A DNA stretch of 64,000 bases from assembly GCA_963813025.1 (NCBI GenBank), contig CAWEXO010000005.1:224001-288000 (forward strand), in the 5' to 3' direction. Under the pieces are notes generated by a model. That model was not told the DNA's origin. It saw only the letters and a program-made list of their open reading frames with translations, and searched no databases. This stretch comes from an uncultured Verrucomicrobiae bacterium. GTDB taxonomy: Bacteria > Verrucomicrobiota > Verrucomicrobiia > Chthoniobacterales > JAFAMB01. Made by a program: the position numbers and the translations under genes. This document shows positions 1 through 64,000 of the stretch, one piece after another. Each line of letters begins with the position of its first letter. Position 1 is the stretch's first letter.

Positions 1-1040
1 ATACGCTGCCAGTGGGCAAGCACCTGGTTCAGCCTGTCTCTGTCGATCTCGACCCATTTGCCCTTCAGCAAAACGAGTCCTTCTCTCGCGCTCATCAACT
101 GGCGCCATTCGGCAGCCGTCAATTGTTCTCCATCAAGGGCTATCTCGACGGAGAAATCCATCAGACTTTGCAGGCTGAGCAGATCCGTCGCTTTCTCTCC
201 GATTCGGACATTGACTTGCGGGCGTGCGGGGCGTCCGCTTTTCCACCAGTCGGGTACTCGGACCAGCAGCCCGCTTTCTTCGAAAGCCGGGATATGGCGC
301 AGGAAACGGTGAGCATCTCCTGGCGTCCAGGCCAACGGCTGAAAAAGCCGGCGGGTTTCCACCAGTTCCCGCGCCAAGTCGCTCTTTTCTGCCGCGCGCT
401 GGACTGGCGAAAGCAGAGCCGTAAGAGCAGCCTTGTTCTTCGTTCCGCCATACTCCTGCAAGGCTCGGGCCAACGGCAGATGCTGCGGTTTCCCACGGTC
501 AGAAAGCCGATGCGTGTAGGTCGCCAGAAAGGCAAATGGACGATTTGGATCGCGTTTATTTTCTGCCAGATGAAACGTCACCCGACCGACGGTATGCCAA
601 AGAGGATTTCGTGATTTCAGCCAGGCGGATAGCCCAGTCAGGCTGCTTTCCTGGATCACAAGATCACCGAACTCCTGCCAAAGTTTCTCCAGTAGACTCA
701 GGGTGAGAAATTCGCCACCTCGCATCGGTGGCGCCTGTTGCACGAAATCAGAGAGTTCACTCCGAGTGGGCGCCAACAATGGCGCCGGCCCGGTGTCGCT
801 CTCGCTGATCTGGCAAAGCCGTTGCAGGTAGCCTCGGGAGAAATCGCGCCAATAAGCCGGTGAGGGTGGCAGAGGAACAGTTAACACTTCAGTCGCTAGC
901 AGCAGAAGCCCTGCTGCCGCCGATTTTTCCAAAGCCGCACTGAGCTCTGCACCCAATTTCTCATCGACCTCCGGCACAATTTCGGGTACTCGCTCGACAA
1001 ACAGCCGGCCACCCGGAGAAATAGCAATTCCCAGCGACAT
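1..1040 (-). CDS. SNF2-family DEAD/DEAH-box helicase, N-terminal part (runs off the left window edge)
   Basis: Manual translation from ATG at 1040 is open to base 1: MSLGIAISPGGRLF...VGRVTFHLAENKRDPNRPFAFLATY...VRVPDWW...GLVLLKGKWVEID. These motifs are typical of bacterial SNF2 N-terminal regions. It is missing from the ORF track because it has no stop in the window. Confidence 0.85.
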   Translation of the reverse strand, partial: MSLGIAISPGGRLFVERVPEIVPEVDEKLGAELSAALEKSAAAGLLLLATEVLTVPLPPSPAYWRDFSRGYLQRLCQISESDTGPAPLLAPTRSELSDFVQQAPPMRGGEFLTLSLLEKLWQEFGDLVIQESSLTGLSAWLKSRNPLWHTVGRVTFHLAENKRDPNRPFAFLATYTHRLSDRGKPQHLPLARALQEYGGTKNKAALTALLSPVQRAAEKSDLARELVETRRLFQPLAWTPGDAHRFLRHIPAFEESGLLVRVPDWWKSGRPARPQVNVRIGEKATDLLSLQSLMDFSVEIALDGEQLTAAEWRQLMSAREGLVLLKGKWVEIDRDRLNQVLAHWQR

Positions 1041-1759
1041 AAGATAACGGTTCTGAGCATGCGGCCTGCGATAAGAGCGTCAAGACCGATTGGCAATTGG
1101 GAATGGAAAAGAAGGGCGGGTCAAAATCAGACTGTTCTCCCAGCTCCCCGTGCAACAGGCCGCAATTGCTGGCAGAATGGTCGCCCGGGCCCGCGACATT
1201 TTTCTGGATCTTGGCCGGTGTGAAATTCTTTTGAACAGAAGGAAGTAAAGTTAGGAAAGTTTCGGAGCCTTAGGTAGTAGCTTTGGGGTCGGCTCCTCGA
1301 AAGACGCTTTCCCAATCTGGCCGCGGCCCTTTTGCCGAGAAAGGCGAACTCTCCTTTGCTTCCTTTGTTTCCTTTTTGTTTATGTATGAGAAAACCACCT
1401 CCGAATACCTTTGGCAAAAAATCCCACCTCAAAAACTCATCCGGGTCGCGCCAGTTGGGTTCCTTTGCGCGTTGCGGATCGAAAAACGGATCATCGCGGG
1501 GGTATCGGCGCCGCAAAGACCCACGGCGCAGGAATGAATTGCAGCGTGCTTAGTGTCTCGCCCGAAGCGAGTTCGTTTAGCGCCGCATCCACCGCCGCTC
1601 TCATTCGGTTCGGTTCCGTCAAATGAGAAGACAATAAATGTCCAAGATTCGAAAGTGCTTGGAAACTTTACTAAATAGATCGGCACTCCTAGAACAAACC
1701 TGCTATTGCTTCCCGCTTTCTCCGGGCGGGATGAGTGTGCGGCAGACGAGCGCCATTGC

Positions 1760-1944
1760 CGCAGCTCCTCGAAGCGATGAACGCCGGTGCCATTGACCTT
1801 GGACACACCGGTGAAGCGCCTCCGATCTTTGCGCAGGCTGCGAATAATCCATTTGTCTATGTCGGCAATCAACGCCCCGATCCGTCGGGCGAGGCCATTC
1901 TCGTCGCCGAGAATTCTCCGATCAAGACCGTGGCCGAGCGCTGA
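1760..1944 (+). pseudogene. Internal fragment of an aliphatic sulfonate ABC substrate-binding protein (SsuA-like)
   Basis: PQLLEAMNAGAIDLGHTGEAPPIFAQAA...EAILVAENSPIKTVAE; both termini are missing. Confidence 0.75.
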
Positions 1945-2064
1945 CGCCTTTTTCAGCCTGAATTTAGTTCCGAAGAAGCTGAATGTCATTGAAGCGACCC
2001 AGCCGGCGAGATGACAACAAGAGTCACAACGGGCGATCACTTGCTCGCTCTTGAACTAGTACTA

Positions 2065-3188
2065 GTGCCTAATTGCGTAAGTTAGTTATATGTATGGCGA
2101 CTTTCCCCTGATGTACCTGGGATTTGGTCCATTCGAAGGGAGCCGCATTGTTATTGTAGTTCTTGATGAAGGTGTCGATGGCGTTGCGCAGCTCTGCCAC
2201 GCTGGTGAAGTTTGCCCCCTGGAGGGCTTGGCGGCTCAAGATACTAAACCAGATCTCAATCTGGTTGAGCCAAGAAGCGTGGGTTGGAGTGAAATGAAAA
2301 TGCACATTGGGGTGAGCCTTCAACCAGCGATCTTGCTTTGGCTTATGGGTCGCAAGGTTGTCTAAGACCACATGAATTTCTTTGTCGAGATTTCCGGCAA
2401 CTACCTGGTTCATAAACTCCAGGAATTCCCGTCGGCGCTGGCGCCGGTAATGACCAGCCTGCACTTGGCCGCTGGCAATGTTGAGGGCGGCAAAGAGAGT
2501 GGAGGTGCCATGGCGCTTGTACTCGTGGCTAAAACCCGTCAGCGCCCTGCCATTGGGCAAGCGAATCCAACCTTGGGCTCTTTCCAGGGCTTGAATGGCT
2601 GGTTTTTCATCAATGGCCAAGATGAGCGCATTCTGGGGCGGATTGAGATAAAGACCGACAATGTCAGCGGCCTTGCGCACAAACTCCGGATCGGTGGAAA
2701 TGCACCAGCTGCGGCGCCGTTCCAATTCAATGCCTTGTTGGCGCAAAATGCGCCAGACTTGATCGGAGGAAACATCGGCCAGACTCTGCGCCAGCAGTCG
2801 CCCATTCCAGCGCCCGTAGCCCGCCGGTGGATCTTCATCCAGCAGCGCCAAGACCCGCTTGACCGTCATTTGATCATACTTGGCCGGCTTTCCACTGCGT
2901 GGCGCGTCTTCCAAGCCAGCCAGGCCTTGGCGCACAAAGCGCCGCCGCCATTTACTCACCGTCACCTCGGGAATGCGCAGGCTCTTGGCAATCGCACGTC
3001 CACTCAAGCCCGCTGCCGCCTTCAAGATAATCTGACTCCTGACCTTGAGCCGGTGTTCGACCCGTTGCGCTCGACTCCAACCCTCCAAGAGCTTGCGGTT
3101 TTCCACAGAAAGTTTGATGCGACCCGTTGCCATCCATCCAACAAATCATAATTTTTCATAAATATAAAGAACTAAAGCAACTAAGTAC
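2065..3188 (-). mobile_element. IS630-family insertion sequence, copy 1
   Basis: Imperfect terminal IRs (GTGCCTAATTGC / GCAACTAAGTAC) with TA duplicated within CTAG on both sides. An identical copy lies at 20621-21744. Confidence 0.95.
2069..3133 (-). CDS. IS630-family transposase
   Basis: N-terminal HTH plus DDE motifs IDEK, YKRHGT, VVLDNLATHK and SWLNQIEIWF. Confidence 0.95.
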   Translation of the reverse strand: MATGRIKLSVENRKLLEGWSRAQRVEHRLKVRSQIILKAAAGLSGRAIAKSLRIPEVTVSKWRRRFVRQGLAGLEDAPRSGKPAKYDQMTVKRVLALLDEDPPAGYGRWNGRLLAQSLADVSSDQVWRILRQQGIELERRRSWCISTDPEFVRKAADIVGLYLNPPQNALILAIDEKPAIQALERAQGWIRLPNGRALTGFSHEYKRHGTSTLFAALNIASGQVQAGHYRRQRRREFLEFMNQVVAGNLDKEIHVVLDNLATHKPKQDRWLKAHPNVHFHFTPTHASWLNQIEIWFSILSRQALQGANFTSVAELRNAIDTFIKNYNNNAAPFEWTKSQVHQGKVAIHITNLRN

Positions 3189-3290
3189 TAGCATAGTAGA
3201 CAAATTCCGCTTTGGCGGGAAATTTTCATCGCTACCTGCGACGGACTCGAATGGTTCTCTGGCCAACTTAACGTTCCGACCAAAATCGCT

Positions 3291-4763
3291 GTGGCAAAGA
3301 ATCAGGCTTTTCTCCCGCGAGCTGATCGCTATGTCGATGTGGCGATCATCGGCGCGGGCTTTAGCGGGTCGATGGTCGCAGTACATCTTGCGCATACTCT
3401 GCGTTGTGCCCGCGACATCGCTCTGATTGAAAAACAGCGCCGAACCGGACCCGGAATTGCGTACGGCACGGACAATCCGCTCCACCTGCTGAACGTGCCG
3501 GCGGGCAAGATGAGTGCTTATCCGGATAAGCCTTCCCACTTCCTGGAGTGGCTGAGAGAACACCCCGAGCTGGTCCGCCAATACCGGCTGGATCCACTCA
3601 CCGAGCAAACTTTTGTTCCACGGAGTCTTTTTGGGCTTTACCTTGCGCTCCTGGTTCGACGCGGTGCAATTCGGAGCGGACACGTTCATCGTTTTGAACG
3701 GGAAGCCGTTGATCTCATAAAGGCCTCCGACGGATCGTTCCACGTCCTGCTGGCGGATCACACGACCATCTTCGCACGAAAAGTGGTCCTGGCTCTTGGC
3801 AATTTCCCGCCGGGCGATCCGGTTGTTGCCGACCAGCGATTTCATCGATCGAACAATTACCTCACGGACCCGTGGAGTTCCGCGACGCTCGAGAAGCTCT
3901 CTCAATCTGGCGACATTCTTATCCTTGGGTCTGGCTTAACCGCGCTCGACCTCATCCTGAGTCTGAACGAAATGAAACAGAACGGGACGATTTACGTCCT
4001 GTCGCGGCACGGACACTTCCCGCATCGCCATGCCCAGACTGAGTCATACCCATTCGAGCAGGCGGACCTCCAAGAGATGCGTACCGTCCGGGGCCTGCTT
4101 CGTGCCGTCAGAAACGAAGTTTCGCTTGCGGGACGAGCGAAAATCGGTTGGCGTTCCGTAATTGATGCGCTGCGACCGCACACTCAGGCGATCTGGCAGC
4201 GACTAGATTTGGCCGAAAGACGTCGTTTCTTCAGACATTTGCGGCCGTACTGGGAAATTCATCGCCACCGAGCCGCTCCACAAGCCCTCGATGTAAAGGA
4301 TGCAATGGAGAAGGCCGGCCGACTGCGCTGTTATCAAGGAAGAGTTGAGCGCATTGTGGAACGTGAGAATACCCTGTTTGTCAAGTTTTGGAATCGTTCG
4401 CGCATCGGAAGCGAAATTGCGGTCAGCCTCGTAATCAATTGCACTGGGCCGGAATGTAATTATCACAAGCTGAAAGATCCGCTTGTTCTCCAACTCTTTT
4501 TGCATGGCCTTGCCCGACCCGATCCACTGTTTCTTGGGTTTGACGTCGACGACCAAGGACACCTGATCGACGTTACTAGCCGCGCCGTTCCGAACCTTTA
4601 CACGTTAGGAAGCACGCAAAAAGGTCGACTCCTTGAGACGACCGCAGTGCCCGAGCTTGGACGGCAAGCAGTCGAACTGGCCACGCTCCTGGCCGACGAG
4701 CTCCAAAAAGCTACGCGTCTAGCCCTCGAAGAGCTTCCAGTGGGTCATTCCTTCGAGATCTAG
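3291..4763 (+). CDS. FAD/NAD(P)-binding oxidoreductase (YdhS-like)
   Basis: GAGFSG Rossmann motif, GPGIAY...HLLNVPAGKMSA, second motif GSGLTALD, WEIHRHR, VINCTGP, ETTAVPEL. Confidence 0.85.
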   Translation: MAKNQAFLPRADRYVDVAIIGAGFSGSMVAVHLAHTLRCARDIALIEKQRRTGPGIAYGTDNPLHLLNVPAGKMSAYPDKPSHFLEWLREHPELVRQYRLDPLTEQTFVPRSLFGLYLALLVRRGAIRSGHVHRFEREAVDLIKASDGSFHVLLADHTTIFARKVVLALGNFPPGDPVVADQRFHRSNNYLTDPWSSATLEKLSQSGDILILGSGLTALDLILSLNEMKQNGTIYVLSRHGHFPHRHAQTESYPFEQADLQEMRTVRGLLRAVRNEVSLAGRAKIGWRSVIDALRPHTQAIWQRLDLAERRRFFRHLRPYWEIHRHRAAPQALDVKDAMEKAGRLRCYQGRVERIVERENTLFVKFWNRSRIGSEIAVSLVINCTGPECNYHKLKDPLVLQLFLHGLARPDPLFLGFDVDDQGHLIDVTSRAVPNLYTLGSTQKGRLLETTAVPELGRQAVELATLLADELQKATRLALEELPVGHSFEI

Positions 4764-4848
4764 TAAAAGACTGAAGAGGAACCGACAGACGCTTTGGCTC
4801 GCTGTGGAACTGGGATGTCTACCTTCTCGTTTTCTTAGCACAAGGCGT

Positions 4849-6450
4849 CTATTTCAGCGCATGCACGGCGGCTCTTTCGATTGCAATTCCGTCTTTGTAA
4901 CGTTCCATGAAGGCCGTAAAGCCATCAACCTCTCCCTGGTCAGGAGCTATCGTCGTCGTATTGTCCCCTGCAAAGACCTTGTTGGAAAGATAGGCCTCCA
5001 AGGATTCGCTGTCTTTCTTACGGAGCATATAGGAGGCCAGCAATGCGATCCCCCATGCGCCGCCCTCGCCAGCGGTCTCCATCACGGACACGGGAACATT
5101 CATTGCTGCCGCCATGATCTTCTGGCCCACTTCCTCCGTTTTGAAGAAGCCGCCGTGACCGAGGATCTTGTCGATCTTCACTTGCTCCTCTTCAAAGAGG
5201 ATATCCATTCCGATCTTCAATGTACCGAGTGCCGAGAACAGATGCACACGCATGAAGTTCGAAAGTGAGAAGCGGCTTTCAGGCGTACGGACGAACAGTG
5301 GACGGCCCTCTTCAAGGTGTGTGATGGGCTCACCCGAAAAATAATTGTAGGCAAGAAGCCCGCCACCATCCGCATCACCCGTGAGTGCCTTCTTGTACAA
5401 CATTTCAAACAGCTTCGATTGACTGATCTCCACACCGAGCACATCCACGAATTCTCGGAAGAGACCGATCCATGCATTGAGATCGGACGTGCAGTTGTTA
5501 CTATGTGCCATAGCCACCGGCTTGCCGCTGGGCGTCGCCACCATATCGATCTCTGGGTGTACTTTCGAGAGTTCCTTTTCCAGAACGATCATGGCGAAGA
5601 CGGAAGTTCCTGCAGAAACGTTGCCCGTTCGCTCGGCAACGCTGTTAGTGGCCACCATGCCTGTGCCTGCGTCGCCCTCGGGCGGACAGAGTGGAATACC
5701 CTTCCGTAGTTGGGCCGTGGGATGGAGCAGCCGAGCGCCTTGTTCGGTAAGCCTCCCTGCAGCATCTCCTGCTACAAGGACTTTCGGAAGAATGTCCGGG
5801 AGCTTCCAGGCGATGTTTTCCACTTCGAGCCGTTTATTGAACAGCTCGATCTTGCTCGCATCGTAATCGTTGGTCTTGCTGTCGACGGGGAACATGCCCG
5901 ATGCGTCGCCGACGCCTAACACCTTCTGCCCCGTCAGTTTCCAATGGACATAGCCCGCCAGAGTGGTCTGATAGCTGATATCCTTGATATGGGGTTCCTT
6001 GTTCAATATTGCCTGATAGAGGTGGGCAATGCTCCAACGATGGGGAACGTTGAATTGGAACAGTTCAGTGAGGGCGGTCGCAGCCTGAGCGGTCGTGGTG
6101 TTTCGCCAGGTACGAAACGGGACGAGTAGATTTCCGCCCTTATCGAACGCCATATAACCGTGCATCATAGCGCTGAAGCCGATGGCACCAATGGTTTGCA
6201 GCGGGGTGTTGTAATTCTCGAAAACCTCCTTGCTAAGCTTTCGATAACTCTCCTGCAAGCCTGTCCAGACATCTTCAAGAGGGTACGTCCAGACGCCATT
6301 TGCGTATCGGTTTTCCCAATCATAGCTTCCCGACGCGATCGATGTGTGATCCTCATCGATCAGCACCGCTTTGATGCGAGTCGAGCCGAACTCAATGCCA
6401 AGAACGGTCTTTCCGCGATCAATTGCTTCTCGGGTATCGTTTCGATTCAT
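4849..6450 (-). CDS. FGGY-family pentulose kinase (xylulokinase/ribulokinase-like)
   Basis: [57 protein letters not shown]. Confidence 0.9.
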
Positions 6451-6627
6451 GTTTATCTGTCTTGAATTGAAGTCATTTCTTCAAACGGATTTTTCAGAGA
6501 AGAGACAGTGTTCATTCCACGCCATCCCTATCCGCACATTACTGATAGGAAATTGCGACGAGCACCCTCGGAGCCACTGGCGTCAACCTAACAAATACGC
6601 TCGCATCGTTTTGCTGTCGCACACGTT

Positions 6628-6909
6628 CTTTCAGTCAATGTCCGAACTGATCGGCGGCCTCGGTCCGCGCGGGAAGATGATTGTCGCCGGGGCTGGTAGC
6701 AGTCCAATCGAAGTCTCGCCTTGCACCTTTTGTTCGCTTCTCGCGGGATCGAAGGAACATTAACCGGCTCCGCCAGCGATAACGAGGACACGCTCGTTTT
6801 CAGCGTTCTCCAGAAGATCAAAGCGATGATCGAAACTGTGCCGTTGGAGAAAGCGGCTGAGGGTTATCATCGCATGACACGAAACGAAGCGCGGTTTCGC
6901 GTGGTATAA
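6628..6909 (+). pseudogene. C-terminal fragment of a zinc alcohol dehydrogenase
   Basis: LIGGLGPRGKMIVAG...LTGSASDNEDTLVFS...IETVPLEKAAEGYHRM..ARFRVV; frameshifted and lacking the N-terminus. Confidence 0.7.
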
Positions 6910-7062
6910 TCGTCATCCGGCAGGCTTGAAGAACGCTTTCCAAAAACCGACATCGGCCTTGGCGTACCCTTTGCCATTTCTTTGCCACTTTTTCTGTTCT
7001 GAAGTGATCCGCAACGCGTTTCGCCCCTTGGTCGCATCATAAGGTGTCGCCAAAAAACCGCC

Positions 7063-7459
7063 CAACTACATTCAGCACAGCGCGCACATTAAGCCGGGCC
7101 GCGACGGTCTCTTCAACTTGATCAAGAGCATCCCGCCCACCCTCAGGTATGAGCCGGGAGTAATCGTAGCAGAGGGAGACTTCGTCATCATCCACGGCCG
7201 CTTCTCGGGCTTCGGGCTGCCGGTCAACTGGATTGCGGCGGATATTGTCCGCATGAAAGACGGAATCCTGCTTGAGCACTGGGATGTCATTCAGGACGAG
7301 GCTACCAAGGAACAGTCCAAGAGCGGAAACCCGATGTTTGGAGACTCGTTCCCCGACCGCGCAGAGCGGCAAAGTCTTCGCCTCAGCATCACACGTGAAC
7401 CGACAGGAGAGTCCGCTCCCGCCTCTCTCCTGCACCACGCCCGCTCCTTCGCCGCCTAG
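7063..7459 (+). pseudogene. SnoaL/NTF2-like protein, 5'-truncated
   Basis: YIQHSAHIKPGRDGLFNLIKSIPPTLRYEPG...IHGRFSG...EHWDVIQDE. Confidence 0.7.
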
Positions 7460-7726
7460 GATCAGAGTCGCCTTCGCGAGGGGGGAATTGGCTGAGAATC
7501 GTATGCTCGAGGCGTGACGCCGGCTGCAGTCATTCGCAGCAGGACTTTCCGGTCCCAGACCGTTGGTTTTGGAAGATCTACGAGCTTCAACCCTTCATAA
7601 CCGCTGAAGTGTTCAACTCTCATTGCACGCCTATCTCGGCATGCGGAAGCCGGAAATCGTTCGATAGCAGGATCCGAAATTTAGTAGAAGTTTGCCCATG
7701 CGGCGGATCGCGATTGAAAATAGGCC

Positions 7727-9517
7727 ATGAACACCAGCTCAAATGCGGTCAGAGGCGCTGAGACAGCGACCGAGCAGCTGCAGCTTGAACTGGAGCGGCT
7801 CCGGAGCGAACTCGACCGGTGTACCACTCGGTTGCAACTGACGGAAAAGCTGCTCGAGCATGTGGCCGATGCCGTTTTTGTCGCTGAACTCGATGGCCGG
7901 ATTATCGACGTAAATCCGGCTGCCTGCTCTCTGTTGGGCTATGAAAGGCAGGAGTTGCTCAAAATGCGCCCGTGGGATTTTGCCACAAGCGCCTCGTGGG
8001 AAGGAATTCTTGAATTGATAGGCACGATGGAGTTGGGATGTCCCGTCACGGTCCAACGCGCGTATCGATGCAAAAGCGGTGAACTGAAGATCGTCGACGT
8101 GAGGCTGTCTCGAGAAAATCACGCCGGCCGGGACTTGATCGTCGTATTCAGCCGGGATTTCACCGAACAGAAACGCCTTGAACTTCGGTCGCGTCAGAAC
8201 GGGAGAGATTTGACTGAAAGCCAGCGGTTCGCCAACTCTGGGAGCACGGCACTGGATCTCACGGAGGGGACAAGAATCGAAGAGGCATTGCGGCCGACCG
8301 AGGAGTACCTTCGACTCACAATTGATACAATTCCAATCCTCGCCTGGTGCAGCCGGCCTGATGGCTCGAGTGAATTCCTAAACCAGCGCTGGCTTGATTA
8401 CACAGGTCTTTCGATTGAGGCGGCGCGGGATTGGGGGTGGAAGATTGCCATTCACCCTGAAGATCTACCGCGCCTATTACATGTATGGCAGACGCTGTTG
8501 GCATCGGGGGAGCCAGGAGAATTGGAAGCTCGGCTGCAGCGTTTCGATGGGGTCTATCGTTGGTTCTTGTTCCGTGCCGAACCGCTTTTCGACGAGACGG
8601 GAAATATCGTCAAGTGGTATGGAACGAACACCGATATCGACGACCGCAAGTGGGCTGAAGCGGTCCTTGCCGCAGAGAAGAAGATTCTCGAATTGATCAC
8701 TGGGAACAATTCACTTGCTACAATCCTGGAGGCGCTGTGCCGGCTGGTTGAAGAAATGTTTAGCGGTTCTTTATGTACGATCCTGTTCTTGGATGCCGAT
8801 GGCGAGCGGCTGAGAAAAGGTGTAGCGCCGAGCTTCCCGCCGGATTTCATGACTGCGGTCGATGGAGTCAACATCGGTCCTCGTGTGGGCTCATGCGGAA
8901 CGGCCGCTTATAGGAAAGAAACAGTCATTGTCTCTGATATCAACACGGACCCTCTTTGGGCCGATTATCGTGAACTAGCCTTGGCCTATGGGCTGCAGGC
9001 AGGTTGGTCCACGCCAATACTATCCGCACAAGAGACGGTGTTAGGGACCTTCGCAATCTATTCCCGCGAGCCGCGCAGCCCAACACCGCAAGAGCGTAAG
9101 CTACTCGAGCAGTTTGCTCATGTTGCCAGTGTTGCCATTGAACACACGCGGGCTCAAGAAAGCTTGCGCCGAAGCGAAGCGAAATATCGAGATCTCATCG
9201 ACGTTTCGCCGGATGCGATCTATATCATCGATACTGACCTCACCTATGTCTTAGCAAATCCGGCAGGCGCGGAGTTAGCCGGGTGCACTCAGGAGGAACT
9301 GATTGGCACGCCGATTGGCGAGACCTTCGTGCCGGAAGAACGTCCCTTGTTGCCGGCGCGGATGGAGATGATGAAGACAGAGCCCTATCTGCGTTTTGAG
9401 AGGAAATTCGTCCGGAGAAACGGAGATATCGTTCCAGTGGAAGTTTCCCTGACCACGGTCCGCGGCCGGTATCTGCAGGCCGTCCTCCGAGACATCAGTG
9501 AGCAGTTCCAACTTTAG
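7727..9517 (+). CDS. Multi-PAS/GAF sensor protein (histidine kinase lacking its transmitter domains)
   Basis: Three PAS domains (IIDVNPAAC; FLNQRWLDYTG...IHPED...WYGTNTDIDD; LANPAG) and a GAF domain (GPRVGSCGTAAY...WSTPI). The ORF ends abruptly after the last PAS. Confidence 0.85.
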   Translation: MNTSSNAVRGAETATEQLQLELERLRSELDRCTTRLQLTEKLLEHVADAVFVAELDGRIIDVNPAACSLLGYERQELLKMRPWDFATSASWEGILELIGTMELGCPVTVQRAYRCKSGELKIVDVRLSRENHAGRDLIVVFSRDFTEQKRLELRSRQNGRDLTESQRFANSGSTALDLTEGTRIEEALRPTEEYLRLTIDTIPILAWCSRPDGSSEFLNQRWLDYTGLSIEAARDWGWKIAIHPEDLPRLLHVWQTLLASGEPGELEARLQRFDGVYRWFLFRAEPLFDETGNIVKWYGTNTDIDDRKWAEAVLAAEKKILELITGNNSLATILEALCRLVEEMFSGSLCTILFLDADGERLRKGVAPSFPPDFMTAVDGVNIGPRVGSCGTAAYRKETVIVSDINTDPLWADYRELALAYGLQAGWSTPILSAQETVLGTFAIYSREPRSPTPQERKLLEQFAHVASVAIEHTRAQESLRRSEAKYRDLIDVSPDAIYIIDTDLTYVLANPAGAELAGCTQEELIGTPIGETFVPEERPLLPARMEMMKTEPYLRFERKFVRRNGDIVPVEVSLTTVRGRYLQAVLRDISEQFQL

Positions 9518-9537
9518 TAGGCGGACAGGTCAGAGGA

Positions 9538-9880
9538 ATGATCACTGTCCGTCATGCCGAGCGCGCACCATATCGGACTGAAGAGATTGGAATAACCCAA
9601 GCGCTCGCCCATCAAGTGATGCTGGCCATCCGACTCACCGAAGCTTTAAGCAATACTCTGAAGTATGCCCGTGCCAGGAATTTTCGGACACGCTTAATTT
9701 CCAATCCGAAAGAACTTCGTCTGGAACTCCGTGACGACGGCGATGGATTCCAAGTCAAAGAGCGGCATGACGGTGTCGGTCTGACTGGTATGCGCTAACG
9801 AGCCGCAGAAATGGGCGGCGAATTGAAAACCGTGAGCTCCCGAGGCAAAGGAACCACGGTCACGGCAATATTGCCCTTGA
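9538..9880 (+). pseudogene. Remnant GAF end fused to the HATPase domain of the sensor kinase
   Basis: QALAHQVMLAIRLT is joined directly to EALSNTLKYA...DDGDGF...GVGLTGMR*, with a premature stop and no H-box. Confidence 0.7.
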
Positions 9881-9924
9881 ATCCAGAGCTGATGTTATGA
9901 ATCCAGAGCTGATGTTATGAATCC
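9878..9924 (+). repeat. 20-bp tandem duplication upstream of the response regulator
   Basis: TGAATCCAGAGCTGATGTTA occurs twice, followed by TGAATCC. Confidence 0.9.
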
Positions 9925-10630
9925 GAGCAGCAAACCGAGACCGAAACGGCGCCATGTCTCCACCGCGAGAACTGCCAGGCGAGACGCCTCGAGCACGCGT
10001 CCGCCAAAGGCCCGCATCCGCGTCCTCATCGCCGATGACCATGGCGTGGTGCGCGAAAGTTTGGTCTCAATGATCCAGCGCAACAAAGCGGACCTGACGG
10101 TGGTTGGCGAAGCGAGCAACGGTCGTCAAGCCGTCGAACTCTGGAAGGAGCATCGACCAGATGTGACGCTGCTCGATCTACGCATGCCCGAGCTCGATGG
10201 TGTCAACGCGATCAAAGAGATTCGTGCCAACGACGAGAATGCCCGGATCATCGTTCTCACAACATTCGATGGTGACGAAGACATTTATCGCGCTATACAA
10301 ACCGGCGCGAGAGGCTATCCGCTGAAAGATGTACCGCGCGAAGCATTGATGGATAGCATTCGCCGCGTGCACGCTGGCGGAACCTCCGTTCCCGGACATC
10401 TCGTAGCTAAGCTGGGGGATCGTGTCAGCGGCGAGACTTTGAGCAGGCGTGAGATCGAAGTCCTGAAGCTAATGGCGCAAGGAAAAAGTAACAAAGAGAT
10501 TGGTTCAGCTCTATTTATTAGCGAAGGCACCGTCAAGTCGCATGGGAAAACCATCTTCGCCAAGATGAACGTCGTTAGCCGCACTGAAGCCGTTGCAGAA
10601 GCGACCCGGCGGGGCCTGATAAGATTGTAA
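9917..10630 (+). CDS. NarL/FixJ-family response regulator (REC + LuxR HTH)
   Basis: LIADDH, LLDLRMP, VLTTF, LSRREIEVL..GKSNKEIG..ISEGTVKSH. Confidence 0.9.
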   Translation: MNPSSKPRPKRRHVSTARTARRDASSTRPPKARIRVLIADDHGVVRESLVSMIQRNKADLTVVGEASNGRQAVELWKEHRPDVTLLDLRMPELDGVNAIKEIRANDENARIIVLTTFDGDEDIYRAIQTGARGYPLKDVPREALMDSIRRVHAGGTSVPGHLVAKLGDRVSGETLSRREIEVLKLMAQGKSNKEIGSALFISEGTVKSHGKTIFAKMNVVSRTEAVAEATRRGLIRL

Positions 10631-10774
10631 TGAGTTAGCAGTTGGCAGTTGGCTACGGCCCGCCGATCTGTAGAGAGCTGCCTTCATTAGAGCGATCTGA
10701 TGGAGGCGCATAATTGGGTCAGAAGATCCTGGAAGAATAGAGCGTACGTAAATTTCCCTTTCCTGAGCTGACCC

Positions 10775-11845
10775 CTACTTCTTAGCCGGGCGCGGCATCG
10801 GCGTCACCCCGACCTGCTCCTCCGCCGTATACGGCGCTCCATAATACGGGAAATCCTTGCGAATGCGCCCGCGGTCGGGAGCAAGTCCATCGACAATTGG
10901 CGTGTTGGTCGCGAGCGTCAACATCACATCCATCGCATCGTCGCCGAGCGCGCGTCCATTGAAGCTAGCCACCTCAAATGCGGCGCACGTTCCAAGCTCG
11001 TAAGGCAACGTGTCGGGACAAAGCCGTGCAGCGATCCGCTTCCCGTATTCATCCGGGTCCGTCGCCGAACCGGCATAGGTCGTCATCTTCTCGGCAAAAT
11101 CCGCGATCGACTTCGCGAAGCGCTCCAGATCTTCAGAGGGAACCGACGCATTGAATTGTTCTTTCACCTCTTGATCGCTCGGATCGTTCAGGAAGAGATG
11201 CGTAACCATAGGCAGGCCCCAACGCGAGACTTGTACCTCCGGCGCATGGCCAAAGAGGGAGATCGTCGCCCATGCGTTGATTTTTCCCTGCCCAATCAGT
11301 TCGCTCGGCAGCTCCAGCACAATCGCCGTGACATTCCGGCCCGCAAAAGGATTCTGCTGATGCAGAAGGGCGTCCCCATCGTAGCGCTGGTCCTTATAGA
11401 AAGCAGTCATAAATGTGCGGAATCCAGCATTTGCCGCAAATAGCTCTGGAGCAATCCCAACATAGGCACGAAGATCCGAACCAGTCGCGACCGAACCGGT
11501 TTCACCCTCAACCAGACTCTCTCCGGCGTCACCACGAAGAGCATCGTCACCCGTCGCCTTCCGCACCACAAACGACTGAATGTGAGTATCCTCACTGCCA
11601 TCTCCGTGTCGTGGTTCACCAAACCTGAACTTGAACGTAACCTCTTCCCTCGCATCTCCGTTCAGGTCGAACCGGAACGCATAGAGCCCTTCTCGATGAA
11701 GCGTATCCGGAGCCGATAATCCCACATCCGGATTCACGGTCATCGCCATTACCGTCTTGCCCGGGGGGCCGTCAAACAAGTAAAAGTCGCAGAGGTTGAG
11801 GCTCGGATCTTCCTTCGCCAGTTTGGTATCGAAATGATGGGACAT
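10775..11845 (-). CDS. DUF4331-family protein
   Basis: Likely start MSHHFDT...D.YLF at 11845; NPFAGRNVTAIVLE; NGRALGDD; C-terminal FPY. Confidence 0.75.
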   Translation of the reverse strand: MSHHFDTKLAKEDPSLNLCDFYLFDGPPGKTVMAMTVNPDVGLSAPDTLHREGLYAFRFDLNGDAREEVTFKFRFGEPRHGDGSEDTHIQSFVVRKATGDDALRGDAGESLVEGETGSVATGSDLRAYVGIAPELFAANAGFRTFMTAFYKDQRYDGDALLHQQNPFAGRNVTAIVLELPSELIGQGKINAWATISLFGHAPEVQVSRWGLPMVTHLFLNDPSDQEVKEQFNASVPSEDLERFAKSIADFAEKMTTYAGSATDPDEYGKRIAARLCPDTLPYELGTCAAFEVASFNGRALGDDAMDVMLTLATNTPIVDGLAPDRGRIRKDFPYYGAPYTAEEQVGVTPMPRPAKK

Positions 11846-11943
11846 ACAGAATCTCCTTGAAAAGCATTTCGCTATGGTGGAGTGCGGGATTTTTGACTTT
11901 TCTCTCGAGGGATAGACGCTGAGTAAGCTGCTACCGCCAGCTT

Positions 11944-12699
11944 CTAAAGCCCCCAACCGCCGTCTATGGGCAGAGCAACCCCCGTAAGGAATGCTGCTTC
12001 TGGGGAACAAAGGTAAAGAACAGCCGCCGCTACTTCTTCCGATGTACCGAACCGGCCCACCGGGTGGAGTTCGAGCAGGGCGCGACGCGTCTCTTCATCG
12101 CTCCGCAATTTCCCGCTCATATCGGTTTCAATAATGGCTGCGCATACTGCGTTCACTCGAAGACCTTTTGGAGCAAATTCGAGCGCGACCGATTTCGTGA
12201 GAGCGATAACAGCAGCTTTACTAGCGCTGTAGATGGGCGAACCAGCCCGTGGGCGCAGCCCGAGTATCGAGGCGTTGTTCACGATTGCGCCGCCGCCGGA
12301 TTGGAGGATTGCCGGGATCTGATGTTTCATGCAGAAAAAGACACTGCGAACATTGATGTTCATGATCTGATCGTAAATCTCCTCGGTAGCGGTGATGGTG
12401 CCACGCCCTTCTCCGTCGACTCCTGCATTATTAAACGCAAAATCCAGCCTACCGAAATGTTCTAAGGCCCGAGCCACCAACGCGGCAATCTCCGATTCGA
12501 TATTCACATCAGTGCGCACAAACACCCCGTTTCCACCTGCTTTTTGAATGAGCGCAACCGATTCAGCTCCTTCGGCTTCGCGCCGGCCCGCGACAACGAC
12601 GTTCGCGCCACGTTCCGCAAACGCGATCGCGGTGGCCCGGCCGATGCCGGAGGTTCCTCCGGTGATTAGGATCACTTTTTCGGTAAATGGTGTGTTCAT
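11944..12699 (-). CDS. SDR-family oxidoreductase
   Basis: TGGTSGIG, FNNAG, catalytic YSASK. Confidence 0.9.
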   Translation of the reverse strand: MNTPFTEKVILITGGTSGIGRATAIAFAERGANVVVAGRREAEGAESVALIQKAGGNGVFVRTDVNIESEIAALVARALEHFGRLDFAFNNAGVDGEGRGTITATEEIYDQIMNINVRSVFFCMKHQIPAILQSGGGAIVNNASILGLRPRAGSPIYSASKAAVIALTKSVALEFAPKGLRVNAVCAAIIETDMSGKLRSDEETRRALLELHPVGRFGTSEEVAAAVLYLCSPEAAFLTGVALPIDGGWGL

Positions 12700-12928
12700 C
12701 GTGATGGTGCCTTGTTATGAGTCATTGATGGTCGATGAGGATAGCGTGCTAAGGGGTTGTCAGTTGTAATTGTTTGCTTGGTAGGAACAACTACCCCAGA
12801 GGTCCTAGTTGTTTATTGAGGCAACTGTTTGCCTGACTGCTCCGCCACCATATAAGCGGCATACCAGTCTGTCCAGTTCGCGTCGCGCTGGCCGACGCGC
12901 TTCTCGTGCTCGCCGTGGGAACCAAGAC

Positions 12929-13231
12929 ATGCTAACCGGCTTTCCCGCCGCGTACTTTGCCATCAAGGCGTTCTCAGAGACCGATATGACCGAGGACCTC
13001 AAACTAATCGACGTCCCCACGCTGATTCTGCACGGAGACGTTGACCAGATAGTTCCCATTGAGAATGCCCATCGCTCGGCCAAGCTCATCCCGAATGCGA
13101 CTCTCAAGGTGTACCCAGGAGCACCTCACGCCATTATCTCGACATCGAAGAGTCAGGTGAACGAAGACCTACTTACCTTCGTGAAAAGTCGATCAAAACC
13201 AAAACAAGGGAGGTTCGATATCACTTCCTGA
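12929..13231 (+). pseudogene. C-terminal fragment of an alpha/beta hydrolase (non-heme chloroperoxidase-like)
   Basis: [33 protein letters not shown]...YPGAPH. Confidence 0.75.
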
Positions 13232-13251
13232 TCAGAAGCTTTCCCGGCTAG

Positions 13252-13363
13252 TGTCGCACTGTACTTAAATCGTAGACTATTGCCGTTTACTGCACTTAAT
13301 TCGTGGACTGGAAGCCTGTCCACTGGCTTAAATTCTTGGAAAAACTGTACTTAAATCGTAGAC
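13252..13363. mobile_element. Tn7/Tn5053-like transposon end with four transposase-binding repeats
   Basis: Terminal TGT at 13252. Repeats ACTGTACTTAAATCGTAGAC at 13258 and 13344, with variants at 13289 and 13322. It lies immediately downstream of tniQ. Confidence 0.75.
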
Positions 13364-14313
13364 AGCCCCGATTCCCTGGAATTTAGCCGGCGGGCAAGGA
13401 TGATCATCAGCAAAAAGCGCCAGTACCAGGACATCGCTTCCATTCGCGTCCCCGGCCGCTGCCGTCCGAAAAGGTAACGACGCAAGTGCGGATCGGCATC
13501 GGCTATTCGACAGAAGAGCGGCAGCGGATCATTCGTTGCGGTCGTCATCGTCAGATGCTGCATCAAGAATCTAAGCCTCTCGGTGAACGCTTTGGCGCAA
13601 AGCCGTCCGGACCAGCGAGGATCAGGCGATTTCCCCAAAACCGCCGTCAAAATCGCGCTTTCTAAGTCGATTAGTTCCGCCACCATCGGCGAGGCCGGCG
13701 GCTCAGGATCGTATAAGAGCAGGGAAGAACCACACTTCCAGCAGGACGCGAGCTGCAACGACTTGTCTCTAACCGGAGGATTTGTGATCGCAAGTGGATC
13801 TTCTATGAAGCAGACGCCACAAGTCTCAAGCAGGGGCGTGCGGTGTCGCGCACAGTGTGTCTGGAACACGAATGCCCACTCACTGCGAATCCATACCGTC
13901 CGAGTTCTGCGGCTCATTTCCTGGATACAGATGGGACAAAATGCATACATCGCTCTCCCCTGTACAAATCGATGCGGAGAGCCCGGCTCCCAGTCTATCG
14001 ACCTCAGGATCCATTCCATCGGTAAGGTGGGAAACTGGTGCCGGAGCTCGAGCGCTTTAATTTCACGTTCGGTAACTCTCAAGAACTTCGCCAATGCAGA
14101 GCGGGCGCAGGGTGAGAGCTGCTCATCGATGAAAATGCCCCGGAGCGGAACTTCCGGGAAGCGGGCTTCAATCCCCCGCACTAGCTCGGCCAGCGTAAGG
14201 CCATTTGCGAAGGACACGCGCAGAAGCCAGGAAGAGATCAACTCTCCCGCGATCGGCCGAGGCGCAATCGGCAACACCTCTGGCACAAACGAGATGTGAC
14301 CGTGCATTGCCAT
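13351..14313 (-). CDS. tniQ: TniQ-family transposition protein
   Basis: P..GELISSWLLR N-terminus; zinc motifs FCPIC, W...C..H..PLLETC..C, CWKCG; follows tniB. Confidence 0.85.
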   Translation of the reverse strand: MAMHGHISFVPEVLPIAPRPIAGELISSWLLRVSFANGLTLAELVRGIEARFPEVPLRGIFIDEQLSPCARSALAKFLRVTEREIKALELRHQFPTLPMEWILRSIDWEPGSPHRFVQGRAMYAFCPICIQEMSRRTRTVWIRSEWAFVFQTHCARHRTPLLETCGVCFIEDPLAITNPPVRDKSLQLASCWKCGSSLLLYDPEPPASPMVAELIDLESAILTAVLGKSPDPRWSGRLCAKAFTERLRFLMQHLTMTTATNDPLPLFCRIADADPHLRRYLFGRQRPGTRMEAMSWYWRFLLMIILARRLNSRESGLSTI

Positions 14314-14317
14314 CCCC

Positions 14318-14998
14318 TTAGTTGGTACGTCGGCTCCTACGATCCGAGATAGAAACCAAGGTTTCCGTGGTCAAGTCGTCCGTGAGCATCTGCAAGTTGA
14401 TAAGTTCGTGTTCCTTTTCGATGGCTTGGATTGCGGCTGCTTCGAGCAAACGGCAGATTCGGACCGTCACGCCCTCGGTAAGCACCAGAACCCTGTTTCG
14501 GATCTTGGGATCGCGTAATTCTGAGGCTCGCCGCAGCGGTACGATCGCGGCGAAGCTGGCCAGCAGCTGAAGGAGCGCTGTATCGTCTTGCCAGGGCGGC
14601 AGTTCCCAAGCTTCAAACCGGTCCGCCAACTGCTGGTCAGTCATGAGAGCTTGTTTGGCTTCGTGAGTCCCGACACAAACCAGAGGAATGCGCAGGTCAT
14701 TGGCCAAAAAACGGATCGCGTTCAGAACGATCCGCTGTTCGCGGAACGTGCCAGCCAAAATGGAATGGATCTCATCGATAACGAACATACGCACTTCGAG
14801 CTGTCGCGCCGTGAGCCGAGTGCGTTGCCGTAAGGTCGTGACGCCTTGGTGCGATGGTAGAACAGCACCCATGCTAACCAGCAATTCTTCATAAAGGTCG
14901 CGCTCACTGGGAGCTGGCGGCATCTGAACGGCGACGATGGGCAGCCGCGTTCTCCCAGTGACGTCGTCAAAGCTTGATCGATGCTCGCGCAAAAACTT
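14318..14998 (-). pseudogene. tniB: TniB/TnsC-like AAA+ ATPase, 5'-truncated (Walker A lost)
   Basis: QMPPAP, Walker B FVIDEIHSILAG, FLANDLRIPLVCVGT, DQQLADRF; cut at the 83-bp Tn3-IR element. Confidence 0.85.
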
Positions 14999-15081
14999 GG
15001 GGTTTTGGGAACAATGGAACGAAGAGTCCGGCTGAGCCAATGGCTTAACCGGACTCTTCGTTCCATTGTTCCCGAAACCCC
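14999..15081. mobile_element. Minimal Tn3-derived inverted-repeat element (two 38-bp IRs and a 7-bp spacer)
   Basis: GGGGTTTTGGGAACAATGGAACGAAGAGTCCGGCTGAG, then CCAATGG, then the inverted copy (35/38 identical). Flanks are AACTT and GACTT. Confidence 0.8.
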
Positions 15082-15091
15082 GACTTCTTTG

Positions 15092-15430
15092 TCATCGATG
15101 CTCCCCAAGCCCTGGGCCTTCGCGTGCGGTGAGTAAGGCTTCCAACTCGGCGATGCGGGCCTTCAGCGGCGCGGCATGCTTTTCCATCTCGGCGGCGGTG
15201 AAGCGCGGGGTGATGTATTGAGGGCAGTTCCAGTCGTACGAAATGACTTGGATGAGGAACAACCGCTGCACCTTGCTGCGGAGTGATTCGGGGGCGAGCT
15301 GATCGGCCAGCTCAGAATGCTCGCGGACGTCGAGCACGCGGGCGTGGCCGGGCAGTTTGACCGGCTGCGGTGCGGGTAGTCCATCATGAAGAGGGCAACC
15401 CGATCGGTGGTGCCAAGATTGCCCGTCGCG
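15092..15430 (-). pseudogene. Fragment of a pyridoxamine 5'-phosphate oxidase-like protein
   Basis: GNLGTTDRVALFMMDYPHR...; DWNCPQYITPRFT; frameshifted. Confidence 0.7.
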
Positions 15431-15908
15431 TCGAGGAAGGTTGGCTCTTTGGCAAGTTCATCGAAGAGCACCCCCACGGCTTCCAGCAACTCCTCACGGC
15501 CCCCGTGCTACACCCTGACGAAGACGTTCAGTGCTAACATGTCCAAAATTTGCTCGTTTTCGAAACATTTGGCACGCTCAAAAAGAGATCGTTATGCCGG
15601 CGTCAACAAGCAGGTTACCGTCGGAACCCGTGAGGACAGCGATATTTCCGCCGGAACCTCTAAGGAGGCTGATGCCCCCGCGAACGTTCTGAAGGTGATC
15701 TGGGCAGTGGCGGCGGATCCACGGATAACGGTGACCGGACTGGGCCCTCGGTGAATAGAGTCGGTGAGTTATACATTGTCAGCCCTTGCGGCGCTCGGAA
15801 TCAGAGGTAAGGCCGTCTAATCTAAGCATCGGGCATATCTTCGAAAGCCTATTATCGACGCGCTTCTCTGGAGTGGCGATTCGGGCGTTGCTGAATGAAA
15901 TTTCACAG

Positions 15909-16073
15909 GTTCTCATTAATGTGGTCGGGAGCGGATGTAATCGGTCTGTTCTCAAATAATGTGGTTTCATTCTCACGTAATCTGGTTCTGAGCTGCCTTT
16001 CGTTCTCACTTAATGTGGTTTGAAAACAGCGGATGTTCTCGGTTCGAGCCGTTTATGTTCTCAGGTCGCTACA
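15909..16073. mobile_element. DDE transposon end (…GCTACA) with reiterated TTCTCA-N-TAATGTGG sites
   Basis: Four imperfect repeats at about 15910, 15949, 15970 and 16003, then terminal GTTCTCAGGTCGCTACA. A homologous array lies at 35704-35868. Confidence 0.65.
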
Positions 16074-16137
16074 CGTATGGATGACGATCAGCTTAGACAG
16101 AGGCTGGCATCGAACGCGAGAGTGAGGGGACAGGTCA

Positions 16138-16750
16138 TCGGATTCTACAACGACGTTATCTTCCCAAGACTCTGCCATCTTGTGATGCGTAGTCGGCGCC
16201 TTGTACAGTATCGAGAGAGGGTGATCGCCTCGGCGGAAGGACGCGTTTTGGAGATCGGTATCGGATCGGGGCTGAACTTGCCGTTCTACGGGTCCCGGGT
16301 GCATGAAATAGTGGGCTGGAGCCAGCGCCGCGGCTCATCGCGATGGCCCGGCAAGCCGCAGAACGCATACCTATGCCCGTAGCGTTCATCGAAGAATCCG
16401 CTGCGGCCATCCCACTGGAAGGCAACACGATTGAAACCGTGGTCATGACCTGGACGCTCTGCTCTATTCCTCAAGCTGATCGCGCGCTCAGCGAGATGCG
16501 TCGCGTGCTCAAGCCAAACGGCCGGCTATTGTTCGTCGAGCATGGATTAGCGCCGGACAGCGGCGTGCGAAGATGGCAGGACTGGTTGACGCCGGTATGG
16601 AAGCGTATCAGCGGAGGATGTCATTTGAATCGTCCAATCCGGACAATGATCGAAAGCGCCGGCTTCCGCCTCGACCAGTTGGAGACTGCCTATATGCCAG
16701 GTCCAAAACCGTGGTCCTTCATATACGTGGGAAGCGCCCGATCGGCCTGA
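16138..16750 (+). pseudogene. Class I SAM-dependent methyltransferase, frameshifted
   Basis: VLEIGIGSGLNLPFY then TWTLCSIP...VLKPNG.LLFVEHG...GGCHLNR; 1-nt shift at the GGG run near 16314. Confidence 0.8.
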
Positions 16751-18340
16751 CAGAACCAATCTCCGATACACGGCACAGTTTTGCGGTGAACACCGGCAAG
16801 TGAGCCTTGGGAAATTTGAACTCTGCGCCGCTGCCCTGACCTTGCGCGTGAGGTCCACAGCAGTAGCAAGGTTGCCGCTGCCCTACATTCTAATCCCACC
16901 AAGCCCGCTGGCCTTGCCTTCAGAATATTCAAGTGGTATCGATTATATGGATGCCAAGCTCTTTGCCGATTTGGTCCGTAACTAGCTCGTATTGAGGACA
17001 TTGTCTATTTTATATGATATCTATTGTCTGATGTTATGATTACAGTATAATAATATGTTGTGTAATACTACTGAACGTCAATCTTTTTTTCTATTTCCTG
17101 CCTCGCGCTGCCTGAAGGTCACTCTCCCGGTTATGAAATCTCGATGAAGCGGTCCTCCAAATCTCCAATTGGATCCGCCGGATGCTTTCTGGCCAAAAGT
17201 GATATCAAACCAACTACCGCTCGCGAAGCCGGCGCCGATGGATTGCGCAGTGCCAGAGCTCGGAGTCCGTCGCGTCTCCGTGTCGAGACTGATCGCTTGC
17301 TGACTTCGAAACCTGAAACAGGAGCCGGCCTATGTTCGATATTGAAGCAACTGTGACTGTAGCCACTCCGAAATGAATTGAAGCTGACAGTCGATTGGCC
17401 CATCCGTTGGCTGGAAGCAGCCGGAGGCTTCAAGATTCAACGCAAGGTGGTACTAAATTAGATATTGCCAGAGTTCGACGGAACCGTTAAACGCTTGGAA
17501 ATTGCAGGCAATCGAGCACGTTGGCCGAATCTTTGTGTAGGCGACCACGTAATAGTGCGCTGTTTTACCGAGGGCCAATAAGGGATCGACGCCAGGCGCG
17601 TCACTGCGCGATCCAAAGGGGCACCCGGACTGGTGGAAATCAAACAGGCGACTGGCCGTTCGATCGTCCGCGTGACCCCGTCGGGTCTCGCATTTCTTAG
17701 GGAACGGAGGCCGAGCTCCTATGAAGAGCTGTCGACGGTGCGCGAGCGCTAGCGCCAAGCGGAAAGGGCATCGACGCGTTTCTGAACGGATCCGCGCAGT
17801 CAACTTCGCCTCGTGCGCTTATAAGTACCCATAAGCTCAAGCCTCGGCAAGGATATGGCCTTCCATGGTGCGGAGCAGGTCCCGCTTGGTCGCGCAGTAG
17901 AAGGTATTTCAGTCTTCTAAACGGACTACGAAACTCGGAAAAGAAATAGTGCCGCGGTAGGAAGCCCGCCGCGCTACGCTCCGTCAGGAACCCTGCTTGC
18001 GGATGTGAGAATCCAGAAGAACGCGTTCATAAGATAATCCGCCCAACAATTGGCAACAGTCATCTCCCAATCTACTCGTGTCATGTCGTTGACGCTTACT
18101 GTGGTCGGGTACTCGGGAACGCTGGGGTAATCATCGTGCCGTGAGACGCCGCCTGCATCCAAGTACTCGTCGTGGGTAATTCCAGCTGCACATTGGCTTG
18201 GTCGTTGAACTCGAAATACGAAGAAAGCGACAACTGCACGATCGTTGAGGTTGGCGGTAGTTCGTAGAGATGAGCGATAACTGAGTCAAGCGCTTGAAAA
18301 ATCTTCTTCCCAGTGACGCTATCAATGCTATCATTTCGGC

Positions 18341-18574
18341 ATGGCACAGTTACTCGTCCGAGAGCTTGAAGAAGAAGTGGTGCAGGCGCTCCGGCTAAGG
18401 GCAGCGGCAGAAGGCACTTCCGTCGAGGAGGCTCACCGCCGCGTCCTGCGAAGTGTCTTACTATCCAAGAAACCGCGCAAGACCTTCAAAGAAGCACTCC
18501 TTGAAATGCCGGATGATGGAGACAACTCCATTTTTGAACGGGTTAGAAGAAAACCTCGCAAAGTCGTTGTTTGA
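18341..18574 (+). CDS. FitA-like ribbon-helix-helix antitoxin
   Basis: MAQLLVRELEEEVVQALRLRAA...SVEEAHRRVL; TGATG overlap with a PIN toxin gene. Confidence 0.8.
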   Translation: MAQLLVRELEEEVVQALRLRAAAEGTSVEEAHRRVLRSVLLSKKPRKTFKEALLEMPDDGDNSIFERVRRKPRKVVV

Positions 18575-18987
18575 TGCCCTTTCTTCTCGACACGAATATC
18601 TTGTCTGAACTACGCAAACACCGCCTAGCTGACCCGAAGGTCCAGGCGTGGTACAGTGCCGTCCCCGATTCTGAACTCTTTACCAGCGTTTTGGTGATCG
18701 GTGAGATTCGGCGCGGAATCGAATTAAAGCGGCCAACAAATCCCGCCTTCGTGGCAAAACTCGAACGTTGGCTCCAGTGGATCCAGTACGACTTCCAAGA
18801 CAAAATCCTCCCGGTCACCCAGGAAATCGCGGAAGTCTGGGGAGCGCTGTCTCTGACCCGACCCCTGGCCGAACCGGACGGACTGATAGCTGCAACCGCG
18901 ATACATCATAGCCTCACCCTTGTCACTCGGAATGTCCGAGATGTCCAGCGAAGCGGTGTCACAATCCTAAACCCGTGGGAGGCTTGA
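18574..18987 (+). CDS. vapC: VapC/FitB PIN-domain toxin
   Basis: LLDTNILSE, GEIRRG, DGLIAATA, LVTRN..D, NPW. Confidence 0.9.
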   Translation: MPFLLDTNILSELRKHRLADPKVQAWYSAVPDSELFTSVLVIGEIRRGIELKRPTNPAFVAKLERWLQWIQYDFQDKILPVTQEIAEVWGALSLTRPLAEPDGLIAATAIHHSLTLVTRNVRDVQRSGVTILNPWEA

Positions 18988-19556
18988 CAACAAGTTGGAG
19001 CACCCGGGGTGCGAACAATCATCTCTCACCGATCAGGTTTTGCCTCCGGCTTGGCTGCTCTGTGAAACTTTCGGCTAGCTCCAGCCATCGCCAAACGCTA
19101 GATGGACCTCGAATCGGGCACCCAAAAATCCGATAGAGTCGCCGGCGTGAAGCGCGTGCTCCCCGTACCGCTGGTCGGAAGGTTGGAAAGCCTATCGAGT
19201 CAGCGCTAACCAAGCTCCAGGATTCTCCAGTTGCATTCTCCAGAGCTGGAACATTGCAAGCGCGCGACCGTTGGCCTGGGCCATTCCAAGTTTTTACGCC
19301 CCGGACATTACAAGTGCCAACGGGGCGAGTCAGAGCTCTTCTTGCAAGGCTCTTTTGGACCGTACGTCCCCAGCGTTTGGAGGGAGGTCGATGGCTTCTC
19401 TCCACAACTCCGGTTGAACAACAGCAGCCCCTGGCTCGTCCTGGCGGGTCGGGGGTCCAAATCCCCTAGAGTACAAGTTCTTCAGCGCGCAAGAGGGTTG
19501 TCCTTTCTGTAACTCGACCGCAAATCAGGGCGTCTGCATGCAAGGCCTAAAGAAGA

Positions 19557-19769
19557 TCAGCTATGATCATTATATTCGTGTCCGCAACCGTCTGTTTTGC
19601 ATTTTCCATAGGGCGGATACTCGTTTGTCGGATTAAATTTACTGCATGAGCAGAGAGTGCACGCCTGGAAGCCCGAATGAGGATGTTGAGCTTCATCAAG
19701 AGAGATGAGTTCAATCAACCCTACTTCCGACAGATCCAGCTCAGGTAAGTCAGTCATTGTTGTTTTCAT
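19557..19769 (-). CDS. Small Cys/His-rich hypothetical protein (70 aa)
   Basis: AGGA-preceded ATG; C-terminal CTLCSC...KCKTDGCGHEYNDH. Confidence 0.5.
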   Translation of the reverse strand: MKTTMTDLPELDLSEVGLIELISLDEAQHPHSGFQACTLCSCSKFNPTNEYPPYGKCKTDGCGHEYNDHS

Positions 19770-20009
19770 CCTGCTTATCCTGGCCAAAACATCGCGCCCG
19801 ATCAATGCTGAGGATGTTTCGAACGCAATACCAGAGGCGCTGATCAACGTCCAACGCCGGAATCTCGCCGTTATTCGGCTTCAGGCGCGTTAAGAGCTGC
19901 GATCAGTCGGTCAAATCGTTCCCTTAATAACCTGCAGAAGTATGCACGATCGACCTTTTCTGCGGCCAAAATTTGGCGAATCGCTTGCACAGTGACCGCG
20001 GATGACGCT

Positions 20010-20611
20010 CCAGCCAGCGACAGACCTTTTGGTGTTTGTGCGTCGAAGAGTTGTCCACGATAGATGAATGCTTAAGTCCGCAGCGATTTCGGAATCGAGT
20101 TTCTTCAAGAATTTGAGCCACTCATTATGCCGATGGCGTGGTGCCACTTGGCTTATGACTTTGCCACTGAGGTAATCGAGTGCGGCAAAAAGGGTCACAG
20201 TGCCATGCCGATAGTAATCGTGAGTGATCGTCCGGATATGGCCTTGGGCTAAGGGCAAACCGGGTTGGCTGCGCTGCAACGCCTGACACTGACTTTTTTC
20301 ATCGCAGCAGAGCACCACCGCATGGTCTGGCGGATTGAGATAGACCCCGATCACGTCCCAGAACTTGGCTTCGAATTGCTCGTCGCACGACAATTTGAAG
20401 ATCCGCGTCCGGTGCGGCCTAATGTCGTTGGTGGACCACACACGCTGAACGGTTGCCTTGGATACTCCCACATGCCTGGCCATCGAACGGGTACTCCACC
20501 GCCCCAAGGTCGCTGGCGGCCTGACGGCTTCACTCAAGATTCGGCCCTTGAGCGCCGGCTTAATGCGCTCTGGGCGCCCACTGCGGGCCAAGTCCGCCAA
20601 ACCTCCTATGC
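20010..20611 (-). pseudogene. IS630-family transposase remnant truncated by a Tn3 end
   Basis: RWSTRSMA, FKLS.D..F, CDEKSQCQAL, YYRHGT; frameshifted. The 5' part is replaced by a Tn3 IR. Confidence 0.85.
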
Positions 20612-20620
20612 AGGGTACTA

Positions 20621-21744
20621 GTGCCTAATTGCGTAAGTTAGTTATATGTATGGCGACTTTCCCCTGATGTACCTGGGATTTGGTCCATTCGAAGGGAGCC
20701 GCATTGTTATTGTAGTTCTTGATGAAGGTGTCGATGGCGTTGCGCAGCTCTGCCACGCTGGTGAAGTTTGCCCCCTGGAGGGCTTGGCGGCTCAAGATAC
20801 TAAACCAGATCTCAATCTGGTTGAGCCAAGAAGCGTGGGTTGGAGTGAAATGAAAATGCACATTGGGGTGAGCCTTCAACCAGCGATCTTGCTTTGGCTT
20901 ATGGGTCGCAAGGTTGTCTAAGACCACATGAATTTCTTTGTCGAGATTTCCGGCAACTACCTGGTTCATAAACTCCAGGAATTCCCGTCGGCGCTGGCGC
21001 CGGTAATGACCAGCCTGCACTTGGCCGCTGGCAATGTTGAGGGCGGCAAAGAGAGTGGAGGTGCCATGGCGCTTGTACTCGTGGCTAAAACCCGTCAGCG
21101 CCCTGCCATTGGGCAAGCGAATCCAACCTTGGGCTCTTTCCAGGGCTTGAATGGCTGGTTTTTCATCAATGGCCAAGATGAGCGCATTCTGGGGCGGATT
21201 GAGATAAAGACCGACAATGTCAGCGGCCTTGCGCACAAACTCCGGATCGGTGGAAATGCACCAGCTGCGGCGCCGTTCCAATTCAATGCCTTGTTGGCGC
21301 AAAATGCGCCAGACTTGATCGGAGGAAACATCGGCCAGACTCTGCGCCAGCAGTCGCCCATTCCAGCGCCCGTAGCCCGCCGGTGGATCTTCATCCAGCA
21401 GCGCCAAGACCCGCTTGACCGTCATTTGATCATACTTGGCCGGCTTTCCACTGCGTGGCGCGTCTTCCAAGCCAGCCAGGCCTTGGCGCACAAAGCGCCG
21501 CCGCCATTTACTCACCGTCACCTCGGGAATGCGCAGGCTCTTGGCAATCGCACGTCCACTCAAGCCCGCTGCCGCCTTCAAGATAATCTGACTCCTGACC
21601 TTGAGCCGGTGTTCGACCCGTTGCGCTCGACTCCAACCCTCCAAGAGCTTGCGGTTTTCCACAGAAAGTTTGATGCGACCCGTTGCCATCCATCCAACAA
21701 ATCATAATTTTTCATAAATATAAAGAACTAAAGCAACTAAGTAC
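20621..21744 (-). mobile_element. IS630-family insertion sequence, copy 2
   Basis: Same ends, same length and same 354-aa transposase as 2065-3188; TA duplication. Confidence 0.95.
20625..21689 (-). CDS. IS630-family transposase
   Basis: Protein identical to that of 2069-3133. Confidence 0.95.
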   Translation of the reverse strand: MATGRIKLSVENRKLLEGWSRAQRVEHRLKVRSQIILKAAAGLSGRAIAKSLRIPEVTVSKWRRRFVRQGLAGLEDAPRSGKPAKYDQMTVKRVLALLDEDPPAGYGRWNGRLLAQSLADVSSDQVWRILRQQGIELERRRSWCISTDPEFVRKAADIVGLYLNPPQNALILAIDEKPAIQALERAQGWIRLPNGRALTGFSHEYKRHGTSTLFAALNIASGQVQAGHYRRQRRREFLEFMNQVVAGNLDKEIHVVLDNLATHKPKQDRWLKAHPNVHFHFTPTHASWLNQIEIWFSILSRQALQGANFTSVAELRNAIDTFIKNYNNNAAPFEWTKSQVHQGKVAIHITNLRN

Positions 21745-21819
21745 TAGGCAGATTCGTGTAATTTTATACGCTAAGGAACCGTCTTTCCGTGCTTCGGCGT
21801 TGGCGGTATCACATCGATA

Positions 21820-23590
21820 ATGTTTTCCCGCGACCAGCTCAGGCGCGCCGCCAGCCTGACAGAGGAAGATTTCGTGCAGCTCGGCAAGTGTCGGCGCCTC
21901 CATAACCGGCTTGGCTTTGCCCACCAGGTCGCCTTCGTCCGGCTCTTCGATCGATTCCCGCAGCAGCAGCCCTTCGAGCTCTTCGAGGAACTGGTTTACT
22001 TCAGCGCGGCGCAGTTGGGGCTTGATGCAGGGCTGATTGAACTCTACCGCAAACGGCAGCCGACGATCTCCGAGCATCAACAGACCATCACCGATTATCT
22101 GAGGCTGCGCCCCTTCGATGACGCCGAGGTGACACAGCTGGAAGAATTCCTGTTCGAGGAGGCCTGTCGTCTGGAACAGACCGCCGCCCTTACGGCCGGG
22201 CAGTTTCTTAAAGAGCAGCGCGTGCTCGAGCCCGCCGAGTTCCGGATCGCCCGCATCGTCGGCGAGCAGCGGGCGCGGGCACGCGAGGACATCTTTAGGC
22301 GGGTCGCTGCGTCCGTCCCGAACGGCTTGACCGGTACGCTCGAGGACCTGCTCTTGGTCAAGCCGGACGAAACCAGCTCCGGGTTGCAGGCGATCAAAGC
22401 CAATCCGAGCAAGCCATCCGTGGATGCGATGCTCACTTTACTCGACAAACTGAGGGTCATCGAAGCTACAGGCGTGCTTGGGGTCAATCTCTTGTGGCTC
22501 AACGGCAATTACCAACGGGCGCTGTTCCACCAGGTGAGAAAGTCCTCGGTGACTCGGTTGCGCGAGCTCGCCGAGCCACGCCGCCGCGCGGCGTTGGTCT
22601 GCTTTCTGTGGCAGAGCTACCGCGACGCCGTCGATCAGGTGGTCGATATGTTCGACAAGCTACTGACCCGCGCGTCCACCCAGGCCCAAAACGAGCTCGA
22701 CGAACAACTCCGCCGCCAGCGGCAAACCATCCAGGGCTCGTTGACGACTTTGAGGTCACTCGGCAGAATCATCCTTGACGACGCCATCTCTGATGAGGAG
22801 CTGCGCGCCCAGCTCTTTGCCGCGGTTTCGCGCGAGGAGTTGGTGGCCTGCATGGACAAAATCGGCGAGTGGGTAAGCGGCAAGCGTAGCGACCTTTTCC
22901 ACGGCATCGTCGGGCGCCATGGGATGCTGCGCAAGTTCTCGCCGGCATTGCTCGACGCCTGGAGTTCACCCAGGATATCGAGGGCGAACAGAGCGCGTGC
23001 CTGCGTGCGTTGCAGATGCTCAAGGAATTGAACGCGACCGGCCGGCGCAAGCTACCGGAAGATGCGCCGACCGACTTCCTACCTCAACGCCTTACGCCCA
23101 TCGTCATAAACCACGGCGAGATTGACCGGCGGGCCTGGGAATGCGCCCTGCTGCTCAAGCTGCGCGACGAGCTCAAGGCCGGCAATCTCTCGGTCCACTT
23201 CAGCAAACGGTTCGCGCGGCTGGAGGAGTTCTTCATCGACGACGGCCGTTGGCAAAGCATACGTAAGGACTTTTTTCGCCGTTCTGGTCTGCCCTCCGAT
23301 ACCAAGCAGGTACCGGAATATCTCGCGCGCCGTCTCGGCGAAGCCTATGAGCGCTTTCTCAGGACGGCGCCGGGCAACAGCTACGCCATGGTTGACAAAG
23401 ATGGCTGGCGCCTGTCCGCCGAGCCCACCGAGAAACTGGACCAGGAGGGACAAGACCGCCTGGCTCACCTCAAATCCTGGCTAGCGAAGCACATGCGTCG
23501 CGTGAAACTGCCCGACCTCCTGATCGAAGTCGACAATCAGCTTGGCTTTACCCGCAATTTCCTCACGCCTGCACAGCGCGAGGCGGCGCG
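21820..23590 (+). pseudogene. tnpA: Tn3-family transposase, frameshifted and 3'-truncated
   Basis: DUF4158-type start (HNRLGFAHQ), IDRRAWE, LRDELKAGNL, RVKLPDLLIEVDNQLGFT; adjacent to a Tn3 IR; shift near 22958. Confidence 0.9.
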
Positions 23591-23930
23591 CTGCTCGGCC
23601 CGTTCCAGGTCGAGGTCGCATCGAGAATCGTTCCCTGAACAGAATAGTCGGGATTGAACGAACAGGGCGAAGCTTTCGAACCCTTCGGCAAGATTGAAGC
23701 GATGGGGCGTGCCGCTCGGCTGCAACGTGAACCGCACGGCGGCCTGGATCGCGCCGAGATTCTGCAGCGTGGCCGAAGGGGGAATGCTGATCCGGCTTCC
23801 CGGCTGATTGAACAGGAAGCCCGGGTACTCCGGCGTGACCTGGGTCGGGATTCCGTTATTGGAGTAAGCAGACGTATCGACCGCGACATTCTTGAGATAG
23901 GTCTGGTTGACGATCGTGCGCCACATCGAT
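23590..23930 (-). pseudogene. Fragment of a LamG/concanavalin-like beta protein
   Basis: AVDTSAYSNNG...GSRISIPPSATL...; frameshifted and truncated. Confidence 0.45.
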
Positions 23931-23989
23931 TTCGCCCGCTTGCCGATAGGTTGATTTGGGTGGGGCTCCACCTTTCCGGCCGTCGTTTG

Positions 23990-24584
23990 CAGCCGGCGCC
24001 ACGCAACTGACGCGCAGACAACGTGTTTTGTCAAGCAGCGACGTTGTCTCGGATGGCGAGGATGGCATGAGGTCGATAGCGGGCAAGTGGTTCAATGCGA
24101 ACGAGCAGCACATACTGGATTGGTATCACATTGCCCGGCCTTTGAGACTATCGGAAAAGGCCTTATCTATCTTCCTCACGTCGAGGATTTCGAATACCGG
24201 CTCTCAAGACACTGGCAGCACTTGAATCGCGCAATGTGGAAAGTCTGGCATGGCAATTTGTACGGAGCCAGCATCGCTCTTAATTGTTTTTACGACGGAG
24301 TCGATATTCACATAATGATTTCCGAGGAGGATTCCAGCTGGTCGACAAGGCTGGAACAGGTTCGCGAGCAGCTGGCCGAGTTGTGGTCGTACCTGATCGC
24401 AAACCAAACTCGACTGATCAACTACGGCAGGGAATATCGCAAAGGCCATCGCATATCGACAGCGCGAGTGGAGTCGACTGTGGACCAACTGGTAGACTGG
24501 CGGATGGAGAAGAAACAGCATATGCGCTGGACCAAAACCGGTGCGCAGATGTTGCTCCATGCGCGCTGTGCGCTGATCAAATAA
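23990..24584 (+). pseudogene. ISKra4-family transposase, C-terminal remnant
   Basis: VSDGEDG, HILDWYHI, LINYGREYR.G.RISTARVESTV, KKQHMRWT..GA. Confidence 0.8.
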
Positions 24585-24598
24585 AGAAGGAATGAACA

Positions 24599-25560
24599 AT
24601 GGATCTGGTTCCGTTTAAAAAACACAGCCTCACGCGCGCGCAATTCGAGCAGCTCGCCGATATTCCACTCGAAGAGGAATGGCTGGCGAACATCACGAAC
24701 CTGAAAACTCGCCGGGCTTATAAGGAAGATGTGCGGGAGTTTATCGCGTTTACAGCTTTGCAGGATTATATGGGACTACGTTCCGTAGCGCGGTCGCATA
24801 TCATTGCCTGGCGCAAGGACATGGAAAGACGCGGTCTGGCGCCGGCCACTGTTCGGCGCAAGCTCTCGGCGCTGTCCTCGCTCTTTGATTACCTCTGCGA
24901 ACGCAACGCTGTCACCGGTAATCCGGTGGACGGAGTGAAACGGCCAATGGCCAACGGGAACGAAGGCAGCACGCCAGCGCTCGGCGACGCGCAGGCCCGC
25001 AAACTGTTGGAAGCCCCGCCCGCGGACACGCTCAAGGGCGTCCGGGATCGGGCCATCCTGGCTACCTTGCTGTATCATGGTATCCGGCGTGAAGAGCTCT
25101 GCGGCTTGAGAGTAAAAGACCTGCACAGCCGACAGGGCGTCATGCATTTTCGCGTCAAAGGCAAGCGGTCCAAAATCCGCTTCATCCGGTTAATCCGGCC
25201 GCGCAGCGGATGATCGAGGATTACCTGGCACTAACAGGACATCGGAGCGATGTCGAAGGGGCTCTTTTCCGGCCGGTGAAGAACAATCGGACCGGTCGCC
25301 TTGATCGGCACTTGGATCCGGCCTCGGTCTATCAAAATATCGTTCGCAAATACGGCCTGGAAACCGGCCTCAGCGCCGAGGTTATGGGCCTTTGTGTGCA
25401 TTCGCTGCGTGCCACGGCGGCAACAAACGCTCTATCGCATGATTCCGATATAGCCAAGGTACAGGAGTGGCTGGGGCACGCTAACGTATCCACCACACGC
25501 CTGTATGACCGGCGCAAGAGCAAGCCCGAAGACAGTCCGACTTTTCGGGTGAAATATTAA
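24599..25560 (+). pseudogene. Tyrosine recombinase/integrase (XerC/D-like), one frameshift
   Basis: TRRAY, RRKLSALSSLF, RDRAIL...[31 protein letters not shown]; shift near 25186. Confidence 0.9.
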
Positions 25561-25691
25561 TTAACGGAGACTACTCGCCGGAATTCCGTATCGAGGCTCG
25601 AAAGCGATTCAGAGCAACCGTTCGTGCAGATTCAGATATCGACGCTAGCTGGCTCATTTCGGTAAGAAGCTTTCCGCTCCTCGAAAGGTAC

Positions 25692-25738
25692 GTCAAATAT
25701 CGTGCAAAATTTCACGCTAAATATTGTGCAAATTGACA
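25692..25738. mobile_element. Putative TGT-type transposon end
   Basis: Direct repeats AAATATCGTGCAAA and AAATATTGTGCAAA ending in TTGACA. The reverse complement resembles the end at 51287. Confidence 0.4.
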
Positions 25739-25806
25739 CTACTTTTTTGTGTAAATTTCCAAGATAAAGTGCGGGCGCTCTTGCATTACAAGAAGCGATT
25801 GAAGAG

Positions 25807-26196
25807 TTATCTTTTCACACCCCTGGCGGTACGCGTATGTTTTCCCGCCTTCACAGCGCGCGGTTTCTGTTCTGATTGGAGCTTGTGAGCCTTGACTATG
25901 GCCGCAATCAATCCTGGAAAGCGCTTGTCGACTTCTGCGCAGCGAGATGTGTTGTGCATCTCAACCCCTCGACGTTCGCCCCGAATCAAACCCGCCTCTC
26001 GGAGGGCTTTGAAATGCAGAGAGAGAGTTGATTTCGGGATGGTTTTCTCGCTGACTTGCAGAAAGTTCGAGCAATTGTGCGAACAGTCCGAGCCTGCTAT
26101 TTGGGCGAAGATAGCCACACGCACGGGGTCGGACAGCGCGTGGAGGATGGCTTCGACCCTAACGTCTTCGACCGATGGGTGATAAAGAGGCCTCAT
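25807..26196 (-). CDS. ArsR/SmtB-family transcriptional regulator
   Basis: ILHALSDPVR...IPKSTLSLHFKALREAGLI...RFPGL; divergent from an SDR gene. Confidence 0.85.
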   Translation of the reverse strand: MRPLYHPSVEDVRVEAILHALSDPVRVAIFAQIAGSDCSHNCSNFLQVSEKTIPKSTLSLHFKALREAGLIRGERRGVEMHNTSRCAEVDKRFPGLIAAIVKAHKLQSEQKPRAVKAGKHTRTARGVKR

Positions 26197-26227
26197 ACAT
26201 TTCATTATACGCGCACTTGACATATTG

Positions 26228-26258
26228 TTCAATAGTTCATATGTTCCGAACTATGGAA
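26228..26258. promoter_or_regulatory. Putative ArsR operator palindrome
   Basis: TTCAATAGTTC-N9-GAACTATGGAA (10/11 inverted match) in the divergent intergenic region. Confidence 0.55.
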
Positions 26259-26325
26259 TTGATTTGCCTCCGTGCATCACGTGCGGTTCACCATTTTCAT
26301 TCCAAACCGAAAAGAACGATAACAC

Positions 26326-27072
26326 ATGAACAAACTCACAGGTAAAGTCGCAGTTGTCACAGGCGCATCGAAAGGCATCGGAGCAGCCATCGCCAAGTCA
26401 CTCGCCGCAGAAGGAGCATCCGTAGTAGTGAACTATGCTTCCAGCAAGGCTGGAGCGGAGGCTGTTGTCGCCGACATCACCGCAGCCGGTGGCAAGGCTG
26501 TTGCCGTGGGGGGCGACGTCTCCAAGGCTGCTGAGGCTCAAGGCATCATCGACGCCGCAATCAAAAAGTATGGCCGCCTCGACATCCTCGTTAACAACTC
26601 CGGCGTGTATGAGTTCGCCCCCATCGAGGCCATCACCGAAGAACAATTCCACAAGATGTTTAATGTTAACGTGCTCGGTCTTCTGCTCACCACGCAGGCA
26701 GCCGTCAAACACCTCGACGAAGGCGCCAGCATCATCAACGTCGGTTCTGTGGCCAGCCGCCTCACGCCTCCAAGCAGCTCGGTTTACACGGGCACCAAGG
26801 GTGCGGTCGACGCTATCACCGGCGTGCTCTCCCGCGAGCTCGGCCCAAAGAAGATCCGTGTCAACGCACTGAATCCCGGCATGGTGGAGACCGAAGGCAC
26901 GCACAGCGCTGGCGTTATCGGCTCTGACTTCGAGACGGGAACGGTCGCCCAGACCCCGCTCGGACGCGTCGGTCAGCCCGGTGATATTGCCTCTATCGCG
27001 GTCTTCCTGGCCTCGGAGGATTCTGCCTGGCTCACCGGCGAGCTGATCCTAGCTGGCGGCGGCCTCCGCTAA
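26326..27072 (+). CDS. SDR-family oxidoreductase
   Basis: TGASKGIG, LVNNSG, YTGTK. Confidence 0.9.
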   Translation: MNKLTGKVAVVTGASKGIGAAIAKSLAAEGASVVVNYASSKAGAEAVVADITAAGGKAVAVGGDVSKAAEAQGIIDAAIKKYGRLDILVNNSGVYEFAPIEAITEEQFHKMFNVNVLGLLLTTQAAVKHLDEGASIINVGSVASRLTPPSSSVYTGTKGAVDAITGVLSRELGPKKIRVNALNPGMVETEGTHSAGVIGSDFETGTVAQTPLGRVGQPGDIASIAVFLASEDSAWLTGELILAGGGLR

Positions 27073-27289
27073 TCCTACCCGCAGTGAACCCTTTCAACGC
27101 AGATCTGGCCAAAAGAGCCAGATGTGAGTGATGGGAGCCGGCGATTGCTCCGCCCAGGACCAAACGCTTCGGACCCCTGAAATAAATGTCATTCTTCATT
27201 CTTGAGACCGTCACGTACTCACGAGACCGCTCTTACCCTCGAAATCTTTGTCAAACTATTGTGATGCACTGTCTGGCATAAAGGAAAAT

Positions 27290-28283
27290 TCAGTTGCTGG
27301 TCGTGATCACCGCACGAAAGCGCACTTTGCCCTCGGCGACGCGCTCGTAAGCTTTGGTGATCTCGTCGAGCGAGTAGGTCTCGGTCATTACTTTGACTTT
27401 TCCCGATGCGGCGATTTGTAGCGCTTCGTACAAGTATTCGCGATCGTTCTGCTGGCTGCCAAGGATGCGAATACGGCGCATGATCAAATCGCCGGGATGC
27501 ACGGCAAGCGGTTTGTTTTCGAACCCCATTAAGACTAGGCGACCATCGGGGCGCAGGCCCGCGATGCTGTCGGCCATCGCATCAACGGAATTGCTCGTGC
27601 CGAGGATCACGTCCGCGCCGCCGACTGCGGCCAAACCTTGTGCCGTCACGCACAACCTCGTCGGCGCCAAGTTCGCGAACGAGTTTATCTTTGTCGGTCG
27701 AGTGCGAGATGGCGATCGTCGTGAAACCAGCGGCCTTCGCATATTGCACGGCAAGATGTCCGAGACCGCCAATGCCGACGATGGCGAGGCGTTCGCCCGG
27801 CTGCGGCTCAGCCCAGCGCAATCCGGACCAGACGGTGTAGCCGGCGCAGAAAAGCGGCGCGGCTTGTTCGTAGTCTAATCCGGCGGGCAATAGCATCGTC
27901 GCATCGGCGTAGGCCACCATGTATTCGGCGTGTCCGCCACTGATCTGTACGCCCGTGCCGATGCCTTGTTCGCAAAACATCGGCTTGCTGCGAGCGCACC
28001 ATTCGCAGCGTCCGCAGGTGTGTTGCACCCAAGGCACGCCGACGCGATCGCCCGTCTTGCGCGTCGTAACACCGGTTCCAACCGCAACGATTTCGCCAAC
28101 CGGTTCGTGGCCGAGTGTGCGCGGGAAGTCGCCGGGCAAGTCGCCGCGAGTCTGATGCACGTCCGTGTAACACATCCCGCTGGCGCGGATTTTGATGAGC
28201 ACCTGGTTTTCACCGGGCTCCGGAATGTTGATTTCCTTTACTTCCCACTTGCTGTTCGCGGAAGGGACAATGGCTGCTTTCAT
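27290..28283 (-). pseudogene. Zinc-dependent alcohol dehydrogenase, frameshifted
   Basis: GMCYTD, GHE, CGRCEWC...FC, GIGGLG; continues in another frame to GKVRFRAV. Confidence 0.85.
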
Positions 28284-29189
28284 GTTTTTCCTTTAGTTTG
28301 CTCCAATCTTAGCCTTGCTCTGAACCTGCGCTGATCAAAAAGCACAGAAAATCTGGCCTGCGGTCGTCGCCCTCCCGCTCGACTTGGCTCGTACATTTTC
28401 GACCCTTCGACTTTCTGGGCTAGACTATTCCAATGAAAGCTTCCGTCTCGCGTCGGGGCGCCCCTTGCTAGTCGATCTCGGTACGCAGTTTTTCTACTTC
28501 AACATCTCCTTCACCTTCACTGCAACGGCAACGCTGAGCTTTGTTTGCATTTGGGCTTGCCGCTTTCGCGCCTAAAATGCCACGCGATTGCCACAAACCG
28601 GATATACAAACCAGATAGGCTTTTTCGCTGCTCCCAAAATCAGACCTCCTAACTGCGACGGAGAAGCGGTATCTAAACGTGCGTAAATTTCCTTTCTTGA
28701 GTTCCCCCCCGATCACATCATCCTAACGGCCTCTACATAAGTGGGCCGCTGACAAAGAAGTTCCGTGGCTGATCCCCCACTCTCCCCTCTTCCACCCTAC
28801 TCGAACTCGCCAGCTGTTCCATCAATCACCGTCCTCAGGCTCGGGTTCCCGCATCTAACCGAGCCACCTGCTTGACAACAAATTTGAAATCATGCAGTTA
28901 CTGCCTGCGGCCAACCACGAGACCATTCATGAATAATCAAGAGCCCGAGCTAAACCCAAAGCCGGACGAGACTGATTCTGCGAAAGCAAATGAATCTGTC
29001 CAGAGAGAGCGATCAGAGCTTCCGGTGGATCAGCATTCTTCATATCTCAGAAGTCGCCAAATTGCGTTGAAAAAGTTCAGCCCTCAAGGTGGGGACCCTA
29101 GCTGAGGCCTTGTGGAAACCGGAGCTTTAAGGGACCTCAACAGATTGGCGCCAGCCAACTGAGGTGCTCTCCAGGAACCGCCCGGTAAT

Positions 29190-29293
29190 AGGCGGATCGG
29201 GACCGTAAAAAACTCGAAGAATTTTTTGGCGGGTTCTTGGCCGGCGCCCGTAATGGTGGTTGAAGTTTCGAAAGAAACTATAAACGACGGCAA
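29190..29293 (-). pseudogene. N-terminal remnant of a tyrosine integrase
   Basis: ITGAGQEPAKKFFEFFTVPIR resembles the start of XerC-like mobile integrases. Confidence 0.5.
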
Positions 29294-29471
29294 GTTGGGA
29301 ATCCGACATTGGACGCAAGAGGCTACGCTAAAGCGTCCCTTTTTGGTCAGTCATACAAGGGGTTATGCAGGGCTAAAATCAGAAGAGGATAAATTTGTTT
29401 TCTGATTTGGGAAGGCGAATGCTCAAGCTTGAGATGCGTTTCCGTTTTTACGTTCTCAGGTCGCTACCTAC

Positions 29472-31904
29472 CTATTCCAAATCGTCGAGCTCCAGCAAAA
29501 GTTCACGATTAATCGCGCCTGAAGCAACTTCCACAACCGAGCCACCACGGACTTCAATTCGCCGCGTCTCCTGGCGAGGGAAAAGCAATGAGACCTGGCC
29601 GGCTTTTGGATGGTCCTCGCCTTCGCGCTCTATCTTCACGAACAAGTCAGAGCGGGAAGTCGTAATCTGTAGCCGCCATGTCCAATAATGGCCCTGCCGA
29701 TAGCCTTCGCTCTCACCGTCATCCTCAAAACACCTGTATTCGAATTGCCCGTCACCTCTGTGAGGGAATATACAGAATCCACGTTGATCGGACCGCTTCA
29801 GAAAATGTTGTTCCGCGACATTCAGCGGAATGGCACATCCTTCTCTGCCCAAGAGCGGCGGACGATCCCACGGCGCAGGCAACACAATCTTCTGGCCGCC
29901 ATGGTAGTAGTCGCCGCTCCAGAAATCGTACCATCCACAACCTGCGGGCAAATAAACTGATCGCGCACGCTTTTCCGGCTCCACGACCGGTGCGACCAGC
30001 AAGTTTTCTCCGAGCAACATATCGTCGTTTTCGGCATAGCAATATTCGTCTTCCGGAAATTCGTAGAAGGTTGGCCGGATGATCGGCGTGTAGTCGCGAT
30101 GCGAGCGCCACAAAAGATCATAGAGATAAGGTACGAGCCGATACCGGAACCTGATCAGATCACGTATGTATGGGGTTATCTCCGGGTACATCCATGGTTC
30201 GTTGACCGAATTATCATCGTTCCATGAGTGGATGCTAAAGCGCGGCATAAAGATCCCGAACTGTACCCAGCGTAACAAGAGTTCGGCATTCGGAGCAGGT
30301 CCCGAAAACCCACCGACATCATGGCCCACGTTCGATATTCCGGAGAGTGCTAAACCAATGCCCATCTTGATGTTGTACCGCAGCGTCTCCCATGAAGTAT
30401 AGTTGTCTCCAGACCAAGTTTGTACATATCGGTGCATACCGACCGTACCTGATCGAGTGATTAGAAAGGGTCGTCTTTCGGGTGCGAATTCGCGTTGGGC
30501 CTCCCACGAAGATCGCATCATCAACAGAGTTTGCAGCGGCTTGGTTTCAACGGCCCGCCTGGTTTCACCGAAACCGTGGATCAGAGCTTTGGTGCTCCAT
30601 ATCTCAAACTCATTGTTGTCGTTCCAGGTTGCAGCCACACCCTGTTTCAATAAAGACTCAGACACACCTGCTTTCCACCACTCCACCGTACTCGGATTGG
30701 TGAAATCGAGATAGGCACCCACCTCATCCCAGAACTGAACCATGGTCGGCTTGCCATCCTCATCTCGGACTAAAAGTCCTTTCGCCGCTGCCTCATCAAA
30801 CCGAGGGTGATCGCGCAATAAGCAGGGTTTGATATTCGCGCATAATCGGACACCGGCATCAAAAAACCGTTTGACGAAGCCTGGCGGGTCAGGGAATTTC
30901 GCCCGATTCCAGTTAAACACATAACGCTTCTCGCCAATTGACGTATACCCCGAAGAGAGATGGAATGAGTCGCAGAGAATATCGTGCTTTTCGCATCCCA
31001 AAAGAAACTCATTCATCCGCTCCTGGGCATTCGGAGAATCGGTATAGGTCATCGTTGATCCGGAATAGCCCAAGCTCCATTTCGGGGTAAACGTGGGGCG
31101 CCCAGTCAACCATGTGTAGCGTCGCACTGTGTCAGCCAAGGTGGTTCCCGCAATGACATAGTAGTCCAAATCTCCATAATCAGCTACGAAATAGCGGTAC
31201 AGTCCGTGGTAGTTGTCGAGTTCGCGCCCCATGTCGAACGTGCAATCAGCGACTGTGTCGTAGAATATACCGAATGGCATTTTGCTCTGCTTCTTCCACG
31301 TCAAATAAAAAGGAATATGCTTGTAGAGCGGATCCGTGGTTCTGGCGTTATAACCCATCGCATCGATGTTAGTCATGCGATAGCTTTGCCCGATCCGATT
31401 CGTATCTCCGGCCCGCTCGCCGAGTCCGAAGTACATTTCATCCGCTTCGCGTTTTAAATAGTGGTAAACACGTTCATCCCACCAACCAAAATTATAGCTT
31501 TGCGTGGACCGATCCGACGCGGCAAGTTGCCATCGCCCATTGTGCATCACTTCCCACTGGCAGAAAAAGCCTTGTAACTTAACGATTAGCCGCACACGGG
31601 CAGTTGTGATACGCAGTTGATGTGCTTCCTGTAGAAGCTCCACAACAGGTGACGTGAAACCTTCGAGGTTAAAGCGATCGCGCCCTTCCAGTGGAACATC
31701 TTCCAGACCAGGTGCGATGGCCCATGTACGCGGGAAGCGAAGCTTCCCCCCGGCAGCACCATCACGCGCACGATGTCTTCTTCCAGGACGAAAATATGAA
31801 CGATATACCCTTCTACGCTTTGCAGGGTTACGCGAGGGCCGTCCTGGGAAGTAAGAGAGAAAGTGGGGATAGAATCTATCGACATAAAATTTGGTTTGTT
31901 GCAT
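29472..31904 (-). CDS. Glycoside hydrolase family 31 (alpha-glucosidase), with a probable frameshift near the N-terminus
   Basis: FGLGE, DPLYKHIPF, WNDNNE (nucleophile), QTWSGDN, GHDVGGF, RFSIH. The native N-terminus likely lies in the 31586-31885 frame, with the shift at the C6 run 31746-31751. Confidence 0.9.
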   Translation of the reverse strand: MQQTKFYVDRFYPHFLSYFPGRPSRNPAKRRRVYRSYFRPGRRHRARDGAAGGKLRFPRTWAIAPGLEDVPLEGRDRFNLEGFTSPVVELLQEAHQLRITTARVRLIVKLQGFFCQWEVMHNGRWQLAASDRSTQSYNFGWWDERVYHYLKREADEMYFGLGERAGDTNRIGQSYRMTNIDAMGYNARTTDPLYKHIPFYLTWKKQSKMPFGIFYDTVADCTFDMGRELDNYHGLYRYFVADYGDLDYYVIAGTTLADTVRRYTWLTGRPTFTPKWSLGYSGSTMTYTDSPNAQERMNEFLLGCEKHDILCDSFHLSSGYTSIGEKRYVFNWNRAKFPDPPGFVKRFFDAGVRLCANIKPCLLRDHPRFDEAAAKGLLVRDEDGKPTMVQFWDEVGAYLDFTNPSTVEWWKAGVSESLLKQGVAATWNDNNEFEIWSTKALIHGFGETRRAVETKPLQTLLMMRSSWEAQREFAPERRPFLITRSGTVGMHRYVQTWSGDNYTSWETLRYNIKMGIGLALSGISNVGHDVGGFSGPAPNAELLLRWVQFGIFMPRFSIHSWNDDNSVNEPWMYPEITPYIRDLIRFRYRLVPYLYDLLWRSHRDYTPIIRPTFYEFPEDEYCYAENDDMLLGENLLVAPVVEPEKRARSVYLPAGCGWYDFWSGDYYHGGQKIVLPAPWDRPPLLGREGCAIPLNVAEQHFLKRSDQRGFCIFPHRGDGQFEYRCFEDDGESEGYRQGHYWTWRLQITTSRSDLFVKIEREGEDHPKAGQVSLLFPRQETRRIEVRGGSVVEVASGAINRELLLELDDLE

Positions 31905-31920
31905 TACATTAATCGACTTC

Positions 31921-33189
31921 TTAGGCAGGGGTATGGCCTCTCCGAACTCCCACCAGCACGATCACGACGATCGCGCCGACAATGTCAAACAGCGCCAGGG
32001 CGGCAAAGAGCGGCCCATAACCAACGGTGTTTGCGAGTGCCCCAACGATCAGTGAAAACGTTAATCCGCCGGTCCAAGCTGCGGTACCCGTAAAGCCGTT
32101 GGCGGTGGCCACTTCATGAGCATCAAAGACATCGGCGCTAAGGGTGTTGAGCAGAGCGGAAATCATCTGATGGGCAAACCCCCCCATACAGAACAACGCA
32201 ATTGCCGTATAAGGGCTTGCGACCAGCCCAATCGATCCCGGGCCGATCATTAGAAGCGCTCCGAACACGATCCCCACAATCCGCGAATTGATAAGCTGCA
32301 CCTTGAAGATCTTCATGACCAAAGGCGACAGATAGCCACCGAATATTCCGCCGAGGTCAGCCGCCAGGAATGGTAGCCAGGCGAAGATCGCAATTTCTGT
32401 CAAATTCATGTGACGAACGGTAACCAGGTAGAGCGGAATCCAGAAATTGAAGGTTTGCCACGCCGGTTCTGCAAGGAAGCGTGGAATAGCAATTCCCCAG
32501 AACTTCTGAGAGGACAGGATTTTTCTTACTGGTGGAGGTTTTCTATTCGCAGTGTCTGCGGATTTATCCGGTTCTTGACCCTTCTGTATATATGAGCGTT
32601 CCCCGTCACCTAGCAACCATTGGTCCTTCGGCGAACGGTAGAACATCCACCACAGAGCAACCCAGATAAAACCGAGACCACCCGTCACAACGAAAGCCAT
32701 TTGCCACCCGTGCTGCAAAGAAATCCAGATCACTAACGGTGGCGCCAACAAAGCACCGAGCGAGGTGCCCGCATTGAAGTAGCCCACCGCCACCGAGCGT
32801 TCTTTTGCGGGAAACCATTCGGAGATCGCCTTGATCCCGGCCGGGATGGCGGCGGCCTCGCTTAAACCGAGCAAACCTCGAAAAACGGCGAGACCCAACC
32901 AGCCTCCTGCGAAGGCGTGCAATATATTGAACACAGACCAAGCAACTCCGAATAATGAAAACCCGAGTCTGAGCCCTAAGAAATCAAGCACAAAGCCGCA
33001 TACGGCCTGCATCACGGTATAACCAATCTGGAACGCGCCGATGATGTATGAATATTGCTGAGTCGTGAAATTCAACTTCGTCTGCAATTGCGGAGCTAGC
33101 ACGGCGAGCGAATTGCGCGCCAAATAATTAATAACGGTGCCAAGACATATCAACGCAACGATCCACCAACGAAATCCTTTAATTTTCAT
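31921..33189 (-). CDS. MFS transporter (ExuT/ACS family)
   Basis: RWWI...INYLARN, EWFPAKERS.A.G.FNAG, FWIPLYL; co-oriented with the GH31 gene. Confidence 0.9.
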   Translation of the reverse strand: MKIKGFRWWIVALICLGTVINYLARNSLAVLAPQLQTKLNFTTQQYSYIIGAFQIGYTVMQAVCGFVLDFLGLRLGFSLFGVAWSVFNILHAFAGGWLGLAVFRGLLGLSEAAAIPAGIKAISEWFPAKERSVAVGYFNAGTSLGALLAPPLVIWISLQHGWQMAFVVTGGLGFIWVALWWMFYRSPKDQWLLGDGERSYIQKGQEPDKSADTANRKPPPVRKILSSQKFWGIAIPRFLAEPAWQTFNFWIPLYLVTVRHMNLTEIAIFAWLPFLAADLGGIFGGYLSPLVMKIFKVQLINSRIVGIVFGALLMIGPGSIGLVASPYTAIALFCMGGFAHQMISALLNTLSADVFDAHEVATANGFTGTAAWTGGLTFSLIVGALANTVGYGPLFAALALFDIVGAIVVIVLVGVRRGHTPA

Positions 33190-33536
33190 AGTTCAGCTGA
33201 GCACAATTCCCAGTTGATATCTGCAGACCAAACGGTTTCTATAGATTCATCGCCTTGGGAAGATGCTGTAGCAATTCGCACAGAGGGCTCTAGAGCTTGA
33301 CCATCTGCCAACCCCGGGTCAAGACAAAGCGCAGCGAGAAGACTCTCCAATTCCTCAAGAGGTAGATCGAGTTTGAAAGGCCGTATCGGTGTATGCGCTC
33401 GACGTCTCCCAGTTGCCGAAGTTATCGACCACCAACTCAACGCTAATGTCGTCGGGGGTCCTTGCAGAAGAATGCGGTGCTCGCTCCGTGGTCCGCCGTG
33501 AGGACGGGTTCGATCCCCAGACCCTTAAGTCGTGCG

Positions 33537-33760
33537 GAGGTGACGGGGTATTAGAAACGAAGAGTCGGGTTAAGCCTTTGTCAGAGACTATTGCGACGTT
33601 GCGCACTTATTCCTGGTCAACAGCCGGGTTGCGCAATGGGCGCAGTTCGCCTGCGGGCTACCGTTTCCGGCACTGCGAATGAATACCGGCCCAGCATGTT
33701 GATGTGGTCGTGGATAAGCGGAGAAAGTCGACAACATCCGCCTCCCGACCTCGTGTCCCT
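33537..33760 (-). mobile_element. Tn3-family end: degenerate 38-bp IR plus tnpA C-terminal remnant
   Basis: GAGGTGACGGGGTATTAGAAACGAAGAGTCGGGTTAAG (33537-33574) shares its inner half with the IRs at 14999-15081; RLSPLIHDHINMLGRYSF upstream. Confidence 0.7.
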
Positions 33761-34150
33761 CCAACCGGCACCAGCGTTACCGTCGGGCTGCAGGCGCCTT
33801 CGGGCACGGCGTCGCTGACCGATAATGGTCGAACTTTCGCCAGCGTGAACAAGACTAATGGTCGGCAAGGCTACATTTATCGGGAGAACCTCGGACCCGG
33901 CGCGCATTCGACCCAGTTCGCTGGGCCCACAATTAAAGTCGCAAGCGTTCTAAGGCTTCTAGTGGAAATGGGAAACGGCTGCATTGCTTTGGGCGGGCCT
34001 TCCGGGAGAGGTTCGCTCAGAGAGGTGCGGACCTCCCCCCCGTCACTCTAGAAACTCCCGATAAACCCACGCGTCATCAGTCCTTGAGACCGATAACATC
34101 AGCCAACGGCTTCTAATATAAAATGGCGACGGGCCGAAGAATCCGGTTGC

Positions 34151-34179
34151 CTCTTCCCTACTCTTCCCTACTCTTCCCT
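34151..34179 (+). repeat. 10-bp tandem repeat, about 3 copies
   Basis: (CTCTTCCCTA)2 CTCTTCCCT. Confidence 0.8.
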
Positions 34180-34427
34180 TCCCCACCCTCCTATGGCACG
34201 GATGGCGTATCCACCCCAGTCTGCGATTTTAACTGAAATCGATACCTACTTTTTCAACCAAGAAATAAAGGCGGGTCTCGAATGAGCAGAGACTGAGTGG
34301 CCGGAGAAGCCCTAGGTTGCGATTCAGACGCTGCTCCAACCTGGAAGAGTTGAACAGCGCAAGCGTCGCGGCTATCTCAGATGGAGCGAAGCTTGCCGAA
34401 ATCTACCTAGCCGGATAAATTGCCGAC

Positions 34428-34601
34428 GTGAGCACAGTTACCGAGATCGAGGCCGCTATTGAGAGACTGGCACCAGACGAACTGCGCACACTGGTAAGCT
34501 GGATCGAAGAATACGCTGCCGCGATCGGCGCTTCTGAAACGCTGTTCGGAATGTACGACGCTGAGGAGGAGCAGAGCGGTGCCGAGAGCCAAGCGCGGTG
34601 A
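34428..34601 (+). CDS. Putative antitoxin (57 aa)
   Basis: GTG start, MSTVTEIEAAIERLAPDELR...; acidic; overlaps the toxin gene. Confidence 0.6.
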   Translation: MSTVTEIEAAIERLAPDELRTLVSWIEEYAAAIGASETLFGMYDAEEEQSGAESQAR

Positions 34602-34893
34602 GATCTGGATGGCCGATCTCGGCCTAGCTGCAAAAGTACGCCCCGTCCTGGTTTTAAGCGTCGCCTATGAGGGTCAGGAGCGGGCAATCGTCAGCTATGT
34701 CATCCGTACGACCAGCTTGCGCGATACTCAGTACGAAGTGCGTCACGAAACTCGTGGCATGCCGAACGGAGCATTCGACGCGCAAGGTCTCGGTTCGATA
34801 CCGGAGATCAAACTCGAAAGGCGAGTGGGGCTCGTCGACTCTGAGACGTTGGCTAAAGTGGAAACGGCCGTTCGAGCTTGGCTTAGGCTCTAG
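34579..34893 (+). CDS. mazF: PemK/MazF-family toxin
   Basis: RGEIWMADLG..AKVRPVLVLS...TT...VG.V. Confidence 0.85.
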   Translation: MPRAKRGEIWMADLGLAAKVRPVLVLSVAYEGQERAIVSYVIRTTSLRDTQYEVRHETRGMPNGAFDAQGLGSIPEIKLERRVGLVDSETLAKVETAVRAWLRL

Positions 34894-35038
34894 TCGCCCC
34901 GTTGATGGCCTCTTTCCCCATGCCTTAGATCTCGCGACATATGTTCCAACTACTTGTTCCCTAGCCACTTGCACAGGTACATGGGACTATCTCCACCACA
35001 CCTTAGGTATTCGAAACGCGGGTTATGACCGGCTAAAG

Positions 35039-35489
35039 CTAGGCTAGCCTACATTTGAATCTTGTCACTTTGCGAATTATTTGGCATAGAGTTTTGCTCA
35101 CTCGACGCAGCTGCGTCGCGTCAAAGTCCCGCCTCAACTCGATGCGCCGCCCCTTGGCCAATACCACCGCCATTGCGCATGGATTTTCACGATCCCCTGT
35201 GCCGCTCCCACCAATTACTTTGACTCGCACCAGCCTCTTGCGATCGCTTTGGATATCGCGAGGCTCGGTTCGTTCTCGCTTGAGTCCTCGCTGCAACGTG
35301 CTCAGCCTCATTCCGTGGATTCGGCAAAACTCGGCTCGTGATAGGCCACTGGTTCCAAACTCACCGACAAGCCGCTGGACCTCCTGCCGCGTGCGCCGCC
35401 GGCGCGGTTTAACTTCTTCGGGTTCCGTCATCCGCCCACTTCAACAAATTCCGCCGCCAAATGGTAGGTGCGGTTAGTAAGACGGATAC
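35039..35489 (-). mobile_element. IS66 left-end remnant with orfA (TnpA-like)
   Basis: Minus-strand terminus GTATCCGTC; LVGEFGTSGLSRAEFCRIHG...GRRIELRRDFD. Confidence 0.7.
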
Positions 35490-35491
35490 GG

Positions 35492-35868
35492 TGTAGCGGC
35501 CCCGCGAGCATAAATCATTTGGCCTGATACACCCGGTTCAACAAAGCGTTCGTTTTTCTGAAATCTCGGCAGACCACGTTTTTCCCTCCAAGACTGCCTT
35601 CTGACCCGTTCGAAATATTCGTTTCGAAAGAGAAAGTTTAGTTTATTCGAGCAAGATGAGTAAGCCGAACTCCATAGAGAGCCACCCAGAAGGAAAAGCG
35701 GCTATTCTCATTAATGTGGTCCAGCGCGGATATTCTCGGTCTGTTCTCAAACATTGTGGACCCATTCTCATTTAATGTGAGCCTGAGGACCTCCTTATTC
35801 TCAAATAATTTGGGCCAGAAACGATCGACGTTATCAAGCCAGACCGTTTATGTTCTCAAGCCGCTACA
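35492..35868. mobile_element. Non-autonomous 377-bp TGT...ACA element
   Basis: Left end TGTAGCGGCCCGCGAGCATAAA; right end (reverse complement) TGTAGCGGCTTGAGAACATAAA; internal TTCTCA..TAAT repeats. Confidence 0.6.
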
Positions 35869-35869
35869 G

Positions 35870-36232
35870 CTAGGAGAATGTTTTTCCGATGTCTGCCAGG
35901 TTCGTTGCCCAAACGAGTGTCGCGCGATCATTACACAGCACGTAATGAATGTCGGAACCACCCTCGCTGCGCGGAACAGCAAACCTCTTTACCCATGACG
36001 GGGTATGCGATGGTGCGTTCTTCTCATAAAAATGCTCACCGTAAACGCCTTCAGGATACCGTTTGAGGGTCAGCGGACGATTGCGCAAATGCGGCAGAAT
36101 CACTTCCGCAATGTCGGAGTAAAATGAGATGACCTCTCTCTTAGTAAAGCCACTCTCAGGGAAGTACACTTTCTCCAGATTCGAGATCGTCAGCTCCCGC
36201 CCTTCGAGTTCGATGTGGTGTTTTCCAGGCAT
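35870..36232 (-). pseudogene. ligD: LigD primase-polymerase domain, N-terminal fragment
   Basis: ISNLEKVYFP.SGFTK, ILPHLRNRPLTLKRYPEG...FYEKNAP; cut at the transposon end. Confidence 0.85.
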
Positions 36233-36715
36233 CTTTGAGGCGGAAATTGGTCGGCTTTTGCAAGGTGAAAGGCCGATTATCCGTCCGTATAAAACACTAA
36301 AGTCAGGTTAGTCCCGCTTCAGGCAAGAAAACATGCGCTTGGACTCATTTGATTTAAGCTCGCTCCGGGAAATCCCAGCGATCAGCTGACCCGGAGCAAC
36401 ATGCGCTCGATTAGAAACAGGAGCTTTTCTTGTTGGCGATCTGGCACGCTGATAGCGATGTTGCAAAAGGGCCTATCTTGCATCGCAATCATCTCCGGGC
36501 GGGCGGATGCATCGTGTGATGCGAGTCTCGCCGTCAGGCCTTTTCGGTGCGTAAGTCAGCTGACGAAGGCTCTTCCGTCCATGCGAGTTGGAAGTCCCTC
36601 TGAGCAATCGGAGCGACGCCGTTACCGTGCTTGGCAGGTTCTTTCCCACGGGGCACCTTGTCCTCCAAGGTCCGCAACCTCACATGTTATGAGGCGCTGG
36701 CCTTTAGACGGCTCT

Positions 36716-38102
36716 TCACACAATCTGGACCTCTGACACGGGCAGTCTGGAAAGCATGTCGCTGTGCTTTGGAGGGGGAACGGCCGCGCGCGCCACAAAA
36801 GTTTTATCCTGAAAATAGAGCGGTTGCCGGCCATAAATTGCCGGAAAACCGGCGCCGTATATGACCATATCCCCGGGTGCAACGATGAGTTCGTGTGTGT
36901 CTTTCTTCGGCCCGGGCATTCGGACACATTCGTCCGGCGTGAGGAGAGAGCGCTGCACCTCCTGCATCGTTGTAGAGACTTGCGTGCCGAGGCCTCGTCC
37001 CGATCGGGTCACTTGTTCTTTAATGATCGTGGTTTGGCCAGTGAGTTTCGAAAGGTGCTCGGCAGTTTCGACGCGATTGGCGGAAATGCTGTTTGCACGT
37101 GGCAATTCGAAGTAATGGTCTCATCGGGTCCATAGCCGGTTTCTCGGCTTTTCAGCTGATTAAGGTCCTGGCTGATCAGGTAACATTTGATTCCGTAGCC
37201 CGCGACAAAACGCCAGGCTTTCCTGCAGGATCTCCAGTTTCCCCAACGCAGGAAATTCGTCGACCATGGCCAGGAGTTTATGCTTGTACGAGGGTTTGGG
37301 TCGACCATTCTCAAACTGCATTCTGTCGGCCAACACTCGGACGATCATATTGACGACTATCCGCACCAGCGGCCGCAATCTGGCTTTGTCGTTGGGCTGG
37401 GTGATGATGTACAAACTCACCGGGTCAACGTAGTGCATGAGGTCGCGGATCCGGAAATCGCTCCGGCTCGTGTTTCTGGCGACCGTGGGATCGCGATAGA
37501 GGTCAAGATAAGTCTTGGCCGTTGAAAGGACTGATCCCGCTTCGTTCGGCGGCCGATCGATCATGTCTCTGGCCGAAGCCGAAACCCTTGCCACTGCGCG
37601 TCGGCGCGAAGCAAAGAACATGTTCCGGACCTCCGTGCCGAAGATATCGTGTTTTACCACTTTTATCGACCCACGCTCCGACATACACACCCTCGTTATC
37701 CAAGAGGCCGGCGGCCTTGATGTCTGCGAGGTCAGCCCACCTGGCGGAGCCGTGCAGGAACGGATTAACTCGGTAGTTCGCCCGGGCAACATCAAGTAAC
37801 AAAAGAAAGAAACAGCCGAGGGTCGTCAGTGAACCGATGCCGAAAGCCTGAGCGAACAGAGCATGATTACTCGGCTGTTCCCAGAGATGCGACCAGACGA
37901 AGTAATTCCAGGGCGGATAAAGATGGAACAGATTGAAACCGAGAGAAGGATGATAGTGGTAAGTGTTAGCCAGGAACTGCGTCGCCACGGCCGATCCAAG
38001 GATAATGGCGACGAGAAAGCGTAGCGCCCTTTTCCAATCTGGTTGAAGGCCCGGACGCCGGCGTTGGGGTTGGGGCCCAACCAGAGTGTTTCGTTTACTC
38101 AT
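36716..38102 (-). pseudogene. traG: Type IV coupling protein TraG/VirD4, decayed copy
   Basis: Homologous to 55440-57293; about 460 bp deleted after APTRSGKG, plus frameshifts. Confidence 0.9.
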
Positions 38103-39923
38103 CGCTCCAATCCTTGAGCGTGGGTTTGGATGACAACCGCAGGCGTTATCATCAGGGGAGTCTCGCGCGGCTGGCGAGCCAACGTGGCCGCTGTTGCTGC
38201 GTGATGGGCAACGCCAGGATCTCGGGGCCGCTGCGGACCAGGAGGAGATTTTGCCCATTGACCAGGCGAAACCCGACAAAGATCAATCGCCCGGCATCCG
38301 TTGGCTGCCAGAGACGATGAAGTGGTATATCACTGATAGGGTCACGTTTTGCGTTGCGCTCGGAGATATAATCGAGTGCGGCCTGGTTGAGCGGCTCTGG
38401 CGTCGCAGCTTGGGCGTCTCGTCGCGCTTGCTCGAGCGCGGGGTCCTCGAAGGACACTCCGAGATGATGCGTGCCGGCGACTCGCGCTATCCGGAGCTGA
38501 AAACCCTCGGACCCATGAGCATTAAGGCTATTACCGTATCCCTCCATCGCCCGATGAAGCAGCGCTACGATGACATCGTCACCGGCCGCCGTCGCGATGT
38601 GCAGACTTTCCCCATTATCCCTGATCTCATAGTCCCCAACTCTTTCGATCACAGTCCCCTGTTTGGTAACCTCGGCTTCGGAATCAGGCACGGGCGGTGG
38701 TTGCGGTGCGAGTCCGTGCGCGGATAGAGTCGTGGTTTGATCAGTGGTGCGGCGCCGGGCAGCGCGCAAGGCCTTGAGAGCATCTTGCCTTCCGCTGCTG
38801 GCTTGTTCCTGGAGCCAATCGATCCAAGTCAACCTGCGCGTCTCCGCCGCTAACAAGCGCCGCCCGTCGCGCGCCCGACGATTGATCGCTCGAAGCTCCT
38901 GCCGCAGTTCGGTTTTGATCGCGGCATAGCCGATACGGCGTGCCACCCCTTTCAACGTCATCTTCGCAAAGGCGCGTTTTGCTTGGGCGGCTGCTTTTGC
39001 CGCTGCTCCCTCCTGGGCTCGCGAGAGCGCGATTGTTTGGAATTTCGCTTCGCGCAGGGCGGCGCGCAGATCGCGTGTGCCTGATACTCTTCCCAGAGCC
39101 CAGCTGAGTCGATCTGCCAAAACGCCGGCCTTTTTTCGTAACCAGCTACTGCTTGGGTCGTGATGCCTTCTGCGCTGATGAAAGCCCCCAGCCTGGCCTC
39201 AAGTGCGGTCTTGCCGAGCTAACGATGGATCGCGCTGCCTTTGACGTGAACCTGGCCGCGCCGGTCACTAAACACAAATCCATTCGCACGTAAATCGAGT
39301 CGGACACCATGAGCCTCCGCTACACCGTGAAACTCCTCCCAACTGGTGGCGTCAATGAATCCTTGTGCAAAGCGCTGGAGCCAACTCTGAAACGATTCCT
39401 GACCTGACCTGGCGGTAATATCGTTGCCTCTTGATTGAGAGCGCTCGTGGCGATCCTGCGCCAAGCCGAGCTCGCATTCCAGGACAGCAGCCAACTTCGA
39501 TCGGGTTTTATAATCCGCGATCCGATCGTGGAGAGTAAATTTCTGCGGATGGATCTTATTGATCGCCACGTGGACGTGCACGTTATCGGTGTCGTGGTGC
39601 ACAACACTCACTCGCTGATGCTCGGCATAGCCTAGCTCGCTGCAGAAACGTTCTTCAATGATCCGCAATGTTTGAGCATCGGGATTTTCGCCGGCGCGCA
39701 ACGAAATCAAGAGATGGTATGTTCGATCAGATTTCGCGCGGGTGTTGAGTTGCTGGGTTGCGCCAATCTCGCGCACGGCCCAGCTGAGTTCGGTCGACAC
39801 ACAATTAGTAAGAGTAATCTCCCCCACCCTGGTTTTCTTGTTCTGGGAATCGACCAGGTAACGAATCAGTTTTCCGAACCGGCTCTTTTCAGGCGTCTTC
39901 AATGTGACCTTTTTAGAAATCAT
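38099..39923 (-). pseudogene. traI: MOBP relaxase TraI (IncP-like), frameshifted
   Basis: LIRYL catalytic Tyr, DRTYHLLISL, HUH motif VVHHDTDNVHVHVAINKIHP. Confidence 0.85.
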
Positions 39924-40117
39924 AGATCACCGAGTCGATCGCTCATTTGCTTTTGGAGCGCTCGAACCTGGTTAAGAACACCCTCGAGTTTGCGCTGCAA
40001 CGCCTGGCCGCTGTGCGACTCAAAACTCCTCTCATTTGTCAGCCACATCTTGATTAAACCTCCCAAACGTCCCATGTCCGCATTGATTTTGACCAAGTCG
40101 AGCACGGCCCGCAGCAA
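39920..40117 (-). pseudogene. traJ: TraJ-like relaxosome protein, C-terminal part
   Basis: LVKINADMGRLGGLIKMWL; ATGA overlap with traI. Confidence 0.75.
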
Positions 40118-40479
40118 ACACGGTAACTCTGCTCACTGTTTCCAGTGATAGACTACGGACCTCAGAACTCGAACCCAAAACAAGTGCCGCTGCAGGAGGC
40201 TCGCCGTTGCTGCGCTCCGTCATGCCCCCTCTTGCGGGTATATCTTGTTCGAGCTTCGCTCGTTGCAGCCCGAAGGAGGAAAGTGGGGGCTGCAACAAGC
40301 TCCGCTGTGGCGGATTCCCGTTTCACGAAGATTTGCTTCTCACCGATCACCTGTCACCCGACTCCGCCAGGCCTGCATCACGGTAAACCTTCTCGCTAGT
40401 CACGTTTGGCTACCGGAACTTTCTTGTTAGCTCTACTCTCTTCCTGCGCTTGGTAATACCAGCTGCTGCGGGCCACCCC

Positions 40480-40640
40480 GCATTGCTGCACGAGGCTCAT
40501 TTTGTCGGCTGGCTGCCGCCGCTGCTGGAGCGTAAAGCCCCGTAATTTTTTCTTTTAAGCCACTCCAGTTCCATTTGAGCCGTCCAATCTGCTCGAACAA
40601 TTCGCTCTCCTGACGTCTGAGTTCCTGGTCGGCCACCCGA
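40480..40640 (-). pseudogene. IS3-family transposase remnant
   Basis: ESELFEQIGRLK(MELEWL)K-type orfA tail. Confidence 0.5.
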
Positions 40641-41575
40641 ATCTCCCCGTCGAAAAATCCGGGGACGCGCCAGAAGACTTTAAAGTTTCTCGGTTCACCC
40701 TTAGCGCCCAAATTGTTTTCCGACGACCTCATGGGTGGACGGTTGACGACGACCTTTTCCGGTCGGCAGAAAACGCGCAAATCCGTTTCGGTCACGATTG
40801 ATTTACAGAACGGAAAAGTGATTCCGGCGATGGGAAAGCTCAAGAGGCCCCGAAGATTGAAGGGCACAAATGAAAACCGTCCTGACCCTCATATTGTTCG
40901 GTGCTTTTGTCTTAACCGGTGTTGCTCAGACACCTGCTGGCGCGGAAACGATCATTAGCGAGGTCGCCAAGAAAACCCCGTGCACCAGCTCAACCGCTCA
41001 GTTTGCCAGGCCGACTTCACCTACTCGATGGCGTTAAACGTCATCAAGATTCGGGATACCGGCAAAGGTGCCAAATCCCCTAGATAAAGTCTTGACGAAA
41101 AAGGGGTGTCGACTCCCCTCGCCTCCAGCTCACTAATCACAAGTGGCTAGATACCAGCTACTTACATATAGGGGATTGGGTCACTCTTCGAAGTGGGCTG
41201 GTAACAGGTCTCCTTAGCTGGTAACGTGGCCACAAACCTCGGGAAGAATGGATATCTTCCAGCTGGCTTTCAAGCCAATCAGGGCAATCGATCGCTGTTC
41301 CCAGCAAGCGAGTAGGTGGAATCAGCATCTCGTTACGCAGAAGTATCTCTACACCGGGACTGGGCAGGTTCAAACAGGTCCAATTACGCTCAATTCAACC
41401 GGGAGTGGATCGGGCGGACAACTTTCGGGCTAATTGTAATTAGCTCTAAGTAACCAAGTTTACTCCTTTCCGGTAGTCCTTGCTTTTTCGTGTTACATCC
41501 GGGGTGGTTTTGGCATTTGTTTCGATGTTAGTTTTCCGTCCCCTTCTGTTTAAATTGCAGAACGAAAGCCAACCC

Positions 41576-41980
41576 ATGCCAGAACATACGGCTGAATTGC
41601 CGGCCGGCCCCGTCGAGGGCGGCGGCGGACGCGTGCATCCTCCGCGTCCGGGAGTCGAGGAATTACCTGCAGGCCCAGTGTATGCCTTTGACCGCGAAGC
41701 GGTCACCGAATTGTTCCGTTTGCGCGACCGCGTACACGCGCTCGAATCCGAGCTGCTGATCATAAAATTTAATCCGCGATCGCCAAGACCCAATCCTCAC
41801 GAACTCCCGCCGATTCGAGATTTCATTCTCCATCGTCCAGGTCCTGGTGCCCCGAATGAACTTCCTCCAGCCGAATTCGGCGAGCTGACGCAGTATATCA
41901 GCGCGATCCTCGAACGGCTCAGTTCTATCGAGGCGAGCATCGCTGCTCTCGGGGCTTCGACGGGTGCCCAAGGACAATAG
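41576..41980 (+). CDS. Pro-rich hypothetical protein with four ELP repeats (134 aa)
   Basis: ELPAGPV twice, then HELPP and NELPP, plus two short amphipathic helical segments; 9 bp upstream of the next gene. Confidence 0.7.
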   Translation: MPEHTAELPAGPVEGGGGRVHPPRPGVEELPAGPVYAFDREAVTELFRLRDRVHALESELLIIKFNPRSPRPNPHELPPIRDFILHRPGPGAPNELPPAEFGELTQYISAILERLSSIEASIAALGASTGAQGQ

Positions 41981-41989
41981 AGCGGTCAT

Positions 41990-44830
41990 TTGGTCGTGAG
42001 TCGTAGCCGGGAAGAGCTGGCCGCCTGTTTGAGCCGGCATGGCATTCTTTATGCTTCAGCCGGGCAGCCAATTCGGCATCAGGATCGAACACCTGCGCCG
42101 TGGGCATTTTATAGCTGGAACGCTACCCTGACAGCGCATGGATTGCGTCTTGCTGCGGTCTGCATACTGGAGCGGCTGCGCGGATTCAGGGCCTCCCAGT
42201 TAGCAAGCATCGGTTATACCGGCATACCCCTGCTCTCCGCGTGCGTTCTGCTCGGAGAAGGGCGCTACACTGGCCTTTGCATCCGCGAGAGCCGGAAAAA
42301 ATATGTTTCCTGCCGCCAGGTGGAAGGGCCGTTCGACAAATCTGCCCCGGTTGTGATTATCGATGACTCGGTCAGCTCCGGCAATTCCATCGCAGAAGCC
42401 ATCAGGGCTATCGAGAATGAAGGAGGCGAAGTCGAAGGCGCGATCGCCCTAGTGCAGTTTCCGTATCGAGGTGGCCTCGATTGGGCAAATTCGGCTGGCT
42501 ACCGGGCCGAAGCGATCCTGGATGTCTGGTCCGATCTTGGTATGGCCCGCACGCTGGCTAAGCCTGAACGGCGGCCACCCCCGCTTACTGGCAAGGTCAG
42601 AGCTCCCGAAGGCTTGCACCCGGCAGTGCTGGCCCGGTTTTCAGCGGCCACGTGGCTTGCCACGGGTCTGGCGCCCTCGCCGCCCCTGCAAATGGATCGC
42701 AACTATGCATCCCCGGGAGGGGTCTTTGTCAGCTTTCGTGAGCGCGCTAACGATAACCGAATTGCTCGTAACGGATATTGGCATTTCAATCCGGACGATG
42801 CGGCGCCGTGTGCGGACGTGATTGCGGCAACAATTGAGACACTACGGGATGCGCATGGGCGCATTACACCCCAAACCCTTCCAGAACTCAAAATTGCGGT
42901 CACTTTTTTTTCCGCGCTCGAACTGATTAAGCCCAAAGATCTTGATTTTGAGCGTTACGGTATTGTGGTGCGAAGCCGGGCATTTCCAAGTAAGATGGGC
43001 GGCGCGCTGCCCAACACGCAGGCTTTCATCAGCGAGGTCGAACAATATCGCCAGGCGCGCGTGACCAATGCAGGCATTGAGCCTGGCGAGCCCCACGATC
43101 TATTCCGCCACGAGGTCTTCAAATACGTCGAACCGGGCCAAACGTGGCTGCAGTACGGTTCGCCGGAGAGCGCTGCAGGCTGGTGGCGGACCGCAGAGTG
43201 TGGTCGCCGGATCACAGCCCGTGCTCGGCAGTTATTCGACGAACTGCAGGGTAAAGAGGAACAATCGAAGGAAAAAGAAAGCGCAAGTGCTCCGGCCTCA
43301 GTCGATGCTTTTCCATTGGCCAGTGCGCCGGAGGATATTGGCCGTATCGAAGCGGTCGCGGTCCGCGTCTATCACCCGGACTACGGCCTGATCGGATACG
43401 GATTAGCACTGGGAACCGAGTTCGACGACGCGCTGCGTGCTGCGGTGCTACAGGCGGCCGCTGACCCGCGGGGCGGTTCAGGGTTGACGCGCGGAACGAT
43501 AGTCGTTTCCGTCCTGCACGATCCGGAACTGCTCGGCAGGGCGGCCGTCCAAACTGTCGCATTCAAGCTTCGGCGCGGGCTTGATGCGCTTGAAATCCAC
43601 TATTCCGGCAAAACCACGATTCTCCTGCCATCGGTGCTGGTTTACAACAACCTCACGCGAGCGGAATTCGTCCGGACCTGCGTGCGCTTGGCGGGTGCCG
43701 AGGCTGCAGCCGAAAGTCGCCAGGTCGAATGGCGAACCTTGCAATGCGCCGAATGGGTTGATGATGGCCGGTATACCCACCCTTTGCGGTTCGGCTCTGC
43801 GGTTCGTGATGCCGATACCCTGGATTCCGCCTCTTTGATCCGTTTGCTGGGCACTTACATCGTCGGATCGCTCGGGGCTGACCGCCTGCCGCGTTACATG
43901 CTACAACCGGCCAGCGGCGAGGTGCAGATCTACGGGACTGCCGGACGCGCCATTCACGGATTGATGGCGCTGGACCTCGCAGGGTTATTTCTTGGGGAAC
44001 GGAGTTGGCGGGAGGGGGCTGGCGCCGGCTTCGGTTATTGTCTGGACCATGTGCGGGAGGGTACCATCGTTCTTCCCGGCGTCGTCGGCGGGACGCTTGC
44101 GGACGCGGTTCTCCTTGGCGCGGTCGCTCGCTATAAGGCGCTCAGTCAGCGGGCTGCTTCACGCGCTCTGGCTGCCCGTCTGCGCGGCCTGCTGCGGCCG
44201 GAAGGACGAATCGGGTATACGCCTAAGCGGCTTGAACTGCCGCAGGATCACGAGTTTCTGCCCGGAGCTCTGCTGGCCGGTTTGGCAGATTTCGGGGCTA
44301 TCCAGGATGCCGGCGCGCAGGTTGCATGGTACGCACATCATTTTTCAGCTTTGCCGGGGTGGGGACAGGCCGGCTGGCTGCCGCAGGGTATGGCGGCGTT
44401 GTACCGGGTTACTGCAGATCGGGCGGCGGTTGAACTTGCCTTCGCGGCCACTGATTGGGCCATTGATCGGCAACTAGGGAGTAGCGGTGCGTTTCTTGAA
44501 GATCTCAGCCCGGATGAGCCGAGTTTCAATACGGGTTTTATCGCCGAGGGCGTCGCTGCATCCTGGGAGATTGCGATCGCTGTGGGCGACGTCGAACGAG
44601 CCGCACGCTATGCTGCGGCATGGTCGGCAGCGATGCGGTTTATGACAAACCTGATCGTTTTTCCGGAAGACGTTTTCGCGCTGCGGGCCGGACCAAAGGC
44701 CATTGGCGGTGTGCGCTGTACACTGACGCGTTCAGATATTCGGATCGATCAAGTCAGTCACTGCCTTCATGCGCTGGTAACTGGCGCGCGCCTGCAGCCT
44801 TCTGGGTCGCGTCTTAACATGTACGTGTAA
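41990..44830 (+). CDS. Multidomain protein: OPRT-like phosphoribosyltransferase + tandem AMMECR1-like domains + alpha/alpha toroid
   Basis: PRPP motif VVIIDDSVSSGNS; GGVFVSF...YGIVV...GGALPN; AAADPR...RRGLDAL...ILLPSV; C-terminal GGVR...IRIDQVSH. Confidence 0.75.
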   Translation: MVVSRSREELAACLSRHGILYASAGQPIRHQDRTPAPWAFYSWNATLTAHGLRLAAVCILERLRGFRASQLASIGYTGIPLLSACVLLGEGRYTGLCIRESRKKYVSCRQVEGPFDKSAPVVIIDDSVSSGNSIAEAIRAIENEGGEVEGAIALVQFPYRGGLDWANSAGYRAEAILDVWSDLGMARTLAKPERRPPPLTGKVRAPEGLHPAVLARFSAATWLATGLAPSPPLQMDRNYASPGGVFVSFRERANDNRIARNGYWHFNPDDAAPCADVIAATIETLRDAHGRITPQTLPELKIAVTFFSALELIKPKDLDFERYGIVVRSRAFPSKMGGALPNTQAFISEVEQYRQARVTNAGIEPGEPHDLFRHEVFKYVEPGQTWLQYGSPESAAGWWRTAECGRRITARARQLFDELQGKEEQSKEKESASAPASVDAFPLASAPEDIGRIEAVAVRVYHPDYGLIGYGLALGTEFDDALRAAVLQAAADPRGGSGLTRGTIVVSVLHDPELLGRAAVQTVAFKLRRGLDALEIHYSGKTTILLPSVLVYNNLTRAEFVRTCVRLAGAEAAAESRQVEWRTLQCAEWVDDGRYTHPLRFGSAVRDADTLDSASLIRLLGTYIVGSLGADRLPRYMLQPASGEVQIYGTAGRAIHGLMALDLAGLFLGERSWREGAGAGFGYCLDHVREGTIVLPGVVGGTLADAVLLGAVARYKALSQRAASRALAARLRGLLRPEGRIGYTPKRLELPQDHEFLPGALLAGLADFGAIQDAGAQVAWYAHHFSALPGWGQAGWLPQGMAALYRVTADRAAVELAFAATDWAIDRQLGSSGAFLEDLSPDEPSFNTGFIAEGVAASWEIAIAVGDVERAARYAAAWSAAMRFMTNLIVFPEDVFALRAGPKAIGGVRCTLTRSDIRIDQVSHCLHALVTGARLQPSGSRLNMYV

Positions 44831-45220
44831 CAATTTGCTCAAGAAGCCGGCCCGGCGATCTGGAACGTAGTGCGTACCGAAAATCGTCCCACGGCCTGAA
44901 TCAGGAAAACAAGATAACGCCAAATTAGGAAAAAGGAAAATCGCAATGCCTGTTATCACCCTGTGTCGGCAGTCGAGTCAAAACCAGCCAGTGATGGTCG
45001 AATCAAAACCGGCCACTCTTTTAGTAAATAAAGGCATCGGGTGGGCTTGGCACGTAACGTTTTGTGGGATTGTAATTTGCATTTGATTTGTGTGAGCTCT
45101 GGAATGAGCGAACACTGATTGATCAAAAATGTAAAAAACAGCGACCGGCTCTGCGCGGAACATTCTCCAGATCAAGGCCAAAACGGAATAAATGGCGGGA
45201 AGCCCGTAGGGAGGCACCGT

Positions 45221-45716
45221 TTATGCCGGATTTGGACTGGAACCGGAGAATGCGGAGCGCTGTGGGGTGGTAGCGCGTTTTGGCTTAGATTGCAGGCGAT
45301 AGCTGCGGCCGTTGATGGGGATGATTTCGGCATCATGAAGCAAGCGATCAAGGATGGCACTGGCTGCAGGAACATCGTTTAGCAGTTTGCCCCATTCTTC
45401 GATGGGCCGGTTGGAAGTCATCATGGTGGAACGGTTTTCGTAACGACGCATAATGATCTCCAAGAGGATTTCACCGCTTTTTTGCGGCAGGACCTTCAGC
45501 CCCATATCGTCAATGATCAGCAGATCGGGCTTGAGGTATTTGCTTAAGAGTCGGCCTTCTCCGGCCTGGGTTTCCTGGCAGAGTAATTCACGTACCAGAT
45601 CAAAGATTGAGCGGTAAAGGACCAAGAAGCCGGCTTTGAGTACTTCGCGACCAATGGCCTGTACCAAGTGACTTTTTTCGACGCCCGGCGGACCGACCAG
45701 CAGTACGTCGCGCCGA
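45221..45716 (-). pseudogene. istB: IS21 helper ATPase IstB fragment
   Basis: GPPGVEKSHL (mutated Walker A), LLIIDDMG, MTSNRP..EW, AILDRLLH, GRSYRL. Confidence 0.85.
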
Positions 45717-46002
45717 TTCGGTGTGCTGAATACGTAGTTACAAAGGGAGCTGCTCCCGATTACGACTATCCTAAGTTTCTTGCTGAACTGAAGAAGGCCG
45801 GTGTCGAAGTGCCAGATCTTCCCAGGAAGACACACCATCGGCTGAAGGATTCAGCTGAGGATCTTGATAACTGTCAGTCGGACTCAAGGACGCTCAAATG
45901 ACCACCCCTTTTGCACAACTATACCGAAGTCAGGGCCTATCTGGAAAAGGAGCATCCCGATTGGCTCCGGGCTCTAACACCGCGGCACATAAACGCGCCA
46001 GC

Positions 46003-46184
46003 CGAAGCCAAGCCGGTTATGAGGGCGTCGACACCTGCCGAGCGGCACGAAATCTTCCTCGGTTAGGCTGGCGGCTCGTTTGTGGTGGTCGCGGGAAAAC
46101 ATTACCGCTGTGATACCGCGAACGCCGAGACACGGAAAGATGGTTCCTTAGCGTATAAAATTACACGAATCTGCCTAGTACCCT
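46003..46184 (-). mobile_element. Second Tn3 end: intact 38-bp IR plus the first ~33 codons of tnpA
   Basis: IR at 46147-46184; MFSRD..RAASLTEEDFV.LG.CRR.HNRLGF matches the start at 21820. Confidence 0.9.
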
Positions 46185-46232
46185 AACAAGCAAAAAAATA
46201 TAATTTTGCGAATTAAAACTCCGCACCTTTCA

Positions 46233-46610
46233 TTAGGCGACAAGCGTGATCTGCCACGTAATGGGCCCGTCGACCAGCGATCCCGCTGAAGGCGGGGAAT
46301 TGAGTTGCCCATTACCCGAGATGTCCCCCTGCGGGGCCGACGTAAAGCCCCATAACACCATCAAGACATTGTCCGAATCGGCATCTTGCGCACCTGCAAA
46401 ACAAAGAAGACTTCCCGTATCGAAAAGGCAATCTCCGCCGCCGACTGCGAACGGTTGCGCGTTGAAGGAGGAGCCGCCCCGAATAACCAGACTTTGCTCG
46501 ATCCAACCGTCAATCTGGCCGGCAGCAATGATCGGAACGTGGCGACCTGACCCGCTACCGATAACCGTCGACGCGTTCTTGCTGTCCACAATTTGAATAT
46601 TAACACCCAT
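46233..46610 (-). CDS. Hypothetical Gly/Ser-rich beta protein (125 aa)
   Basis: Clean ATG-started ORF with protein-like composition; no family recognised. Confidence 0.55.
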   Translation of the reverse strand: MGVNIQIVDSKNASTVIGSGSGRHVPIIAAGQIDGWIEQSLVIRGGSSFNAQPFAVGGGDCLFDTGSLLCFAGAQDADSDNVLMVLWGFTSAPQGDISGNGQLNSPPSAGSLVDGPITWQITLVA

Positions 46611-47571
46611 AAGCTAAGTCTCCAGACGCGATCCGCACAATCATTAGAACGAACTGAAGAAGCAATAATCCAATCGGGTAATGGGTAACGGGAGGCAAAA
46701 TGCGATAAGGCATAACAGGACAGTTTCTGGCTGTCCGCTTCTTTAGCCGAATCTCAGGCCGAGGCATACATCTAAAAACTGCCATGGGAGCTCCAACTGA
46801 GTTCTGAGACTCTGGTAGAGAGAATGATCTATCTCTATCTTGAGTTTAGGTGAAATCGCAAATCGGCCTGGCGGCATTGTCCGGAGCTGGGATTCTTCTT
46901 TACCTGCTGATTTCCAATGTGGAAACTTCCCGCGTATCAACGAAGTGTTTCAGTCGACTTCGTCACACATCTTGGTGCTGTTACACGCGAAAGCCTGGCT
47001 AACTCAACGTCACGGCTAGGGCAGCAACTTCGGACTACTCACTCTAATCTAACGTTTCAAAACGCGAGACTTAATAACGGCGTTAAAACGGATATTTGGC
47101 TGACTCGACCGAGTAAAATTGCATCGGGCTTAAATATCAGTGGAGGGCATACGCAGACAGGCCTAGCTGTGCGATTGGAAAGTAACAATCTGCCGGTCCC
47201 GGCAAGCGTCCTCCAGAGCGACGCTGCGCGAATAGCAAATAGTCGATAGCCGGATCCGTGTGGCTCGCCCGCGATGAGTGAGGGTTTTCCGATCGCCACC
47301 TCGTCTGGCCTTCCCCTCGCTAAGCCGCAGCCTAGTCACCCAATCGGGTGATTGTGGAAGTTGAATCTCCCAGTTAGGTCCACGGTACCGATTTGCCAGA
47401 TATGAAAGCAGATGAAATGAAAAGTCTTGTACAGGCGGCTGCGCCAGGCTCTCTCCAGGAAGTTGTAAACTGCACTTCGGACGCTGACTTCTTGGTATCT
47501 GGTGTAACAAATGGCGGTTGCAATTATGTGATTTCGCGGTTCGCCTGTAACTCACAGGTTTTGGAGGTTAC

Positions 47572-50082
47572 ATGAACCGGCCCAAAAAACGCGCAGCGAA
47601 GAAGGACAAGAAGGTCGCCCCCAAAGTGGCGCCAGCCAGCCTGGCCCCGTTTCGAGAGGCCAGTCAGGCGCCCCCAAAATCCTCGCCCAAAGTTGTTCCG
47701 TTTGGGGGCCCCCAGCAAGAATGCCGTCCGCGTTCACGAACCTCGCCGACCTTCGTGGCCCGAATCTCGCGCAAGCTCGGCAAGCTCCGTCAGCCCTGTC
47801 CCTGTGATTCGTGCCCGCCTTCTCCCGAGCTGACCTGCTCGTACATCGGCGAAGATCAATTCGTCGAAGACGCCTATCTCGCCAACGCGTATCGAGGCAA
47901 TCTGTTCTTGACGCCCGGTGATGCCAGCGGTGTTATTGGCGGGCTGCTGCATTCGCTCGATCCTCCACAGCATTACTCCCACATGGGAATCATAGTGGCG
48001 AATCATGACTTGGTCCGTCATTGCACCATGTCGCAGGATCGGCTGACCACCAGCGAGTATTACAGCGGCAGCATGCTGGGAGTTCCGGCGCCCCTTGACG
48101 GACTCGATGTAGATCACGCGCAATACGGTTGGCCTGGGACAATTACCCAATCGGTGTATCAGGCGTTTTTTGCCGCTCGCTACGGCACCGGGATCACACC
48201 GCCCGGCCATTCCGGACCATATAAGGGTTCCTTTCTTCCCGATCCCGAAAGTACTCACAACAATTCCTACCTGATGAACCAACTCGGGTTTGATCCCGTT
48301 TCCGATGACGGAGACACTTGGTATCCACCGCTCATCGTGAAGCTTTGCCCGTTCCTCCAGACTCAGCAGCACACGGAGGCTCTCGATCGCATCGTCCAGG
48401 CCGCGCTATCCGCCTACGCCCATTACCGGTTCTTCGCTTACACCGATGGAGTAATCGGCGGTGAATCGGGGGTAACGGGGGCGAGCTTCACCGTGCCGGT
48501 GGCCCAACCTGATTTCGACCCGTCCACAGGCAGGTGGGCCGATTGGGCCACAAGCCTTAAAACGGTGACGACGCCGACGATCCCGGCCTGCTGCTCCTCG
48601 TTTGCATGGCAAATGGTCCAGAATTCTGTGCCGCCCGGAGGTCCCAAGATCATCCTCGATTGGGCCAATTCACATTTGCAGGCGCTGGGCGAATATCAGG
48701 GTAAATGTATACGCTCCGTTCCGCCGCTGTGGCAAGCCGACTCGCGCGACAAGGCAACGCGCGACGGCCTGTATCTCTATAGCGAGGGCGAGCGCATCCT
48801 GACGGCTAACTCCTTGCACGACAATCTCGCGCAGCTTGTTTACGATAAGCTGAAGGCACAGTTGCATAATGCGGGTGGCGTTGAAAGCGCCGTTGCCAGC
48901 GTCCTCGACGACGTTGGGCGAGACGCGTTTATTATCGCCGCTGGTGCCGGCGTCGCGGCGCTTTCGAGCCTGCTGGGGCCCCTCGTGGCAACGGCAGGGT
49001 ATGTTGTCGATGCGGTCTTCTTGAGTAAACTGATCGAGCTGCTCAAGGACATGCCCGAAGACATTGCCAACCAGATGTGTAACCTGTTCGCCTTCGATTG
49101 TGCCCGCGGCTTCCCGGCCGACGCGCACTGCGTCGATGCCAAGGGCAACCAGATCACGGATGTCGATTCAGATAACTGGAGTTCGGCGCCCGGTCCCGGT
49201 AGGGCTGTCAGCCCCGACAACATCCACATGTTTTGGGACGCACCGGGAATAGCGAACTCGGATATCATCCAAGGCCTTTACGGCTACAACGTTCCCGCCA
49301 AGCTCTGCGTCGGAGTCTTCAACCGGCCGATATGCGCGCTCGTGCCGAGTACGGGCGTTACCACCCTCATCGGGTCAGTGTTCTACAGCAACAAACCAGT
49401 GGCAGGCGCTTACGTTTCAGCAGCTTGCCAATATACCCTTACCTCCGGAGAGCGAATGCCACGTTACAGTCTGAAGGTCCACTCGGGCGGCCAATACAAG
49501 GTGATCGCGCGCTACGAGGACCTGAACACGGGGATGGTGCTGTACGGAGAGGCAGTCACGGGAGACCGCAACTCTCCGCCGCTCCAGCCCAACACCGTGT
49601 TCCACCTCAATATTCAAGTCATCGAACCGCCCCCCAACATGCGCAACGTTGTCATCCAAGGGGTGATTCGTTGCGATGATGTCCAGTTGACCACACAAGA
49701 CAACGGCCAACAGTCATTCCAGACGACGCTTTTCGTGCAGTACGGCGCTGCCGTTTTCGACATCGCCAGCGGAACTTGGAAAATAGATATCTACGCCGGG
49801 CGCCCGACCGATACCGCCAGCGTAGGCTATTCTGTGGGCGATTCGAATGCCTCGGTGCAAATGAGCGCGTACGTCTACTCGGATTATTCCGTGGATGTGA
49901 CGCTGGAAGGACTCCTAAATCCCGGCGACGATAATATGTCGACTGGAAAGCAGACCTTTCACGTCTCCAAAGATCAGACCATCAATCTGACTGAGGCCGA
50001 CCTTGATACGGGCGGTGCATTCCCCGACCGGGCGTACTTCCGGGGATTTACGATTGCGAACAACGCTGTCTCCGCGATCTAG
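47572..50082 (+). CDS. Large hypothetical protein with permuted papain-like (YiiX/YaeF-type) His/Cys motifs and a beta-rich C-terminus
   Basis: 836-aa intact ORF; HYSHMGII precedes ACCSSFAW; G.V....PVAGAYV beta-sandwich start. Confidence 0.6.
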   Translation: MNRPKKRAAKKDKKVAPKVAPASLAPFREASQAPPKSSPKVVPFGGPQQECRPRSRTSPTFVARISRKLGKLRQPCPCDSCPPSPELTCSYIGEDQFVEDAYLANAYRGNLFLTPGDASGVIGGLLHSLDPPQHYSHMGIIVANHDLVRHCTMSQDRLTTSEYYSGSMLGVPAPLDGLDVDHAQYGWPGTITQSVYQAFFAARYGTGITPPGHSGPYKGSFLPDPESTHNNSYLMNQLGFDPVSDDGDTWYPPLIVKLCPFLQTQQHTEALDRIVQAALSAYAHYRFFAYTDGVIGGESGVTGASFTVPVAQPDFDPSTGRWADWATSLKTVTTPTIPACCSSFAWQMVQNSVPPGGPKIILDWANSHLQALGEYQGKCIRSVPPLWQADSRDKATRDGLYLYSEGERILTANSLHDNLAQLVYDKLKAQLHNAGGVESAVASVLDDVGRDAFIIAAGAGVAALSSLLGPLVATAGYVVDAVFLSKLIELLKDMPEDIANQMCNLFAFDCARGFPADAHCVDAKGNQITDVDSDNWSSAPGPGRAVSPDNIHMFWDAPGIANSDIIQGLYGYNVPAKLCVGVFNRPICALVPSTGVTTLIGSVFYSNKPVAGAYVSAACQYTLTSGERMPRYSLKVHSGGQYKVIARYEDLNTGMVLYGEAVTGDRNSPPLQPNTVFHLNIQVIEPPPNMRNVVIQGVIRCDDVQLTTQDNGQQSFQTTLFVQYGAAVFDIASGTWKIDIYAGRPTDTASVGYSVGDSNASVQMSAYVYSDYSVDVTLEGLLNPGDDNMSTGKQTFHVSKDQTINLTEADLDTGGAFPDRAYFRGFTIANNAVSAI

Positions 50083-51199
50083 TGCAATAAGTCGGTGACT
50101 AGTTGTGCGATTATGTTGTACGCTATCTGGCGTGAGTTTAGGCAGAATTGTGTTGGCGCCGCCTGAGCGGCGTGAATTGAAGCGCAGGGCGCGGAAACGG
50201 TCTCTGGCGATGGAGTTAGTCAAACGTGCAGAGGTCATTTTGATGTTGGCATCAGGTCATTCTTACCGGGAAGTTCGGCAGCGGCTGGATTGCAGTGATG
50301 AGTATATCCGGGAGTGGAAGAAGCGCTTTCAAGAGGAGCGGTTGGCGGGACTCGATTCGCGTTATCGCGGTAGTCCACGCCGAACCCGTACAGCTGAGAC
50401 CGAGGCGCGTATCTTGGAACTCACGCGTCAGGGTCCCAAGGACGGTACGACCCACTGGAGCAGCTATCGGCTGGCAAAAGATCTGGGCATTAGCCAGTCG
50501 AGCGTGAGCCGTGTCTGGCGCCATTTCGGCATTCAGCCTCATCGGCTGCGTGGTTACATGGCCAGCGATGATCCTGAGTTTAAAGAGAAGGCGGCAGATA
50601 TCATTGGCTTGTATCTTGAGCCACCGGTAAACGCCGCGGTCTTCTGCGTCGATGAGAAGAGCGCTATCCAAGCGCTCGATCGACTTGACCCAGTTTTGCC
50701 TCTTTCCCCCGGCCGAGCTGAACGACATGGCTTTGAGTATTTTCGTCACGGCACCCTCTCACTGTATGCGGCGCTCGACACTCGCACCGGCGACGTTATG
50801 GGAAAGACCACCGCTAGGCATACCAGTGCTGAGTTTGTCGGCTTTCTCGGCCAGATCGTCGCCAGCCAGCCCGATGGCCGAGAGATTCACATCGTCGCCG
50901 ACAACTTGAGCGCACATAAAACCAAGCATGTTTTCGAGTTCCTCCAGGCCAATCCAACGGTTCGGATCCACTACACCCCGACCTATTCCAGTTGGCTCAA
51001 TCAAGTCGAGATCTGGTTTTCCAAAATCCAACGCGATGTCATCGCTCGCGGAATCTTCACTTCTACAACCGACCTCTCCAGAAAGCTGATTCGCTACATC
51101 AGGCAGTACAACAAAACCGCCACACCCTTCCGCTGGAGATATAAGAATGCCGATCATCGCATTAAACAAGTCACTCAACGAGGCTCTGACTCACTGCAC
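50082..51199 (+). mobile_element. IS630-family element, second type
   Basis: IRs GTGCAATAAGTC / GACTCACTGCAC, with TA duplicated in CTAG. Confidence 0.9.
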
Positions 51200-51202
51200 T
51201 AG
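50105..51202 (+). CDS. IS630-family transposase
   Basis: CVDEKSAIQAL, YFRHGT, DNLSAHK, SWLNQVEIWF. Confidence 0.95.
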   Translation: MRLCCTLSGVSLGRIVLAPPERRELKRRARKRSLAMELVKRAEVILMLASGHSYREVRQRLDCSDEYIREWKKRFQEERLAGLDSRYRGSPRRTRTAETEARILELTRQGPKDGTTHWSSYRLAKDLGISQSSVSRVWRHFGIQPHRLRGYMASDDPEFKEKAADIIGLYLEPPVNAAVFCVDEKSAIQALDRLDPVLPLSPGRAERHGFEYFRHGTLSLYAALDTRTGDVMGKTTARHTSAEFVGFLGQIVASQPDGREIHIVADNLSAHKTKHVFEFLQANPTVRIHYTPTYSSWLNQVEIWFSKIQRDVIARGIFTSTTDLSRKLIRYIRQYNKTATPFRWRYKNADHRIKQVTQRGSDSLH

Positions 51203-51286
51203 TATATCGTTTACGAAATAACTATAAATGACTGGCATGTAACCGGTAGAGCCGCTACGGGGCTCCGACCTTTCGAGCAGAAGGGG

Positions 51287-51352
51287 TGTCATGCTGCACA
51301 AAATTAGGAGACTATTGGAAGAAGGCTGGTATGTTGCACATAATTGGGAGAC
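51287..51352. mobile_element. Tn7/Tn5053-like transposon end
   Basis: TGT terminus and two 22-bp repeats, ATGCTGCACAAAATTAGGAGAC and ATGTTGCACATAATTGGGAGAC; downstream of a tniQ remnant. Confidence 0.6.
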
Positions 51353-51775
51353 CCGGCGCACGAATTGAATGTGTCTCGCTTGCGAGCCGGCTTGAAAACA
51401 GAATGACCAACGACTCCACGAGGTTTCTAAAATCGGCGCTCGAAATCTCGCTCAACCATTGAGGATCCGGAGCTCTACCGTGAACCGCGTTGACATAAGC
51501 GTCTTCAAGTGCCATCACAGCATTTATTTGGGGAGCTGGTCTCTCCCGGATCAACTTTACAGAAAAGTCGAACTTCGACAGAAAAGCCGGATTTTGTCGG
51601 AGGCCTCGGAAAGAGCAGTGGCTCTTCGACGAGGCAAACGGGGCATTGCGAGTGAAGTGGCCGCACATGAACGCGGCAGTGCGTCAGCAGAGCCAAGCTC
51701 CACGCGGCAGGAATGTAGGCAGGATCGCCCGTCTGAGCGGCTCCGTGGAGACAGTCCGGACAGAAAGCATAACCG
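51312..51775 (-). pseudogene. tniQ: TniQ remnant
   Basis: YAFCPDC...W...THCRVH.RPL...CPVC; frameshifted. Confidence 0.7.
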
Positions 51776-52165
51776 TTTTGACCAATCTGGAAGGTCGCGC
51801 CCAAGGACTCTACGATGAGATTTATTGTGTGCGGGATGAGATGGAAAATCGCATCAAGGAACAATAACTTTGGTCTCTTTAGTGATCGCACCAGCTGCCA
51901 TGCCTGGTGGTCTAATCAGTTTCGGCTCTTTCTCTCTTCGTTGGTCTACGTGCTCTTAGAAGCATTGCGTCGGCTTGGGTTAAGCGCTAGGGAATTGGCC
52001 CGCGCGCAGGTTGGAACCATCCGTTTGCGCTTACTCAAAATCGGCGCGGTCATCACCCGAAACACCCGGCGCATTCGATTGTGGTTGAGTTCCAGCTTCC
52101 CACTCCAACAGCTCTTCTGCTCCTGCTTGGTGCACTTCTACGGAGTGAACTTCTGGCGGCGCTGA
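51772..52165 (+). pseudogene. IS1380-family transposase, C-terminal remnant
   Basis: VLTNL...LYDEIYC.R.EMENRIKE; LFSDRTSCH.WWSNQFRL; TIRLRLLKIGA. Confidence 0.85.
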
Positions 52166-52293
52166 CCCCGGCACCTCAAAAACAATGGTGGCTTAGTTAG
52201 TTAGCCATCGACTCCTCACCTATTCCCGTCTCAGCACAAACCACTAGCTGATGCAAAAAGACTTTCTATCGGTCTCCAAGGGTAAAGTAGTGT

Positions 52294-54980
52294 TTACAAG
52301 GCTTTGAGCTGAAAGATCCAGGAACCGTGTTTGAGTTGGTTGCGGTGATGAAGCTCAGGGTCATAAGGGGTCCGATCGATCCACATTTTGTGAATGATTT
52401 TGAGCCAGCGGTGGCCGAGCCGGCGCAAGGCATTAGCGTGGCTCTGATTCTTTTGGCGGTGATGCTGATAGTAACGCTCGGCCCAGGCACAACGGGATAG
52501 AGTCTGCTCAGAAAAAAGATGCAGGGCGTGACGGAGGTGTTTGTCACAAGCCCAGCGCCTGGTGAACGTGCCAGTATTTTCGTTGTTTTCCTGAACGTTT
52601 GGTCACAGGTGCGCTTCCGGCAAGGCATTGGAGCTTTTGCGGGTCGCCGCCGAATCGTTCACGGTCGTCGCCAATCTCGGCCAGCAAGCGTGGAGCAATC
52701 TTGGATCCGGCGCCAGGCAAGGAACCGAAGAGATGGTGATCGGGATGACGAAGCAAAGAGCTCTTCGATTCGCTGTCGATAGAGCGTCAGTTGCTTTTCG
52801 ACCGCAAAAAGCATCTGCACTAGACTCAGGGCCAACAGGCTCTTGGCCTTGATGGTCGGAGCACTACCGGCAAATTCGGTGGCGCGGGCGAAGATCTCCA
52901 TGGGTCGAGGCCCCTGGTCGCTGCCCCAGGGCCGGCGGCTGTGCAGGAACTCCTGCCATTGGCGCTTGCCGGCTTGAGCCAGTGACTCCGGAGTAGGAAA
53001 ACGCTGCAAAAACATCCAGGCCGAGATACTAGTCCAATCCTCAAAGGCTTCTGAGATATTGTCAAAAGTTGTGTATCGGGGATGGGCGCATCCTTTTAAA
53101 ATAACTTGGTTAGGCGGCCTGTTGAGCTTGTTCTTCGCCATCGACGAATCGGACACCGGTGACTACCTTTGGAATCAGTTCGAAGCCCTGAAGCCGACGC
53201 CAGTGCTTTTGGGCTTCCAGGCCGAGTTTAAAGACCATGGTCAGGGTTGCGATTCGTGAACCGGAACCCTTGGTTCGATGAGTTCGCAGCCGAACGGTAG
53301 CGAAGGTGGATTCGATGGGGTTGGTTGTCCGTAAATGCGGCCAATGTTGAGCCGGAAAGTCATAAAAGGTAAACAGGACTTCTTGATCTTTCTGCAGGCA
53401 CTCGCAGGCTTTAGGGAATTTAGTCTGGTAACTGGAGATGAACTGATCGTAGGCGGCCAGAGCTGCTTTGCGGGTCGCCGCCAGGTACATTTCATGGATC
53501 AGTTGCTTGGCCTTGCCCTGAACGCTCTTAGGCATTTTATCCAGGATGTTAGCCGTTTTGTGTACCCAGCAGCGCTGTTGGGCGATTTGGCCATATTCTT
53601 CCTGGAGAGCGATCCAAAAGCCAAGCGAACCATCACCGATGGCCAGCTTCGGTGCGCTAGACAGACCCAAGCGTTTGAGCTGCCCAAGCAGTTCGCGCCA
53701 GGATTGGGTGCTTTCCCGATACCCATCGACAACCGCTAAGAGTTCCTTGGTGCCATCCTCGGTAGCTCCAATCAAGATCAGCACGCAGGTTCGTTCCTCA
53801 TCGAGCCGGACGTTGAAATAAACTCCGTCGGCCCACCAGTAAACGTAACGCTTCTGACTTAAGTCGCGCTGAGTCCACGCCTTATAGTCGCTTTCCCACC
53901 CGGCCTTCAACCGGACGATATTGGTTGCTGATAGTCCACTGGCTCCTTCGCCCAAAATCGCTGCCAACGCTTCACTGAAATCTCCAGTCGAGATCCCTTT
54001 CAGGTAAAGGGCTGGAATCAGTGCATCGACGCTCTCGAGCCCGACGCATGTACTTGGGCAGAATCGCACTGGAAAAGCGACCCCTGTCACGATGCCGGAT
54101 CCGTAGCTGACGAACCCGGATCGGACCGACTCCACTAACCACTTCCCGCTCCGGCAGGTGTCCATTGCGTACCACCAACCGCTGTCCATTCTCATCCCGT
54201 CGATCCTTGTGGAATTGGATATAGTCGATCACCTCATTCTCGATTGCCGCCTGTAACAGCTTCCTGGCTCCTTCCTGCAGCAACTGCTCCAGGAATGGCT
54301 TCTCTTCATCTTTTGCTCGCTCATCGAGCGAGACCACTTTATTCTCTGGCACTGGTGCATCCTTTCTTTTTGGCGCCCTCGAGTGAGACCGCCATCGTTT
54401 CTTTTTCTTGCTGAAAGGATGCGCCTTTCTTTATCTCCTCATCCACAAAATTCGGTTATAACTCAAGGCTTCTAAAGCCGCGGTATAATATTCTGCCAGG
54501 GCATGGCGCAGCTGGCTGAATAAATGCGGTGCGTTGTTCGATCAGCGTGACTTCATCCCGACAGAGTAAACGCAGTTCTTTGATCAGCGGCTCTTCTGGA
54601 CGAAGGGCTTTCCAGTCTTGGCCATCGACCCGTAAGGCATCAGCAAAACTCCACGCATCCAGCCGATCATCTTTGACCCCACTGGGGGCTTTACGTTCGC
54701 GGTAGGCTTGAGCGCTCTTGGGATTAAGCGGAAAAACGATCATGCCCAGCTTCCAACAGTTGCTCGACGGCCGCTCCTTGACTGGTCTCAATGGTAAAAG
54801 GAATCGAGCCGTAAGATTGGAGTTTTTCCCGAAACTTCTTCCAGCCTAAAGCCGAGTGTTCGATTTCGAAGGCTTCGATCACTTTACCAGTTTGATCGAC
54901 AACGATGACCAGTGTTTTTCGCTGGCCCAATCCAAAGCGCCAAATGCCCGGTGTTGCTGCCATTGCTCGGGGTCATTCAT
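52294..54980 (-). pseudogene. IS110-family recombinase, frameshifted and interrupted by IS256
   Basis: DEDD residues LDWASEKH, IETSQG, KDDRLDA; SLPGAG...LLAEIG; catalytic loop AGSAPVTKRSGK. Confidence 0.85.
53053..54464 (-). mobile_element. IS256-family element with a 9-bp target duplication
   Basis: AAGGCTTCT at 53044-53052 and 54465-54473; IRs GAGATATTGTCAAAAGTTGTG / GAGTTATAACCGAATTTTGTG; transposase motifs WADG, IGDG, QRCWVH, RTTNPIES (frameshifted, 53110-54352). Confidence 0.92.
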
Positions 54981-55439
54981 GGTCCTGTTCTGCTGCTTAG
55001 GGTTTTTGCGTCGCTTTGCCCTGCTGTCCATCAAGCTGATATATGGCCTTCTTGAGGCGCCTTTCTATTAGATGTCGGAGCAAGGGCCTCTGGCTCGGCC
55101 GGTAGTCTTTTGCTTAACCCTCCTGGGGTAGCGGGCCAGTGACCGTGATCGAGCCAGGGCAGGACGTCCGCCGGCGCCATTGTGGCCGCGGCGCAGTTAT
55201 TCACAAGCTCGCTCCGCCTGGCTGTGCGGCGGCCGCTTCGCTCGCTCATGAATAACTGCGAAACTGATATCAGTGGGTTAGTTAGTCCTCAACGGTCCTT
55301 TGATCCGAACGTTCCTAGAAATCGGCCTGAGCACCAGGCGACGCGAGGGGGTCAGGGATATTTCAAGTTTCCAAAAATCTGAAATGGACTCTTAAGAAAG
55401 CAGTACGCCAAGTGTTAGCTAATTTTTGGAAAAATTTCT

Positions 55440-57293
55440 TCACACAATCTGGACCTCTGGCAACGGCAATCTGGAAAGCATGTCGCTGTCTTTTGGAGGC
55501 TGCACAGCTGCTCGAGCCACAAAGGTTTCGTCCTGAAAATAGAGAGGCTGACGGCCGTAAATCGCCGGAAAACCGGCGCAGTAGATGACCATATCCCCGG
55601 GTTCGACGATGAGTTCGTGCGCATCTTTCTTTGGTCCCGGCATTCGGGAACATTCGTCAGGCGTGAGAAGAGGTCGCTGCACCTCTTGCACTGTTGTAGA
55701 GATTTGCGTGTCGAGGCCTCGTCCGGATCGGGTGACCTGTTCTTTAATGATGGTCGTTTGGCCGGTGAGTTTCGAAAGGTGCTCGGCAGTTTCGACCCGG
55801 TTGGGCGGGAACGCTGTTTGAACGTGACAATTCGAAGTGATGGTCTCGTCTGGTCCATAACCGGTTTCCCGGCTTTTCAACTGATTAAGGTCCTGGCTAA
55901 TCAGGTAACACTTGATTCCGTAGCCCGCGACGAATGCCAGGCTTTCCTGGAGTATCTCCAGTTTCCCCAATGCAGGGAATTCGTCGATCATGGCCAGAAG
56001 CTTATGCTTGTACGACGGTTTGGGACGGCCATTTTCAAACTGCATTTTGTCCGCTAAGAGCCGGACAATCATATTGACGACAATGCGCACCAGGGGCCGC
56101 AACCTGGCTTTGTCATTGGGTTGGGTGACGATGTACAAACTCACCGGGTCAACGTAGTGCATGAGGTCGCGGATCCGGAAATCGCTGCGGCTGGTGTTTC
56201 TGGCAACAGTGGGATCGCGATAGAGGTCCAGATAGGTCTTGGCCGTTGAAAGGACCGATCCGGCTTCATTGGGCGGACGGTCAAGCATATCTCTGGCCGA
56301 AGCAGCAACCACCGGATGATTGTGACCATTGATGTGACCATAACTGAGCATTTCAGTCCAGAGTTCCTGGACCGGCCGGCTCGAGTCGGCCAGCATCTGG
56401 TCCAGAGCCGCAAAGGTCGCGGGCGATCCTTCCAGTTTCGCCTTGTAGCAGAGGTGCAGGATGCAGCCGACTAGTAGCGAATAGGCGGTTTTCTGAAAGT
56501 GATCGCCCGGCCGTAATCCTTTGCCATCCGGATCAACCATCAGGAGCGCAAGGTTCTGAACGTCTCCAACCTCATGTTCTGTCCCCAGCCGCAGCTCATC
56601 CATCGGGTTAAAGCAACAAGAACCGGCCGCCGTGGCGGGCTCGAAGCGCAACACCTTGTTATGCGCGTACTGCTGGCGCCATCCTGCGGTGAGTTCGTAA
56701 AGCTCGCCTTTGAGGTCGGTAACGAACACGCTGTGAGGCCAAGAGAGCAGCGTCGGAACGACGAGACCGACCCCTTTCCCGCTGCGCGTCGGGGCGTAAC
56801 AGAGAACATGTTCAGGGCCTGCATGGCGCAGGTATCGAATGTTACCCGCTTGATCGATCCAGGCTCCGACATACACACCGTCGTTACCCAAGAGGCCGGC
56901 GGCCTTGATGTCTGCGAGGTCAGCCCACCTGGCGGAGCCGTGCAGGAAGGGGTTAACTCTGTAGTTTGCCCGGGCGACATCGAGTAGTAAAAGAAAGAAG
57001 CATCCAAGGGTCACGAGTGAACCGATGCCGAAGGCCTGGGCGAAAAGGGTACGATTACCGGGACTTTCCCAGAGATGCGACCAGACAAAGTAATTCCAAG
57101 GCGGGTAAAGATGGAACAGATTGAAACCAAGCGAAGGCTGATAGCGATAAGTATTAGCCAAGAACTGCGTGGCCACAGCCGACCCGAGGATAATGGCGAC
57201 AAGAAAGCCTCGCGCCCTTTTCCAATCTGGCTGAATGCCAGCACGCCGGCGATGGAGTTGCGGCCCAACCAGAGTGTTCCGTTTGTTATTCAA
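55440..57293 (-). CDS. traG: Type IV secretion coupling protein TraG/VirD4
   Basis: N-terminal TM helices, LHGSARWA, Walker A APTRSGKG, DLKGEL, Walker B IDEFPALG, ISQDLNQL. Confidence 0.92.
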   Translation of the reverse strand: MNNKRNTLVGPQLHRRRAGIQPDWKRARGFLVAIILGSAVATQFLANTYRYQPSLGFNLFHLYPPWNYFVWSHLWESPGNRTLFAQAFGIGSLVTLGCFFLLLLDVARANYRVNPFLHGSARWADLADIKAAGLLGNDGVYVGAWIDQAGNIRYLRHAGPEHVLCYAPTRSGKGVGLVVPTLLSWPHSVFVTDLKGELYELTAGWRQQYAHNKVLRFEPATAAGSCCFNPMDELRLGTEHEVGDVQNLALLMVDPDGKGLRPGDHFQKTAYSLLVGCILHLCYKAKLEGSPATFAALDQMLADSSRPVQELWTEMLSYGHINGHNHPVVAASARDMLDRPPNEAGSVLSTAKTYLDLYRDPTVARNTSRSDFRIRDLMHYVDPVSLYIVTQPNDKARLRPLVRIVVNMIVRLLADKMQFENGRPKPSYKHKLLAMIDEFPALGKLEILQESLAFVAGYGIKCYLISQDLNQLKSRETGYGPDETITSNCHVQTAFPPNRVETAEHLSKLTGQTTIIKEQVTRSGRGLDTQISTTVQEVQRPLLTPDECSRMPGPKKDAHELIVEPGDMVIYCAGFPAIYGRQPLYFQDETFVARAAVQPPKDSDMLSRLPLPEVQIV

Positions 57294-57915
57294 TCAATGC
57301 TCCAATGCTTGGGTTTGGATGACGACGGAAGGCGTGATCGTCAGAGGGATCTCGCGTTGTTGGCGAGCCAAAAAGTGCCGCTGTTGCTGAGTAATAGGCA
57401 ATACCAGGATCTCAGGTCCGCCGCGGGCGAGCAGGAGATTTTGCCCGTTGACCAGGCGTAACCCAACAAAGATCAGTTGTCCGGCATCCTTCGGCTGCCA
57501 GAGCCGATGAAATGGTATGTCACTGACGCGATCACGTTTCGAATTGCGCTCCGAGATATAATCGAGCGCGGCCTGGTTTGGCGGTGCCGGCGTGGCAGCT
57601 TCGGCTTCTCGGCGCGCTTGCTCGAGCGCCGCGTTCTCGAAGGACACTCCGACGTGATGCGACCCGGCAACTCGAGCGATCCGAAGCTGAAACTCGAGCG
57701 GCCCATGAGCCACCAAACTTGTTCCCAAGCGTTCGGCGGCGCGCTGAAGCATTGCCAGGATCACATCGTCACCAGCCGCTGTGGCGACATGCAGACTTTC
57801 TCCATTATCCCGGATCTCATAGTCCCCGATCCTCTCGATCAAGGTCCCCTGTTTAGTAACTTGGGCTTGGGGATCCAAAGCCGGCGCCTGGTGTGGCCTG
57901 GGGGCTTGCGCAGTT
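57294..57915 (-). pseudogene. traI: TraI relaxase, C-terminal fragment
   Basis: VTKQGT, IRDNG, YISERNSKR...IP.H; homologous to 38099-38740. Confidence 0.8.
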
Positions 57916-58019
57916 AAGGTCTTTATCCGACTGGAAAATCGGGTACCTTTCCTTCTAACTCCTGGATTGTTGCTCCTAGCTCCTTGTGCCGTCGGCGTTC
58001 TCGGCGTTGCCCGTGTTGT

Positions 58020-58315
58020 TCATCCCTCTTCCACAACGCGTTTGAAATTCGTGAGATAGTCCCGCGTCACCATGGCGAGCGTTGCTGATTCGATGCTCGA
58101 CCGCAACCTGACCGTAATCTCGGTCGTCCGATTGGAGAGCGGCTCGAACAAAACGACACCACGGGGAAAATTGTCCGACATTGGTTGCCATGCAATTCGT
58201 CGCTCCGGAATACGGAGCACGATTTGCACAACGGTCCTATATGCTTTGCCGTCCAGCAGAGAAGTGAACGAGAAATGGGCTTCGTCGATTTTCTGCACAT
58301 CTCGCAGAGACGTGC
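58020..58315 (-). pseudogene. SRPBCC (polyketide cyclase-like) fragment
   Basis: IDEAHFSF...PERRIAW...GVVLFEPLS..TEITV...LTNFKR. Confidence 0.6.
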
Positions 58316-58335
58316 AGAATCGCGGTAGTTCTTCG

Positions 58336-58806
58336 AAGCCGGGGCCGCTGGCGGAGCAGTCCGCCGAGAGCTACGCGGCCACCTTCGACACCAACGTCCT
58401 CGGCACGCTGCTGAGCATCAAGCATGAGCTGCGCGTGATGCTGGCCCAAGGTCACGGCAGCATCATCAATGTGTCGTCTACCTACGGTCGGATGGGTGCT
58501 CCGGGTGCCTCAGTTTACGTCGCCAGCAAGCATGCCGTCGAAGGGCTGACGAAGGCGGCGGCGCTCGAGGCAGCGGGGTCGGGTGTACGTGTAAATGTGA
58601 TCGCCCCCGGTCCGATCGAGACTGGGATGCTGAACCGGTTCACCGGTACGGACGAAAGAAAGGCCGGGCTGGTCGCGGGAGTGCCGCTCAAACGCGTAGG
58701 GAGACCCGAAGAGATCGCCCAAACCATCGTGTTTGTTGCATCCGACAAGGCGTCTTACATCACGGGCGCTTCCATCCCCGTCGACGGCGGCAAATTGGCT
58801 CAATAA
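58336..58806 (+). pseudogene. SDR oxidoreductase, C-terminal half
   Basis: YVASKHAVEGLTK; GVRVNVIAPG; no Rossmann N-terminus. Confidence 0.8.
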
Positions 58807-58828
58807 CTCAGTCGAAAAAATCCAATCC

Positions 58829-59112
58829 ATGAGCACCCCTATCGCACCCAGCGACTTAACCCAACACCCACCTCGGAGCATGCGCGCACGCTTTGGCGGC
58901 TTTGTCCTCCTGCCCCGCATTCTCGACAAAGGCCGCGCGACCCTCGGAAGCCTGGTCGGCCGATATGGAAAAGCGGGGACCGGATAGCGATGCCGAAACT
59001 CTGTCCGGCTTCGCCGAATACATTGGGCAACAACAGGACCCGCGAAGATATCAAAACGTGGTTCGACGCCCTCGATCTAGACGACTTCGTCAGCTTCGGC
59101 GGCAAGCCATAA
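58829..59112 (+). pseudogene. DUF5069-like protein, internally deleted
   Basis: DLTQHPPRSMRARFGGFVLLPRILDKGRA ... DIKTWFDALDLDDFVSFGG. Confidence 0.65.
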
Positions 59113-59278
59113 CCACCTCGATTCGTAAAACCGTCATAACCGCTGAGACTCATCAGGGAGCCTTACTTTGAAAAGCAACTTACCGACCAACTATCTACTA
59201 GGCGCCACGACTGGTTAACCCGTCCGAAGGCAGATCAGGTTTTCTTAACACTAAAATATAACAATTGAGACAATAACC

Positions 59279-60033
59279 ATGACTACCAATTCCAAGAAAC
59301 TCGAAGGAAAGATTGCACTCATTACGGGCGGCTCGCGCGGCATCGGTGCCGCAATCGCTAAGCGTCTGGCCGCGGACGGAGCGAACGTGGCCATCACATA
59401 CACGAAGGGTGCCGACGCGGCCGCGTCGGTCGTCAAGGAGATTGAACGCGCCGGCGGAAAGGCGATCGCGATTCAGGCGGACGCCGCCGATGCCGACGCC
59501 GTCAAGGCCGCGGTCGAAAAGACCGTCGCGACCTTCGGCCGGCTGGACGTGCTCGTGAACAATGCCGGCACGGCCATTCCGAAGACGTTCGAGGAGACCA
59601 CGCTGGAGGAGCTGGACCGCGTGATCGATATCAACATTCGCGGCGTATTCGTCGCGACGCAGGCGGCGCTGAAGCACATGAAGAGCGGCGGCCGCATCAT
59701 CATGATCGGCTCGTGCGTGGGCGAGCGCATGCCATGACGCCCGGCCTGGTGCCCTACTCGGCCACGAAGGGAGCCGTCAAGATGTTCACGCAGGGGTTGT
59801 CCAGGGAGGTGGGGACCCGGGGCATCACGGTCAACAACGTCCAGCCGGGTCCGATCGACACGGATTTGAATCCCGCCGCGGGCGATTGGGCCGCGCCGCA
59901 GAAGGCCGACACAGCGCTCAACCGCTACGGAGCTGTTGACGAAGTCGCCGCGCTGGTGGCGTTCGTCGCTGGTCCGGAATCGTCCTACATCACCGGCGCG
60001 AATCTGACCGTCGACGGTGGGACGAACGCCTGA
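59279..60033 (+). pseudogene. SDR oxidoreductase (BdcA-like), frameshifted
   Basis: TGGSRGIG, NNAG, YSATK, VQPGPIDTDLNP; shift near 59730. Confidence 0.85.
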
Positions 60034-60035
60034 CG

Positions 60036-60470
60036 GTGCCCAAGGGGTATCAGGTCGCGCAGTGTTAGAGCAGTACGCAGCTTCACCGGAAACGATCATA
60101 TATGGACTTTCCCGGCGATCGGTAAAAAGCGAGGGACAGGTTCAACATATTTCCGTCGACCTATTGGATGCGGATGACGTCAAGATTAAGGTCGGTCACC
60201 TGAGGGCTAACACGCATTTGGTTTTTGGCGCCTACCTGGATGCAGAACGCCGCCAATTCCGGTGTCGGGCGGTGGGTAATCGCCTTCGCGAAAACGCGTG
60301 GCCTGAAGACCGTCAACATCGTCCGGCGCCCGGAGCTTGTGGCCGAGCTTGAGGCGAACGGCGGAGACGTCGGCGGCGGCGACTCCCCGGATGTCTCGGA
60401 AAGGATCAAAGCGGCTGTCGGTCAGGCTGAGCTGCGTCTGGCGCTTGATGGCGTCAGCGGCCCGGCGCAT
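60036..60470 (+). pseudogene. Adjacent fragments of an atypical SDR and an MDR enoyl-reductase
   Basis: GAQGVSGR...YGLSRR...VDLLD, then QNAANSGVGR...IVRRPE...ALDGVSG. Confidence 0.65.
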
Positions 60471-60870
60471 GCGCAACGCGGCGGAAAGATCCTTCTGGAC
60501 GTTGCCGGATCATCCACCTGACCTCGGAATAGGCATTTGATCGTTGGCCATAAGCCTCTCTGAGCAAGGCACAGACGAGTGCCAGCGGCGGCATGTGTTG
60601 TGACTTCAGTTACTAGCTCTCCCATCCGGCCAAAGCGTATGGAGCCGCGCCTTGGTGGGCGATATTGCTCGAGATTTACTCCTTTACTGCAAGCATCTTA
60701 AGTAAACAAATCCTCCTCCCAGCCGCTAGATGGGGTTAACAGAACGCTTACTTTCATAGCACCATCGGTCAGTTCGAATGAAAACTCCCCCACCGTGACA
60801 CCCTGTTTCTCTTGTTTAACGATCTCCGGTCGGACCGACTCGCCGGTATCTCCGGTTAAACCAGGCTCCG

Positions 60871-61120
60871 TTAAGTGAGATTGAGCCACTGCATGGCTGG
60901 ACTGAGGTTGGCCTCCAGGGTTTCGAGCTGCAAATGATAATGGTTGCCCATCAGGACATAGCCGTGGATCCGAATGGAGTATCGATTCGGGAACTGACCG
61001 AGAAGCTCCAGAAAGAAAACGATTGCTCGCCTCGTCCGGAAAGATCGTTCTTCTTTCCACTCCGCGATTGACGACATGGAGCGATCCGCCGGGGATATTG
61101 AGGTGTAGCGCGCGAGCCAT
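60871..61120 (-). pseudogene. REP-associated/Y1 HUH tyrosine transposase fragment
   Basis: MAR.L...PGG..HVVNRG.ERRTIF; YVLMGNHYHL...NLS.AMQWLN. Confidence 0.8.
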
Positions 61121-61378
61121 CGCAGCCAAACAAGTAGGAACTTTGTGTTGGCCAAATCAAGGTTGAAAATTGAGATTTGATCCCTTGCTGCGCGAGGGTT
61201 TTCAACAAGCTGAGAGGATGTCTTAGTGACCGCGTCGAGATCCTCCGAAGCAAGCTCAGTTGGATGCACCCCCGGTGACAGTGGTTTTATTGGCCAAGGC
61301 CGTGACGGTAGCTGATTCCCAGATCGTGTTTCAGGTAAATGAAGGGTCAGGACTCTGCAATAGTTAGGCCGTGTAAGT

Positions 61379-61780
61379 TCAGCTTCGCGCGACCTCGTTT
61401 GCATCATGAAGCACGACCACGGCGAACTTCCAGCCGCTTTCCGTCTTGTGCAGCAGGTAGGTAACGCCTACGCGCTCCAACTCCTGGCCATCAGTTTTGA
61501 GCCGGATGGCCACGCCCATGGCCAATGCCGAGGTCGCACTCAGAAGCTTGATCTGTTGCAGCTTCAATTCACTTTGGCCGTATTGCCGGCGCCGAAGGTT
61601 CTCCATTGCCGGGCTGAAGATTGGAACGATCGCGGCAGGCGTGGGTAGCGGGATCACGCCCAACGGACCCACGAGCAGAGCTGGTTCATGAAAGTAGGGC
61701 AGGATAGCGTGGATGTTGAGCGTACTGAAGGCTGCGTAGTAGTCGGAAAGAAACTTAGTTACGGCTTCTTCGTTTGTCAT
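61379..61780 (-). CDS. NTF2-like fold protein
   Basis: FLSDYYAAF...YFHEP...TYLLHKTESGWKF. Confidence 0.65.
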   Translation of the reverse strand: MTNEEAVTKFLSDYYAAFSTLNIHAILPYFHEPALLVGPLGVIPLPTPAAIVPIFSPAMENLRRRQYGQSELKLQQIKLLSATSALAMGVAIRLKTDGQELERVGVTYLLHKTESGWKFAVVVLHDANEVARS

Positions 61781-61923
61781 GGCTTTCGCATCTGGGAGGA
61801 AGAAAGAGGGACGGGTCAAATATTCTTTTCGTCCCAGCAAAAACCAGCAAGCGTAGCTTCCCTGTCCACTCTTCGCTTTGACCGGCTCTTCCCCCTTGGC
61901 TTAAATTGCCCCATGAAAGGGCG

Positions 61924-62334
61924 ATGCCACGCAAGGTCAGAGAACTCATCCGCGATCTAAAGAAGGCAGGATACCGTCTCGACCGGCAAAGAGGCTCACA
62001 CCGAATTTTTAAACATCCGAATATCTCCCAGCACATTGTGATCTCCGGCCATGAATCCGATGACGCGACTACTACCAAGAAAAGAACGTCAAAAAGGCAA
62101 TTGAGCGTGCCAGCAAAACCAAGTGACCGTTATCGAATGTACGTCGAATGGTCGGAAGAAGACCAGCTTTTCATCGGCTACTGTCCTGACTTGCTCATCG
62201 GTGGTGTCTGCCACGATGGAAATCGGATCGCAGCTTACGCAAAGCTGGTTGACTTGGTGGAATGGGATATTCAAAACCGGTTGGAAAAAGGTGAAACCTT
62301 GCCAGAACCGGCTGCTTCTCCCGTCCCCTCTTGA
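61924..62334 (+). CDS. HicA toxin and HicB-like antitoxin, read as one ORF
   Basis: HicA: LKKAGY...RGSHRIFKHP. HicB: VEWSEEDQLFIGYCPDL..GVCH.G...GETLPEP. Confidence 0.75.
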   Translation: MPRKVRELIRDLKKAGYRLDRQRGSHRIFKHPNISQHIVISGHESDDATTTKKRTSKRQLSVPAKPSDRYRMYVEWSEEDQLFIGYCPDLLIGGVCHDGNRIAAYAKLVDLVEWDIQNRLEKGETLPEPAASPVPS

Positions 62335-62736
62335 AGAGTATTTCTCGCCGGAGGTGCGTCCCACGGAAAACGAAGTACGCGTGAGAGACGTCGAGTTTTT
62401 GTATCCGGCTACAAATTCCGGCGCGCAGAAAAATATAGATGTCGCGGGCAATCGCCGAGGCCCGCGCTTTGTTCTAGGTCCCTTGGTTGAAGAACTCGGA
62501 CCCTCTCCCCCATTCTGCATCGGAGCCGAAAAATCACCTGCTTTCACGATTCTCCCGCCAACCCTGCGGCTCCGCCGAAAGGCCTTCTCACCGAGTATCG
62601 TAGATCTATCGAGCCTGTGGCGATATGAAGCTTTTCAACCAAGAAGTGCTTCGAGTCATGCTCCTGGACAAGACAACGCATGATCTGTGGCAAACTCCCC
62701 AGGATCTTGTCGGCGAGATAAAGCCGATCTTGTTAC

Positions 62737-63576
62737 CTACAGCTTTGTCTGGTCGACGCCGCTGAAGCGCAGAGCTCGCGCGTCTCGGGCGACGATATCT
62801 TCCATCTCCTGCTCAAGCAGTTCGCGGTCGTCGACGGCGCGCAGCAACCGTCCAGCAAGCGGGTCGAAGCGTCCAGCGGCAATATCGGCGATCAGCGCGG
62901 CGGCACGCGAGGGCGGAACGTTCACTCCGTCGTCAAATAGCTCCTGAATGTTAGGGAGATAGGTCTTACCGGCGTCGGAGAAGAGCTGCAGCTCGGTCAT
63001 CGACGTCCGCACCAGTCCCGGATCGACGGCGAAGGCCAGCACACCGCGGTCTTTCGTAGTGTCGTTGAGGCATTCGGTGAAGCGCATGATCGCCGCCTTG
63101 CTGGACGCATAGCCCGATCCATGCGGGAAGCTGTTGCCGGTCCCGCCGCCGACCAGGTTGACAATGCGGCCCTTGCTACGGGCGAGCATTGCCGGCGCGG
63201 CCACGCGACAGGTGTGGAAGGTCCCACGCAGATTGATCTCGAAATCCTGCCACCAGACATCAGGATCGCATTCCCATATCGGACCGAAGGCCCGGAAGGA
63301 GCCATGATTGTTGACGACCAAGTCAATCGCGCCGAGCTCGGCCGCGACGCGGCCGAGCGCATCCTCGACAGCGAGGCGGTCGACAAGATCCACAGCGATG
63401 GCGATTGCTGCCCCGCCTGCACCGGTGATGAGGGACGCCGTCTCATCTATCTCGCGCGCCGTTCGCGCCAGGACGGCGACCTTGGCGCCACCGTTCGCCT
63501 GATGAAGGGCGATCTCGCGCCCGATTCCGCGCCCTGCGCCGGTGACCACTGCGACGGGGCCGTTCAGGTCGGCCAT
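62737..63576 (-). CDS. SDR-family oxidoreductase
   Basis: TGAGRGIG, VNNHG, YASSK. Confidence 0.88.
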   Translation of the reverse strand: MADLNGPVAVVTGAGRGIGREIALHQANGGAKVAVLARTAREIDETASLITGAGGAAIAIAVDLVDRLAVEDALGRVAAELGAIDLVVNNHGSFRAFGPIWECDPDVWWQDFEINLRGTFHTCRVAAPAMLARSKGRIVNLVGGGTGNSFPHGSGYASSKAAIMRFTECLNDTTKDRGVLAFAVDPGLVRTSMTELQLFSDAGKTYLPNIQELFDDGVNVPPSRAAALIADIAAGRFDPLAGRLLRAVDDRELLEQEMEDIVARDARALRFSGVDQTKL

Positions 63577-63679
63577 GAAAATCTCCTCCTGAATCGTGGC
63601 GGCGAGACGTTCGCTCCCTTGAGAATCAGACCGACGTCATGCACCCCGATTCGGGTTCCTTCGACGATCGTTTTTCCCT

Positions 63680-63830
63680 GACAGATCAGGTCGGCGTAAT
63701 AGACCGTCTGGGGCCGGAAAAGAGCGGCTTCATGCAGGCCGGGATCGCGTAGGCCGGGGGATCCGCCGTAGCGCTCTATTTTGTCATCATGGATGGCAAG
63801 CACTTCGGCGAGAGTGAGATAGTCGGTCAC
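63680..63830 (-). pseudogene. doc: Death-on-curing (Doc) toxin, N-terminal fragment
   Basis: YLTLAEVLAIH...RYGG..GLRDPG...AL.RPQ; the Fic motif is missing. Confidence 0.75.
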
Positions 63831-64000
63831 TCAGCGAGCCTCTTGTAGAGGCTGCCGAATTTTTCATGGCTGGCCTGGTACGCCGCCATGACTTGAGCGC
63901 GGGGCCGGGCCTTGCGCCGCTTTTCAATCAGGTCGGAAAGCGCCTCGTCGACCAAGGCCTGTATTTGCCGGCCTTCCTCCTGCGCGATCGCTCGAACGGT
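63827..64000 (-). CDS. Putative antitoxin for Doc (partial, runs off the right edge)
   Basis: ...AQEEGRQIQALVDEALSDLIEKR...SHEKFGSLYKRLAE*; GTGA overlap with doc. Confidence 0.65.
   Translation of the reverse strand, partial: TVRAIAQEEGRQIQALVDEALSDLIEKRRKARPRAQVMAAYQASHEKFGSLYKRLAE

What the first reader, a model, noticed from the sequence alone, without database searches (positions are those of the whole stretch)
41576..44830. Candidate new modification system: PRTase-AMMECR1x2-alpha/alpha-toroid enzyme coupled to an ELP-repeat protein
Seen: an intact two-gene unit with a 9-bp gap, among IS3 and IS21 debris where most neighbours are broken. The 946-aa protein has a type I PRTase domain (PRPP motif VVIIDDSVSSG near 42350, OPRT-like R..RK...VEG loop). 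Two AMMECR1-like repeats follow (GGVFVSF..YGIVV..GALPN; AAADPR..RRG.D.L..LLPSV), both lacking the canonical LRGCIG cysteine. The helical C-terminus ends in GGVR...IRIDQVSH, as in six-hairpin/toroid domains. Known: PRTases transfer phosphoribose, and AMMECR1 domains are uncharacterised predicted modifying enzymes. Inference: this is not pyrimidine biosynthesis but a multi-step tailoring enzyme, acting on the upstream protein or on a nucleobase-like metabolite. I do not recognise this fusion as characterised.
Basis: partly seen in the sequence, partly recalled or inferred. Interest (0 to 1): 0.82.

Follow-up and report, generated by a model that had tools for sequence, protein, structure and literature searches.

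The report
PRTase-AMMECR1-toroid enzyme with Glu-x-Pro repeat partner
An intact, uncharacterised two-gene unit pairs a large three-part enzyme with a small acidic protein carrying repeated Glu-x-Pro motifs, and the pairing recurs across several bacterial phyla, so it looks like an undescribed protein-modification system that could reveal what the AMMECR1 domain does.

Summary
Window 41576-41980 (+) encodes a 134-aa protein and 41990-44830 (+) a 946-aa protein, 9 bp apart.

The large protein has four parts:
- an orotate-PRTase-like type I phosphoribosyltransferase;
- two AMMECR1-like domains;
- a six-hairpin alpha/alpha toroid.

The AF2 model is confident (pLDDT 93.7). Fold matches are OPRT (TM 0.90), AMMECR1 structures and GH76 (Z 24).

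The whole architecture is a wide soil-bacterial family with 207 clusters at E<=1e-30. It is unnamed beyond automatic labels, and I found no paper on it.

A small acidic Pro-rich protein lies beside the enzyme gene at 33 of 35 assessable places. Its sequence changes completely between clades, from PxELP motifs to (PEIPET)n, (PERPEF)n and (ERPERPDII)n. Only the repeated Glu-x(1-2)-Pro persists.

Some loci add a 2OG oxygenase, a B12-radical-SAM enzyme, a methyltransferase or a fused kinase.

The PRPP-binding and catalytic-loop residues are conserved. The position aligned to the Arg of OPRT's DR motif is Phe.

Best reading (confidence 0.4): a PRPP-dependent enzyme modifies the Glu-x-Pro repeats of its neighbour. 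No chemistry is shown. I treat it as a candidate new system.

The parts
41576..41980 (+). Partner gene: a 134-aa acidic, Gly/Pro-rich, Cys-free protein with four E-L-P motifs, one conserved central helix (ELFRLRDRVHALE) and a C-terminal helix.
   Evidence: The family has 156 homologs at E<=1e-3, all 'hypothetical', with no Pfam domain. The 120 listed homologs average 4.8 ExP motifs, against 1.4 expected from composition. The consensus is P-[ANQ]-E-L-P.
41594..41602 (+). ELP motif 1 (E7-L8-P9); E7 and P9 are invariant in the 15-sequence alignment.
41660..41668 (+). ELP motif 2 (E29-L30-P31); E29 is invariant and P31 is at least 90% conserved.
41801..41809 (+). ELP motif 3 (E76-L77-P78).
41858..41866 (+). 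ELP motif 4 (E95-L96-P97, within PNELP); E95 and L96 are invariant.
41981..41989 (+). 9-bp spacer between the two genes.
41990..44830 (+). Enzyme gene: 946 aa, four domains.
41990..42559 (+). OPRT-like type I PRTase domain (residues about 1-190). The PRPP loop is at 121-131 and the flexible loop holds R99 and K103.
   Evidence: In A2: R99 66/66, K103 58/66, D125 and D126 64/66, G131 65/66, F157 60/66.
42602..43189 (+). AMMECR1-like domain 1 (residues about 205-400); no Cys at the LRGCIG site.
43274..43345 (+). Low-confidence acidic linker (residues about 429-452).
43346..43804 (+). AMMECR1-like domain 2 (residues about 453-605). Tyr470 sits at the canonical Cys position, which is Cys in 35 of 66 family members.
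43805..44827 (+). (alpha/alpha)6 six-hairpin toroid domain (residues 606-946). Its invariant residues include GGVR 906-909 and the R918/D920/S923/H924 cluster.
41448..44905 (+). Extent of the block repeated at 98% identity on another contig of the same genome (G000:C12:136514-139973, minus strand). It holds just the two genes.
   Evidence: A soil metagenome contig matches 41450-44873 and then diverges.

Best explanation
The two genes form a self-contained enzyme-substrate cassette. The 946-aa protein is a multi-step protein-tailoring enzyme, and the co-encoded acidic Pro-rich protein is its substrate.

The enzyme recognises the repeated Glu-x(1-2)-Pro motifs (PxELP here; tandem PEIPET, PERPEF or ERPERPDII in other clades). 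Its OPRT-like domain uses PRPP to attach ribose-5-phosphate at or next to these motifs. The Glu side-chain carboxylate is the most economical acceptor, giving the same ester as Glu-ADP-ribose after phosphodiesterase trimming. The tandem AMMECR1 pair and the sugar-enzyme-like six-hairpin toroid dock the extended repeat, or carry out a second step on the attached pentose.

Shown:
- the domain identities;
- conservation of the PRPP-binding and catalytic-loop residues;
- Phe at the position aligned to the Arg of OPRT's DR motif;
- conserved adjacency to Glu-x-Pro repeat proteins.

Inferred:
- that the partner is the substrate;
- that PRPP is the donor;
- that Glu is the acceptor;
- the roles of the AMMECR1 and toroid domains.
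For: (1) The full architecture is conserved. 190 word-index hits, nearly all about 930-965 aa at 97-100% coverage. 1043 representatives at E<=1e-3, of which 207 at E<=1e-30. The model is compact, with pTM 0.93.

(2) The PRTase looks catalytically competent. R99 66/66, K103 58/66, D125/D126 64/66, G131 65/66. Fold TM is 0.90 to M. tuberculosis OPRT.

(3) It is not a pyrE. 46.7 bits against a 106.8 cut-off. In the alignment to human OPRT, the 'DR' position is Q-F here, and F157 is 60/66 in the family.

(4) The partner is conserved by synteny, not by sequence. At 33 of 35 assessable places a small protein rich in Glu-x-Pro lies next to the enzyme gene:
- 18 PxELP type, upstream;
- 5 tandem repeats, upstream;
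- 1 tandem repeat upstream on the opposite strand;
- 7 tandem (ERPE/ERPD)n, downstream;
- 2 atypical.
By an automatic criterion (at least 3 ExP in 100 aa within 1.5 kb), 28 of 35 places qualify, against 30 of 3553 frames lying at least 2.5 kb away.

(5) No other neighbour is conserved across the loci.

(6) Accessory tailoring enzymes appear beside some cassettes: 2OG-Fe(II) oxygenase (L014, L016, L027), B12-radical-SAM (Pfam-confirmed in L035 and L036; a BLAST-clustered ORF in L038), a SAM methyltransferase (L031) and an APH-kinase fusion (P0126).

(7) The residue at the canonical AMMECR1 Cys site of repeat 2 tracks partner type. It is Tyr or Ser in 15 of 15 enzymes with PxELP partners, and Cys in 13 of 13 with tandem-type or atypical acidic partners. 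This is one clade, so one event.

(8) The block duplicated within this genome, and the block shared with metagenome contigs, is just these two genes.

(9) Contigs from an RNA library, from a 93-96% identical relative, cover the partner gene and bridge the gene junction at 41815-42110.

(10) PRPP-dependent transfer of ribose-5-P to O-nucleophiles has precedent in the gPRT-PRP ribofuranosyltransferases (PMC11127046, passages read).
Against: - There is no biochemical evidence. Adjacency does not show which protein acts on which.
- No type I PRTase is known to me (recalled) to use a protein acceptor.
- The partners are 130-390 aa, far longer than typical RiPP precursors, and have no obvious export or protease genes nearby.
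- One full-length locus (L036) has no partner within 8 kb on either side, and L038 and L035 carry E-x-x-P rather than E-x-P.
- The Cys/Tyr correlation is a single phylogenetic event (quick tree only, the careful search did not finish).
- RNA-library contigs may contain DNA and do not prove a single transcript.
- The toroid fold is shared by glycosidases, terpene cyclases, epimerases and a transaldolase with tied scores (Z 21-24), so it does not point to one chemistry.
Confidence: 0.4

Rival explanations
1. Small-molecule pathway. The enzyme builds or tailors a nucleobase-like or sugar-phosphate metabolite from PRPP. The small protein is a scaffold or carrier (in the manner of LysW or pearlin scaffold peptides), a chaperone or a regulator, rather than the final substrate.
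For: All characterised type I PRTases act on small nucleophiles (recalled). The six-hairpin toroid is mostly a small-molecule or glycan enzyme fold.
Against: No other biosynthetic gene is conserved beside the pair. What persists in the partner is a repeated motif, not a terminus or a single attachment site. A repeated motif fits a multi-site substrate better than a carrier.
Confidence: 0.2
2. Toxin-antitoxin-like or defence module on mobile DNA. The PRTase fusion is an effector acting on nucleotides or PRPP pools, and the acidic repeat protein is its inhibitor or a nucleic-acid mimic.
For: Here the cassette lies among conjugation and IS debris and is duplicated in the genome. Its taxonomic distribution is patchy, and the enzyme tree conflicts with taxonomy. 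There is a weak PADLOC hit to the retron PRTase_III-A (E 0.055).
Against: There is no significant PADLOC match for either protein. Of 113 flanking ORFs from 30 loci, 12 hit PADLOC models at E<=1e-5. Most of those 12 are generic domains (2OG, methyltransferase, kinase, intron RT), with no recurring defence system. No copy was found in IMG/VR viral contigs or PLSDB plasmids. An antitoxin role does not explain 30-70 tandem Glu-x-Pro units.
Confidence: 0.13
3. RNA or nucleotide modification enzyme, following the published prediction that AMMECR1 transfers a group onto an RNA base. The partner would be incidental.
For: Burroughs & Aravind 2014 (PMC4075521, passages read) link AMMECR1 to an uncharacterised RNA base modification through a conserved cysteine.
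Against: That cysteine is absent from both repeats here and from repeat 1 throughout the family. No RNA-binding domain or RNA gene was noted. The partner association remains unexplained.
Confidence: 0.07
4. An ordinary pyrimidine-biosynthesis OPRT that happens to be fused to other domains.
For: The best sequence and fold matches of the N-terminal domain are OPRTs.
Against: It scores below both pyrE cut-offs. The 'DR' position aligned to human OPRT is Q-F. A separate pyrE_Therm-like gene (134 bits) lies on contig C4. The family is sporadic rather than universal: none of the 60 other genomes sampled from the phylum showed this weak double-AMMECR1 signature.
Confidence: 0.02

Closest known systems
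Orotate phosphoribosyltransferase (PyrE; TIGR00336, PDB 5hki, 2wns)
   Same: Type I PRTase fold (TM 0.90). It shares the PRPP loop V-V-I-I-D-D-S-V-S-S-G, the flexible loop with conserved Arg and Lys, and a Y-T-G-I-P motif like human OPRT.
   Different: It scores below the family cut-off. The position aligned to the Arg of OPRT's DR motif is Phe. It is fused to about 750 further residues, is not universal, and has a conserved protein partner.
AMMECR1 family / AmmeMemoRadiSam system protein A (PF01871, TIGR04335; PDB 1zq7, 1wsc)
   Same: Two domains score as AMMECR1 (Pfam 40.6 bits) and match AMMECR1 structures by fold. The G-x-F-V-(T/S) and L-P-(Q/N/S)-(V/T) motifs are kept.
   Different: The domain is duplicated in tandem. 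There is no Cys at LRGCIG in repeat 1 (family-wide) or in repeat 2 of this clade. No Memo gene and no activating radical SAM gene lie beside it. It scores below the TIGR04335 cut-off.
gPRT-PRP ribofuranosyltransferases (PRPP as glycosyl donor for glycans; PMC11127046)
   Same: [quoted passage not shown]
   Different: Their acceptor is a sugar, not a protein. Their second module is a HAD phosphatase, which is absent here. No sequence relationship was tested.
Six-hairpin (alpha/alpha)6 enzymes: GH76 mannanases, GH88/GH105 hydrolases, type II terpene cyclases, AprG, sugar epimerases
   Same: The fold of residues 606-946 matches: Z 24.1 (rmsd 3.0, 288 aligned) to GH76 6shm, and Z 21-24 to the others.
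   Different: Sequence identity is 8-16% and no Pfam family is hit. The scores are tied across functionally unrelated families, and the catalytic residues were not compared.
RiPP and repeat-substrate PTM cassettes (multi-core precursors; prolyl-hydroxylase/collagen-like substrates)
   Same: The enzyme gene lies beside a gene whose product carries many copies of a short motif. Optional 2OG oxygenase, B12-rSAM, methyltransferase and kinase accessories occur.
   Different: The partner is 130-390 aa, with no recognisable leader shared across clades. No RRE domain, protease or exporter was found. The enzyme domains are not those of any RiPP class I know (recalled).

Membership tests
Orotate phosphoribosyltransferase (PyrE) | Scores above the curated equivalog cut-off (TIGR00336 106.8 bits; TIGR01367 150.25). 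| tested here: not met
   46.7 bits and 17.8 bits respectively.
Orotate phosphoribosyltransferase (PyrE) | Type I PRTase fold with a PRPP-binding loop and a catalytic flexible loop. | tested here: met
   Foldseek 5hki TM 0.90, E 1.9e-10. D125/D126 64/66, R99 66/66, K103 58/66.
Orotate phosphoribosyltransferase (PyrE) | Orotate-binding Arg in the 'DR' motif after the PRPP-loop strand. The role of this residue is recalled, not taken from a call. | tested here: not met
   In the alignment to human OPRT 2wns, 'l-d-r' aligns to 'v-q-f'. F157 is 60/66 in the family.
AMMECR1 (PF01871) | Pfam gathering score reached. | tested here: met
   40.6 bits against 25, two stretches. Relatives score 73-78 bits.
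AMMECR1 (PF01871) | Conserved Cys of the LRGCIG motif. | tested here: not met
   Aligned with five canonical AMMECR1 domains from the same phylum, repeat 1 reads RIARNG and repeat 2 reads GLIGYG. In the family, repeat 2 has Cys in 35/66 and Tyr in 15/66.
AmmeMemoRadiSam system | AMMECR1 protein encoded with a Memo-like protein and a radical SAM activase; TIGR04335 cut-off of 99 bits. | tested here: not met
   33.4 bits. No Memo-like neighbour is conserved across 34 loci. B12-type radical-SAM ORFs cluster beside only 3 distant loci, and Pfam confirmed two of them, L035 and L036.
Six-hairpin glycosidase superfamily (e.g. GH76) | (alpha/alpha)6 toroid fold. | tested here: met
   Z 24.1, rmsd 3.0, 288 of 341 aligned to 6shm. 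Foldseek E about 1e-4.
Six-hairpin glycosidase superfamily (e.g. GH76) | Family-specific catalytic acid pair and sequence-family membership. | tested here: inconclusive
   There is no Pfam hit on residues 606-946.
gPRT-PRP ribofuranosyltransferases | HAD-family phosphoribose phosphatase module fused to the PRPP-using module. | tested here: not met
   No HAD domain in the Pfam or NCBIfam scans.
Known anti-phage defence systems (PADLOC 2.0) | A significant match of either protein to a defence model. | tested here: not met
   The only hit is PRTase_III-A at E 0.055 for the enzyme. The partner has none.
RiPP biosynthetic cassette | A short precursor with leader and core, plus a modifying enzyme that has a recognition element and a protease or exporter. 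| tested here: inconclusive
   Repeat 'cores' and clade-specific N-terminal segments exist: KVQNPFTPP in Thermoanaerobaculia, and a weak LigA-like match at E 0.0023 in L014. The partners are 130-390 aa, and no protease or exporter is conserved.

The most novel reading that the evidence does not exclude
This would be the first PRPP-dependent protein-modification system. A type I phosphoribosyltransferase would phosphoribosylate Glu residues in repeated Glu-x-Pro motifs of a dedicated substrate protein. The AMMECR1 domains would act as the repeat-peptide-handling or second catalytic module. That would give the AMMECR1 domain, found in all three domains of life and mutated in a human X-linked syndrome, its first assayable biochemical function.
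Probability: 0.18. Interest if true: 0.9.

Novelty: categorically new. Interest (0 to 1): 0.76.

Why it matters
No biochemical function has been established for AMMECR1 domains; the one paper I read offers only a prediction (RNA base modification via a conserved cysteine, PMC4075521). That the domain spans all domains of life and that a human disease gene carries it are recalled. This family places two such domains in one polypeptide with a recognisable PRPP-using module and, through strictly conserved synteny, supplies a candidate substrate protein with a simple repeated motif. That makes the question testable by co-expression and intact-mass measurement.

If PRPP proves to be the donor, protein phosphoribosylation directly from PRPP would be new chemistry alongside NAD-dependent ADP-ribosylation. 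The family is common in soil Acidobacteriota and Proteobacteria. It also occurs in cultured strains (Paraburkholderia humisilvae, Dyella subtropica, Collimonas arenae, Hamadaea tsunoensis), so genetics is possible.

Tried and rejected
- Co-folding of enzyme residues 4-946 with partner residues 2-58, using my own alignments A2 and A3, returned 'no answer': ipSAE 0.00 and 0.00, controls not run. It counts neither for nor against binding.
- Single-sequence PDB searches with the two AMMECR1 regions gave nothing useful: 0 hits, and a spurious PPR repeat hit.
- Pfam, NCBIfam and PADLOC found no family for the partner or its variants. There were only weak coiled-coil, FH1 and LigA-like matches below cut-off.
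- Scans of viral contigs and plasmids found no copy.
- Literature searches found nothing on this architecture: 'AMMECR1 + phosphoribosyltransferase' (4 unrelated papers), 'AmmeMemoRadiSam' (6 unrelated), 'AMMECR1 domain + enzyme' (3), 'RiPP + phosphoribosyltransferase' (noisy), and a five-term AMMECR1/RiPP search. bioRxiv supplements are closed and were not seen.
- The ESM Atlas returned only the family's own unnamed clusters.
- A search for a housekeeping pyrE was not clean. TIGR00336 found nothing over its cut-off. TIGR01367 found a 134-bit match with an in-frame TGA. The genome is 80% complete.
- The careful phylogeny did not finish in the time allowed, so only the quick tree is used.
- Most sequencing runs hold only small shares of the stretch, so I name no habitat beyond what the laid contigs show.


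Full report
**What is there.** The window holds two same-strand ORFs 9 bp apart. One is a small gene at 41576-41980; an upstream TTG at 41480 would lengthen it, but no homolog shares that extension. The other is a 946-codon gene at 41990-44830.

**Surroundings.** The neighbourhood is decayed mobile DNA:
- a type IV coupling protein gene in at least four pieces (36716-38279);
- a split MobA/VirD2-TraI relaxase (38152-39923);
- a LigD primase fragment;
- a truncated IS21 IstB (45221-45838);
- IS630-type and Mutator-type transposases further on.

I could not confirm IS3 remnants with the one ORF I tested.

**Domain anatomy of the large protein.** Sequence profiles give:
- AMMECR1 twice (Pfam E 2.5e-10, above cut-off);
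- a sub-threshold PRTase;
- a sub-threshold pyrE match (46.7 against 106.8 bits, residues 47-157);
- a sub-threshold AmmeMemoRadiSam protein A match on residues 479-585.

PDB sequence search finds only OPRTs (E 6e-8, residues 52-180).

An AlphaFold2 model built on 66 full-length relatives is confident and compact: pLDDT 93.7, pTM 0.93, with only the linker at 429-442 disordered. Foldseek matches:
- the N-terminal domain to OPRTs (5hki, TM 0.90);
- the middle to the AMMECR1 structures 1zq7 and 1wsc;
- the C-terminus to a GH76 enzyme.

The C-terminal 341 residues modelled alone (pLDDT 92.2) form an (alpha/alpha)6 six-hairpin toroid. The best match is GH76 6shm (Z 24.1, rmsd 3.0, 288 aligned). 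It is statistically tied with terpene cyclases, GH88/GH105 hydrolases, the transaldolase AprG and sugar epimerases at Z 21-24. So the fold is certain and the chemistry is not.

**Is the PRTase an OPRT?** The PRPP loop and the flexible catalytic loop are conserved across the family: R99 66/66, K103 58/66, D125 and D126 64/66, G131 65/66. In the alignment to human OPRT, the 'D-R' that follows the next strand is Q-F here, and Phe157 is 60/66 in the family. I recall, but did not test, that this Arg binds orotate.

A separate pyrE_Therm-like gene lies on contig C4 of the same genome (134 bits, one in-frame TGA; the genome is 80% complete). The domain therefore looks like an active PRPP-user with a different acceptor.

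**The AMMECR1 repeats.** I aligned both repeats with five canonical AMMECR1 domains from genomes of the same phylum. Repeat 1 has RIARNG and repeat 2 GLIGYG where the canonical proteins have LRGCIG. In the 66-sequence family alignment, however, repeat 2 carries Cys at that column in 35, Tyr in 15 and Ser in 5. The loss is clade-specific.

**The family.** The word-index search found 190 relatives, almost all 930-965 aa with 97-100% coverage. Sources name them only 'orotate phosphoribosyltransferase/AMMECR1 domain-containing protein' or 'hypothetical'. The exhaustive representative search found 1043 at E<=1e-3 and 207 at E<=1e-30. Atlas clusters are mostly Acidobacteriota.

The GTDB scan returned 38 loci from Pseudomonadota, Acidobacteriota, Actinomycetota, Chloroflexota, Thermodesulfobacteriota and a Chthoniobacterales MAG that is 93-94% identical to the window. 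In a 60-genome sample of the window's own phylum, only canonical AMMECR1 genes were found. In a quick tree the window's enzyme nests among proteobacterial sequences. Both results suggest horizontal spread.

**The partner.** This is the main result. I read the frames next to the enzyme gene at 35 assessable places: the window plus 34 loci. I dropped L002, L021, L033 and L037, which are C-terminal fragments or weak partial matches.
- 18 places have an upstream, same-strand ortholog of the window's small protein.
- 5 places have an upstream tandem-repeat protein: (PEIPET)n, (PETPE)n, (PERPEF)n or (EVAPEVKPEII)n.
- 1 place (L031) has a (PETPEL)n protein upstream on the other strand, with a methyltransferase gene between.
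- 7 places (Thermoanaerobaculia) have a downstream (ERPERPDII)n-type protein with a conserved KVQNPFTPP N-terminus.
- 2 places have atypical acidic, Pro-rich downstream ORFs (L032; L035 with VE[AM]RPK repeats).
- 2 places have none: L036, which has full flanks, and L030, which holds only a fragment of the enzyme gene.

An automatic criterion (at least 3 Glu-x-Pro in any 100 aa, in a frame within 1.5 kb) is met at 28 of 35 places. It is met by 30 of 3553 frames lying 2.5 kb or more away in the same loci. A few of the 28 are met by unrelated long ORFs. Conversely, several true partners were missed by the overlap filter and recovered only by reading the frames.

The PxELP-type partner is a real family of its own: 156 relatives, typically 145-160 aa, all 'hypothetical', with no Pfam domain. 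The 120 listed members average 4.8 ExP motifs against 1.4 expected from composition. The consensus is P-[A/N/Q]-E-L-P, and the proteins have no cysteine. In the 15-sequence alignment the invariant residues are the Glu (and Pro or Leu) of the motifs, plus R24, E45, R52, E57 and E119 in two helices.

All-against-all comparison of neighbouring ORFs found no other broadly conserved neighbour. Some cassettes carry extra tailoring enzymes:
- 2OG-Fe(II) oxygenases of the PF13640/PF13661 type (L014, L016, L027);
- B12-binding radical SAM proteins, Pfam-confirmed in L035 and L036, with a BLAST-clustered ORF in L038 that I did not scan;
- a methyltransferase (L031);
- in one metagenomic protein, a C-terminal APH-type kinase.

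**Further hints of coupling.**
- The residue at the canonical Cys site of AMMECR1 repeat 2 is Tyr or Ser in all 15 enzymes with PxELP-type partners. It is Cys in all 13 with tandem-type or atypical acidic partners. The 15 form one clade (SH-aLRT 100, quick tree; the careful search was unfinished). This is one event and carries no statistical weight.
- Within this genome the cassette is present twice. The second copy, on contig C12, is 98% identical over window 41448-44905, which is exactly the two genes, and both genes are intact there.
- A soil metagenome contig matches 41450-44873 at about 96% identity and then diverges.
- In one metatranscriptome library, three contigs from a 93-96% identical relative cover the partner gene and the 5' part of the enzyme gene. 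One bridges the junction at 41815-42110. Such libraries can contain DNA, and a contig is not proof of one transcript.

**Interpretation.** The only feature of the partner that survives between clades is a repeated Glu-x(1-2)-Pro. That is what one expects of a multi-site substrate recognised through the motif itself. It is not what one expects of a regulator or subunit that co-evolves through a folded interface.

With a catalytically plausible PRPP-using domain whose orotate site has changed, the most economical mechanism is transfer of ribose-5-phosphate to the repeats. The invariant Glu is the likeliest acceptor. The AMMECR1 pair and the toroid would serve in docking or in a second step.

PRPP as a donor to oxygen nucleophiles, followed by a second step in the same protein, is established for the gPRT-PRP ribofuranosyltransferases (PMC11127046, passages read). 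A protein acceptor would be new. I put 0.4 on the enzyme-substrate reading and about 0.18 on the specific Glu-phosphoribosylation chemistry.

The rivals are a small-molecule pathway with a scaffold protein (0.2), a mobile toxin/defence pair (0.13), RNA modification as once predicted for AMMECR1 (0.07; PMC4075521, passages read) and plain pyrE (0.02).

The defence reading is weakened on three counts:
- neither protein has a significant PADLOC match;
- flanking genes show no recurring defence system: 12 of 113 have hits, mostly generic domains;
- no copy was found in viral contigs or plasmids.

**Earlier notes of this scan.** These are AI notes that I did not check. They report a Memo-CapA-PRTase-AMMECR1 fusion whose family sits beside Asp-rich repeat proteins, several AMMECR1 fusions beside repeat lipopeptides, and an OPRT-like propeller fusion beside azole-peptide genes. 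They are parallel leads and not independent evidence. One of them pointed me to the gPRT-PRP literature.

**Novelty.** I found no paper describing this architecture or its partner. The domains are known, but their combination, the partner family and any plausible chemistry are not. I rate it a candidate categorically new system, on the understanding that only the genomic association and the folds are shown.

Noticed in passing
G000:C12:136514-139973 (locus L047 9591-12932, minus strand): A second, intact copy of the two-gene cassette (944-aa enzyme, 133-aa partner) lies on another contig of the same genome. It is 98% identical, and the duplicated block ends just outside the two genes. An IS630-type transposase and LigD fragments lie nearby.
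   Followed up: partly
window 47572-50082 (+): An 836-aa ORF downstream of the cassette has no hit in Pfam, NCBIfam or PADLOC. The 125-aa ORF at 46233-46610 (-) also has no Pfam or PADLOC hit (NCBIfam not run).
   Followed up: partly
window 36716-39923 (-) and 55440-57293 (-): A type IV coupling protein gene is broken into at least four ORFs and a relaxase is split in two. An intact 617-aa coupling protein gene lies 17 kb further on. This suggests two conjugative elements, one of them decayed.
   Followed up: partly
L022 7929-11301: In one Thermoanaerobaculaceae MAG the enzyme ORF runs on in frame into (ERPERP)n repeats (1041 aa), and more repeats follow in another frame. This is either a natural enzyme-partner fusion or a frameshift error inside the repeats.
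   Followed up: no
L027 4106-6592: Two tandem paralogous partner genes (390 and 322 aa, with PETPE repeats and similar N- and C-terminal regions) precede the enzyme gene, and a 2OG-Fe(II) oxygenase follows it directly. The enzyme ORF there is 1134 aa with an N-terminal extension.
   Followed up: partly
L014 6631-7350 and L016 6730-7536: The (PEIPEV)n partners of two Acidobacteriaceae loci start with a domain that weakly resembles the LigA subunit of aromatic-ring-opening dioxygenases (E 0.0023 and 0.058, below cut-off).
   Followed up: no
G000:C4:108252-108635 (-): The genome's pyrE_Therm-like gene (134 bits, just under the 150-bit cut-off) has an in-frame TGA. This may be an assembly error or a pseudogene.
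   Followed up: no
L011, L014, L020, L003, L006: In several long-read MAGs the enzyme or partner gene is split between two frames. These are probably sequencing frameshifts rather than decay.
   Followed up: no
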